DNA of 64,000 bases from Octopus sinensis (taxonomy: Eukaryota): NCBI RefSeq assembly GCF_006345805.1, contig NC_042997.1, positions 8,742,001 through 8,806,000 on the forward strand, in the 5' to 3' direction. The notes beneath the pieces were generated by a model. It did no database searches, was not told where the DNA came from, and saw nothing but the letters and a program-made list of their open reading frames with translations. Positions 1-64,000 of the stretch are shown here, piece after piece. Numbering within the stretch: position 1 is the stretch's first letter; the number at the start of each line of letters is the position of its first letter. The position numbers and the translations under genes were made by a program.

Positions 1-1161
1 ATACTGTGAAACTGTTTCATGGTCACGTTTACTAAATCTAAATTCTTCAGTAATTGCACTGAGTATAAGGTGCTGATGTTCAGCTATTAATTTAATTAGA
101 TCTGAGTATATATTGTCACTGGTTTTGTTTTGAGCAATAAGGCTGCAGAATATAATTGTGTGTGATATGAAAACTGGGATTGAGAATATCAGATCTCCTA
201 TGAGTCATAATGATGTGACTGAAACACTATCCAATTCAATTCTCAGGGAAGAAGAGTTCTAAAGATCAAAACATTAGAGTTTATAGAAATGTGGGGAGTA
301 TACTCACCTATAATCTAAATAAATACAGGTGAAATGTTCAAACCTCAAAATATAAGCCCAACATAACAGTCTTAATGATTTATGCTAAGAAGAGAAAGTA
401 TGTTATAGTAACAGAAATCAGTTGTCCAACATACGTTAACATAATGTTAATGATAACAAAACCAGAAAACATTTTCTAAACTAATGAGTGATCTGCACGT
501 GCTATTTGGATATAATTTTAATTTACACCTGCGATGATTTACATCGGTACTTATTTTGATAGGATGGGCTTCACAAAAGCAGAAAGAACAAGATTAATTG
601 CAAAATTTCCTGCAATTAATGGAGATGCAGAACATTTATAAAACATTCCAGAAATTTAATCTGTAGTATATAAATTAGGCATGTGTGGTGAGAAAATACT
701 CAGAGTAGCCCAGGCATTAATGAAGTAAATTATAAGAAACAAAAGCCTTACCACTTTGTGGGAAAATGTAATACATACATCATAAAATATATACATACAT
801 AAAATATACATCTTTGATAAAGAAAAATATTTACATATATACACACACAAACACTCACTAATATGCACTTACACATATATGTTATTGCAGTTGATTGCTA
901 TTTATGATTGCTTTCGTAGTTATTCAACCATCACCTTCCAAGCATCCTCTTGAAAGTGCGGGTGTATATAATCATCTAGGGTCCTTGAAGAGTTCTCTTT
1001 TTTTTTCTTAAGCATTACAAGCATTTGTAATTAACTAGCAACATTCTTGAAGAGATGATCTTTGCAGTATCCAACTAAATAATACTGATCATTGCTAGTG
1101 AATATTCGGCATCAATGTTTATTCACATACATCTATGTTTAGAATTCAAATATATATATAT

Positions 1162-1243
<82 letters not shown>

Positions 1244-1280
1244 GTATGTATATATATCTATCTATCGATCTATCTATATA

Positions 1281-1415
1281 GGGCATCCATCTGTAGGAAC
1301 TCTGCCTGATCAGATTGGAGTCTGGTGCAGCCATCTGGTTTGCTAAACCTCAGTCAAATTGTCCAACCCATGCTAGCATGGAAAGCGGACGTTAAACGAT
1401 GATGATGATGATGAT
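1281..1415 (+). mobile_element. RTE LINE 3' end fragment with (GAT)n tail
   Basis: Matches the 3' UTR of the RTE at 55130-55268 (gggcatcc...aacccatgctagcatggaaagcggacgttaaac + GAT repeats). Confidence 0.85.
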
Positions 1416-1737
1416 GGTTTTCTTTTTTTTTCTTTATTCCTCTCTTCCTGTTTTCGATTTGACCTTACAAATACATTCCCTACTTTTAGGTCACTTTAAA
1501 TAAACCCTTGATTTAATAGCACTAAGTACAAACTCTGTACTTGGAATGACCAATTTTAAATACTATTGGAGTTTACTCAGAAGGTATTGAAATCTTATAT
1601 GTATACCATTCTGCCTAAATAATGGATCTACAAATGCAATATCCCTGCATATCTCACATCTATTTTCATTCCTCCACTTCACTCTCTATTTCATATCTTA
1701 TCTAAATTAACTATTGCTTAACCATTTTCTCACACCG

Positions 1738-1783
1738 CCTCCAATGAAGGGATATAAAAAATATCCTGGAAACAGCTGTAAGA
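1738..1783 (+). ncRNA. Degenerate minimal hammerhead ribozyme-like motif (Penelope type)
   Basis: cct-CCAATGA-agggata/tatcct stem II-(g)GAAAC-agct-GTA-aga; palindromic stem III ACAGCTGT; core mutated from CTGATGA. Confidence 0.45.
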
Positions 1784-2010
1784 CCTATTTGTAAATGTTC
1801 TAAAATCTTCACAGCCTTGGTTTTTTATCTCATTCTGAAAAAACACTTTTTTATATATACACATGCTGATATATGACATACAATGGACTCCTTATTCACG
1901 TAATCACCGAACCTGGAGCTTAACTATGGTCTGTCCATAGCATTTACTCAGCATTACCTGACACTATTGGGTCTCATTGACACCATTACCTCTCATAGCC
2001 TCTCCCTATG

Positions 2011-2123
<113 letters not shown>

Positions 2124-2187
2124 GTCGTTTTTGGATTTGGTTTGCAAGATTCTTTATATGAATTCGTGTGTTGAAGCATATTCTGAT

Positions 2188-2321
2188 GTGTCTCGGGAGA
2201 GTCATTTTTTTTTTGTGCCTTATGATATAACACATAAATAAAAATAAGAAAAAAGTGGAAATTTTACCGGTGAGTGTGTTATATTATAAGGCACAAAAAG
2301 AAAATTACTCTCCCCAGACAC
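2188..2321. repeat. Fold-back (inverted repeat) element, ~46-bp arms
   Basis: 2188-2233 is the near reverse complement of 2276-2321; embedded between TA arrays. Confidence 0.75.
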
Positions 2322-2639
2322 AACAGTATATATATATATATATATATATATAGGCAGATAGATATACATACATGCATATACATATGTATTATATATATGT
2401 ATATACAGCATCAAAAACAGATGTTAAGCAGTGATAACAATGATGACATTTATATATATATATATATGAGATAGTAGTTAATCACTGATGTCAGGTGTCG
2501 CAAACTTTTTACCTACACATACCTTTATGACAATAAGAATTTATTTGGTGTGTCATCATAGACTTCTTGAGATAAAAATATATAAAGCCAGTGATTGTTG
2601 AGCTGGTAGATAGGAGGAAATGTGAAAATGTATCATAGA

Positions 2640-3170
2640 ACTTCTTGGATATAACGCTGTGCTGTCGGAAGTAATAAACACTGCAGAAACCTTGTGACAA
2701 TATGGCTTGATTACAGAAAAACATTCAATTCAGTATCCTATTCATGGCTGCTGAAGTCACTACAGTTGGCAAAAGCTTTTGCTGCATCAGGTGCTGCTGC
2801 TGCTGCTACTGAATGTCTTACAAAGATCTGGTTAACAATCCTTGCACTTGGAACTGACAGTAGAAAATTGTCTCTGATGTTCGAATATTTCAAAAGGAAT
2901 ATGTCAAAGTTACAGTCTGCTTGTGCTTCTGTTTATTTTGGCACCTAATTCACAGTTATTTCTTTTATGAAAATTCACTGCTCATCTGCAAGAGTTTACA
3001 ATAGCAAGAGACAGTAATATAACCCGCAGTTTCTTTGTATATGATCTCCAGATCTATGCTCTAAAATTATTTACAACTAGCCAAATTACTCAGTGTTGCT
3101 CGGACTGCAAACACAGTGAACTGATATTAATGTCCCAATGTAATTTAAATTATAGCAAAGTTTCTGGGCA
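2640..3170 (+). mobile_element. Decayed non-LTR RT fragment, R4/Dong/NeSL-like
   Basis: WLDYRKTFNSVSYSWLLKSL (cf. WIDYKKAFDSVPHSW), LLVLLFILAP (cf. SPLLFxLAL), NITRSFFVYDLQIYA (cf. HLLYMDDLKLYA) in RT order, with frameshifts. Confidence 0.7.
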
Positions 3171-3499
3171 AACAATAGGCAGAGTATCAGACCAGGTAAC
3201 CATATAGTTTTTTTCTTTTTTTTTCCAGAAATATATGTTTCTTTTTGCTTCTGTTTTAGACATAACCATTAGATTCTGCAAAAAATCTAAAACAGTTTTT
3301 TCAAATATAATATTTTGAATGTTGTTTCTCTATTTAACACAAAATCCAAATCGTAACACTAAATCCTAAATGCCAAAACTTAATCTTGCACTAAAGTATT
3401 AATCCATAATCTTTAACCCTTAATCCTATCATTATTTGTTGTTAGAATCACAATATCCTGTGTTTAAAACATAATTCTGAAAAGAAGTTTCCAAGGCAC

Positions 3500-3895
3500 A
3501 AGAGTAGCTGTGTGATAAGTAGCTTGCAGTGGTTCAGTCCCACTGCATGGTACCTTGGGCAAGTGTCTTGTACTATAGTCTCAGGCCAACCAAAGCTTTG
3601 TGAGTGGATTTGGTAGACGGAAACTGAAAGAAGCTTGTTTTATATATATATATATGTATATGTGTGTTTGTGTGTGCGTGAATTTTTGTGTCTGTGTTTG
3701 TGCTCTCACAATTGTTTGACAACTGATGCTGGCATGTTTACATCCCCATAACTTTGCAGCTCAGCAAAAGAGACTGATAGAATAAGTACTATGCTTACAA
3801 ACAATAAGTCCTGGCATCGATTTGTTCAACTAAAGGTGGTGCTCCAGCATGGCAGCATTCAAATGACTGAAACTAGTAAAAGATTAAAGAAAAAA
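3500..3895 (+). mobile_element. tRNA-derived SINE family B (CORE-like ccttgggcaag, internal TA/TG microsatellite)
   Basis: Homologous to intact copy 57350-57765. Confidence 0.85.
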
Positions 3896-4575
3896 GAAAA
3901 CAATTTGAAAATGAAAATGTTATGGTCAGTTACATCTAACTCAATGCAAAAAAAAATGAAGAAAGGTAAAGAAAACAAAATTTTGAAAAAAACTTTTTTT
4001 TCACAAAATATCATTACTTATGATGCTTAAATTCTAAAAATCTTCTGCTAAAAAAATTTTGGAATACATACTCATGTACACACATGTAAGCATGTATCCG
4101 TCACATTAGAATTTTATAAGCAATAAGACACTGAGAAACAACTGGATTTAGTAACATTTTCTGCTGTGATAGAGATGGAATTTGTCCAAAAGAAACGTTC
4201 ATATTTACAGCTGAATGCAGAAAACTATTTCCCAAATCCAGAAGCTTTGCATCAACAGTCTTTCTCTCTCCTCTGTTCCACACAATGAGAGCAACATATT
4301 TTTATTGCTGGAAAATTTATCATTCGTAAGTATAGTCAACAAAGATAAGGTAAACAAATGTTATACCAGACTAAAAAGAATATAGTAGCCAGAATCTTCC
4401 ACCTACAACAACAAGTATTCAGACTACTAGTACTGATACCATCATTTGGGATGTACTTAAATGGTAAATTTTGAAAATCCACCCTATTGACATTATAACT
4501 CACAAGAGTTTGACATCAACTGCATGCTTGCATAGAAACAGCAATATTGACATTTTCTACCATATAAGAAAACAG

Positions 4576-4880
4576 AGGTGGAGGTGCAATGGCCCAGTGG
4601 TAAGGGCAGCGGACTTGCGGTCGGAGGATCATGGTTTCGATTCCCAGACCGGGCGTTGTGTGTGTTTATTGAGCGAAAACACCTAAAGGCTCCACAAGGC
4701 TCCAGCAGGAGGTGGTGGTGACCCCTGTTGTACTCTTTTGCAACAATTTTCTCTCACTCTCTCTTCTTGTTTCTTGAGTAATGCTGTGATGGACTGGTGT
4801 CCCATTCAGCTGGGGGGAACATATACACCACAGAAACCGGGATACCAGGCCCATGAGCCTGGCTAGGCTTGAAAAGGGTG
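4576..4880 (+). mobile_element. tRNA(Arg-like)-derived SINE family A
   Basis: Head ggcccagtggtaagggcagcggact...ggtttcgattccc with A/B boxes; same head at 16630, 38578, 50163. Confidence 0.85.
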
Positions 4881-5204
4881 ACAAAAAAAAAAAGAAAACA
4901 GAGAGGAACGTATCTGTGCAAAGAGCATCTGAATGTTGTATGGTTTCACTCAGAGGGCTTCTGCTAAACAATAGCAGCAAAAATATATACAAAATCCAAG
5001 TGCACTAAAATAAACAGTTCAACAGCTTGCCGGTCAGTCATAAACTTCTCGAAAAGTACTCACTTCACCTTTTATGAGTACTCAGTATTGTAAGACCTGC
5101 ATATCCTAACAAAATTCTAAAAGACAGACACTCTACATACTACTAAATAGGCACAGGTATGTTTTTCATAAATCCAGAGATTACAGTAATCTTGATTTCA
5201 CATT

Positions 5205-5620
5205 TTAGCACAAGGCCAGGAGTAAGTCAATTACATCGACCACCTTGCTCAACTGGTACTTATTTTATTGACCTCCAAAAGGGATGAAACGTAAAGTAGA
5301 CCTCAATGGAAATTAAACTCAGAGCATAAAGATTTATGAAATGCTGTTAATGATTCTGCCAGCTCACCATCTTTGAGATAACCATAATATTAACATGAAA
5401 TGTAAAGCTGAAAGTTAGCAGAGTCATTAGTACACCAAGCAAAATGCTTAACAGTATTTTGTTCATCTTTAAGTTCTGAATTCAAATTCCACTACGGTCA
5501 ACTTTACCTTTCATGATTTCTGAGTCAGTTAAATAAGTACTAGTTGATCACTGGGGTCGATGCAATCATCTTGCCCTTTCTTCTGTAATTGTTGACCTTA
5601 TGCCAAAATTTGAAACCAAT
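5205..5620. mobile_element. Two decayed SINE family C fragments (minus then plus)
   Basis: Similar to 46608-47040 (ttctgagttcaaattc...gactttgcctttcat...ctggggtcgatg). Confidence 0.65.
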
Positions 5621-5974
5621 ATCAATGTGAGGTTTTTGCCTCTTTTTGACTAATGACTGAGGCACTGTGCCACCTCTAAAGATTAGGCTTTTACAATCCA
5701 TGAGCATGAGATAGCCATGAAATACTTGAGGAACAAATGGATCAGTGAAATCCTTAATTCCCTAAGATGCTATAGAATATATTGAATATATCTTACTTCT
5801 GTGGAAGATATTGCACATGTGGTTAGTAACTGCAAAAGATGTGTTTGTTGAATAATTCACACACACATACATATATGTATGTATGTATATATATGTACAT
5901 GCATGTATGCTGCTATTATTCTGTTTTATTTCAAAATTTCTTGCCAATAGAGAAAGGACCAGTTTCTAAACTAG

Positions 5975-6031
5975 ATCCAAGGTCCTTCAGTGGAATTTCA
6001 ACAACTTCAGGAAGCTATTTCTTCTATGCAT
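5975..6031 (+). CDS. Candidate internal exon (IQGPSVEFQQLQEAISSMH), phase 0-0
   Basis: ctag acceptor, gtatgt donor, 57 nt open; an alternative 81-nt exon from 5951 is also possible; no homolog recognised. Confidence 0.25.
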
Positions 6032-6334
6032 GTATGTGTGCACTATTTGGAGTCATTGCATGTGAAGATTTGCGTTTTGTTTTATGTATATCTTCTCATG
6101 CATATATTTGCATGTCTAGACATGTGCATGTATGCATCCATGCAGTTATGTATGCATTTACACAAAGAATATTGGTAAAACATTACCATCGAAAATTTTT
6201 GCCAAATGCCAGACATAGCTATTTGGGAAAGGAAAGAAAATTATCATGTGCTGTCATGTACTGTAACTTCAATCTACAAAGTAAAAAGAAAAGAAAATAT
6301 GGAAAACTAACTTCAATTTTCATTTTTTAGTTAG

Positions 6335-6388
6335 AAACCAGTTCTTTCTTTATTGGAAGAATTCAAAGAATTGAAAGATAAGAAATTT
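6335..6388 (+). CDS. Candidate internal exon ([18 protein letters not shown]), phase 0-0
   Basis: ctaac branch-like motif, pyrimidine tract, tagttag acceptor, gtacgt donor; open only from the second AG. Confidence 0.25.
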
Positions 6389-6642
6389 GTACGTGTGCAT
6401 GTGTGTGTGTGTGTGTGTGTGCATGCATGTGTGTATATATATATTTATATGCATATATATATATATGCATATATATATGTATACACACACACATATATAT
6501 ATACATATATATGTACACACATGCCCACACACATACATATATACATACATATACATATATATATACATACACATACATGTATACATATATATATGCAACG
6601 ATCATACTGCATTACCTCTGGATATTCTTGTTGCTTATTTTG

Positions 6643-6673
<31 letters not shown>

Positions 6674-6750
6674 TACATACATATATGTACATATATATAT
6701 GCATATATATATGCATATATATATACATATGTATACATATATACATATAC

Positions 6751-6795
<45 letters not shown>

Positions 6796-7550
6796 CCTTT
6801 CAATCCAAATGTAAGTGATAGCTATAAAATACTTAATGAATATGAGATAGGAAGTCTCTATCGTATATTTGTGGAAGATATTGCACATATTATCAGCTGC
6901 AATCCCAATTTCTTATATTACTTTTCTTATATTATTTTTCTTATATTATTTTTCTATATGCCATGTTTTCAGTGAAACAGTATACAACGCCATCCATGAA
7001 AACCTATCCTGGGATAAATATATAAATATATTTATGACTGTGGTGATAACGGCATTATAAAGAAATATGAAAATACTAGAATGAATAAACTTTTGATATA
7101 TAAATACATATGTGTGTGTATTTGTGTATAGCAAGATATTTGGCAGGACAGTCAGTGCTATATGACTGAGAAGAAAACAAAATGGATTTTAGCTTGAAAA
7201 ATCGAAGAACCCATTAACCTACAGCAGTTAAAGTAACTTTGTATATGCTATATTGAACACCCAGTTATTTTATCTGTTACATAAATGTTCTTTGTCAAAC
7301 TTTTTATTGTTATATCTTGGTGAATTATTAACATCAGAATTCTGACACTGAGTACATCCCTTTATTTTAGGATAGATGCTGTTAGCATTCTCGTCAAAAC
7401 TGCTGTCAAGGTCAACTGTCCAGGAAATATTTCATTCAACATGAGGGAGAAAGAGAATGCTTGGGGATTAATACTTTGAAACTTATAAATTTTCTACCCA
7501 GATTATGGCATTGCATTTGAATATTTGACGCACTTGGATATTCTACTCAG

Positions 7551-7762
7551 TCTTTCGTTACCAACCCGGCTGAAACCGGCTCTGGCTCTTTAGTACAAAT
7601 GTCTGGTTTTCAAAAGTTCTGAATTAAAACCTTAGTCACAATTTATGTCCCTAACTCTAGCTTAATGATAACGATGTTATTTTACTTAATTCTTTGTTTT
7701 ATTTTACATAATTGGAAGAAACACTGAGCATCTCAAAATAAATTCAGTAACGAAAGGGTTAA
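7551..7762. mobile_element. piggyBac-like MITE
   Basis: Ends ctttcgttac...gtaacgaaagggTTAA; second copy at 41768-41991. Confidence 0.65.
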
Positions 7763-8078
7763 GTAATAATCACAAAATATTGTGGAGAAGAGCAAAGGTG
7801 GATCATAGTAAAGAAATTGTAAATGGTAGATATGACTAATGAGTCATGGGGAAGTGAATAATGGAAGGGAGACTAAATGATGGTTAGCAATTAACAGTGT
7901 TAAGGGGTGAATGAATATGAACAGATCAAACAAGACGCAAACTCTTTTTACATGGGTAGATGAGAGGGATAATCTAGGGAGACACAAAGGCAGAAGAAGG
8001 TTGAATGATACATGAAAGAATAAGAAAATAGGGGTAGAGTGTATGTATTAAAAAAAGACTCCGCCGGTTACGACGACG

Positions 8079-8373
8079 AGGGTCCCAGCTGATACGATCA
8101 ACGGAACAGCTTGCTCATGAAATTAACGTGCAAATGGCTGAGCATTCCACAGACACGTGTACCCTTAACGTAGTTCTCGGGGATAATCAGCGTGACACAG
8201 AGAGTGACAAGGCTGACCCTTTGAAGTACAAGTACAACTCATTTTTGCCAGCTGAGTGGACTGGAGCAACGTGAAATAAAGTGTCTTGCTCAAGGACACA
8301 ACGCGTCGCCGGGAATCGAACTCACAACCTTACGATCATGAGCCGAATGCCCTAACCACTAAGCCACGTGCCC
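8079..8373 (-). mobile_element. SINE family A
   Basis: Reverse complement of tRNA head plus body cagctgagtggactggagcaacgtgaaataaag. Confidence 0.85.
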
Positions 8374-8479
8374 CACAGAGTGTATGTATTAGAGGGTAAT
8401 AGTCAGGACAGGCCTGAATATAGATATTACACATACCAACATTTATCATTAGCATTATCTCCATTTTTTGCATCTATTT

Positions 8480-9000
8480 CCTTTAGATCATATAAATTAG
8501 TTGGATTCAGTCCAATATAACACTTTGCCACATATTGTGGTCTTTAGGTTATTCAGCTTCATGTTGTTCAGCTTCTTAAGATCAATCTTTATGACTTCGT
8601 CCTATATATTTATAGGCCTTCCTCTTCCACAGGTTCTATTTTCTTGGAGCTCTAGGTCCATCATCATCATACAACTTTCATTTTCCATATGTATCGTATA
8701 CCCATACCAATGTAGTGGTCTCTTTTCCACATTACATTTAATTCCTCTTACAGCCAGCTTTTGTTTCAGCCCATTTGAGTTCTTTTCTTCAAGCATACCA
8801 ACATTACATATCCTAGAGAAAGAACTTCATTTCAGTTGTACTTTATGCACAAACATCGCACAATTTTTCTTTCACTCTCAGAGAGAAATATTTTGTTGCT
8901 AATAGAGCAATTAATATCTCTGAATTCTTTGCATCTTATTCTTATTCTGAAAATTGCCTTTGGAAAGATACCTTCAAAGCTAATTAAATCATCTTGACAG
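8480..9000 (-). mobile_element. Decayed RTE ORF2 C-terminal fragment
   Basis: KRPLHWYGYTIHMENESC...RTCGRGRP matches RRLRWYGHVARMDEDSC...TCGRGRP of the RTE at 53432. Confidence 0.75.
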
Positions 9001-9058
9001 CAAAAGCTATTAACTACTGCTAAGGAACCTCCTTAACATTTAAAGGAATTTATATATA

Positions 9059-9267
9059 GGAGTACTGAAAAGTTCTTGACTTTGGGTAAAAGAAAATACA
9101 GGAGGATCAGTCAATTATGATTTTATTCAACATATTCCCCTCTCAGATTCACACACCTATTGGAGTGGTCCTTCAGTTTGTCTATACCCTGTAAAAGAAC
9201 TGAGAAGGCTGGGCCTCCAATCAGGTCTTTTATAATACCCTTAAAGTCAAGAACTTTTCAGCACTCC
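9059..9267. mobile_element. Mariner-type MITE
   Basis: 25-bp TIRs ggagt(a/g)ctgaaaagttcttgacttt at both ends, TA context. Confidence 0.75.
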
Positions 9268-10016
9268 TTAGTATTTACTACTCCTGTGAATATTCCAAAC
9301 ACAAAACATACCTACCCTAACAGCCTGCTTATGATTTTGCTACACATTTTATGCTTCCTTTGTTTAAAGTGGGTACACAATATGGAATTCCTACTTCTAA
9401 TCTTCATATGGGGCATGACTATTTTCACAGCATCTGTAGAATGCTGTCTTCTTTAGTCTTTCCTAAATTTATTTTGAAGTCTGTCAATTCTCAATCATAC
9501 TTCAATTTTCCTCCCTAAGCCTATGACTGTTTTACAGGATTCCTCAAGTAGCTGAGATCATTTCAGTACATGACTTGCATAGCTCTCACAAAGCCCCTTC
9601 CTAAATCATATAGATTCGTGGAGCCAGTTTCCTGTATTTTCTTATGTAATTAACCTCTCCCCTCCAGATGAGATTGTGGTTCATTGCAGAAATACTCACT
9701 ATTATCAGCTGAGTGGATTGAAGTAACATAAAATGAGGCATTTAGCTCAAGAGCTCAATGCATATACTAGTCCAGGAAGTGAAACCACAATCATACAATA
9801 TTGAGTCCAACACCTTAACCATGAAGCCACATGCTTCCATAGCTCTCACAAACCATTTACTCTGTTTTCTTAGTGACCACCATACAGCAAGCTATGTAAC
9901 ATTTGCAAAGGCCTTTTCCAGAGATCAATAAAATCAAAGTAAAGAAGCTTACTTCTAGCCAAGCACATCTTGTGTGGTTATTATAGCACCATCATTTTAT
10001 AACAGTATTTGTTTTT

Positions 10017-13000
10017 TGTATGACAATGTCATGTGACCAAATCCAAGCTCATAGGATTAAGACTATTTAACATGGCTGCTTTTTCACTAAAATCAAGCTT
10101 GCTGCTTTTCATTGACAATACAATAATGATACTGATTACAGGTTTTGAAGAATTAGTACTGTCTGATTCCTGTTCGACAGAAGCCCTGTAAAGACACTTT
10201 CAGCTTGTGTTAGGACAAAGAAACTTAAGAAATTTGCTGGTAGTAGATAAATAACAGATCAATTCATCAGGGATTGAGAACATTAAGAGTTTTTGTGCTG
10301 CTGGGGGAGATGAATTTCACAGGCATGAAAAATTTATTCAGTGAGATCAAAGGAAAGCTGATTATTGCTGAACTGAAAGGACAGGCCTTCTGGCTCTGAA
10401 GCAGATGCCATTTTAACCAATATGTCAGTATTAGGAAAGATTCAAAGAAGCCTAACATTTTTGTGAATTTGATACTTTGGGGACTGAAGGACAATCTGCT
10501 TACGGTGACCTTTTATTCAAAAGTAACTAATCATTCTGCACATTACTCTAAATTATTAGAACACATGCAGTGTCAGGAAATACTGCTGCCAAGTTGTATC
10601 AACCATATTCAGCAATTTGAAATGATTAATGATTTTACTTTGGCTCCTAGTAATGATATAGGGTAAAGACCCCCTTCGGTCATGAATGACCATGGGATTG
10701 CACCTAGAAAGTTACCCTCCTAGACACAAGTCCGGGCAAGGTTGTTTATGGAAGACCAGCAGTCGCCCATGCATACCAGCCTCCCCTCTCCACGCCACCA
10801 GTGTTATCCAAGGAAAAGACAAAGGCCGAAACAGCTTGGCTCCAGTGTGACGTCGCAACTCATTTCTACAGCTGAGTGAACTGGAGCAACGTGAAATAAA
10901 GTGCTTTGCTCAAGAACACAACACCCAGCCTGGTCCGGGATTCGAGCTCACAACCTCACGATCGTAAGCTCGACGCTCTAACCACTGAGCCATGTTATAT
11001 AATGATATAACAGTACGTTAAAAGAATTGTCAGTGTCTCATTTCAATAAGATCATCAGAAAAAGCTCATATGTAAGCCTCACATCTATACTCATGATATG
11101 GGAAAGTGTCCTATTCTTCGGAGGATATGCTATACCGATAACCCTTTAACTATGAAGTTAAATTTCATGTTATTCTAATAAGAATGTTATCTGTACATCA
11201 AAAAACAGAAGTGGTATTTTCTGCAAATCTCATTGCTTCAATAAACTTTACATGTCTCAGCAAAAAATAGTTCCAAGCTTGACATTCCTGAACAAAAATA
11301 GATTAGTATATAAGACTGCCTTTCACAGTTAAGGGTAATGAAATTTTGAGTGGCTATGTCTGATTTCTGTAGTAAAATAGTTAAGAAGGACCATTTTCAG
11401 TTTGTGTATTGGTCTTCTAAGAAGGAATTTGTAAAAGTGTACAAAGTTAATATTGATGCAAGTAGTGACCAGGAATTGAACAATGTCTTCAGTACAGAGG
11501 GAAGTAACCTCCTTTAAATTAAATGATGACTTAAGAAAACATAAGCAAATGTCAGTGATGCCACTATTAGTTCAAGGAATGTCTAGATGAAACTAGGGTC
11601 TCCCAATCTGAAATTTTTCAATGCCAGCTTCAAATAGTATGATAGTTAAGTTTACAAACGGTTGGGCAAGTTTGAAGTCTTGTTGATAGAAACTAGGAAA
11701 AATATAATTTTCATAAATGTCACTGGAAGTCACAAAAACTGTGGCTTCATTGGAATGGGTTTGTTACATATTTATTTACTTGCAGTGAAATTAAATGAAA
11801 TTATAAACAATAGCTTTAAAGTGTTCAATCAGAAAAAGTAAATAATCATTGTTGTTGGTTGTGATGTACAAGCCTCATGGAGATTTAAGAATTTGTGCAG
11901 ATTGCTAAATAAGAGTAAGCCTATATTGTACTTTATTCTACTCCAAATATTGAGATGACATTACACTAGGAAGCATTGATGAAATATTTTGTGGAGATTG
12001 ATTTGATAGGAACCTACCATCAAATCCCAATTTCTGATGAAACTCAGGAAATAACAACATTGAATACTCCCCTTAGATTATTGCATTAGACACATTAGCC
12101 ACACAGTATGAAAGCAACGAGTACTATATTTCAACATTCCATGGAAAGTGCATTAGGATATTTCACAGGTATAATAATTCATCTGATGACATTTGCACTG
12201 GTGGTCATACTACTGATGACCTAGAGCAGAAAGTAAAAGCTATTTTTCTGAAACTCACCTTTGATGGTGTGGCTGTGAACAAAACGAAAAATGTCTTTTC
12301 CACAGAGAAATTGACCTTCCTTCACTATAAGATAGCTAAACAGGATATTCAACCAAATAATATACTAGTTAAGAAAATATTAGACCCTAAATATCCCAGG
12401 GAGCAGGAAAGGGCTGAAGTTATTTTAGGGAATGACTAATTTTATAGTCGATTTATTCCAGCATAGTCTGAAAAAGCCAATGGATCCTCAAGCTTATAAA
12501 AATAGTGTCCTATGTTTTTTATGAAATATGAAAGACATAAAAGAGATTTAACTGCACTACATGTTTTACAGATTTGACAAAAAAAAAAAACATTGTAGTT
12601 ACTACAGATGTGAGCTAACATTAAACATCTGGTGTACTGTTCTAGGAGGGGGTGTCCAATACTATATGTATCACAAAGGCTATCTAAGGCTATAAGTAAC
12701 AAGTATTGAAAGAGAAGCTTTGGTGTTTGTCTTGACTCTGTAAAGAACTTAATACTTTTTATTGGGGTGAACATTTTTCTTGATAACTGAGCATAAACCT
12801 TTAGACTTCATATTCAGCTTGACAAGAAGATTACCTAAAAATAACATATGCAAAATATTGTGGACGAGAATCCATTCAGCTGCTTCTGAATGGGAAATAC
12901 AATATATAAAGACAAAACAATTACCCCGCTCTCTAGAATGAAATTCAATGAGCCAAGAAAGTTAGATAGTGGGTAAAAATAGATGCATTCAAAGTAAAAC

Positions 13001-14352
13001 AATTACTCAATAAGACTAAGAATGACATTGTTTTGTCCAAGGTTGTTAACCAAATCAAAACGAATAGATGGAATAATTTCTCAGTATGTGAGAGACCCTA
13101 TAAAGCAATTTGACATAAACTCACTGATGATAATGAGATTGTTTGCCATGTGAATCTTTTTGCTACAATGTGGTGACAAATTTTCATAAAAACTATGTGA
13201 TAACCTCTATTATAGTGCAATAGCTACAATAAATTGACTGTAACTAAAAGCATGGTAACCTAGACACTGTAATGTTATCAAATATTATGTCTGAAATTTC
13301 CCTAAATGGCGTCAGGTTAAACCCATACTAAAAGTTACTCAGCATACATGTATAATTGAAGACAAGCCAAGTTTACTTTGTTCATATGAATCCTGGTTAT
13401 GTTCCTAGTATTAGTTGATTACTCATACTTGTTGATACATGTCCTGTTTGGCCAGAAGTCATCAGAATTAATGGCCAGTCTGCTAAAACAGTGATCAATG
13501 TTTTAAGAACTATTTTTGCTATGAATAGGATTCCACATAAAATGGTTTTATGTAGTGCTGCAGAATTCCATCATAGAACATTGTTAAAGTTTCTTACTGA
13601 GATAAGTTGCAAATCCTTTAAGATGTCACCACAGCATCGAGTATTTAACAATCATGTTGATAAAATGAGGCAAATGGTGAAAATGTGAATTAAAGATTCT
13701 AAAAATTTGAATCCTTTAATGCTTATTTATCAAAATTTAAACTCAGTTATCAATCGATTCCTAATACTGAAAAAAAGCAGAAACCTTTGACATAGATGGG
13801 ATATCAGAGAAGAACAGCTTTAAAAATCTCTTGTGTTATTGATACATCAAAACCTCAGTGCAATACCCACAAAAGTCAACATCTAACACATGATTTGCAG
13901 TAGGAAAAAATTACTGAGCATTTCTAGTGAATAGTGATTAAATAGGGAGATTGCTCTGGGGATGATGAAAATATCATAAAATGGGATTCTTAACAAAAAA
14001 CCAGAAGAACAAAAAGACCAAGTCCAGTTAATCAGAATGTTGATGTGCTACAATCATTGACTGAGAGTATTTCATCATCAAATGAAACTAATGTTGTTAC
14101 CAGTAACACAGCTCTTAATGATGTTGGACAAAGCAAAAGTTTGAGCAAGGAAGTTCCACTTAAACAAAACAGGAAGATGAAATATTATTTTGGAACAATT
14201 GTATTGCGCAGATTTTGTATGACAGTGTCATGCAATCTACCAAAATGGTTATGTGATTAAGACTAACATAACATGGCAGCCTTTTCAGTAAAGACAAGTT
14301 TGCTTCCTTTTATTGACAGCATAACAGTTGTTTCACTCAGCAGAGGGCATAC
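10017..14352 (+). mobile_element. Old Ty3/Gypsy LTR retrotransposon with both short LTRs, pol heavily decayed
   Basis: LTR pair 10017-10140 / 14216-14352; RT relic FQHSMESALGYFTGIIIH(L)DDI at ~12129-12193; RNase H relic EREAL...LITEHKPL ~12710-12810; integrase relic VLRTIFAMNRIPHKMVL 13491-13688; RT-RH-IN order. Confidence 0.8.
10663..10996 (-). mobile_element. SINE family A variant nested in the Gypsy element
   Basis: tRNA head and shared body, distinct 3' tail. Confidence 0.8.
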
Positions 14353-14489
14353 AAACAATAACAACAACACCAACAACATTATTCATAAGACTGACAAAAG
14401 TAATAGTGATAAATCAGTAAGACATTTATCAAACTACACACACGCATATATATATATATATATATATATTTACAGTTCTTGATAGTCTA

Positions 14490-15330
14490 CAGACATTTCT
14501 TTCACAGCAAATTAGACGCAACATTATAAACTATGTAAATTTTATAAAGAAAATAAGAATCACTCTGACTAGACACGAAGACATAAATTCTTGCACAACA
14601 CTCTTCCCAGACCAAATTACACTCCTTGACCTTGATACCAACTTCTAAATCCAAAATATGAATAAAAAATTTGAAATTAAGCTTCTCTATCAAGTTGTTG
14701 AAAAACTCAACAGTTATAAAGGTAAGTGATAAACTTCAAGATGAATCAAACAAATCAGATGCTGCCCACACAACAACAAACCACTCAACTGCAAACTTTA
14801 AAATGCTTTGTATATTTTTTTATTCTTTTATTCTTTTACTTGTTTACTAGATGCAGGAGTGGCTGTGTTGTAAGTAGCCTGCTTACCAACCACATCGTCC
14901 TGGGTTCAGTCCCAATGCATGGCACCTTGGGCAAGTGTCTTCTACTATAGCTTCGCCTATGAATCTACTTTTTACATTGTCTTGTGAACTAATTCCAGAT
15001 CTTCTATGATTAAAACTATCATGCCAACATCAAAATATGTAAAAATAACAAAAGTAGTATATCTGTAATGAGGTATAAAGGAGAATACATGGCAAAGCTC
15101 AATAGTTTGACCCAAGCAAATGGATATGGATTCAGAAAGATACTAACAACCCATTAAAATTTTAAGTAATTACACCATCTATATAAATAAACACTCAAAT
15201 AAGGACCTATTATTTTCCATACATTAAAGATTCCTCCTAGAACATAGCAAGAGAACTATAAAAATTTACAAATAACATAACTCCTTCCAAGCTAAAATGT
15301 CTCAAGTACTTATGGCTGTACGTAAAATTC
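14490..15330 (+). mobile_element. Possible very decayed Penelope-like RT fragments
   Basis: Weak similarity to DKGxxVVIM..EY..KL and YGxPKIHK motifs around 15040-15330. Confidence 0.35.
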
Positions 15331-15448
15331 AGTTAGATAATGCTATCACGTTATAGTCACCTAAAACATATAATATACAATCATCTGAAGAGCAGTGTGT
15401 TTGTGGATTATTGGAGAGGTATACAGTGGCTGACGATGAGGTTCTAGG

Positions 15449-15553
15449 TAAATTACACCACAGAAATTTCACCAAAGGTAAATTCCACCATGGTAATATT
15501 CCACCATGGTAATATTCCACCATGGTAATATTCCACCATGGTAAATTCCACCC
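15449..15553. repeat. 15-16-bp minisatellite (ggtaatattccaccat)n, ~6 units
   Basis: Direct tandem copies visible. Confidence 0.85.
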
Positions 15554-15663
15554 ATAGACAGACTTCCAATGTAAGCTGTTCCCACTAACAATTACCATAG
15601 TCAGTTTCTCTAGACTGTGGGCCAATACCTATGTTATTTAATCTGTCTGTTTCTCAAGTCTTC

Positions 15664-15703
<40 letters not shown>

Positions 15704-16329
15704 TGTGTGTCTGAAGGTGAGATAGAAAATAATCTTTATAATCTACTTAAATTGAGATGGGATCACTTTAATGTACACCCATTCGAGCAAGAATCTCTGA
15801 AAAAGACTCATCACAAAATTTCAAAAATAATATAATTTGGGATAAAGAAAGAAAAGATTAAATTTTAGCGCGCATTTTATTATAGCAATGCCAACCACTT
15901 TGCTGAATGTTCGGTGTCAATGTGCATATTCGACAAAGTGTAAGCATCTTGAGAGAAAAGTTGGGCACAAGAGACATATATTTGATATAGACAGAAATAT
16001 ATGTGATATAGACATATATGTGATATAGACAGAAATAATGGGTTATATACATTTATTATCAATTATAGGCTTACAACTGTTTCAGATATGTATTTAGGTT
16101 GCTTTCATAGTTCATTTTTATCAATCAATCAACTGATCAGCTGAAAATATAGGGAACAACAAATTTAGATGCATGTGTATGTGTGAAAACATATATTCAC
16201 ACTTATATGCAAATATATATATATATATACATTCTTAGATATATGTATACATGTATGGAAGTACATTCCAAAATAAAAATTATTTAACTGGTAAGTTACA
16301 AATGGTTGTGTTAGACCAGGTCTATTCTG

Positions 16330-16630
16330 TCTGACTCTGGCTGAGCACTCCACAGACACGTGTACCCTTAACGTAGTTCTCGGGGATATTCAGCGTGACA
16401 CAGAGAGTGACAAGGCCGGTCCTTTGAAATACAGGTACAACAGAAACAGGAAGTAAGAGTGAGAGAAAGTTGTGGTGAAAGAGTACAGCAGGGATCACCA
16501 CCATCCCCTGCCGGAGCCTCGTGGAGCTTTAGGTGTTTTTCGCTCAATAAACACTCACAACGCCCGGTCTGGGAATCGAAACCGCGATCCTACGACCGCG
16601 AGTCCGCTGCCCTAACCACTGGGCCACTAT
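16330..16630 (-). mobile_element. SINE family A
   Basis: Near-identical to 38578-38890. Confidence 0.9.
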
Positions 16631-16681
16631 GACTCTTGATAAGACACACCAAATGACCATTTGAAAGACAGTGGTATTTTA

Positions 16682-16775
16682 ATCATCATCATCGTTTAAC
16701 GTCCGTTCTCCATGCTAGCATGGGTTGGACGGTTCGACCGGGGATCTGGGAAGCCAGAAGGCTGCACCAGGCTTC
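16682..16775 (-). mobile_element. RTE 3' tail fragment
   Basis: (ATC)n + gtttaacgtccg..ccatgctagcatgggttggacgg. Confidence 0.85.
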
Positions 16776-16919
16776 TGGCTTAATAATAAATTTTATTGTG
16801 TCAGGTTGGGCATGCTTTACACTCTCCAATGTTTAATCCGTTTCTGTGCATTTGCAGATTTTGTTGGTGTTCGCTATCGAGGCAGGCAAGAAGAATGTGA
16901 CTTCTAATGCTCTTCTGCA

Positions 16920-17345
16920 CGTATATATCTCTTTCTCTTTACTCTTTTACATGTTTCAGTCATTTGACTGCAGCCATGCTGGAGCACCGCCTTCAGTCGA
17001 GCAAATCGACCCCGGGACTTATTCTTTGTAAGCCCAGTACTTATTCTATTGGTCTCTCTTTTGCCGAACCGCTAAGTAACGGGGACGTAAACACACCAGC
17101 ATCGATTGTCAAGCAATGCTAGGGGGACAAACACACACACACAAACACACACACATACACATATATACATATATATACATATATATACGACAGGATTCTT
17201 TCAGTTTCTGTCTACCAAATCCACTCACAAGGCATTGGTCGGCCCGGGGCTATAGCAGAAGACACTTGCCCAAGATGCCATGCAGTGGGACTGAACCCAG
17301 GACCATGTGGTTGGTTAGCAAACTACTTACCACACAGCCACTCCT
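16920..17345 (-). mobile_element. SINE family B
   Basis: Reverse complement of 57350-57765. Confidence 0.9.
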
Positions 17346-17914
17346 GGAGATGTAAGTTTGACCTTTTAGCTTTTAAAGAGCAATATCCAGCCCAAATATT
17401 CCACTGTTTTATTTTTAAACTGTCCACATCCAGCCTCACACACCTACCCTATAATATCATTCTAGAAGTAACCATCATCAAAATCTCAAAGCTACAAGCT
17501 AACGCAGGATTAATTCAAAATCATGTGAATAAATAAGTATTACATCTGACAGAGTAATCCAAATGGATTACATAGTTGAGATTATCTTCCTTACCTTCTC
17601 AAGTCATGGTGACTCAAAAGGGCTGGTTTTCCAGTTTCCATAATATATAGTATCATTGTATCATTATATATGTATATACGTTTTTATTATTATTTTGCAA
17701 TTTACTTAATCATCGGTATATTATTATTATTCTAATTTTAATATTTCTATTATATGTAATTTTCTAGATGGTGTAATTTAATTGTTCATTTTGAATTGAT
17801 AAAAGGTGTTTTTTCTAATTTTTATACATATATGTTATATTTTGTGAAATTTGATTTAGTATTTCTAAATTGAATTTTTCCCTGTAAGTTAGGAATAATA
17901 TTCCCTCAGATAAT

Positions 17915-17948
<34 letters not shown>

Positions 17949-18296
17949 TCCCCACTTGGATGGAACACTGGTCTGACACAGGATCACTCAGCAGAGTGGA
18001 CTGGAGCAATGTGAAAGGAAGTATTTTACTCAAGAACACAACACATCATCTAGTTCAAGAATCGAAACCACAATCTTACGATTATGAATCCAACACCCTA
18101 ACTACTAAGCCACATATCTCTGATTATAGCTGTGATTGCATCCCAATGATTAGCAGTTCACTTAAAGCTCAGAAAATGCTTCAGTGTCCAACAACCACTG
18201 ACATGCTACAGAACTCAGGTGACACTCACAATGGAAAATTCTGGCTGTACACACAGGATCCTAAATTGTACCCAGAAAAGAGGCCCCTAACTGGTA

Positions 18297-18620
18297 TATA
18301 GAGGAGAAGAAGAAGGGGAAGGGGAAGCGGGGAAGTGGGGGAAGGGGAAGAGGATGGGAAGGGCAGGAGAAGAAGGGGGAGGAAGAGGAGGAGGGGAAGA
18401 GGAGAAGGAAGGGCAGGAGGCGGGGAGAAGAAGAAGAAAAAGAAGAAGAAGAAGAAGAAGAAGAAGAAGAAGAAGACGATGACGACGAAGAAGAATAAGA
18501 AGAGAAAGAAGAAGAAGAAGAAGAAGAAGAAGAAGAAGAAGAAGAAGAAGAAGAGAAGAAGAAGAAGAAGAAGAAGAAGAAGAAGAAGAAGAAGAAGAAG
18601 AAGAAGAAGAAGAAGAAGAA
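18297..18620. repeat. Polypurine tract: G-run cluster followed by long (GAA)n
   Basis: Five G4-5 runs at 18315-18347, then GAA repeats. Confidence 0.95.
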
Positions 18621-18954
18621 TATACCCTTGTAGTTAACTGATACCTTATTTATCAACCTTCAAAATATAAAAAGGAAAGCTGATCTTGGCAGGATTTGAA
18701 ATCTGGGTGCCACAAAGCATTCTATCTGGCAATCTAATGGTTCTGCCAATCAGTTTCATTTAATGTAAAGCAAATATCATACAGGGCTTTACTCAAGGAG
18801 CACCGTTAATTCACTTTCTTTGTAGATATTCTCATGCTTTGCCAATGTATATCACTGAAATATACCAACACACATGCACACACACACACATACATTCAAT
18901 TACATACACTCATATATGTATGTATTTGTACATATATTTGTGTATGTGTATCTG

Positions 18955-19006
<52 letters not shown>

Positions 19007-19070
19007 AATATATATATATATATGCGTATATACATATATATATAGAGAGAGAGATAGATAGATAGGTAGG

Positions 19071-19133
<63 letters not shown>

Positions 19134-19576
19134 GTAGATAGATAGGTAGGTAGACAGATGGATAGCTAGATAGATACACAAACACACATGTACACTCAAA
19201 GACACAAACACACATGCACATATATAAGCATATATATATATACACACACACACACATACACACACATACATACATATACATACACACACATTTATATATG
19301 TTGCATTTGTGTTGAGAAAGTGAATGTTTATTCATGTGAAATGTAGGGGGAAATAAATTACATTAAATCCACACAGATTGTTCATGATATTATAAATATC
19401 CCCTTTATCATTCATTTAGCAGATAAAGAAATTGATATGGATATTATGCATACATACATATATATACATACATACATACATGCATACATACATATACATA
19501 CATACATATATATATATATAAAGTAGCAAAAAGATAGTTTGAAACATAATATAGTAGTGCGATGTGAAAACAAATC

Positions 19577-19619
<43 letters not shown>

Positions 19620-20719
19620 GAAATCAAAACTAGAAGAATATGATGAAAAGAACAAAAAACTATAAAAAAAAACTATATCAAATAATAAATAGAAAGAATT
19701 AATGGGAAAATTATGAAGAAAGCACAACAATGGAAAAGAAAAATTGTTAAGATCCAATATATTTGTTGTGCAATTTGTGATAACTTAAGTAATTCAAAGA
19801 TGATTTTGCTTGATAGTGAAAAAGCCACGGACTTTTTTTCTTAATATCAAACTCATTTTCGTTACCACTTTTTTCTTTTTTTTTTTTTTTTTTTTTTGCT
19901 GCATATAGATGGGGATGAGTAAAAAAAATCTCTCTAAGTTCTCTGAGTATTTTTTAACAATTTGTTTGTGCTTTGTTTGTGCGGGATTGTTATGATTTCT
20001 GTTCTCTTTTCATTGGGTTTAGTGGTTGTGGTGCTGGTGCTGGTGCTGGTGCCGGTAATGGTTGCGATGGTGGCTGCGGTGGTGATGGGAAGGGGATATA
20101 TAGCTTTCTATTTATTTATCTTTCATATCTGCATTCACAAAGAAAATAGTGGTGTTGGTAGAAGAGAGTGTTGGTGATGGTGGTGGTGGTGGTGGTGGTG
20201 GTGGTGGTGGTAGTGGTGGTGGTTGTAGTAGGAGCATTAGTGAAGATTGGAAAACTGTAGAAATTTTAGAACAGTGTTCTGATGCGATTTGAAGTAATTA
20301 ATCCTGTTCTTTTCTATTCTGTGTTCAAATACAGTTGGGGTTCACTCCCCTCATTCAGGGATTGGAAAAACAAGCTTGATTATTTACTGTAGTTGATTAT
20401 TTAATTCCCATAGCAATTTGAAAACAAAAGACTTGTTTGTTATAAGTTTCTAATAGATAGATCACAGGTTCTCCGAATTTCCAGTGGCATGAGTAACAAG
20501 GGAGTATCTTATTTAATGTAGAACAAATATCATGAGAGATCTCAGTCAAAGGGCACTGGTTTATCAGTTTCTTTGCTGATGGTTACATCCTTTCTCAATA
20601 TACATCAGTGAATAATATGCATATGTGTGTGTGTGTTTATACACACACACACATATATATACATAGTGTTTTTTCCCTAGTTTCAGCCCAGAGCTTCAAC
20701 CATGCTGATGTACCGCCGT

Positions 20720-20776
<57 letters not shown>

Positions 20777-20838
20777 CATATATATATAAATCAATAAATG
20801 GTATGTATGAATGTATGTATGTATATATACACATACTT

Positions 20839-21700
20839 ATGAGGTGTGGTGAATATATTGTCGTCTAAATTACGCAAAAATGAAAATAACACTAACATCT
20901 CATTTTTTAACAGGTATATTTGCCAAAATTGTATAAAAATATCTTGTAATGCTAAAGAATAAATTTATTCAATAAAATTGCCATTGGCTTCAGCCACAGC
21001 CTCCAGTCGACTTTCGAATTTTCTGCAACTCTTCTGGACGGTCTCTTTGTGTTAAAGTTGCTGAATGCTGCCACAACCCTTGCCTTCAGTTCATCTTTGG
21101 TGTTACAAGGAGTTTTGTCGGTCCCTCGCCACACATAATAATTAAGGGGGTTGCAGTCTGGGGAGTCAGGTGACTAGATGCTAGAGGTGATGTGGTCGCA
21201 GAAATTGTCTGACAGCCATGACTGGGTTCTCCTGCTTGTGTGGCATGGTGTAGTGTCCTGTTGCCAGACATAGGGTCTTCCATCAGCCACCCTCTTCACC
21301 CAGGGCAGCACTACCTGCTCCAGACACTTCATGTAGGCCTCTGTGTTGAGTCTGAGATCATGTGGGAAGATGAATGAAGGCGAAACTTTGCCATTGTAAG
21401 TGATCACTCCAAATACCATGATGTTGACTGGATGTTTAATTCTTATCACTCTGGTACATGTCCTCAGACTGACACACAAACACTCTGAAATGTTCGTATT
21501 GGAGCTTTTGGCATGAATGCCAAACAGTACAGCATATCATTTCCAAATTTCCAGCAGAGTGAATAGCATCATTGTGCTGTTTTCCTCACAGAAGGTGCCC
21601 AGCTGGCCCTACTATACTCTGTAATCAACAAAATCAAAAACAAACAATATGCATGCATGAAATTAAAAATACAAAATGGCAATACCAATCACACCCAGTA
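20839..21700 (-). mobile_element. Internally deleted Tc1/mariner (DD37D/maT-type) relic
   Basis: KHPVNIMVFGVIT...YVWQQDTTPCHTSRRTQSWL, SPDCNPLNY after a frameshift; degenerate TIRs. Confidence 0.75.
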
Positions 21701-23097
21701 TATCTTATACATAAATGACAATGTCTGTCTGTTGATCTGCCTGTTACCATTTTGCTGCCTACACCAGTGAACCAATCTTGATGAAACTTTGCGTACATAT
21801 TAAACTAACATCCAATTCAATTATAGACTAAATGGATTTCAATAAAATTCTATAATGGGCCTCCAAGTGGGATTGGGGTATTATTTGATACAATGAAAAG
21901 TGTGCAGAGTGTTAGTGTGAGGGAAATGTGATGGCATAGTGAGTGTGGCCAATATCAGGGAAAGGGAGAACAGCATTTGTAAGCAACAAATATGGAGTGG
22001 CAGTGGGATCGTAACATTAATACAACTGTCATTCACAGGTATACATGTGACACTGCATACATACTTTCATAAATACATAGATACATGCGTACATACATAC
22101 ATGCATGTACACATACACATACACACACTACATACACACACATGCACATACATATAACTAACTTTGAAAATGCAAAGCAAGGGAAAGAAATATGGGTGTG
22201 AGAAATACATAGCTTTAAGTAGAGAGGGGTAGGTGGCTTTTCTACTGCCCATTGCAAAGAAACACACACAGACACACGCATACACACACACATACAAACA
22301 CATATATATAGATATATACATATTCACATATATATATATGCACATACATACATATGTCTACTATACATCATTTTAAACTCATGATTACCTGTGTATACGT
22401 ATGTAAAAGTGTGTGTGTGTTTCAGTGTGTGTTTCAGTTGTATGTGTGTGCTTCAGTGTGTGTGTGTGTGCATGTGTGATTCAGTGTGTGTGTGTGTGAC
22501 GTCCTGTAACTGTCTGTCTCTACTTCTGTAGGGTTTTCCCTGTTGCTGTTACATTGTGAAATTTTTAAATTATGTAAAAAAATTTTCAAATTTTGTAAAT
22601 TGAAATAATTTTCCACATTAAATCCGATTTTATTATCAAATTGTTCCAGAAAAATTGCAGAAAAATGTTACTGAGATTTAAGGTTTAATCAATTTTACCT
22701 AATCAGAAAACAGGATTTGAAAGCTGGCATTTTTTACATGATAGTTGTCAATCACAAAAATGAAAGCAAAATCATTATGAGGTGGGATTTTTATTAAACA
22801 AACGAAAGCAAAGCATTATGACGACCGAAGTTGTAAAAACTTCTGAAGTTTTAATAAGTTTTAATGAATAAAGTCATGTGAAATAGTCAAACAGACATAT
22901 AAGTAATTTAAAAAGGGAAAAAAAATCCCCAACAAAGTTTTTGCAAAAAATTGTATAAATCTGTCCTGATCAAGAGGCTTATCTGTCAGGGAAGGCATGG
23001 TCTGACATAGAATAAACAAAAGTTTATATAAGACGTTCTATTCTAAAAACTGCCCATCAATGACAGGCTATCCAGCTAGTAAATATGTGTGTGTGTG

Positions 23098-23139
<42 letters not shown>

Positions 23140-23176
23140 AAATATATATATATATACACACACATATATATATATA

Positions 23177-23306
23177 CAGGTGTCCCAAAAAAATGTATAC
23201 ACATAGTGGTTCGGCAAAAGAGAACGATAGAATAAGTACTAGGCTTACAAAGAATAGCAAATTTACAATTATTTAAGGTGTGTATACATTTTTTTGGGAC
23301 ACCCTG
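23177..23306. mobile_element. Tc1-like MITE with internal SINE-B patch
   Basis: TIRs caggtgtcccaaaaaaatgtatacac / gtgtatacatttttttgggacaccctg, TA flanks. Confidence 0.8.
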
Positions 23307-23530
23307 TATATACATAATTTAAAAATAGAATAAAATCTTTATAAGAATTTATGAAGTAGTTAGTGTGAAAAACCTCACAAGAGAAAAATCCATCAATTTT
23401 TCTCTTAAATATAATTTATTTATATTGAGGGCATTTATGTATAGTGATGCCCTCAATATAAATAAATTATATCTATCTATCTATCTATCTATCTATCTGT
23501 CTATCTATCTATCTATCTCTCTCTCTCTCC

Positions 23531-23624
<94 letters not shown>

Positions 23625-24099
23625 CAGAGATTAGTGAGTGACAAGTAATTTCAGAGTCAGAGCTAGATTGATGTAGAAACAAAGAGAAGAAAATGAAAAT
23701 ACAGAAAGTAATAGATCCCACAGTTGGGAATATGTTTAGAGAAAATTCATTTGATGAGTACAACTGTGTGAAGAACATCCTAATACCGGTAGCATAGACA
23801 GCTGGAATTTCAATAAAACGACCTTCTTGGTACTATAGATCAGACCTGTGATATGGTCAAAGTCCCAGTCAACCTGAAGGTCATGTGAGGGTGGAATGAA
23901 ACAGTTGAGAGGGTGGTAAATGTTAATAGACAGGCTTGGGAAACTTGGAAGGAAGATGATAGTAGGGAGCATTATCCAGTGCGGTGAGACAACATGTATG
24001 TTTGGCAAAATGGGGAGTTAGGAAGGAAGGGATCTGCATGTCCTACAATTTAAGGATCAAGGACATGAAATGTTTGTGATTGTAAAACAGTGCCTGAGA

Positions 24100-25110
24100 G
24101 AGAAGTATGACACCCATTGATGAGAAGTAAGTTCAGAATGAGGAATGCATACTTGCCAACCATACTGAAAACTAGAAAGACATGAGGAAGTACTGTTGTG
24201 AGAGGGTGCTGAAAGAAGAGGATGCTTGGGATAAAGATGGGCTACCCCGTGTTGATCTGGCAGAGGGGTAAGTAATTCTAGTGGATTGCAGTTTGGTAGC
24301 TAAAGTAATTAAGAGCCTGAAGAGAGGGAAAACTGCTGATCTATCAAAAATAGTTGCAGAGATGCTCAAAACATCTGGATTATATGGGATTACCATTTGG
24401 ATAGTCAATCAAGTTATGCAAGAAGATGTCTTACCCAATGACTGACAGAGTAGTATAATCATAAACTGCTGCAAATGCAAAGGAGATGCCTTAAAGAGAA
24501 GCTACAATAGCAGGATCATACAATTGGATCAGGTTATTAATGTCACTGAGAGAGAGTCATATCACAATGGATCCATACCAATGGAGATCAAGATGAGATG
24601 TAGTTTGGCTTCATGCCAGGAAGAAGCACCATGGATAGGAAAAGTACTTGACTAAGAATAAACATCTACTCTTGTTTTTTTTTTTATTTGGAAAAGGCAT
24701 TTGACAGAATACCACATTCAGTAATCTGGTAGCCTTTGAGTAAACTAAATGTTGATGAATAGCTTATGAGGGCTGCACAAGCTATGATCAAAGAGGCAGT
24801 AAAATAAATCAACAATGATTTCAGTGATAAATTTAACCTGAAGATAAGAGTCCATCAAGGTTCAGTCTCCATTCTCTCCTATTCATCATAGTCCTACAGG
24901 CCATCAGAGAGGAATTTAAGATTTGACATTCATAGGAATAGCTATATGCTAACAATCTATAGAGTAGTTAGAGAGTAATTAGAGAGAAAATTCCAGGTAT
25001 GGTAAATAAATCTAGAATCTAGTGGTCTCAAGGTAAAATTAATAAAGACTAAGGTTTTAGTAGGCAGGAAAAAAGAAAAGACACTGGTATCTTCTGGGAT
25101 ATGGTCCTAG
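24100..25110 (+). mobile_element. Decayed RTE RT region
   Basis: FGFMPGRSTMD, LEKAFDRIP, HQGSV, YANNL (YADDL), KTKVLVGRK motifs with stops and frameshifts. Confidence 0.8.
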
Positions 25111-26767
25111 GTTAATCTTGTTTGAGCAAAATTACTCCTAACTATTCTTTCTTTTTTGCTATGTTTATTTGGTAATGCATTTTTCATTTTTTTCTTCCTT
25201 GATTGAGAGGTAGAATTTGATTTTGGGGGAAATTCGGCTGCTATTTCTCACACCTCAAACAAACAACAAAGATGATTCTTTGTTGGCTTGTAAGATTCAT
25301 TAATCTGATCCTAGTGAATGGAGTGCTGGTCATCATCAAAATGATGAAATTTAATGGTGGTGTAATGGTGGTGGTGGTGGTGGTGGTGGTGGCGGCGGCA
25401 GTGGTGGTGGTAGCGGCGGTGGTAATGAATATTTCAGTGATGGTGCTGCTTAGTGTACTAATAGTGTCATACCCATTATATTAATGCTGACAATGCTATA
25501 TGTTAAGAGGGTGATTCTAGAGACGATGTTGACGACAATTTTTTTCCTCATCATCTTCATTGGCATCAGGCATCATCAGAATCACCATTACCATCGCCTT
25601 CATCATTAACTTTGCAATAATGATATTGATAGTTGTCCCAATAGTGATGATTGGTAGTATAAAAAGTAATATTATCATGGAAATATGTTTTTAGTTGGTT
25701 TGGAGGTCATGGCATGGGTGATGAGGTAGGGAAAGCAGAGCAGAAGGATGTTTAAGAGAATATAACTGAAAAAAAACAAAAAAAAAACAGAAAAAAAAAT
25801 AAACAGAAAGAAAAAGAAACCCAGTGGGTTTCTTGAGATACTCAGCCAGATAATGTTGTTGAACAACCAAACACATGACTCACTCATCTAAACAAAGCTA
25901 TCTGAAGCTTTACTTCTCATTTGATAACATCACTGCACTTAACATAGTAATAGAAAATGTTTCGACATCAAAAGTTATGAAAACAGCATTCAATAATTTT
26001 CACCCATCCACCCCACCCATCTCATATCACCCTTTTTCACTTTTATCCCAACTTCTCTTTTATTTTTCTGATTTTCTGAGATGCCAATTCACAATATTCT
26101 TCTGATTAGGATTTGAGGCTAATCTTTATTTTTTTTTTTTTTGCTGTACTATTTTTATATTTGTCTTCTTTCATTTGAATTTTTCTTTTATTTATTTATG
26201 TATTTATGTTGTTGTTGTTGTTGTTGTTGCTGTTTTTATCTTCAAGAATTCCTTATTCGTTGAATTACTGAATGATTTCTATTTTCTGCTGATCATCAGA
26301 TCGGAAAAGAATTCAGCAACCAATTCTGATTAATATTCTTATTGTTTTCTCTATGTCGTCATATTGATAATTGATTCACATTTTATTTATTTCTTTGATT
26401 CATTGCTTGTACGTATGCGTGTGTGTGTGTGCACGTGCCCGTAAGTGTGCTTGTATGTATATATGTGTATGTGTGTGTGTGTAAGTGTGGCCAATTGTGT
26501 ACGTATGTGTGTGTAGTTTCTACCATTTCAATATTATTTTCCAATCAGATATTATACAATAATTATTGAAAGACATTTCATGTAGAAATTTACTGCATAA
26601 GTTTTTCAAGATCTTCTACTCTGGCTGCAGAGAACAGTAGCTACTATGAAAGCAGTTGGTATGTTATTGATTGTTGGTGTTGTTGTTTGACCACACATAA
26701 GCCCTGATTCAATAGACCTATGATCAAGTATTTTCTAGCTTTACCTGTTTCTTTGTGATATAGAGTT

Positions 26768-26799
<32 letters not shown>

Positions 26800-28078
26800 C
26801 AGGGTGGAGAAGCAAAATTTACAATATTTTGAGGCAGGGATTGAAAGACAGTGTATGACCAATTAGTTTATTGAAAGTTATGAGAATTTATTTGTCACCA
26901 GAAAATTTACATAATAGAAAATGTTTTTTTCTATGTGTCCCCCTTCTTTCTCAATAACTGCCTTCACATGCTTCCTGAAACTTGCATGAGTGTTCCTCAA
27001 ATATTCGGGATACAACTTCTCCCATTCTTTTTTAATAGTATCTTTAAGAGAGTCGACATTGCTGTGTGATGTTCTATCAGTAGCATGGTCTTAAACGCCA
27101 ACAAATAGCATAATCCAGAGGGTTTATATCTGGGCTGGAAGGCGGCCATAAACATGATTTTAAAAAACTGCTAAAGTTGGATTTGCAAAAATCTTGTATT
27201 TTTCTAGCCATGTGGGCTGGAGCACCATCCTGTGTCCATACATAATTACCAGCAGGGTAGTTTACTTTAAGCCATGGCAATACCTGGTATCTCAGAGTCT
27301 TGTAGTAAGTATTAACATTGATCTTTTCGTCAGCTTTGTAGAATTTTATAGGCATTTTCTTTCCATTGGAAGCCACAACACCAAAAGCCATAACTTGAGC
27401 AGGATGTTTTGTTTTGAATGTCCCCTTAACCTCAGCTGTCGATTTTGTGATAAACCTGTCTTTTCTGCGGTTCAGAACAGCATCGACAGTGAAGATCTTT
27501 TCATTGTTACAATGGAGGACTTTTTCTTGAACCATGTAATAATTTTCTTGCACCTTTCCAATCTCTTTTCCTTCATAGCTGTTGTCAACAAGTGTTTTGG
27601 TGTTCTTGTGTAAGATTTTAACCTCAAATCATATTTTACTGCATTTCTAATGGTCTTGTTGACTACCTCAAGTTCAATTGCCATTTTACTCATGGATTGA
27701 GTTGGATCCTTTAGGATTTTGGATTTGAGAGCTTTAATAAAAGCTTTGGTACGTTTTTTGTTGATTCCTCCACTTCTAGACTTCCTCGTAATAGTTTTGC
27801 TCGTAGTCCTTCTATTCTTTACATTATAAACAGTCTTTATGGACACTCCAACTATTCTTGAAATCTCCTTTGGTGTGACGAGTGCATTCAGCAAATCACA
27901 CACTCTTTGACTTTTGCTTTCCTGATTACTCATATAGGCAAAAGTTTCTGAAAAGGTAATGATGATAGTGTTAGGCATGATTATGACATCCATATATGCT
28001 AGGTTTCAAAACAATTGACTTAGTGCCTGGTGAGAAAAAAAACTTAACGTTCATTGTAAATTTTGCTTCCCCATCCTA
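26800..28078 (-). mobile_element. Full-length DD37D (maT) Tc1/mariner transposon, transposase frameshifted
   Basis: ~26-bp TIRs (ggagaagcaaaatttacaat), TA flanks; ORFs 27472-27993 (HTH) and 27077-27553 (WTQDGAPAH...WPPSSPDINPLDY, 37 residues between the Ds); lesion at the first catalytic D. Confidence 0.92.
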
Positions 28079-28167
28079 TATATATAAACTCTCTCTCTCT
28101 CCCTCTCTCTCTCTATATATATATATATATATGTTAATACTTACTACAACACCCCAACTACAATGAA

Positions 28168-30314
28168 ATGAAAGAAGACATCGCAGAATTCTGCAGAAAA
28201 TTAAGACTTACTGAGGAGCTATACGATAAATACAACGAGGACGAATCGTTAGCCAGAAATAGGAGTAACTACACCCCCTCGAAAGGTAAGAATAAAACAC
28301 TTGATGATTTCTGTGACCACATATCAAATTACCCATATCAACATATGCACAAACAAAAACACAAACCAAACTTCAGCAAAAAGAATGGGCTGAGTTGAAC
28401 AAATTAAAACTAGATAAAACAATAACAATCAAAGAGGCCGATAAAGGGAGTGCTGTTGTCTTAATGGATACGACATTTTACATAACTTTGGTACTTTCTA
28501 TGCTGGAAGACACAACATACTATGAAAAGGCACAAAACTACAGTCAACAAAAAATAATGAGGGAACTAAAATCCATATTAAACCCATACAAAGCAGGGCT
28601 AACCGACAAAGAATATGATTATATGACCAATTTCACAAGTAAAACTAGCCAATTCTACGGTATACCTAAGATCCACAAAAGTGAAAAAATAAGCAACGCA
28701 TGCAAGATAGCTACAGACAAAATAATTAAAGTCCCTAATCCTAATGACCTCAATTGATACCCATAATAGCAGGTCCCGCATGCGAAACCCACCGCCTCAG
28801 TAACTTTTTAGACACCCTGTTAAAACCACTCCTCAAACATGTCAAAAGCTATATAAGGGACGACTTAGATATGCTCAATCACCTACCGAATACTATAAAC
28901 AAAAACACCATACTGGTATCCTTCGATGTAGTCAACCTCTACTCCAATATCCCCCACAACCTAGGACTAGAGGCAATCCAATTCTGGCTAGAGAATCACG
29001 CCAACGAACTACCACACCGCATCAAAAAAGAATTTGTGATAGAAGGGGTTAAATTCATCCTGGAAAATAACTTCTTCGCCTTCAATGACAACTTCTACCG
29101 ACAAAAATCGGGGACTGCGATGGGTACACGAATGGCCCCCTCCTTTGCCAACCTAGTCATAGGATACCTAGAGATCAGTCTGTATCGTAAGGTTCTAGAA
29201 AGATATGGCAGCCCTTTCTCCATCTACATAGAAAACAACTGGAAGAGATATCTAGATGACTGTTTCATCCTTGGCATAAAAATATAGAAAAACTCATAGA
29301 ATTCCAGAAAATTTTAACGGACTGGACGTAAACATCCAATTCACGATGGAATATAGCCAACAACAACTCCCCTTCCTCGATATCCTCATTAAGAAGCTAA
29401 TAATATAATAGAAACAGACATATACTATAAGCCTACAGACTCTAAGCAATATCTTCCATTCAATTCATGCCACCCCAGACACACCAGGATGAATATCCCC
29501 TTCAATCTAGCAAAAAGGATATGCACTATAGTCTCTAACGCAAACACCAGAGACACACGACTACAAGAACTAAAAGATACCCTAATCACCAGGAACTATC
29601 CACCTTCACTTATTGACAAATGCATTCAACGTGCCCTTCAACTTAACATCAAGGAACTGAGACATCCCAAATCAAAGAAAAACTTACAACCAAAAGCCTT
29701 ACCATACATCTCCACACACAACCCTCTCAATAACGAAGCCTTCGACACCATCCTCCACAACATACCCCTCCTAAAAAAAGACCACAGAATGAACACAATC
29801 CTCCAAACACCACGATCATAAAAAGCAAAAGACAGCCTAGATCCATGAAAAGTCTCCTTACACAAGCCCGAATTCACTCTTCAACACAGAAGCCGACAGT
29901 AAAAAAATGTGGAAGACCCAATTGCGGGATATGCGACTATCTAATCGAGGGTTCTGAGTTCTCCTTCAAACAGGGACAACGTTTTACAGTGAAAAGCAAC
30001 TTCACATGTGCTTCGGAGAACCTAATATACTCACTAACCTGCTCCGGTGTCAAGAGCAGTACATAGGCCAAACAAAAAATGGTTTGCGTAAACGAATGGC
30101 CCTGCACAGATCCCAGATAAAAATTCCCCAAAACAGAAAAATAGCTTTTAGCCAACACATAGATACTTGCGCCAACAAAAAAACACCAAACTTCAGAATT
30201 TTCCCCCTCTACCAATTTAGGGACGATACAACCTCGAGACAACGAATAAGTAAAGAAAATCTCTTTATTACAAAATACAAGCCACTTCTTAACGGGTCTA
30301 CGACAAACAATTAA
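28168..30314 (+). pseudogene. Penelope RT/GIY-YIG ORF broken into at least 6 frames
   Basis: ORF track pieces 28168-28398, 28395-28757, 28754-29287, 29489-29821, 29845-30066, 30006-30314. Confidence 0.88.
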
Positions 30315-30441
30315 TATACCTCAACTTTAGAATAAAAGAAAAAAATATATATACACACACAAATACTACACTCAATAGAATCCATTACTAATCAGCCCCT
30401 TCATAGCTATATTTACATTCATATTCTCCCTTCTCTGTTTT

Positions 30442-30474
<33 letters not shown>

Positions 30475-31039
30475 ATCATCATCGTTATCATCATCATCGG
30501 CATCATCATCATCGCCACCATCATCACCACCATCTTCTCCTTCTCCTCCTTCTTCTTCTTCTTCTTCTTCATCATCATCGTTATCATCATCATCGTCGTC
30601 ATAATCATCACCACCATCACCATCATCGTCATCTTCTCCTTCTCCTTCTCCTTCTCCTTCTTCTTCTTCTTCTTCTTCTTCTTCTTCTTCTCCACCCCCT
30701 ACCCCTTAAGTTTGTCACTAATGTTTTTTAGTATAACACCTACGCTAATTCTATAAAGAAGCCTGTCAATATAAGTATTCTCCTGAATTGAACTGAGACT
30801 GCCAGCCGCCACTGACCATTCAAAATACGACCATCAGGGCACTCCCAGATTCTCCCACCCCCCTTTCCTCACCAGCCTTCTCTCTACTACCCTACCAAGA
30901 GCTCACAACTACCTCGAACACACAAGTGCAAACAAGGGAGTCAGAGAAAGGCAGAATGCCACTTAAATCTGAACACTACTATAGAAATATTCTTTTAAAA
31001 AACTTTTCTTCTAATTTTTCTAAATTTAATTATTTAATC

Positions 31040-31085
31040 GTTACAGTTGAAAAGGTCTCAAAATGACCGAAACCGGTACTGAAAT
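31040..31085 (+). ncRNA. Minimal type I hammerhead ribozyme, U3:A8 variant
   Basis: gttacag-TTGAAAA-ggtc/tcaaaat/gacc-GAAA-ccgg-TA^-ctgaaat; stem I cag/ctg; palindromic stem III ACCGGT. Confidence 0.75.
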
Positions 31086-31342
31086 GTTCACTATAAAATT
31101 ATTTTAGCATTTTCTATTTTTTACTTGTTTTTTCATATATATATATATATATATATAAGCTCTATGCCACAAAGAAACAGGACAGGTAAGGCTAGAAAAT
31201 ACTTGATCATAGGAAAGTCACTTATCTCAAAACAGTGTAAATAAGCAATAAACAAGCACTTTTTCCAGTGACTTTTCGTCACTGGAAAAAGGATATATGT
31301 GTTTGCATTGAGACCCCTTCGCATCAAAGACCAGTGATTGTT

Positions 31343-31385
31343 GTGCGCTGATGACGGGTAAATACCCAGAAACTCAGGTCCGTGC
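31343..31385 (+). ncRNA. Minimal type I hammerhead ribozyme (canonical core)
   Basis: gtgcg-CTGATGA-c-gggt/aaat/accc-a-GAAAC-tcag-GTC^-cgtgc; C:A mismatch at the base of stem II. Confidence 0.7.
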
Positions 31386-31690
31386 GTATAACGTCAAGTC
31401 AACGATGGGAAGGATGGCTTCCCTTTGCAAATACTGATAGAGCACAGAAAGTGTGTCAATAGCCAGCTGGAGAAGATGTTCTCCTGGGGCTACAAGTTAC
31501 GGTAGCATCCACTCTTAGTGGTTAGCCACATTTAAGAGGCACTGTCGTGCAGCTACTGTTTATACCTCGTTATATATATATATATATATATATATAATAA
31601 TAAATATTAGGGAATAAATCCAAATTTACAGGGAAAAAATCAGATTTAGGATTAAATCGATTCATAATTTGACACTGAATTATTGGAAGT

Positions 31691-31733
31691 CCACCTGAAG
31701 ATTGTCGATCAAGACAAGAAACGATTGTAGTGG
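31691..31733 (+). ncRNA. Minimal type I hammerhead ribozyme
   Basis: ccac-CTGAAGA-ttgtc/gatcaa/gacaa-GAAAC-gatt-GTA^-gtgg; perfect 4-bp stem I and 5-bp stem II. Confidence 0.8.
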
Positions 31734-31819
31734 CGGTTTTTTTGACTATTTATTAAAATTTATGTATTGATTAAGTCTTTCCTTGTTTGTTTTGCAAAAT
31801 AGTGGTTTTGTCTCGAATA

Positions 31820-31850
<31 letters not shown>

Positions 31851-32118
31851 TGTCATAGACAGTTCTGTTGCCAGATGACATATGAGAATTCTGCAATTTC
31901 TTGCTGAACAACCACACAGATGATTTATTTATAGTGATCAAATGTTTGTGTTCACATAAGCTCAATCCTTACATGAAATCGACATCACCTGTACAGGTGC
32001 ACGATATGCCACATGTCAGATGATGAAATGATTGCAGAGTAATGAGATTTGCTCAAGAACACAACATAATGCCTGATCAAGGAATTGAACCCATGGTCTC
32101 ACAATGCACCCTCATACA

Positions 32119-32152
<34 letters not shown>

Positions 32153-32519
32153 CACTCACGCACACACACACACACGTGCACACATACACACACATACATA
32201 GACGTGTGTGTGTGTGTGTGTGTACTGTTAATCTATTGTGTCCGTGGATAACTCGCAGCCTAAGGGACTTTCAGATATTTCATGTTTCATATAGTTTGCT
32301 CCTCAAAAAAGATTGCCTGTGTCTGATCTAATGATTCATTATTCAATGCATTTTCATCTTTTAAAATGCAGTAGAAGTTAATTTGAGAGAGATTTGGTGG
32401 TTAGTTCCTGCAGATGAATCAACCAAATAGAGCTTGTCTCACTGCATTGCTGTTGATACAGAATCATATTGAAACAGCTTTCATAAAACTCATCTCTAAA
32501 CATATTTGTCATCCAATAG

Positions 32520-32558
32520 TCCCAGTTGAGTGACAACTTCAAGGCAGCATTCCTTTAT
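32520..32558 (+). CDS. Candidate internal exon (SQLSDNFKAAFLY), phase 0-0
   Basis: atag acceptor after a pyrimidine-rich stretch, gtaagc donor, 39 nt open. Confidence 0.3.
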
Positions 32559-32869
32559 GTAAGCAGACAAACATGTCATCTAAATTATGGATGACAGTCA
32601 AGAAATAGATATTCACTTTCAGCAAAAACATAGAATTTCATTTATTGTTCTAGTATTGCTGCCTAATACTATTGAACCACAAGACTTTTGGCTGTGTATA
32701 AAGTAATATACCTTTCATTTTTGTCTTTTTTTATCAGAGTTCCCCATGTCTATGTTGGTAATAAGGAAATTATAATAAGGGTAATGACGATGATGATAAT
32801 GATGATGATGATGACATGGCAATGACGCTGATGATGACTCTTGCATTAAAATATTGATTTTTTCCCATT

Positions 32870-33290
32870 ATATATTTATATCTTTATCTTTATCTTTCTT
32901 TTCTTTTACTTTTTCTGTCATTTGACTGCAGCCATGCTGGAGCACCGCCTTTAGCCGAGCAAATCGACCCCGGGACTTATTCTTTGTAAGCCCAGTACTT
33001 ATTCTATCGGTCACTTTTGCCGAACCGCTAAGTGACGGGGACGTAAACACACCAGCAACGGTTGTCAAGCAATGCTAGGGGGACAAACACAAGCACACAA
33101 ACACACACACACACATATATATATACATATATACGACAGGCTTCTTTCAGTTTCCATCTACCAAATCCACTCACAAGGCATTGGTCGGCCCGGGGCTATA
33201 GCAGAAGACACTTGCCCAAGATGCCACGCAGTGGGACTGAACCCGGAACCATGTGGTTGGTTAGCAAGCTACTTACCACACAGCCACTTC
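32870..33290 (-). mobile_element. SINE family B
   Basis: Reverse complement of 57350-57765. Confidence 0.9.
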
Positions 33291-33807
33291 TGTGCCTATA
33301 TATATTCTTTTAATCTTTTAACCAGTTTTAGATATTGGACTCTAATCATAATGGGTTACTGAATGCAAGGACACAGTCATTTATATCAAACCCAAATATT
33401 TGACAATGGAAAACTATTTTATCCCCCACAGATGAATGGAATGTAGAGTTCACATGGGTATAATCTGAGTTCAAAAAGTAAACAAATACCACAAGGCACT
33501 TGCCCAAAACTATTTCGGTTATATTGATTCTATAATCCACCATCTATATGTATGGGCTTATTTTTGTTTTGGGGAAGTTTTTTATAACATATTCAGTTTA
33601 GCAGTGTTGTTGTTTGAGATGTGTGGAGTGAACAAACTGCACAGGGCTGTCACTTTTTAGACTTACGTTTGTAGTAGTTGAAGGTATGTTACATTTAAGG
33701 AAGGATGTTCCAATACATTACCAAATATGGTAGCCAAAACTCACACCATGCCACTGGAATTTGCCTCAATATATTCCTGACTTTTAAAGAATGAAAGATA
33801 AGGCTAG

Positions 33808-34194
33808 CTTATTTATTATATAAAATCCATTCTGTCTGTGTGTGTGTGTGTCTTCTAGGATCTCGGGCATCCTCCATCCGATTGTGCTCAAATTTGATAT
33901 GTAGGTACCGACGATATCAGGGCGTGTATAAGTCTTGAAAAAATTACAAAAATCGAATCCAGGTGAGAATGCGATCAATAAAGCTGTGGGAATGTGCATT
34001 TGTAAAATCGTTTTTCTTGGAATAGAAAAAAGTCTATCTTTATTTCTTCTTTTGCTGGTGTCTCAAATTTAGGTTAAATCAGTGTTTCTCAAAGGGAAGG
34101 CCTATGGGATGGTCGGACAAGTTGTTTTGAAAAAACCTGGTTTAAATGTTTGACAACTCAGCACCGTCCATCGGAAGTGGGGCGTTTTGCTCGT
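33808..34194 (+). mobile_element. Helitron-like non-autonomous element
   Basis: 5' tattatataaaa..ctgtctgtgtgtg start like 35976; 3' GC-rich segment ending gctcgt (cf. CTAG-T). Confidence 0.45.
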
Positions 34195-34830
34195 TTACAT
34201 ATATAAAAGGATATAAATGTCACATGACATAATACTAAGTGACAAGGTCAACTTAAGCAACAGTTAAATTATGAATTTAGTATGAAAAATTAATGAAGTA
34301 CAAGCAGTACCTATGGAAATGTTGTGGTACCATATAAGCCATAAGCATCTCACCATTACATAATAACATCCTATTATTGCCTTCATAATCCTTTGATTAC
34401 TTTAAAGGAAATCTTTTCTCTTCTCTTCGGTTATGTTTACTTTTCAAGACTGATTTCTCATTCTGACTTTTGCAAAATATTCTTGCCTATCTTCATTACT
34501 CATATTTTATCTTGTTTCTTAATCAACACTATTCATTTTGTTACCTATCAGCTTCAACTTTGTTGTTCATCACATGATACCTTCCACACTCACTCATACG
34601 AATACACAGCCCCCACTCTCTCTCTATTTCTCTTCCTCTCTCTCTCTCTCTCACACACACACATACAACTAATTGTCATCTGTGTGTGGGAGGGTATGTG
34701 TGCATGTGTATTCTCCGGTAGTGTTTATAAGTGTGAGTGTATATGTGTGCATATTCCAATAGTGTTTGTTTGAATCTCTCTCTCTCTTTCTCTCTCTATC
34801 TATCTACCTATCTTTTCCTCTTGCTCATAC

Positions 34831-34953
34831 TTTCATCATCTTTCCACCGTGTGACAGATTTTTTACACCACAGGAATTTTTCGTTAGCGATTGTATATAA
34901 TAGATTATCTGTTTAGTCAAACATGAGACATTCTCAGGCAATAGTACAGGTCT
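34831..34953 (-). CDS. Candidate internal exon (RPVLLPENVSCLTKQIIYYIQSLTKNSCGVKNLSHGGKMMK), phase 0-0
   Basis: Strong acceptor cccacttattttcctttctccag, donor gtatga, 123 nt, only one open frame. Confidence 0.35.
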
Positions 34954-35539
34954 CTGGAGAAAGGAAAATAAGTGGGAACAATGGCGATAACAGACAATGT
35001 GTGCTCTATAATATATCATTGCACTGATAAGAATTGAAAGGAAATGTAGGGAAAAATATAAAGAAAGAAGGTAAAATTTTACTGCTAATATATAAAAGTA
35101 AAAATCATAGATGCTTTACATCTATTTACCTATATGTTTGTATGAATGCATACATGTGCATTCCACACATCACATCATCTAACGTTGAGGAATTTTGTGC
35201 TCACAGAAAGCAAAATATGACCATTAGTTTTGGGATATGGTCTACAATTTTACCCTTATGATGAAAATAGATTTTAAAATTGAAAACTAGACTTTCTATA
35301 CAAGCAGGTAGTTATTTTCCCTTGTACTTATTCTTAGTGCAAGTTTTGAAGAGTACAGTTCGATTTTAGCAGTTATTTGCCTAAAGACTGCTTCACAACA
35401 TGTTATCTTAGATCAAAGAATAGTTAACAATTTGAAAATGATTATCATGAGATAATCATGATACATGTGTGTGTGTGTATGTGTCTGTCTGTCTGTCTTT
35501 CTGTGTGTCTGTGTCAGTGTGTGTGTTTGTGTGTGTGTA

Positions 35540-35580
<41 letters not shown>

Positions 35581-35704
35581 AAGTATGTATGCAAGTGTTG
35601 GTGTATATCTCACAATAAATACTTGCAGATGTTGTGTGGGAAAATTTTACATTGTGAATATGTGTTTGTATTTATTCACATAAATAAAAATAAATAAATG
35701 TGCC

Positions 35705-35947
35705 CTTTTTTCAAGCCTAGCCATGCTCATGGACCCAGTTTCCCAGTTTCTGTGGCATATATGTTCCCCAGCTGGACAGGATGCCAGTCCATCACAGCGT
35801 TACTCATTTTTGCCAGTTGAGTGGACTGGAGCAACGTGATATGAAGTGTTTTGCTCAAGAACACAACTCATTGCCCGGTCCAGGAATCAAAACCACAATC
35901 TTACGACCATGATGCTGACACCCTAACCACTAAGCCACGTGCCTCCA
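35705..35947 (-). mobile_element. SINE family A (tail type 2)
   Basis: Same tail as 4576-4880. Confidence 0.8.
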
Positions 35948-35975
35948 CATTTATTCACATAGGTCACAATAAGTA

Positions 35976-36361
35976 TCTCTCTCTATATAAACGGCAGTTT
36001 GTCTGTCTGCGTGTCTGTGTGTCTGTTAGGTTGTACCCTCACCCTGACCACGGCTTTCAACCAATTCTGATGAAACTTGACACACAGATAGCCCAATGTC
36101 ATAATTCAAAACTAACGCAGCGAAAATTTTGAAAAGTTCCCCCAGTTCTGAAAAAAATCGATAAATTCGACATGGGGTCGAGAATCAGAAACACAAACCA
36201 CAGACTGTCTAGGGGACGCAACTCGACCTTTTTAACTCTCAAAAAAAAAAATTACCATCATTTTTTTCCCATTTTTTTGCTATTTTTTGGCTATAACTCT
36301 CTAAAAATGCTTTATAGTTATTTCCCGAACAAACCCGAGCAACGCCGGGCGATACTGCTAG
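35976..36361 (+). mobile_element. Non-autonomous Helitron
   Basis: 5' TC after A, 3' hairpin cccgagcaacgccggg then CTAG followed by T. Confidence 0.85.
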
Positions 36362-36869
36362 TCTATCATATATTTCATATATGCAAATTTAAATCAAGTT
36401 TGGTCCCCAACAACACTACCATCAACACCCAAACTAATATATCAACCACCATCATCAGTCCACCAACTACTTAATGAACAGCAACGGCAACAGTAGTGTG
36501 AAGAAGATAAACAACTCCATCTAAATTAAAGACAATCACATTAAACGATTTCGTACTCTTGTGAATTTTAAAAGTTGAATGAAATGTCTTCAATCTTATG
36601 ATTAATTTGAGAATAAACAGAAACAGTACAATTAACAAGAACAATATGACCATCACCACTATCGCTAAAACTCTCAACAACAGAAAAACCAACATAACTA
36701 ATAACTTCACCACTACTACCCCGACAACTTTTGTATAACCAACTGTCAACAACAATAATGGTATCAATATTTTACTTATGTCTTTAGCTACATGTTTTGT
36801 ATGTCAATACAATGGAGTGTGTGTGTGTGTGTGAGATCTCTACCCAATCAGCTATATCTATGTTATCGG

Positions 36870-37330
36870 CTAATTGTTTGGCTTCACTGTTGTTGTATGT
36901 GTGTGGGAAAGCATGCTATAATTCTGTGTAATATTGTTTTCTAGCAGCCTATCGTAATTAGAGGTGTCTATCCTATATAGGTTTTTAGTCTTATCTGCAA
37001 AGGTTAGGAAGCTATCCAAGATTTTTAGTAATCTAATGTCAGCATGGAGCTTTTGTTGGAAGGATCGAGAGGACTTATGGAAGTTTAGCTTGGGAATGAT
37101 GCCCAGTAGGTCCACATCGAAGGGCTCAAGGTCCTTGATCTTGTGTGGGTATTTCCTAGATTTGATTCCATAGGTGTTGCTCTCTGAGGATGGCATGGCT
37201 AGGTCATGCTAGAAGGATTTCCATCTCAATTGTCTGATTACTTTCATCATCTTTTCTTGCAGCATTCGAGTGTACAGCCCATTAGATGGCATAGCAAAGG
37301 TCAAAATGTTCCATGGATTTATGCTTTACT
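36870..37330 (-). mobile_element. Penelope-like RT N-terminal relic (second family)
   Basis: YGIKSRKYPHKIKDLEPFDVDLL...FQQKLHADIR...FADKTKNLYRIDTSNYDRLLENNIT. Confidence 0.7.
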
Positions 37331-38577
37331 GATTATATATATATACACACACCAACATACACACATATAAATACATACAGACTCACAACACTCACACGCA
37401 CAAATATATATATATCATTCCATTCATTTTATATTCTCTTTCCATGGTGGCATGTGATGAATTGTTTGAGAGTATTTGTGAATTAATAGGACTATGTCGT
37501 GTCCCATTGTTTCTGATTTGGCATGTTATCTACATCTGAATGCTCTTCCTAATGCTATTTACTTTACAAAGCACTAATGGGTTTATCTAGTAACTTACAG
37601 GAGTAAAAATGTCTGACAACTGAATAAAGAAGAGAAGAGAAAGAAATTAACAAATAAAGAAATAAAAGTGTGTGTGTTTATGTGTGTGCACACGTGTGGG
37701 TACTGTGTGTTTGTATCTTTTCATTTTTATTTTAATATGGAAAAAGTTTTAATCGACAAAAAACGAATTTATTTTTTGAATTTTTTATATTGAAAAAGTT
37801 ATTGCAAATCAACTGGTTCACCATCTTCTGATATAGTTAAATGATCTCCAAGCATTTCTCTTAACAAGAAACCAATAAATCATTTCTTACTCTTTCTGAA
37901 AATAGGATGTGGCTTTCGATAGTTCAAGTACCCGTTTCCTGTACAAGCCTTAACAAGTGATAAACTTGTAGTTTGCATAACAATGACATTTTGAATTGCA
38001 CTGTTACCCAGTTGATAAATTCTGTGATCTTTGATTGTCTACAATTTTTGACAACTGCCAATTTCTATGATTCCATAATTGCATACAACCACCAAAATGT
38101 TCAGTTGATCTCTTCTAAGAATCATCTCATCATTGTAGCTTTCAGTCATGTGTCATCATTCAAGAACACTGTTTACTCATAAATTGGAATGTTGTATACA
38201 CTACAGATCATCAGCATGTGTTACATACTCTTCAAACTGTCCTGCTGTCATCATGTGAGTGGTGGTAGAGTACAACGCATCTACAGCCATAAAATCAACA
38301 ACAAATATAGTTGTTCTAAAGTTGCAAAATATTTGATGGTTGAAGTCATAAGCCTGTTAGACAACCTTATGATTAGATGAAAGCAACCACTCATATAAGA
38401 TAATGTTCTTCATTTTGATAATCTCTCAAGTACAAGAAAGATGATTCCACAATTTCTTACTAAACAACTTGCACAGATGATTTGTTTATAGTAATAAAAT
38501 ATTAGTACTGTAAATAACTTCACTCTTTCCATTAAATCAACATTGCCTATAATGGTGCCTGGAGGGCCATACATCAG

Positions 38578-38962
38578 ATAGTGGAGGCGCAATGGCCCAG
38601 TGGTTAGGGCAGCGGACTCGCGGTCGTAGGATCGCGGTTTCGATTCCCAGATCGGGCGTTGTGAGTGTTTATTGAGCGAAAACACCTAAAAGCTCCACTA
38701 GGCTCCGGCAGGGGATGGTGGTGATCCCTGCTGTACTCTTTCACCACAACTTTCTCTCACTCTTTCTTCCTGTTTCTGTTGTACCTGTATTTCAAAGGGC
38801 CGGCCTTGTCACTCTCTGTGTCATGCTGAATATATCCGAGAACTATGTTAAGGGTACACATGTCTGTGGAGTGCTCAGCCACTTACACGTTAATTTCACG
38901 AGCAGGCTGTTCTGTTGATTCGGATCAACTGTAACCCTCGTCGTCGGAACCGACAGAGTGCT
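38578..38962 (+). mobile_element. SINE family A, near full length
   Basis: tRNA head, body and tail gttgattcggatcaactgtaaccctcgtcgtc. Confidence 0.9.
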
Positions 38963-39044
38963 TCCATACATCAGATGTTGAAGTGCCTGCAAAGTAATAT
39001 ATATATGTGTGTGTGTGTGTGTGCATGTGTCTATCCCTAGTTTC

Positions 39045-39712
39045 CACAAGCTTTCTCCAAGTCAATACATGCCAAATACAGAGGTTTATCTTTGGCTAGG
39101 TATTTCTCCTGCAGTTGCCTTACCAGAAATATAGCATCAGTGGTGTTTCTACCTGGCACAGAACCAATCTGCATCTCATCTGGATTAACTCTCTCCCTAA
39201 TTAGTTGGCCTATTACACTCTCTATAACTTACATCATCTGATCGAACAATTTGATACCTCAGGAATTATTTCTATCAATGGTATCACCTTTACCTTTCTA
39301 GCAGTTGACTATGGTGCTGCTTGACCAGTCATTGGGTATGATTCCTGCATGAACCACCTGATTTACAATATGGGTGACTAGACCATAATCCACACCATCA
39401 GATATTTTCAGCATCTCAGTGGTGATTCCTATTCTTAATGACTTTATCTACCTGGATACTGTCGATTCAGGTAGCTGGTCCCTCAGCTGGGTCAACATTT
39501 GGCAGATTCTCCTCCACCCATTCATTCTCCACATTCATCAGTCTTTCATAATGGAATCTCCAAGCCTCTTTCTTTGCAGACTCATTAAAAGCAAGAGCAC
39601 CATCATCCATGCAGACACATTTCTCTCCTATGATAATTTTCTCCCACACACTGTCTTGCAATCTGAAATACTTCAATTCGCTGGTCCTCACAATGCTGAA
39701 CATAGGCCATAT
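39045..39712 (-). mobile_element. Decayed RTE ORF2 fragment (pre-RT to RT domain 3)
   Basis: EKCVCMDDGALAFNESAKKEAWRFHYERLMNVENEW; CIDLEKA. Confidence 0.8.
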
Positions 39713-41767
39713 ATAAATATATATATATACACATATATATGAATACTTCACACACACACATACACAATAAAAAAGGATGTAAATGTCATATGATGAAATA
39801 ATAAATGAAAAATTTATCGATATAAGCTATAAAATAAAGCCAATATACCACAACAGAAGAAGTAAAGACAAATATAAAAAATAAAAATAAGCTCTCTTAA
39901 AACTAAAGAGAAAAAGATTATACAACAAAAGTCTAAACTGATATAAGACTAACATTGCTTCTTATGGAAATATGATAACCAGAGGATGAAAGAAACAGAG
40001 ACAGAGCAAAAGTTTTATGACAAGGATCAAACCTGCTATTGAACCCCAGAGTCCCACCAAACACACACACACACACACATACACAAACACACAAAAAGGA
40101 AAATTCTTTTTATCTTTCTGGTTATATATATATATATATATATATTTTAGTCTGCAAAATGATACAGTTCTGATAGATATTAATGCCAGAATATATTATA
40201 AAGCACATGCTCACAGTGGAACAGGATTCATATAACGTTCTCTCCATTTCATCATCATCATCATTATCATCACCATCATTTTGATAATTTCTTTCCATGG
40301 TGGCATGGCTTGCACAAGTCATCATAGCCAGACTCAGTTACATGGAGTTACTGCTCTCTTTGACAAATCAGAGGACTGCATCTCACTCGCTTGTTCTCCT
40401 TTGGTGTAGTAGGAAGGGCTGGATTTCGTTTTTTAATGTCAGACATTTTATAGGCTTAATTTGGAGATTTTTATCATGGTACTGGTATTTAAGAAGTTGT
40501 AATACTTTTGGTAAGTATAAAAAGTTATCTCCACATTGTATCTGTTCTTTCACCATCCACTTCTCAGAATGTCTTGGATGCATTTTATTATGGCACCACC
40601 ACTTGTTGTTGTTGTTGTTAAGCAACAAGACGGGTAAGGGTGATTAGGTGATGGTCTAGGGCTTAGGGGCGGGAGACCCCAGACCTTGGAAAAAAAAACT
40701 TTGGTCATCTTGTTGTAGTCGAGGGCTCTTCGTTGACGCCTGACACCACTGGGAGGTGGCCCTTGAAGTCACTGGAAATGGAGATCTCCAGGTCCAAATT
40801 CTTGAATGGCAGCACCACCACTAGATCACGTGCCTCATCCTCTCTAAGACTAAAGAGATCTTTCTATTCTATGTTGTCTCTGTTTCTTCAAAGTAAATGC
40901 AACAGAGTGGGTGAAGAGTGAGGAGAGTAATGTCTATGACTGGGGTAAAGAAATTTGCTTAGGGGACACAAACCCAGGTCCAGTGAAGTTTTTCAGGGAG
41001 ATGTTCAAAGTATTTTCATTGCTGCACCAAAAATCTTAGGGCATGCGCTTACAGCCATTGCACCCCTGTTTCCAAGCCTAGGGTAATGACAAACAGAGTG
41101 CAACAAATGCTGAATGATGAGGAAACAGAGTGGTGGGAGCAAGAGGGTATAAGGAAAATAGGAGAGAAGAAATTGGGATATGACTGTGAAACTACATGCT
41201 GGTTGAAGATATGGAGATTGACAAGAAGAACAAGAGCAGCATGATGGATCAAGAGTGGCTGCATGGTAAGTAGTTTGCTTACCAACCACATGGTTCTGGG
41301 TTCAGTCCCACTGTGTGACACCTTGGGCAAATGTCTTCTACTATACCTTTGGGCTGACCAAAGCCTTGTGAGTGGATTTGATAGACAGAAACTGAAAGAA
41401 TCCTGTCGTATATATATTTATTTTCTCTTCTTGTTTCTTTCTGTGTTTCTTTCAGTGGTATAGGAGAAGATTAAGGGAGAGTGACATATGTCAACATAAT
41501 GTGGTAAAGGCAAAAGTAACATGAGATTTTGACCAATTGAAGGACTATCCGTGGTATTCTACTACTATCCTATTTTCATATCCTTAACCACTTTTTCAAC
41601 CGTTCAGTTGCCAATTTCAGTTGATGGCAATTTCATATCTAAAGTTTTCTTGAATTGGGCCCTCTTTCTACTTTACATGTTCTTCGTTCAACAATCTCTT
41701 GTAATAGTATATCTCTATCGCTTGTGTTTTTGGTGTTAATGACTGCAAGTGTGACATTATCATTTCA

Positions 41768-41991
41768 TCCTTTCATTACCAACCCAGCTAAAACTGGCCC
41801 TGGTTCTGAGTACAAATGTCTTGTTTTCATAAGTTTTGAATTAAAATCTTCCACCAAACCTTAGTCAAAATTTATGTTCCTAACACTAGCTGAATGATAA
41901 CTAAGTTATTTTACTAAATCCTTTGTAATACTTAAAGTAATTGAAAGAAACACAGAGCATCTCAAAATAAATACAGTAACAAAAGGGTTAA
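41768..41991. mobile_element. piggyBac-like MITE
   Basis: Homologous to 7551-7762, ends aaagggTTAA. Confidence 0.65.
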
Positions 41992-42649
41992 TGATGTTTT
42001 AACTCTGTTTAATACATTCAAAACATCTCATGCTTTTGTTTTCATTAGGTTTGGCTTGGTTCTTTGCCAAGTACATCATAATGTCTCACTTTTCTTTTAC
42101 ACACTTGATATTGTTCCCACTTTTCTTCTAATCACTCCAGGCAGGTTTATTTCTCTTCTGGCGCTATCTAGCATTCTATTCCACTACCATGTTACATGCC
42201 ATGTGACTAGAACTTTACACCAACCATATATATGGTCCTCAGTCCTTGCCAGGCTGTTTCAGGAAAACTTACAGTTGGCCTGTATGTTACCATCCTCTTT
42301 CTTCATATTAAATTTTCTCATGACTTGGGTTTCAGGCCACAATGATTGGTTGTATTTATGGTATTTCAGGCAGATTAAAGTCATAATGGAACTGATTCAG
42401 TCTCTTGTGCATGAATATTGTTTTTAGCTGTTGGGTATGGATACCATTGTATCATTTGCCAAGTTTTTGCTTGCTTTACTTTCATTTGTTTACTTCAATT
42501 TTATATCTGAGTTACAATGTTTTACACACCACAGAAAAACAAAGTGGAATAAGCTGAACAAGAGGTGACATGTGGAATAAAGAACTGCTGAAGAGGTCAC
42601 AGAATATGTGATGAAAGAATTTTGACAAAAAAAAATAGACTGAAATCAT

Positions 42650-43290
42650 CATAATCAGCATCGTTTAACGTCCGCTTTCCATGCTAGCATGGGTTGAACG
42701 ATTTTGACTGAGGGATGGCGAACCAGATGGCTGCACCAGGCTCCAATCTTGATTTGGCAGAGTTTCTACAGCTGGATGTCCTTCCTAACGCCAACCACTC
42801 TGAGAGTGTAGTGGGTGCTTTTTATGTGCCACCAGTATGGGGGCCAGTTAGGCGGTTCTGGCAAGAACCTCACTCAAATCTTTTTACACATGCCACCAGC
42901 ACAGGTGCCAGTAAGGCGACGTTGGTAATGATCATGTTCGAATGGTGCCCTTTTACATGCCACCAGCACGGAAGTCAGTTGGCTGCTCTGGCACCGATTA
43001 GGCTCGGATGGTGCTCTTGGCACCCTACTAGCACAAGCACAAGTGCCAGTAAGGCAACGCTGGTAACGTTCACACTCGAATGGTGCTTTTTATGTGCCAC
43101 TGCCACGGAAGCCAGTTAGCCGCTCTGTCAATGATCACACTTGTATTGTACTTTTTGCACCCCGCTAGTACGGATGCCAGTCATTGAATGTGATTTCGAT
43201 TTTGATTCCACTTGCCTCAACAGGTCTTCGCAAACAGAGTTTAGTGTCCAAGGAAGGAAAAGGTATGCATAAGCAGGCTGGTTATGCTCC
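42650..43290 (-). mobile_element. RTE 3' UTR
   Basis: Reverse complement of the 54600-55268 UTR, including the ccatgctagcatgg palindrome. Confidence 0.85.
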
Positions 43291-45109
43291 TGGCATGGGC
43301 CACAGGTTATGATTATTACAAAGCTGAAGTGAAGACCAAATATAAAGTTTGTATGTTTAATTGGCAAAATATGACCATCTTCAAGTATAACAATATTTAA
43401 AAAATTCATATCTTTTTATTATTATTGTGATATCTCTTTTCATTAGCCAGTACAGTGGTTGCTTGGGTGCTGCTTGTTGATCATATCCTGTTCCTCTAAA
43501 TTCCTGTTTTGCTAAATCATATCCTATTTTGGCATAGTAGTTTATTGCTTTTCTTTCATTGCTTCAATTACTGATCTGTATTTAACAGTGAACTACGTTG
43601 TGATATATTGTTTTGTTAATAATGATTGTTTGTTTATAACATTTTATTGTCTAATTCAATACTTTTGTTTGACTCTACTGTTTTTTTTTGCAAAACGGAT
43701 TTAATCTAAACCTATTAATTCCTATTATTTTATTTGTTTCAGTCATTTGACAGTAGCCATGCTGGAGCACCGTCTTTAGTTGAACAAATTGACCCCAGGA
43801 CTTATTCTTTGTAAGCCTAGTACTTATTCTATCAGTCTCTTTTGCCGGACTGCTAAGTTACAGGGGACATAAACACACCAACATAAGTTGTCAAGTTATG
43901 GTGGGGAGACCTCTTTCTCTCTTCTCCTCTTCCTTAATTCCTTTGTTCCTCTTTTTCTCTCTCTTCTCTTCTCACATGACCGATTGGCCGACTTCTAGCC
44001 CTTTTGCTTCTGACCATGGTCACTGCCACATTGATATTCTTCCCTCTGCTGCAAGGCTTCATTTCCACACACACCAGCTGAAGTCAATTCGTCCCCAGTT
44101 GAAAGACGCCTATTGTTATGTCCTGTTACTATTATTATTTTTGTTATTATTTTTATTGTATTTTTGTATTTATATTCGTGTAACATCATCTGTTTTTCTG
44201 TCCTTGTTTTCGTATACATTTGATGCTTTTTTCCAAGGAATCTAATGTTCTTAGCTTAGTTTTTCCTTGGGTGCTGGCCAGATTGGAGCAATTTCAAGAT
44301 TGATCAGCTGAAATTGCAATGGTGATCCATTCTTGACTGAAGATAAAAGGCTTTGAATGACCCATCCTTGTCTTTTTGTATCGTCTATCTAGATGTTTTG
44401 TTGTCCCATTTTGTATCACCTAGTTGTCCGGATGTTTTGCGTTCTTGTCCTATTTTGCATTTGATTTTATATATATATATATAGGGGGTAGAATTCACAA
44501 AAAAAAACAAAAGACGAAAACAGATAGTGTAGACAACAAACAGATGTATTAGTTTAACGCTCAGGAAGTGAAAAAGTCTTTAACATTTCGAGCCTATGCT
44601 CTGCCACAAAAAGAAACACAGAAAGAAACAAGGAGAGAAAATAAAGAGAGAAAATAAATATATATACAACAGGATTCTTTCAGTTTCTGTCTACCAAATC
44701 CACTCACAAGGGTTTGGTCAGCCCAAAGGTATAGTAGAAGACATTTGCCCAAGGTGCCACACAGTAGGACTGAACCCAGAACCATGTGGTTGGTAAGCAA
44801 ACTACTTACCATGCAGCCACTCTTGCATCTATTCAATAATCCTCAATCATAATAGCTTCAGTCATAAAGTTACAATATTCACAGCCTACATTTCCTCCAC
44901 CACAATTCAAGGAAGAAAAAAACTAAGAGAAACCAGGAGATGGCTCATTGTGTGTGTCAATATGCTTGTGTTTTTGTGTATGCATGTGCACACACAGTTA
45001 CACATGCATAGTTGGATGCAAATCAGACTGTGAATCCAGCAACATTTTTTGCAAAACTATCTGAATTGAGAAATTACAGGTAAAAAGAATTCAGGAAATT
45101 TACTTTAGC

Positions 45110-45112
<3 letters not shown>

Positions 45113-45167
<55 letters not shown>

Positions 45168-45440
45168 TAGTTTTATTTTTATAGCATGCCTTCCTTTTAC
45201 TACCGAGCACAGCTCTGTGTGCCTTGGGTATGTGCTGTGATTTAGGATGCTCTGATGGTTATTGTATGGAAAGTGTTCTGCGTAGGATGTGTTCAGTGCC
45301 TAGTAGTGCAATTTTCTGTATGTTATATGTGTTTCTAAGTCCTGGTGTTTTTGTTATGTATTTGTCTGAATATTTTTTTTCATGCCTAATTATTATTATC
45401 ATTATTATTAATATTATTATTATTATTATTATTATTATTT
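45113..45440 (-). mobile_element. 3' end of an R4/Dong-type LINE inserted in (TAA)n
   Basis: C-terminus IQKIALLGTEHILRRTL*; (TAA)n arrays on both sides. Confidence 0.75.
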
Positions 45441-46607
45441 TCTTATTCACCACAGGAAAATAAAATGCACTCATTTGTAACACAGTATGATAATCACTAA
45501 GAATATTTTGACTGTTACAACCACATCTTCTTACTAAGGGTTAAACCCTATCTTGTTTTGTTTTCGAATCTGAGCAGATTTCTGTTACAGAGTTAATAAA
45601 CATCCATAATGATTTGACTAGTGAAACAGTCAAAACACTGATTGAATAGAAACATATGAACCCTCAACCCTTGGACTGACAACCTGACACACTATCAACT
45701 TTCTTAGCTGCAATACATCATCACTAGCTCAGTAAATGAAATACTTCTTTATCCTTTACTTCTCATCTGAGAATATTTTGTTTTGAGTATTTATATTATT
45801 AGATTATATCAACAGCTTTATTATGCACAAATTGTCAGCAAGTTTATTACTTGAGCGTTTTATACCATCCTTTGTGTTTGAAAGCATTCAGTGCCAGTAA
45901 TTGGATATGATATCTCAATGTTTCTTTGCTTTACAACTGACATCTTATCTTCATGGTTTATTTTGAATTTATGAGGAATAAGAATGGTCCTCATCCTTTA
46001 TCTCTCCTAGAAACTAAATTTGAATGAATTTGGTAGTAGTAATTTAATATAATGTCAAATTTTCTTTGCTAAAAACTTTCCACATTCTCTTAATATATTG
46101 TGAATTTATAATGAACAAGAATGTTGTCTCAACCCTTTGAGAGTTTACAAAGTTTAATTCCTACTATGAGCAAAATTCATTTTGTTGAAATAAGATTTAG
46201 AATCTACTCAAAAATGTGTTATGCTCTTTATAGATATCACTAGAATTTAGCATTAGCAAAGGAACCTCTTTGTAGTCTTTTGATCTGCTAAAATTTTAGC
46301 TAAATCCTCTTAAAAGGAAGCTATTCTTAAAAAAAAAAGATAGAAACACTGCATAATGTAGTGTTGAATATACTAAGTCTGCAAAACAAACTCACCTGGT
46401 ATGCTTTAGGTTAGTACTATTCTGATGCTAATCAACATTGACAATAACATCTGAGCCAATATTACACACTCAGTGTCTTTTTAACGTAATGCAGGGATAA
46501 TATGACTAAATGAAAAAGATATAGAACCATTTATTTTGGATTATAAGTTCAAAGTACTCACAGGCATTTAATGCTGTTTCTAGACAGAAATCCTTAATAA
46601 AAAAAAA

Positions 46608-47040
46608 AGGTGGTGAACTGGCAGAAACATTAGCACGCTGGGCAAAATGCTTAATGGTATTTCGTCTGCCGCTACGTTCTGAGTTCAAATTCTGCCAAGG
46701 TCGACTTTGCCTTTCGTCCTTTCGGGGTCGATAAATTAAGAACCAGTTATGCACTGGGGATCGATGTAATTGACTTAATCCCTTTGTCTGTCCTTGTTTG
46801 TCTGTCCTTGTTTGTCTCCTCTATGTTTAGCCCCTTGTGGGTAGTAAAGAAATAGGTATTTCGTCTCTCTTTACATTCTGAGTTCAAGTTCCGCCAGGGT
46901 CGACTTTGCCTTTCATCTTTTCGGGGTCGATAAATTAAGAACCAGTTACACACTGGGGTCGATGTAATCGACTTAATCCCTTTGTCTGTCCTTGTTTGTC
47001 CCCTCTATGTTTAGCCCCTTGTGGGCAATAAAGAAATAAG
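46608..47040 (+). mobile_element. SINE family C with internal tandem duplication
   Basis: Two successive copies of ggtatttcgtc...ctggggtcgatgtaatcgacttaatccctttgtctgtcc. Confidence 0.85.
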
Positions 47041-49243
47041 AAATCCTTAATCAACATTGTTCCAGTCCACCTTGCTGTTTAGTTTCCTATTGAACTTTAG
47101 ATTGTCCTCTCATCTATTTCTCACTATGAAACTGGTGTTAAAAATTACATTAAGACTTTTTTACTTTTTACATTACTTAATGAGTAGCAAGATATGCATG
47201 CACTGTGTGCACTGGTAATATACATTTGATTGATGTTGTATTTTGAACTTTTGTAAATCAACATCAGCTGGAGAAAATATGAACTGAAGAGAATTTCAGA
47301 AGTCTGAAGTTTTGAGAATGAAGAACTGAACAGAATAGCTAGTGGGTTGGCAAGTCACAGGGAGGAGACATACTGTGAATAAGCAGATGAGAGAGAGACA
47401 GGTGTGTTGAGTAAGCTTGGCTGGAAGTGAATAAGGAATATGTGACTAGCTAGTTCAGAGGCTTTTATAGCAGCGATAGCATAAATGCAGAGAGAGAGAG
47501 TGGGAGAGAGGGGAGAGAAAGTGAGAGAGAGGAGAAATAGAGAGAAAGAGGGGGCGGGGAGAAGGGAGGGAAGAGAGGAGGGAGGGAGAGAGGAAATAGT
47601 AAGAATGAGAGACGAGGAGAGAGAGGTGAAGAGAGAGAGAGAAAAAGTGTGTATGTAGCCCAGAGAATGAAAGAGACATTCCCATTCACATTACACTATA
47701 TTTTTAATAAACTATAATGAGAATTCAAGTGCCAGCCTTTTTTCTTCATCATATTTATGTTAAAAAAACACTGCTTTTAGTTTTGATTGATTTTTAGAAT
47801 AATGGAAATTTAGTAAAATAATTTAGTCATTACTAAGATGTTGTTTAAAACACAAATTGATATGGAATTTTGATGGAACATTTTAATTTAGATCACTCTA
47901 AAACAAGAAGCTTGTATCACAGAACGAAGAATGATTACAGGCAGGTATCAAAATAGTTAAAGAAATTTCCCATCATTAGCCTTGCCTTTCTAGTATCATC
48001 CATATTTCTGTGTGTGGTAGATTAGATATGCAAGATCTGAATAGCTAAGAAAAGGACATGGTGTAGTGATGGATATAAAAATCACATACTAGTATCTTGT
48101 TTGCCATAAAATGATTCAATAGGTTTCATACAGTTTAAATAGTGGGATCACTGTGTTAATGTAATTCTTTCATAAGTAACAACTGCCGGCACCAGTTATT
48201 AGTTGTCAGAGCACTGCATCCTTCAAAACTTCCATGCTTCCTGAGATTCGTCAACACTACACCTGATTTTTTTCCCCTCCATACACATGCAAGCATGTAT
48301 CTGACTCATACATTGTTCCCTTTCCAGACATTTGTACATTACTGCATATGCTTTATATGCACTTTTGACAAGTTGTGGTGCACCTGAGCACTGTATACAA
48401 TAATTTCATTATTATTATTATTTAACAATAAAGTGAAGAGGTTGTGTATTTGAAGAACCTAAAATAATTTAACTTTGGTCGTCAGTTTTTGAATATCTCA
48501 TAGTTACTCTATCTAGAGAGTCAAAAGGCATTGTCATAGACCTGGAGGTGATTATGAACACTAGAAGATAAAAACAATTGACCGAAACTCTAAGCAATTA
48601 CTCAATCTGCTAGAAATAGCAACCAGCTGGACAAGTTGAGCATTACACTTGTCAGTCAGTGAATCCAAGGTGGCTCAAAACACTGAGTGTTGCAGGAAAA
48701 GTGTTTGGTTTAGTATTCAAGGCTTGCTCCAACCATGGATAAAACCCAGATTGGGGTTTTGAAAATTCCATGATGACCCTATATTTAACAAACCTCAGAG
48801 ATGTCATTCAAAATGGGATGAGACAAAAAGATTTGTACCCAGGACTTTCAGCATTGTTAATTTACCCATGTGTAAAATGGCCAATGTGGCATGGTTGCAT
48901 TTACACAACATAGCTTCAGCCATGAATGTAAGTTCCTTTACCACAATAATGTCAGACCTCTTAAGACAGTTAAAAATTTATACATTCACTTCATGATTTT
49001 TTTCCACCACCACTACAGCAACTACGGTGAAGTCTGTGTCTTGCAGGTGAAATCATAATAATACTGAAATATGTCAACACTAATTTCACACACTTTCTAA
49101 AATAATTAAACCAATATCCAAACAATAATTAATATTGCTTTATCCTTGTCACCAAGTAATTGTTTCTAGTTAAGCTTTTAATGATGTCATCATTCAGTAT
49201 GTTAGTATCAACATAACTTTTGCTGTTTTTCTTGCAGATTATG

Positions 49244-49530
49244 TCTCTAAGAAATTTATTCTGTGACAATTCTAATTTTCTCTACCAACAAGTGTACAAT
49301 CTTGTATAATCACTGAGGAATTCTCCTATCAATACTTCAACAAGTATAGGGAAATTTATGTTTCGCAGATGAGCTCAAAATATGTCTGGTTGAAATCTCT
49401 AAATAATTTATTCTGTGAACAGTTCTAATTTTCTACACAAATGAGTTCCCAATTTCGTACCATTCCTCAAAAATTTTCCCATCACTACTTCAACATATAT
49501 AGTTATTTGTCACAGATGAGTTCATTAAAA
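49244..49530. repeat. Diverged ~150-bp tandem duplication
   Basis: tctctaa.aatttattctgtga..ttctaattttct...acttcaaca.tatag...cagatgag.tc occurs twice. Confidence 0.7.
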
Positions 49531-49859
49531 GATGAAAATATGCATGGATATTTTCTCCCATTTTTTCCAGAATAACTAAAATAATATTCATCATTGACAA
49601 ATATAGTCTTTTCCTTTCTGCATAATTATTTTTAATTAACATTTTAATGTTTACTGCATTATATATGACGTCACTGACTAATTGTATCTATTGTATTTCT
49701 GTTTATTCATCAGACCTTAACTTTAGATATCAGAACACCTAGAAATAGACAGAAATATGAACATCATCTGTGTCCCTCATCACCATTATCCTCATCATTA
49801 TTACATCTGCTTTCTTATGCTGGTCTAGCAGTTTTTTTTATTTTTTATTTATGTACCCT

Positions 49860-50163
49860 TTTCTAGCCTAGCCAGGCTCATGAGCCCAGTTTCCTGTTTT
49901 CTGTGGTGTATGTGTTCCACCCCACCCCCCAGCTGGACAGGACGCCAGTCCATCACAGCGTTACTCAAGAAACAGGAAGAAAGAGTGAGAGAAAGTTGTG
50001 GTGAAAGAGTAAACAGGAGTCACCACCACCCCCTGCCAGAGCCTCATCGAGCTTTTTAGGTGTTTTCACTCAATAAACACACACAACACCTGGTCTGGGA
50101 ATTGAGATCGTGATCCTCAGACCACAAGTCCGCTGCCCTAACCACTGGGCCATTGCGCCTCCA
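49860..50163 (-). mobile_element. SINE family A (tail type 2)
   Basis: Reverse complement of 4576-4880. Confidence 0.85.
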
Positions 50164-50409
50164 CACTGGTCTGGCAGTAGAAACAGAAAGTTGTATATAA
50201 ACAAAGCTGGATCTCCTCCGGTTAGCAGTTCTGGATGAACCTACCTTGCAGCAAGAAACACAGATGGGTGCAGCAACATCAAACTCCTTCATTCACCAAA
50301 AGCTACACAACAGAAGTGGTTTAATGAAAGCATAGCATGGCTGCAGCTCTCATGCTGAAACTAGAAAAGGAATATATATATATATATATAAAGTTTGAGC
50401 CTAATTAGG

Positions 50410-50696
50410 CCATTTTTCTTTCTGGCTTTGCATGGCCACTCCACTAGCAATGTGCACCAAAGAAGAAAAAAGAGCAGTGAAATCAGTACAAGATACAGTG
50501 CTTTGCTGGCTAACAAACTGAAGCCAGCAATTCTCACCAAACGACGAAGCCTATTGTTGAAGAAAGTTTTGTTATTGCATGACAATGCATGCTCACACAT
50601 GGTCACTCAGACAGTTGAAAACATTAACCAATTGAGTTTTGAGGTGCTGGAACACCCTGCCTACAGCCCAGATCTCATCCCTTCCAACTATCATAA
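50410..50696 (+). mobile_element. Mariner (DD34D) transposase fragment
   Basis: VLLLHDNACSH...FEVLEHPAYSPDLIPSNYH; truncated at a TA array. Confidence 0.85.
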
Positions 50697-50731
50697 ATAT
50701 ATATACATATATATATATGCTTGTATGTATG

Positions 50732-50765
<34 letters not shown>

Positions 50766-51039
50766 GCAATAAAGGGTGGAATGTAATTAATTTGTAAGGA
50801 AATGTGAATATCTTCTCCGGACCTTTTGTGGGGGTGCGAGAAGCAATCACTTTCCGTTGCTTTTATATCCAGACTCTACCAGTCAAAGAAACACAAAACG
50901 CAGACGTAAAAAATAGATATACTTTATTGTTTTATGGTGAGAGATCAGTGGTATATCTGATGTCCTTGGTTCTGGGCGCGCAAGGCTGAAAGTTAATCGA
51001 TTGTAATATTTACAATGTTCAGTTGCTAAAAACAGAACG

Positions 51040-51360
51040 GGTCAAAAATGGCGTCCGGAGGAAGAAGATGATGTTTGTCTGCAACAATTCAGGTTAAAAG
51101 TCTTTGGCCAAAAGACTGCTGCTATCAAAACCGGAGAGAGAGCGAATTAAACGTCTGCTTCTATGAAAAGCCTGCCGCTGTCTGCCGGACGCCAATGGTC
51201 AATGCTTTACGCTCCCTTGCCTCTTTGTTAAGGCTCGCGCTCCCTTGCCTCTTTGTTAAGGCTCGCGCTCCCTTCGCCTAAATAAGCTAAGGCCACGTCA
51301 GCAAAATTCCCTCTTCCGGACTTCGTGTATTCGCGAGAGGGCGTTGCGCGCGCGCGCTGT
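51040..51360. promoter_or_regulatory. Housekeeping-type CpG-island promoter-like segment (second copy ~51990-52280)
   Basis: YY1-like aaaatggcg 51045, CCAAT 51192, CRE-like cacgtca 51294, ETS cttccgg 51313, tcgcgaga 51331, (GC)6 51346; CpG density far above the window background. Confidence 0.6.
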
Positions 51361-51623
51361 TGTATAGGATCACTACAAACAAGGGAAACAAAGGGAAAAA
51401 AAGAAAGGAAGAAAGAAAGAAAGACCAACAATTGAACCAATAAATTTTGAATGTGCAATTTACAAAAAAAAATGTTTTTTTTTTTGTTTTTTTTTTGTTT
51501 GTACTGTGTGCACAGAGAATAGAAAAAAATTCTTTTCTTTTGTTTTTACCAACCTTCGTCGCGTTTTAATCGAGAAAAAAAAATTTCTTCTTTTTTTTTT
51601 TTTTCTTCCGTGCGTGAGTGCAG

Positions 51624-51742
51624 ATGAAGAAACAAACTGTTGAAAGGGACTGGAAAACAGGTTGGTCGTGTTTCAGACTTGGCAGAAAAACTGGATTTTT
51701 TTCTTTTTGTTGAGTGCTCTCTGGAACTTCGGGGTCACCACT
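51624..51742 (+). pseudogene. Possible first coding exon with signal-peptide-like end (one T short in a homopolymer)
   Basis: ATG...KTGFF(F)FLLSALWNFGVTT then gtaagg donor; in frame only if the T7 run is T8. Confidence 0.3.
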
Positions 51743-52655
51743 GTAAGGAAATGTGAATATCTTCTCCGGACCTTTTGGGGGGGTGCGAGAAGCAATCACT
51801 TTCCGTTGCTTTTATATCCAGACTCTACCAGTCAAAGAAACACAAAACGCAGACGTAAAAAATAGATATACTTTATTGTTTTATGGTGAGAGATCAGTGG
51901 TATATCTGATGTCCTTGGTTCTGGGCGCGCAAGGCTGAAAGTTAATCGATTGTAATATTTACAATGTTCAGTTGCTAAAAACAGAACGGGTCAAAAATGG
52001 CGTCTGGAGGAAGAAGATGATGTTTGTCTGCAACAATTCAGGTTAAAAGTCTTTGGCCAAAAGACTGCTGCTATCAAAACCGGAGAGAGAGCGAATTAAA
52101 CGTCTGCTTCTATGAAAAGCCTGCCGCTGTCTGCCGGACGCCAATGGTCAATGCTTTACGCTCCCTTGCCTCTTTGTTAAGGCTCGCGCTCCCTTCGCCT
52201 AAATAAGCTAAGGCCACATCAGCAAAATTCCCTCTTCCGGACTTCGTGTATTCGCGAGAGGGCGTTGCGCGCGCGCGCTGTTGTATAGGATCACTACAAA
52301 TTTAATAAAATTAATCAATTTCACCTAGTAGATTTGTCGGTATGGAAAAGACCATATTTGGTAAGGGTTATAATAATTATAATTAAGGGTTAAATGCAAC
52401 AAGTTGCTCAAAACCACATACCGAAAATATTAGAAATAGCAGCCAAAATTGGTACCTATTTCCTCTACTAGTAAAAAGTCTCCACAAACAAACAGAATTT
52501 GTAAGCTGTATATGGCAAAAAAGGCAGAAAATAACAAAAACCCAGCCTGTGGATTAATTATAGACGACTCGTTTCTGGATTAGAACCGAAGGTTCATTTC
52601 CTTGTCAATATAATATTTCCTATAGATCTAGAAATGCTAGGGGAAAAAAACTTAC

Positions 52656-52766
52656 CCGTTACACCAGTACGATCTGCGACATCGGACAGCCTAACGGAAC
52701 TGCTAGCATTCCTGCACCTATGCCGACATGCGAATTCATATTTCCCTCCAAAATTTACCACGTGAG
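52656..52766 (-). CDS. Candidate 111-nt symmetric exon (AHVVNFGGKYEFACRHRCRNASSSVRLSDVADRTGVT)
   Basis: gtttttgtag acceptor, G/gtaagt donor, phase 1-1, GC/CpG-rich. Confidence 0.45.
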
Positions 52767-53431
52767 CTACAAAAACGTTACCAACGAAACGAAAAATTCG
52801 GAGATAACTTGTAAGGGAGCAAAAGTATTCAATATGCAATAAAGGGTGGAATGTAATTAATTTAATAAAATTAATCAATTTCGCCTAGTAGATTTGTCGG
52901 TATGGAAAAGACCATATTTGGTAAGGGTTATAATAATTATAATTAAGGGTTAAATGCAACAAGTTGCTCAAAACCACATACCGAAAATATTAGAAATAGC
53001 AGCCAAAATTGGTACCTATTTCCTCTACTAGTAAAATGTCTCCACAAACAAACAGAATTTGTAAGCTGTATATGGCAAAAAAGGCAGAAAATAACGAAAA
53101 CCCAGCCTGTGGATTAATTATAGATGACTCATTTCTGGATTAGAACCGAAGGTTCATTTCCTTGTCAAGCATTTCAAGATCTATAGGAAATATTATATTG
53201 ACAAGGAAATGAACCTTCGGTTCTAATCCAGAAACGAGTCATCTATAATTAATCCACAGGCTGGGTTTTCGTTATTTTCTGCCTTTTTTGCCATATACAG
53301 CTTACAAATTCTGTTTGTTTGTGGAGACTTTTTACTAGTAGAGGAAATAGGTACCAATTTTGGCTGCTATTTCTAATAATTTCGGTATGTGGTTTTGAGC
53401 AACTTGTTGCATTTAACCCTTATATATATAT

Positions 53432-54565
53432 GTGCGGGCCATGTATAGGGACGCTGCTAGTAGGGTGAGGGTTGGAAACGAGTACAGTGAAGAATTCCGG
53501 GTAGAGGTAGGGGTCCACCAAGGCTCAGTACTCAGCCCCCTCCTATTTATCATAGTCCTCCAGGCAATAACGGAGGAATTCAAGACAGGATGCCCTTGGG
53601 AGCTCCTCTATGCTGATGACCTTGCTCTAATTGCTGAGTCGCTATCAGAACTGGAGGAGAAGTTTCAGGTGTGGAAACAAGGATTAGAATCGAAGGGCCT
53701 CAGAGTCAATCTAGCTAAAACCAAAGTCGTAATCAGTAGGAAGGTAGACAAATCACACACGCCTTCAGGTAGATGGCCCTGCTCGATCTGTAGAAAAGGT
53801 GTAGGTAGAAACTCTATAAGATGCACCAAGTGTAAGCTATGGACACATAAGAGGTGCAGCAATGTCAAAGGAAGGCTAACTAGGAAGATGGTTTTTGTAT
53901 GTGGCAGATGCTCAGGAACAATAAACACTGAAAATGCTCTGAGACCAACTTCCGTCACTTTCCAGGGAGAAAAACTAGAAATAGTTGATAGTTTCCGTTA
54001 CCTAGGTGACCAAGTCAGCAGCGGAGGCGGGTGTGCTGAAAGTGTAACTGCTAGAGTAAGAATAGCTTGGGCAAAGTTCAGAGAGCTCTTACCCCTGCTG
54101 GTGACAAAAGGCCTCTCGCACAGAGTGAAAGGCAGACTGTATGATGCGTGTGTACGAACAGCCATGCTACATGGCAGTGAAACATGGGCCGTGACTGCTG
54201 AGGATATGCGTAAGCTTGCAAGAAATGAAGCCAGTATGCTCCGATGGATGTGTAATGTCAGTGTTCATAATCGACAGAGTGTAAGTACCTTGAGAGAAAA
54301 GCTGGACCTAAGAAGCATCAGTTGTGGTGTGCAAGAGAGACGATTGCGCTGGTATGGTCATGTGGCGAGAATGGATGAAGATAGTTGTGTGAAAAAGTAC
54401 CACACCCTAGCGGTTGAGGGAACCTGTGGAAGAGGCAGACCCAGGAAAACCTGGGACGAGGTGGTGAAGCACGACCTCCGAACTTTAGGTCTCACTGAGG
54501 AAATGACTAGAGACCGAGTCCTATGGAAGTGTGCTGTGCGCGAGAAGACCCGGCAGGACAAGTGA
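53432..54565 (+). CDS. RTE ORF2 C-terminal half (RT domains 4-7 with PHD-like C4HC3 insertion)
   Basis: GVHQGSVLSPLLF, LLYADDL, FRYLG, LHGSETW, RRLRWYGHVARM, RGRPRKTW. Confidence 0.93.
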   Translation: MRAMYRDAASRVRVGNEYSEEFRVEVGVHQGSVLSPLLFIIVLQAITEEFKTGCPWELLYADDLALIAESLSELEEKFQVWKQGLESKGLRVNLAKTKVVISRKVDKSHTPSGRWPCSICRKGVGRNSIRCTKCKLWTHKRCSNVKGRLTRKMVFVCGRCSGTINTENALRPTSVTFQGEKLEIVDSFRYLGDQVSSGGGCAESVTARVRIAWAKFRELLPLLVTKGLSHRVKGRLYDACVRTAMLHGSETWAVTAEDMRKLARNEASMLRWMCNVSVHNRQSVSTLREKLDLRSISCGVQERRLRWYGHVARMDEDSCVKKYHTLAVEGTCGRGRPRKTWDEVVKHDLRTLGLTEEMTRDRVLWKCAVREKTRQDK

Positions 54566-54639
54566 GTCCATAACCTGTGGCCTTCTACTTGGGATGGAGC
54601 CAGCCTACGTATGCATACCTTCCCTTCTTGGGACACAAA

Positions 54640-54930
54640 ACTCTACTTGTGAAGACCTGTTGAGGCAAGTGAGGATCAGAATCGAAATCGATCAATGGAA
54701 ATTGCAGATGTGTTACCAGTGCCGGTGGCATGTCGATACTCTACTTGTGAAGACCCGTTGAGGCAAGTGAGGATCAGAAATGGAAATTGATCAATGGAAA
54801 TTGCAGATGTGTTACCAGTGCCGGTGGCATGTCGAAACTCTACTTGTGAAGACCCGTTGAGGCAAGTGAGGATCAGAATGGAAATCGATCAATGGAAATT
54901 GCAGATGTGTTACCAGTGCCGGTGGCATGT
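54640..54930 (+). repeat. Three ~98-bp tandem units in the RTE 3' UTR
   Basis: Units start at 54640, 54738, 54837. Confidence 0.9.
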
Positions 54931-55353
54931 AAGAGAACCTTCCATTTCGCGACCGTTGCCAGCACCGCCCCGTTTCGTGTCCGTTGCCAGCCTCGCCTGG
55001 CCCTTGTGCCGGTGGCACATATAAAGCACCATCCGTTCGTGGCCGTTTGCCAGCTCTGTCTGGCACCTGTGCGGGTGGCACGTAAAAAGCACCCACTACA
55101 CTCACGGAGTGGTTGGCGTTAGGAAGGGCATCCAGCCGTAGAAACACTGCCAGATTTGACTGGGCCTGATGAAGCCTTCTAGCTTCACAGACCCCAGTAG
55201 AACCGTCCAACCCATGCTAGCATGGAAAGCGGACGCTAAACAATGATGATGATGATGATGATGATGATATATGTATATAAATATAATCACTTCACATGAG
55301 TTTTCCAGTCCATCTACATGTGTGCTGAAGCTTGCTACAGAATTTCTGCTTAG

Positions 55354-55413
55354 ATATATTTGGGGTATTTAATTGTACTCAGAACTTTGCACCTGCTTTT
55401 TCCGTGGGTATAT
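55354..55413 (+). CDS. Candidate 60-nt exon (IYLGYLIVLRTLHLLFPWVY in phase 0)
   Basis: ttctgcttag acceptor, gtaagt donor; two frames open. Confidence 0.3.
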
Positions 55414-55830
55414 GTAAGTATTCCATTTATTCTAATCATGTTTCTCGCTCTAGAAGGAAGAATCCCTGTGGATTAATCCAGAAATCAGTCCAATTCAGGA
55501 ATAACGAATTTTAAAAATTTCTGTTAGCTTGCTTTCTTCATTTCACTACACTGTGTATTTATAGTGAAAAATATTGTATGTGATTAAACAATCTAAGTTC
55601 TACTTTGCAGCATATTTGCATAGAAATTTTTTTTCGTTTACCTTTACTTATAATTGTTTATAATTTTCACCTTCAACCGGTTTCTAGACTGGCATTATAG
55701 CCTCACCTTCTTCAGCATGCACTACTATGATGGAGAGCCCCAATTTGTCATGTTGAAATTTGTGCTGCACCTGATTCATTTTGCACCAAATCATGGCAGC
55801 CACCAGTGTGAAAATTTGTTCCATATTGAC

Positions 55831-55864
<34 letters not shown>

Positions 55865-55865
<1 letters not shown>

Positions 55866-56538
55866 GGTGCAGGAGTGGCTGTGTGGTAAGTAGCTTGCTT
55901 ACCAAAAACATGGTTCCGAGTTCAGTCCCACTGCGTGGCATCTTGGGCAAGTGTCTTCTGCTATAGCCCCGGGTCGACCAATGCCTTGTGAGTGGATTTG
56001 TTAGACGGAAACTGAAAGAAGCCTGTCATATATATGTATATATATATATATATGTGTGTGTATATGTTTGTGTGTCTGTATTTGTCCCCCTAGCATTGCT
56101 TGACAACCGATGCTAGTGTGTTTATGTCCCCGTAACTTAACGGTTCGGCAAAAGAGACCGATAGAATAAGTACTGGGCTTACAAAGAATAAGTCCCGGGG
56201 TCGATCTGCTCGACTAAAAGGCGGTGCTCCAGCATGGCCGCAGTCAAATGACTGAAACAAGTAAAAGAGAGAAAGAAAGATATATATATATATATTATAT
56301 ATATATATATATATGTGTGTGTATATGTTTGTGTGTCTGTATTTGTCCCCCTAGCATTGCTTGACAACCGATGCTAGTGTGTTTATGTCCCCGTAACTTA
56401 ACGGTTCGGCAAAAGAGACCGATAGAATAAGTACTGGGCTTACAAAGAATAAGTCCCGGGGTCGATCTGCTCGACTAAAAGGCGGTGCTCCAGCATGGCC
56501 GCAGTCAAATGACTGAAACAAGTAAAAGAGAGAAAGAA

Positions 56539-56540
<2 letters not shown>
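55865..56540 (+). mobile_element. SINE family B with exact tandem duplication of its 3' half (261-bp period)
   Basis: tttgtccccc at 56081 and 56342; copies appear identical. Confidence 0.9.
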
Positions 56541-56575
<35 letters not shown>

Positions 56576-57349
56576 CAGTGAAAAAGTATAAAGAAGGAGG
56601 AACATAGTCTGAAAAATAAGGTGTTAGATTAATATTTCAATGGAAAGAGAATGTGTCTTAATGTCTCTGACGCTAGTCTTTCCTCAGAAGAAAGTTGGAG
56701 TGAGGCACAGAGGGAATGTGAAAGAGATAGAGTGAAAAAACAGGTGATGGGTTAGAAACCAGATGCAAATGTTTTGTAGGTTAGTTAAAAGGAGGGAAGT
56801 ATGGATGTGTAGATGCAAGTATGGATGAATCTGTGTTTTGAAAATATGCATAAGAGGAAATGATGTATATGTATGTACGTATGTTAGTTTGGTATATATA
56901 AGTGTATAAGTGAGCAAATGTGGAAGGAACAGAGGCATGAGTTAGTGGGGGTATTGTGTGTATGTGCGTGTGTAATCTTTATGTTGGGTGGTGTGGAACA
57001 TAGAGAGGTGAGAGCAGGTGCATGTGCAAGGAAAGGGAATAAATATATTAATAAATTACATGGGATGATAACGGCAATGTGGAGGGTGTTATGTATGTGC
57101 AAGTATATGACAAATATACACATTGGAGTGAAAACGATTTTGAACAAAGAAAGGGAGTGGTTTAGTCTTAAATTTGAAAAAGAAAAGAAAATGTAATGAG
57201 AAAATAAGTTAAAGAAACTGGTGAAACTTCCACAACTATGGTAAAATTCCTTGAGTGTTTTGTTAAGTGTCCAAAGTATTAGAGGAGAGTACTAAAATTC
57301 ACAAAAGAAGAGTGATGAGTGTGATAAAGAAACTGATAATATCCACAAA

Positions 57350-57765
57350 TGGCGCAGGAGTGGCTGTGTGGTAAGTAGCTTGCTAACCAACCACATGGTT
57401 CCGGGTTCAGTCCCACTGCGTGGCACCTTGGGCAAGTGTCTTCTGCTATAGCCTCGGGCCGACCAAAGCCTTGTGAGTGGATTTGGTAGACGGAAACTGA
57501 AAGAAGCCTGTCGTATATATGTATATATATATGTATGCGTATGTGTGTTTGTGTGTCTGTGTTTGTCCCCCTAGCATTGCTTGACAACCGATGCTGGTAT
57601 GTTTATGTCCCCGTTACTTAGCGGTTCGGCAAAAGAGACCGATAGAATAAGTACAGGGCTTACAAAAGAATAAGTCCCGGGGTCGAGTTGTTCGATTAAA
57701 GGCGGTGCTCCAGCATGGCCGCAGTCAAATGACTGAAACAAGTAAAAGAGAGAGTAAAAGAGTAA
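57350..57765 (+). mobile_element. SINE family B, full length
   Basis: tRNA-like head ggcgcaggagtggctgtgtggtaag...ggttcagtccc, CORE-like ccttgggcaag, internal microsatellite, tail gtaaaagag repeats. Confidence 0.92.
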
Positions 57766-58668
57766 AGAAGAAATAGCTGTAACAAACAGATAAAAAGCTG
57801 AACATAGCCCCTTTTTTTTTGTTGTTTTTTTTCTTGAGAGAAGTGAGGACTTCACAGGGAAGAAAGCAGCAGAAGTAGGAGCTTGGGGATAGGGTCTATT
57901 GGCAAGCTGATAGGGAGTATTGGTCAAGCAGGGGTAATAAGACAGAAGGTGAGGAAGAAAAGTGTGATTCAAAACTGTCAGCCAAAACAGGTGAGTTTCC
58001 ATACAGCTTCCACCAACCACTCACAAAGATTTACCCAAGACACTATACAGCGCACCAAATTGGAAACCATCCGGTTGAGAAATACTTCATAACCACACAG
58101 TGATACATGCATTACTTACTTGCTTACACTTCTATTTCTCTCCTCCCCACCCTCCCTTCCTCTTCATTTCCTCCCCTTCTCTCTCTCTCTTTCTCTCTCA
58201 CATCTGATCTCAACCATAAAGCAGACTCTAATAGCTACAACCTCAATCTCAATTCTAAACTCTGACCCCAACATTAGAGGTTAATTAAATATTTCTCTCA
58301 ACAAAATTAACAGTATAAAATGTGAACTTTGCTACCTTAATCACAATTAACTGGCAACAAGAGAAATAGGAGTCAAATCTTTCAATACATACACCTTACC
58401 ATCTTAAAAGTGGGGATAACATATTAGACACATATAATCCTATAAAGCCAGTACGTTTCTGGCTGGATGCCCTTTGATCCCAGGTTTGTATTGATGTATG
58501 ATTTAAAGACTTCTGTCAAAAACATAAACAGTAACAAATGTGAATTCTCCTACTTTAACTATAGCTACCTGTATATATCTACAGAGAATATGCAACATGT
58601 ATTATCTGTCCTATACTCCCATGCCAACAAGAGTAAAAGCAGTGAAACCTGACTTTATATATATTCAG

Positions 58669-58769
58669 CTATCTAAAAATGCCAGGATATTCATGGCTGG
58701 AATATTTTTGATCACTGTTGCACTCAGAATTGTCTTGGGACTAAACAGTAGAAACTGCATCTTTCCGAG
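58669..58769 (+). CDS. Candidate exon (LSKNARIFMAGIFLITVALRIVLGLNSRNCIFPR), hydrophobic
   Basis: attcag acceptor, gtgaaa donor, phase 0-2, open. Confidence 0.25.
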
Positions 58770-59809
58770 GTGAAAGAAATGGCTGTTTATTAGTATTGAC
58801 TGTCCAGCTGAACAGACATTATACGATACATGCTGACTGTAGACAGCAAGGTTGCCATTCACAAAAGACTATGATTTACTGATGTAATCATATCACTGAA
58901 CCCACCCTCTGGTAACTTCTTTGATAAGAGCTATGTTCTTGTCATGGAATTTTCAAGGAAGAATGCAAAGGTCATTGCCACCTATATCCTTCCTTCAGGC
59001 ATTTTTACTAGACACCATCTCATTGGGTAGATACAATTAAGTTTGCTACATCTGTCTGGGCATGCAGTACATAAAGAATTAGAGCCAACAACACAAAGTA
59101 TTTTGCCTGACAGTCTAATAATTCTATCAATCTACTTTCCTTGGTCAGTATTTTATTTTACTGAGCCTTAGAAGGATGAAAGACAGTGTTAACATCAGAA
59201 GGAAATTCCAAGAATAAATTTAAGGTATTTTGCCTGACATTCTAACAATTCTACCAATTCACTGCTTTATGATGCTAGACCTATTACCATTACCACCATC
59301 ATTCTTGGTGAACTACACACAATACTTTAATATTTCTGTCTCAATAAATGGCCTGAGCTTGAAATAATAGATTTGTTTTCTCTAACTACATATATTTTAC
59401 CTACCATATTTCCTTTTGAATTACTCACTTCTATGCAAACTCACACTGGCTTTTTCTGATTATGAATTTTACTAAAAGACTATAATTGCTCACCTATCAC
59501 AATGCTAGTCTTTGGATCTATTTGTACAACTAATTCATTCCTACCTATTGCTTAACTGCAGTAATTCTAGTAAAACTAGAATAAAACGTATCTGAAATTA
59601 TAAATTTCTTTATCTTGTTTAAACATTTGACTTACATTCTGTGTGTCAAGACTAATCTTAGTCTGGACTGTTTACAACTCTTTTTATATTAATGGTTGAT
59701 TTTAGAGGAAATGGCTATGCCTATAGCCTTTGCAGATCCTATGTAACCAATGATTTTAATGTCTTAACATTCCTCTTGAACATTTGCAAGCCAGTGGGTG
59801 CATCATCAT

Positions 59810-60140
59810 CATCATCGTCGTCGTTTAACATCTGCTTTCCACGCTAGCATGGATTGGATGGTTTGACTGAGGACTGGCAAACCAGAAGGTTGTACCAGGC
59901 TCCAATCTAATCAGGCAAAGTTTCTACAGCTTTTTCTACAGCCTTTTCTAATGCCAATCACTCTGAGAGTGTAGTGGGTGCTTTTTACATGCCACGAGCA
60001 TGGGAGCCAGTCAGGCAGCACTGGCCAACGATCAAAATTGAATGATGCTTTTTATGTGCCATTGGCAGGAGGCCAGTCAGACGACATTGGCATCAAACAC
60101 ACTCGAGTAGTGCTTTTCCGTGCCAATCAAGCTATACTGT
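59810..60140 (-). mobile_element. Decayed RTE 3' UTR
   Basis: (ATC)n + gtttaacatctgctttccacgctagcatgg. Confidence 0.75.
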
Positions 60141-61904
60141 TATCAATGCATGAAAGACAAATATAGTGACAGAATCCTTGAGTGTCAATCTCTTGGGAAT
60201 GAATGAATGACTGAATACAACGTTCATTATTGTGGCTTTTATGGCAGCCACACTGAGGATCATGAAGAAGAGACTAAGAGATACAAAAAGTTGGAGAAGT
60301 TGCTAGAATGGAAAATGATAAGAAGCTGCTTGTTGGATTCAGAGAGGTTTCCCTTCTTGGGAATAGAGAACACTGTTTTTAAACATCAAGAAGATTCCCA
60401 GAGAGAAATGTGGTGGGGATAGTGGGGATATAGATTAATATCAGGTGAACTGGAACTAGCTCCGAACCACATTGCTTGAGACTAAAAAAGAGACAGTGTT
60501 TGGATTGATGGTCTTGATAAGAACCAACCAGTTGTGCTTTTTCACAGTTGCAGTGAATATCTGCATGGTTGAAGGGAAAGTTTTTGTTTGGGAAAAGATT
60601 TACTTAGTGAGTACAGAGTCATGCTAGATACAAAGTGATCAGTAAATGTAGGGGTTTTATCCAAACAACATTACACACATGACTATTATTGTTGAAGAGT
60701 GGAGAAAATGTGGACCCTAGAAACCAACAAGAGATTGATGTACAGTTTGCTATTCAAAGGCTCAGGATACAAGAAATATCAAATAACAACCTACTGCTTT
60801 AAAAATAAAATGTAACATCGAATACTGTAGTCCAGGAACACTATATCTAACAAAAAGACAAAACAATCATAGTCTATGGTAACTGACAGCATAACTAAAA
60901 TATTTTTGATTACAGGTATGCTTAATAAGAGCTGACCTGAAACTAAATACCAACAGCAGCAATGAAAACACCAAAAATATAATTTCAACAGAGCTGCTTA
61001 ATCTGCTTGTCCTGGCAACTAAATATTTCACAAGAAGCACTTTGTTATCTTTAAAACGAAGATCACATGTTTTAAGTCTTTTGTATTTAAGTAGATTGCC
61101 TCAGAACCTTACAGTAGCAATTGAAGATCAAATGCAAAAATTTGATCCATATTAAGATGTTCAATGTTTTATGTCAATATGTCAAAGGTTAAGGATCTCT
61201 GAATGACACCTGAAAATTTAATTGGTTTCTTTTATACCATAGATTTCAACAACAATTTCAACAGCAACAGCAGAAGAAATAGTAGTCGCAGCAATTAATA
61301 TATTTCTGAATTTATAGACCTATCCATTATATTCTAGCACTGAAAACCAATTGAATAATATAAAACAAAAGATATTGGCATCAAGAACTCATATATAACA
61401 TGTATTGAATTATGAACATTTGACGTAAAACTTCTCGAATGTGAAAATTGTTCTTTAAAATAAATATGTCCGGAGACATTACATTTTATCATGTGGTCAA
61501 GTATATTTGAAATATTCATAACTTCATTTTCTTTCCAAGATAGGCATTTCAGAACGTATATTATTATGCAGGAATTATTACACTTCAGTTAGGTGTGGTC
61601 TCTGTGGAAGATGTAACCATGAAGAAATGATTTGTGTTCAGTGCCAATGAGAAAAATTGAAGTTGGACAATAAGGTTCAATAGATAAATACTTTACTCAA
61701 GAACTGCAATGCAAAGCTTAACAAAAATGAAAAATTGGCTTAGTAATAGATATCTACTGCATGGTATTCCATCATAAGTCAAAACCAAATAGATATTCTT
61801 ATATGACTTTTAAAATGTTCAAATTTGAACATCATTTATCGACAGCTTCCCCCGAGCTGTAAAAGTAGTTGGACTACTAGTCTCAGTGTCTAACTATTCA
61901 CATC

Positions 61905-61959
61905 CTGTGTTGGTTTTGATGAGTTCTGTGCAGGCGCCAAACTCATCTAACCTACACAG
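61905..61959. ncRNA. pre-miRNA-sized imperfect hairpin
   Basis: 18 paired positions, one mismatch and one small internal loop, ~14-nt terminal loop. Confidence 0.3.
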
Positions 61960-62071
61960 CCTTATCCAACTGATGGAGTAGGTTTATGAGTAAAATATTG
62001 TCCACCAGTGACCAACCCCAACTTTTTCTTACATATTTCAAATAATACATCCTTCCTTTTTTTAAAGACAG

Positions 62072-62113
62072 GAACACCTCATTTGAGGGAAATTTGGATA
62101 CTGTTTCTAACAG
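62072..62113 (+). CDS. Candidate 42-nt exon (GTPHLREIWILFLT or NTSFEGNLDTVSN)
   Basis: Strong pyrimidine tract ccttcctttttttaaagacag, CAG/gtaaac donor. Confidence 0.3.
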
Positions 62114-64000
62114 GTAAACAAGTGTATTGCTATATACAGTCGTAGAGTTCAAATCTTGTCATCACCAGAACATGAACAGGGATAATCACACCTGGCTTAT
62201 TTGGCTTGACTATACCTCATAACTTCATGCATTATGGGATTGATCAGTCTGTTACAACAAAGCCTGTCTACTGATATAGTTAGATGCTATATATATTTTA
62301 CTGTATGATTTCTCAGCTGGTCATCTATAGATTTCATACCATGATTTACACTGCTTAATTGCACTCATAAAATTATTTCTATTTGCACAACAATGTTAAT
62401 ACGCATTTTAACGATTCTACATTTCAACACACGTAACACTACCAGACAATTAGACATCTTTAATATGTAAATCTCAGGTCTTCATCTTTAATTATCTTAA
62501 ATCAGCCAATTTTAGCAATGCTATTCGATTTTACCAACAGACAATCTATTAGTTTCTCATCATATTAGTCTGCTGTTAATGCTTCTCTCATTTTACTCCA
62601 TTTGAAAGACAAAAGCTTTTCCCCCCATGAAATCAATAGAACTAATGTGAAAATCATTGTTTCTCAACCTGTAACACTTAAGTATTTGCTACATGACTTC
62701 TACTTCATCAGTTCAACTAAATCTGCTATTAAAAACAAGAAAACAAAAACAAAAAAAAATTGTGTCTCTCCTGGATTTGTCTCCATTCTAATTCAGATTT
62801 AAAATTAATCTCACTTGGCATAAAACAGAATTATTTCCTGCATGCTAACTGTGGTTTTATGTGTTGATGTTCCAGTATTAATCATATTTAGTTTGTCTGT
62901 GCAGGAACAATCCTCTTGTTAAAGATAAACTTTTGCCTGATTACTTCTGAAAGCACAATACTCATGTAAATATTATTATCAAAAGTGTAATGGAGTGCAG
63001 AAATACTGGAACACCAGACTAAATATCTCACTGAATTTAGTTTGTCCCTGTATGCTTTGAGTTTAAATGCAGTATTGGATTCAGTTTGATGGAAGAATTA
63101 TTTTATTCACGAGTTTACAGTCCATATTTCTGTTTATTTATTTCATATAATAATTTACAAACAATAGCAGTATTGGTTATACATTTCCTATAGACTAATT
63201 ACTGCTTCACTGATTTCTGATGTTAATAGTGATAAGGGAAGGCCATTGTTTTGGGGGTTTTTTTTTCCACTAGTGTTTAAATACTTCACTGATATGCAAT
63301 GGTAAACGATATGTGCACACACACACATACACACACACACAGAGGTTAGTGAACATGAGTCTAAAAAAAAATTGTACTAAATACATAATGACATTAAGCA
63401 GAGTGTATGCGTGTACTTTATTAGAAGTGGAAACTATTTGATTGGTAACTTAGAGTTTCATGCAACCAATTACTTAAACAATTAGATTGCTTGAATAACT
63501 CAGTGACGTGAAAGCTATGATTGAAAAAGCTTCAGTATCTAATGATGATGATGATGATAATGATGATGATGATGATGATAATGATGATGATGATGATAAT
63601 GATGATGATTTTATGTACATATCCACATACAAACTTTCCGCATACTATCTCTCTCTCTCTCTGTATTTCATATATATATAGATATATATATATATATATG
63701 TATGTATGTATGTATGTATGAATGTATAATCACAATGAGGATATTTAAACTGATTATAGTGATATTCTATCCAAGACAAACTGGTTTAATATATTTATTT
63801 TTTGAAGAGATATTTCTTTAATGAATATATTATCTAAAATTTAAAATATCAAACATTATTATCGAGTTAGTAAACAGGGATATCTAATGGAGAAAAATTA
63901 GCTTATTCATTACTTGACATATACACCTACAATTGTTTCATTTCGCAGTTGTCGGTGAATATGTTAAGTAATCTATTTTCTAATTCGATAATATATATAT

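What the first reader, a model, noticed from the sequence alone, without database searches (positions are those of the whole stretch)
50762..53422. Shattered CpG-island/exon cassette with two ~1.5-fold (circularly permuted-looking) duplications
Seen: the order is A-B-D-B-E-F-A-E-inv(E), bounded by TA arrays. Unit B+D (949-bp period) and unit E+F+A (560-bp period) are each present about 1.5 times, joined with 1-2-nt microhomologies (t at 50793/51742; aa at 52299/52859). The content is promoter-like (ETS, CRE, CCAAT, YY1, (GC)6) plus exon-like pieces in opposite orientations. Inference: this looks like serial template switching (FoSTeS/MMBIR) or integration of rolling-circle copies of small circular DNAs from a gene 5' end. 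It could act as a relocated or duplicated promoter.
Basis: partly seen in the sequence, partly recalled or inferred. Interest (0 to 1): 0.75.

Follow-up and report, generated by a model that had tools for sequence, protein, structure and literature searches.

The report
LTR retroelement nested in local duplication
The "shattered promoter cassette" in this Octopus window is mostly ordinary: a small non-coding LTR-type retroelement inserted into a stretch of DNA that had already been duplicated in tandem and partly folded back on itself.

Summary

The two halves have different origins.
- **B-D-B (50793-52298, 1,506 bp).** This has the anatomy of a non-autonomous LTR-type retroelement on the minus strand. 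It has two direct repeats of 557 and 585 bp, each running TG...CA, and a 4-bp target-site duplication (AATT). Copy A2-E2 preserves the matching empty site. Two bases after the 5' LTR there is a 12-nt exact complement of the tRNA-Trp 3' end, unique in the window. No polypurine tract precedes the 3' LTR, so strict family membership is not established.
- **A/E-F-A/E-inv(E).** This is a 560-bp tandem duplication followed by a later fold-back. The arms are about 231 bp with a 29-nt loop, and the junctions show 1-4 nt of microhomology.

Differences between copies are mostly CpG transitions with no indels, which argues against an assembly artefact. No protein or RNA family matches the "exon-like" pieces. 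The promoter-like motifs sit in the LTR. No other copies could be found because no Octopus genome DNA search was available. Interest is low.

The parts
50693..50765 (.). Left (TA)n microsatellite bordering the cassette
   Evidence: TRF reports period 2 with 37 copies. Many similar arrays occur elsewhere in the window.
50762..50792 (+). A1: the first 31 bp of copy 1 of the 337-bp repeat (A+E), cut off from the rest by the retroelement
   Evidence: 32/32 identical to 52832-52863. It joins colinearly to 52303-52608 once the insert is removed.
50789..50792 (.). Left copy of the 4-bp target-site duplication AATT
   Evidence: AATT occurs at 50789-50792 and 52299-52302, and once at 52859-52862 in the uninterrupted copy.
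50793..51377 (-). 3' LTR of the retroelement (segment B1, 585 bp, TGTAGTG...CCTTACA on the minus strand); it carries one extra 28-bp tandem unit
   Evidence: Direct repeat of 51742-52298 with 3 substitutions. Termini shown. The 28-bp unit is present 2.5 times at 51210-51279. Motifs listed.
51378..51741 (-). Internal region (segment D, 364 bp): non-coding, full of A-run/T-run hairpins. Its end next to the 3' LTR is polypyrimidine on the element's sense strand, so there is no polypurine tract.
   Evidence: Sequence. Only 2 of the 20 bases upstream of the 3' LTR are purines. The ORFs match no family. Internal repeats D4/D5.
51729..51740 (-). Primer-binding site TGGTGACCCCGA, complementary to the last 12 nt of tRNA-Trp including CCA, 1 nt after the 5' LTR's terminal CA
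   Evidence: The reverse complement of human tRNA-Trp begins TGGTGACCCCGACG (bioRxiv 10.1101/400127). This is the only match in the window on either strand; 0.09 expected even allowing one mismatch. Context.
51742..52298 (-). 5' LTR of the retroelement (segment B2, 557 bp)
   Evidence: On the minus strand it carries AATAAA at 51877-51872, followed by a GT-rich stretch, and TATAAA at 51816-51811.
52299..52302 (.). Right copy of the target-site duplication AATT
52303..52608 (+). E1: the remainder of copy 1 of the 337-bp repeat
   Evidence: 98.4% identical to 52859-53168; 4 of the 5 differences are CpG transitions.
52609..52831 (.). F: 223-bp single-copy spacer between the two repeat copies. It is CpG-rich (observed/expected 1.32) and its first 30 nt recur in the inverted copy.
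   Evidence: The 94-aa ORF across it has no homologue.
52832..53168 (+). A2+E2: copy 2 of the 337-bp repeat, uninterrupted. It holds the empty site for the retroelement at 52859-52862.
   Evidence: The joined flanks of copy 1 match it over 337 bases with 5 mismatches and no gap.
53169..53197 (-). Loop of the fold-back: the reverse complement of the first ~30 nt of F, with no forward partner in copy 2
   Evidence: junction strings.
53198..53422 (-). inv(E): inverted copy of E (equivalent to 52384-52608), forming a near-perfect palindrome with E2
   Evidence: It shares the derived T at the 52565 equivalent with E2.
53423..53431 (.). Right short TA array
53432..55268 (+). Flank: a 5'-truncated LINE with an RT and PHD-like ORF, 99-bp repeats and an (ATG)n tail. 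It is not part of the cassette.
   Evidence: Pfam RVT_1 hit. Tandem repeats. 90-94% identical to an O. vulgaris copy that extends further 5'.
50395..50690 (+). Flank: fragment of a Tc1/mariner-type transposase gene. It is not part of the cassette.
   Evidence: Weak DDE_3 hit. The translation ends ...HPAYSPDLIPSNYH.

Best explanation
The cassette was built in steps in an Octopus intergenic or intronic stretch rich in transposon remains.

1. A 560-bp stretch (A+E+F) next to a TA microsatellite was duplicated in tandem. The junction F|A shares 3-4 nt (ATA/ATAT) with the array edge.
2. Later, the second copy suffered a fold-back. Synthesis or repair ran to 53168, then continued on the complementary strand 30 nt further on and copied back to the equivalent of 52384. 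It ended in TA repeats. The result is a 231-bp-arm palindrome.
3. Most recently, a 1,506-bp non-coding LTR-type retroelement integrated on the minus strand between A and E of copy 1, duplicating AATT.

The likely life cycle of that element follows the standard LTR-retrotransposon model. It is transcribed from its LTR, which carries ETS, CRE, CCAAT, YY1-like and TATA motifs plus AATAAA with a GT-rich element. The RNA is packaged by an autonomous Ty3-like partner supplying the proteins. Reverse transcription is primed by tRNA-Trp at the primer-binding site, and an integrase inserts the copy through its TG...CA ends.

Shown directly: the repeat map, the filled and empty sites, the 4-bp duplication, the TG...CA ends, the primer-binding-site match, the shared derived substitution, and the lack of coding capacity.

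Inferred: the retrotransposition mechanism, the existence of a partner element, the order of step 3 relative to step 2, and the replication or repair mechanism of steps 1 and 2.
For: **Filled versus empty site.** Removing 50793-52298 and one AATT joins A1 to E1 into 337 bp that is colinear with A2E2, with 5 mismatches and no gap.

**LTR features.** Both repeats read TGTAAGG...CACTACA. They differ by 3 substitutions in 557 bases plus a 28-bp tandem unit.

**Primer-binding site.** The minus strand reads ...CCTTACA g TGGTGACCCCGA. That is the complement of the last 12 nt of tRNA-Trp. It occurs once in the 128 kb searched on both strands, with 0.09 expected at up to one mismatch. The composition-based probability at a fixed position is 1.1e-8.

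**Orientation.** TATAAA and AATAAA occur only on the same strand as the primer-binding site.

**Non-coding.** No Pfam family or homologue was found for any ORF.

**Precedent.** A 4-bp target duplication in AT-rich DNA is what animal TRIMs produce (PMC3532108). Ty3-like LTR families exist in Octopus vulgaris (PMC13282606).

**Copies are real and have aged.** 2 of 3 substitutions in B and 4 of 5 in E are CpG transitions, with no indels.

**Ordered events.** E2 and inv(E) share a TpG where E1 has CpG.

**Host.** The window shares LINE and SINE families with O. vulgaris.
Against: **No polypurine tract.** The 20 nt before the 3' LTR on the element's sense strand hold 2 purines. The long purine run abutting that LTR is on the opposite strand. 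A canonical LTR retrotransposon needs this tract to prime plus-strand synthesis, so either the internal region changed after insertion or the element is atypical.

**No second copy found.** None in this window, in one 21-kb O. vulgaris locus, or in the metagenome, prokaryote and viral collections. Multi-copy status is therefore unproven.

**Weak statistics on timing.** The lower divergence of the LTR pair compared with E1/E2 is not significant (p = 0.14). The shared CpG change could be a parallel mutation.

**Origin of A+E+F is unknown.** It could itself be a repeat family.
Confidence: 0.65

Rival explanations
1. One reading: the whole A-B-D-B-E-F-A-E-inv(E) cassette arose in one complex replication-based event (FoSTeS/MMBIR). 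Pieces of a gene's 5' end were copied through serial microhomology-mediated template switches.
For: Junctions show only 1-5 nt of shared sequence. A fold-back with a short loop is typical of template switching. TA arrays prone to secondary structure lie on both sides.
Against: - B-D-B sits between a duplicated AATT, and an intact empty site survives in the sister copy.
- Its ends are TG...CA, and a 12-nt tRNA-Trp primer-binding site lies exactly at the repeat boundary. A template switch predicts none of these.
- E2 and inv(E) share a derived change that E1 lacks, so the duplication and the fold-back were separated in time.
- No coding or exon evidence was found.
Confidence: 0.08
2. Reintegrated rolling-circle copies of two small circular DNAs of 949 bp and 560 bp, each present about 1.5 times.
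For: Both units look circularly permuted, at 1.59 and 1.55 copies. For the 560-bp unit nothing excludes this.
Against: For the 949-bp unit, the start and end of the '1.6 turns' coincide with TG and CA, with a target duplication and with a primer-binding site. That is the linear LTR-internal-LTR product of reverse transcription, not an arbitrary cut of a concatemer. For the 560-bp unit, a simple in-place tandem duplication needs fewer steps. No donor locus was found.
Confidence: 0.07
3. The 337-bp A+E repeat is itself an LTR, either a solo LTR or the ends of a second tiny LTR element with F as its internal region. The cassette would then be two nested LTR elements plus an aberrant inverted partial copy.
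For: A+E can be read as TGCAAT...CCTTGTCA, that is TG...CA. Copy 1 is flanked by ATATA on both sides, at 50760-50764 and 52608-52612. Animal TRIMs prefer TA-rich targets with ATAT-type duplications. The inverted piece comprises the 3' part of the repeat plus the first 30 nt of F.
Against: - There is no TGG-initiated primer-binding site after either repeat end on either strand, and no polypurine tract abuts the second copy.
- ATATA next to a TA array carries little information.
- The repeat boundaries are ambiguous by 1-4 nt, so TG...CA is weak evidence.
- Copy 2 has no matching duplication.
Confidence: 0.12
4. Assembly or amplification artefact: a chimeric or palindromic long read, or collapsed repeats.
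For: Short-loop palindromes and partial tandem copies are classic artefacts of long-read and MDA chimeras.
Against: - The copies differ by substitutions, mostly CpG transitions, and by no homopolymer indels. This is the signature of in-vivo decay in a CpG-depleted genome (window observed/expected 0.39).
- The three E copies give a consistent tree.
- The nested insertion has a clean target duplication.
Confidence: 0.04
5. A functional relocated or duplicated host promoter and first exon (CpG island) driving a local transcript.
For: B and F are CpG-rich relative to the genome. B carries ETS, CRE, CCAAT, YY1-like and TATA motifs. LTRs can act as promoters.
Against: - The motifs lie in a mobile-element LTR.
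- The CRE is already destroyed by a CpG transition in one copy (51297 G versus 52218 A), which suggests methylation and decay rather than a protected island.
- No exon or coding signal was found.
- The neighbourhood consists of transposon remains.
Confidence: 0.05

Closest known systems
Small non-autonomous LTR retrotransposons of animals (TRIM type), e.g. PbTRIM of the harvester ant (PMC3532108)
   Same: - Direct terminal repeats flanking a short non-coding internal region.
- A 4-bp target-site duplication in AT-rich DNA.
- A tRNA-complementary primer-binding site right after the 5' LTR.
- Regulatory signals in the LTR.
- Near-identical LTRs.
   Different: - The LTRs are 557-585 bp and the element is 1,506 bp, against 152-184 bp and 480-781 bp in PbTRIM.
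- The primer is tRNA-Trp rather than tRNA-Leu.
- No polypurine tract precedes the 3' LTR.
- Copy number and an autonomous partner were not shown.
Autonomous Ty3-like LTR retrotransposons reported in Octopus vulgaris (PMC13282606)
   Same: The LTR / primer-binding-site / integrase-type insertion signature. These are the likely source of the proteins that mobilised the element.
   Different: No gag or pol remnant is present here, and no sequence link to any described family could be tested.
Fold-back (inverted) duplications and tandem duplications from replication template switching or hairpin-capped breaks (FoSTeS/MMBIR class)
   Same: The E-F-A-E-inv(E) half shows a 560-bp tandem copy and an inverted copy separated by a 29-nt single-copy loop. 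Junctions have 1-4 nt of microhomology, and structure-prone TA repeats lie next to it.
   Different: The scale is small (hundreds of bp) and the two steps are separated in time. The mechanism is inferred from junction anatomy only.
Plant retrozymes (PMC4918200, PMC5680766)
   Same: Non-autonomous LTR-type elements with a 4-bp target duplication, whose LTR-plus-internal unit of 600-1000 nt could circularise. Here that unit is 949 nt.
   Different: The defining hammerhead ribozyme in the LTR is absent.

Membership tests
LTR retrotransposon (non-autonomous, TRIM/LARD-like) | Two near-identical direct long terminal repeats | tested here: met
   50793-51377 versus 51742-52298: 3 substitutions plus a 28-bp tandem unit.
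LTR retrotransposon (non-autonomous, TRIM/LARD-like) | Each LTR starts with TG and ends with CA | tested here: met
   TGTAAGG...CACTACA on the plus strand, TGTAGTG...CCTTACA on the minus strand, in both copies.
LTR retrotransposon (non-autonomous, TRIM/LARD-like) | 4-6-bp target-site duplication | tested here: met
   AATT at 50789-50792 and 52299-52302. The empty site at 52859-52862 lies in the paralogous copy, and the joined flanks are colinear with it.
LTR retrotransposon (non-autonomous, TRIM/LARD-like) | Primer-binding site complementary to a tRNA 3' end, just downstream of the 5' LTR | tested here: met
   TGGTGACCCCGA at 51740-51729 on the minus strand, 1 nt after the LTR. It equals the first 12 nt of the reverse complement of human tRNA-Trp with CCA and is unique in the window. 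Octopus tRNA-Trp was not available.
LTR retrotransposon (non-autonomous, TRIM/LARD-like) | Polypurine tract immediately upstream of the 3' LTR on the sense strand | tested here: not met
   The 20 nt upstream read TTCCCTTTGTTTCCCTTGTT, with 2 purines. The nearest purine-rich runs lie about 95 nt or more away.
LTR retrotransposon (non-autonomous, TRIM/LARD-like) | No gag/pol coding capacity (non-autonomous) | tested here: met
   No Pfam hit for any ORF of B or D, and no homologues.
LTR retrotransposon (non-autonomous, TRIM/LARD-like) | Dispersed multi-copy family with solo LTRs and an autonomous partner | not testable with these tools
   No Octopus genome DNA search was available. No copy in the window, in L001 or in the other collections.
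TRIM in the strict sense | Miniature size (LTRs roughly 100-250 bp, element under about 1 kb) | tested here: not met
   LTRs are 557 and 585 bp and the element is 1,506 bp. PbTRIM has 152-184-bp LTRs and 480-781-bp elements.
Retrozyme | Hammerhead ribozyme in each LTR | tested here: not met
   Rfam scan of 49500-54500 at E up to 1 found no hammerhead, only sub-threshold hits to generic hairpins.
FoSTeS/MMBIR complex rearrangement | Junctions with microhomology, no target-site duplication and no mobile-element termini | tested here: not met
   For B-D-B the junctions carry a target duplication, TG...CA ends and a primer-binding site. For the F|A2 junction (ATA/ATAT) and the E2|inv junction (1 nt), the feature is compatible.
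FoSTeS/MMBIR complex rearrangement | Segments templated from identifiable nearby donor loci | not testable with these tools
   No donor in the 64-kb window. The genome was not searchable.
Helitron | 5'-TC ... CTRR-3' ends inserted between A and T, with a 3' subterminal hairpin | tested here: not met
   The cassette ends read TGCAAT... and ...AACCCTTA on the plus strand, and TAAGGG... on the minus strand.
Penelope-like element with pseudo-LTRs | RT plus GIY-YIG ORF, or a hammerhead in the repeats, with tandem or inverted partial copies sharing the same 3' end | tested here: not met
   No such ORF or ribozyme in the cassette. The two outer ends map to different positions of the 560-bp unit.
Host CpG-island promoter with first exon | CpG observed/expected above 0.6 with GC above 50% over more than 200 bp, and a conserved coding or UTR exon | tested here: inconclusive
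   CpG observed/expected is 1.1 in B and 1.3 in F, but GC is 0.41-0.48. No homologue for any reading frame. No expression data.

The most novel reading that the evidence does not exclude
B-D-B may represent a working class of Octopus LTR-type elements that transpose without a conventional polypurine tract. In that case the neighbouring tandem and fold-back copies of A+E would be aberrant products of the same reverse-transcription and integration machinery, for example strong-stop-like snap-back DNA joined to an LTR end, rather than host replication errors. The locus would then record recent retroelement activity of an unusual kind in a cephalopod, within roughly the last one to two million years.
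Probability: 0.08. Interest if true: 0.5.

Novelty: new variant of a known kind. Interest (0 to 1): 0.2.

Why it matters
The main value is as a correction. A structure that reads like chromosome shattering, or like reinserted circles from a gene promoter, resolves into a nested mobile-element insertion plus a small local duplication and fold-back. Such structures are common in repeat-rich genomes.

Two points have modest value.
- The locus is a clean example of an apparently young, small, non-coding LTR-type element in Octopus, with 0.5% LTR divergence and an intact target duplication. LTR elements are a minor and little-described repeat class in that genus.
- The missing polypurine tract is a concrete oddity. 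It can be checked as soon as other copies are collected from the genome.

Tried and rejected
**Searches that found nothing**
- Other copies inside the window: blastn with word size 11 found none.
- Known RNAs and tRNAs: Rfam gave only sub-threshold hits on the hairpin and the TA array, and ARAGORN found no tRNA.
- Coding or exon hypothesis: Pfam found nothing in B, D or F. The 94-aa F ORF had no candidate in the 5.8-billion protein set. Against 1.84 billion representatives it gave one spurious repeat-protein hit at 38 bits.
- ORFs of B, D and E: a mixed alignment of six of them found nothing, and exact look-ups found nothing.
- Exact DNA patterns for the U5/primer-binding-site junction, the LTR core and E: nothing in the metagenome, prokaryote-genome or viral collections. 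This was expected, since none of these holds cephalopod genomes.
- One O. vulgaris locus fetched through a LINE protein: it shares the window's LINE and SINE families but holds no cassette copy. Further random sampling was judged too unlikely to hit.

**Readings considered and rejected**
- Helitron, piggyBac or Tc1-type MITE readings of the cassette ends: rejected from the end sequences.
- Penelope-like pseudo-LTR arrangement and retrozyme: rejected.
- A polypurine tract in either orientation of B-D-B: none found. An internal inversion that would restore one is conceivable but unsupported.
Full report
**Setting**

The window is AT-rich (36% GC), CpG-depleted (observed/expected 0.39) and full of transposon remains.
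- Tc1/mariner-type transposase fragments, a Penelope-like RT plus GIY-YIG element, and LINE RT ORFs are present.
- The LINE ORF next to the finding is 84-85% identical to proteins of Octopus bimaculoides and O. vulgaris.
- A 21-kb O. vulgaris locus shares the window's LINE (90-94%) and SINE families.

The window is therefore Octopus nuclear DNA.

The cassette sits between a mariner-type fragment followed by a (TA)37 array on the left, and a short TA run followed by a 5'-truncated LINE on the right.

**Check of the observation**

- A is 32/32 identical at 50762 and 52832.
- B (50793-51379 and 51742-52300, period 949) has 3 substitutions plus one extra 28-bp tandem unit.
- E (52299-52608 and 52859-53168, period 560) has 5 substitutions.
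- 53168-53422 is the reverse complement of 52384-52638.

E2 and inv(E) fold into a hairpin of -267 kcal/mol, z = -57. The Rfam 'microRNA' hits there are sub-threshold responses to that hairpin.

Nothing supports 'exon-like'. No reading frame of B, D, E or F matches a Pfam family or any protein in the large collections.

**B-D-B is an insertion, not a 1.5-fold duplication**

Deleting 50793-52298 and one copy of AATT joins A1 to E1. The joined 337 bp runs colinear with A2-E2, with five mismatches and no gap. Copy 2 therefore preserves the unoccupied target, and copy 1 is the occupied one with AATT duplicated on both sides.

The inserted piece begins TGTAAGG and ends CACTACA, and so does each of its two terminal repeats.

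Read on the minus strand, the upstream repeat ends ...CCTTACA. After one base comes TGGTGACCCCGA. The reverse complement of human tRNA-Trp, including CCA, printed in bioRxiv 10.1101/400127, begins TGGTGACCCCGACG. This 12-mer is therefore the complement of the tRNA's last 12 nucleotides.

It occurs nowhere else in the window on either strand, with 0.09 matches expected even allowing one mismatch. Its composition-based probability at a fixed position is about 1e-8. Allowing for a few offsets, two orientations and some fifty tRNA ends, chance is of order 1e-5.

TATAAA, and AATAAA followed by a GT-rich stretch, lie on the same strand.

Direct repeats with TG...CA ends, a 4-bp target duplication and a tRNA primer-binding site define integrase-mediated insertion of an LTR retroelement. 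An animal TRIM family shows the same 4-bp duplications in TA-rich DNA (PMC3532108). Ty3-like LTR families are reported in O. vulgaris (PMC13282606).

The element has no coding capacity, so it must have been mobilised by proteins supplied by another element. That is an inference.

**The feature that does not fit**

On the element's sense strand, the 20 nt before the 3' LTR are TTCCCTTTGTTTCCCTTGTT, with two purines. The conspicuous purine run abutting that LTR is on the wrong strand.

A canonical LTR element needs a polypurine tract there. I therefore do not file this as a proven member of the TRIM family. The LTRs, at 557-585 bp, are also too long for a strict TRIM.

Either the internal region was altered after insertion or the family is atypical. 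Other genomic copies would decide between these.

There is no hammerhead ribozyme, so it is not a retrozyme.

**The other half**

Without the insert, the structure is (TA)n - [A+E] - F - [A+E] - loop - inverted E - (TA)n.

The simplest history has two steps.
- A 560-bp tandem duplication. Its junction (F|A2) shares ATA/ATAT with the edge of the TA array.
- A fold-back. Copy 2 stops at 53168 and continues with the reverse complement of the sequence from 30 nt further on, back to the equivalent of 52384. There is 1 nt of shared sequence at the junction, and the piece ends in TA repeats.

This is the kind of junction anatomy expected from replication template switching or hairpin-mediated repair.

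An alternative is that A+E is itself an LTR, since it can be read as TG...CA with ATATA on both sides of copy 1. It lacks any primer-binding site and rests on low-information TA-rich sequence.

**Timing and reality**

Differences between copies are substitutions, mostly CpG transitions (2 of 3 in B, 4 of 5 in E), with no indels. That is the decay pattern of a methylated, CpG-depleted genome, not the error pattern of a chimeric read.

E2 and inv(E) share TpG where E1 keeps CpG. The fold-back therefore copied the E2 lineage after it had separated from E1.

The LTR pair (3/557) is less diverged than E1/E2 (5/310), as expected if the insertion came last. The difference is not significant (p = 0.14).

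Using the rough calibration implied in PMC13282606 (Jukes-Cantor distance 0.09 at 25 million years), these divergences correspond to about one and two million years. This is my own arithmetic and carries very wide error.

One CpG transition has already destroyed the CRE motif in one LTR. That speaks against a protected, active CpG island.

**Limits**

No tool here searches cephalopod genomic DNA. All attempts to reach other copies failed, whether through ORF-based protein look-ups, exact DNA patterns in the available collections, or one sampled O. vulgaris locus. Copy number, the autonomous partner and the origin of A+E+F therefore remain open.

**Verdict**

The object is a nested mobile-element insertion in a small local tandem and fold-back duplication. 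It is ordinary for a repeat-rich genome, with one minor oddity: the missing polypurine tract.

Noticed in passing
window 28395-30314 (+): Penelope-like retroelement remnant. Consecutive ORFs carry an RVT_1 reverse-transcriptase domain and, downstream, a GIY-YIG nuclease domain.
   Followed up: partly
window 27077-27993 (-), 21174-21479 (-), 50395-50690 (+): Several Tc1/mariner-type transposase fragments from different families, with HTH and DDE_3 hits.
   Followed up: partly
window 53432-55268 (+): 5'-truncated LINE whose ORF combines RVT_1 with a PHD-like zinc finger. Downstream are a 99-bp x 3 tandem repeat (54638-54930), a 63-bp x 1.9 repeat and an (ATG)8.7 tail. It is 90-94% identical to a copy on O. 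vulgaris OX597814.1.
   Followed up: partly
window 16929-17346, 32902-33313, 55857-56280, 57351-57750: Copies of one ~400-bp SINE-like repeat, 84-89% identical to a copy in the O. vulgaris locus L001. Their spurious ORFs share the peptide ...AIAEDTCPRCHAVGLNPEPCGWLASYLPH.
   Followed up: no
window 51378-51741: The retroelement's internal region contains four A-run/T-run hairpin motifs spaced about 55 and 108 bp apart (families D4/D5). A ~47-nt purine run abuts the 3' LTR on the antisense strand. This is unexplained.
   Followed up: partly
window 51295-51300 versus 52216-52221: The CRE-like TGACGT is intact in one LTR and changed to TGATGT in the other by a CpG transition.
   Followed up: yes
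window 18261-18656: Long low-complexity tract, a poly-purine/poly-pyrimidine stretch that gives poly-Ser, poly-Lys and poly-Phe ORFs on both strands.
   Followed up: no
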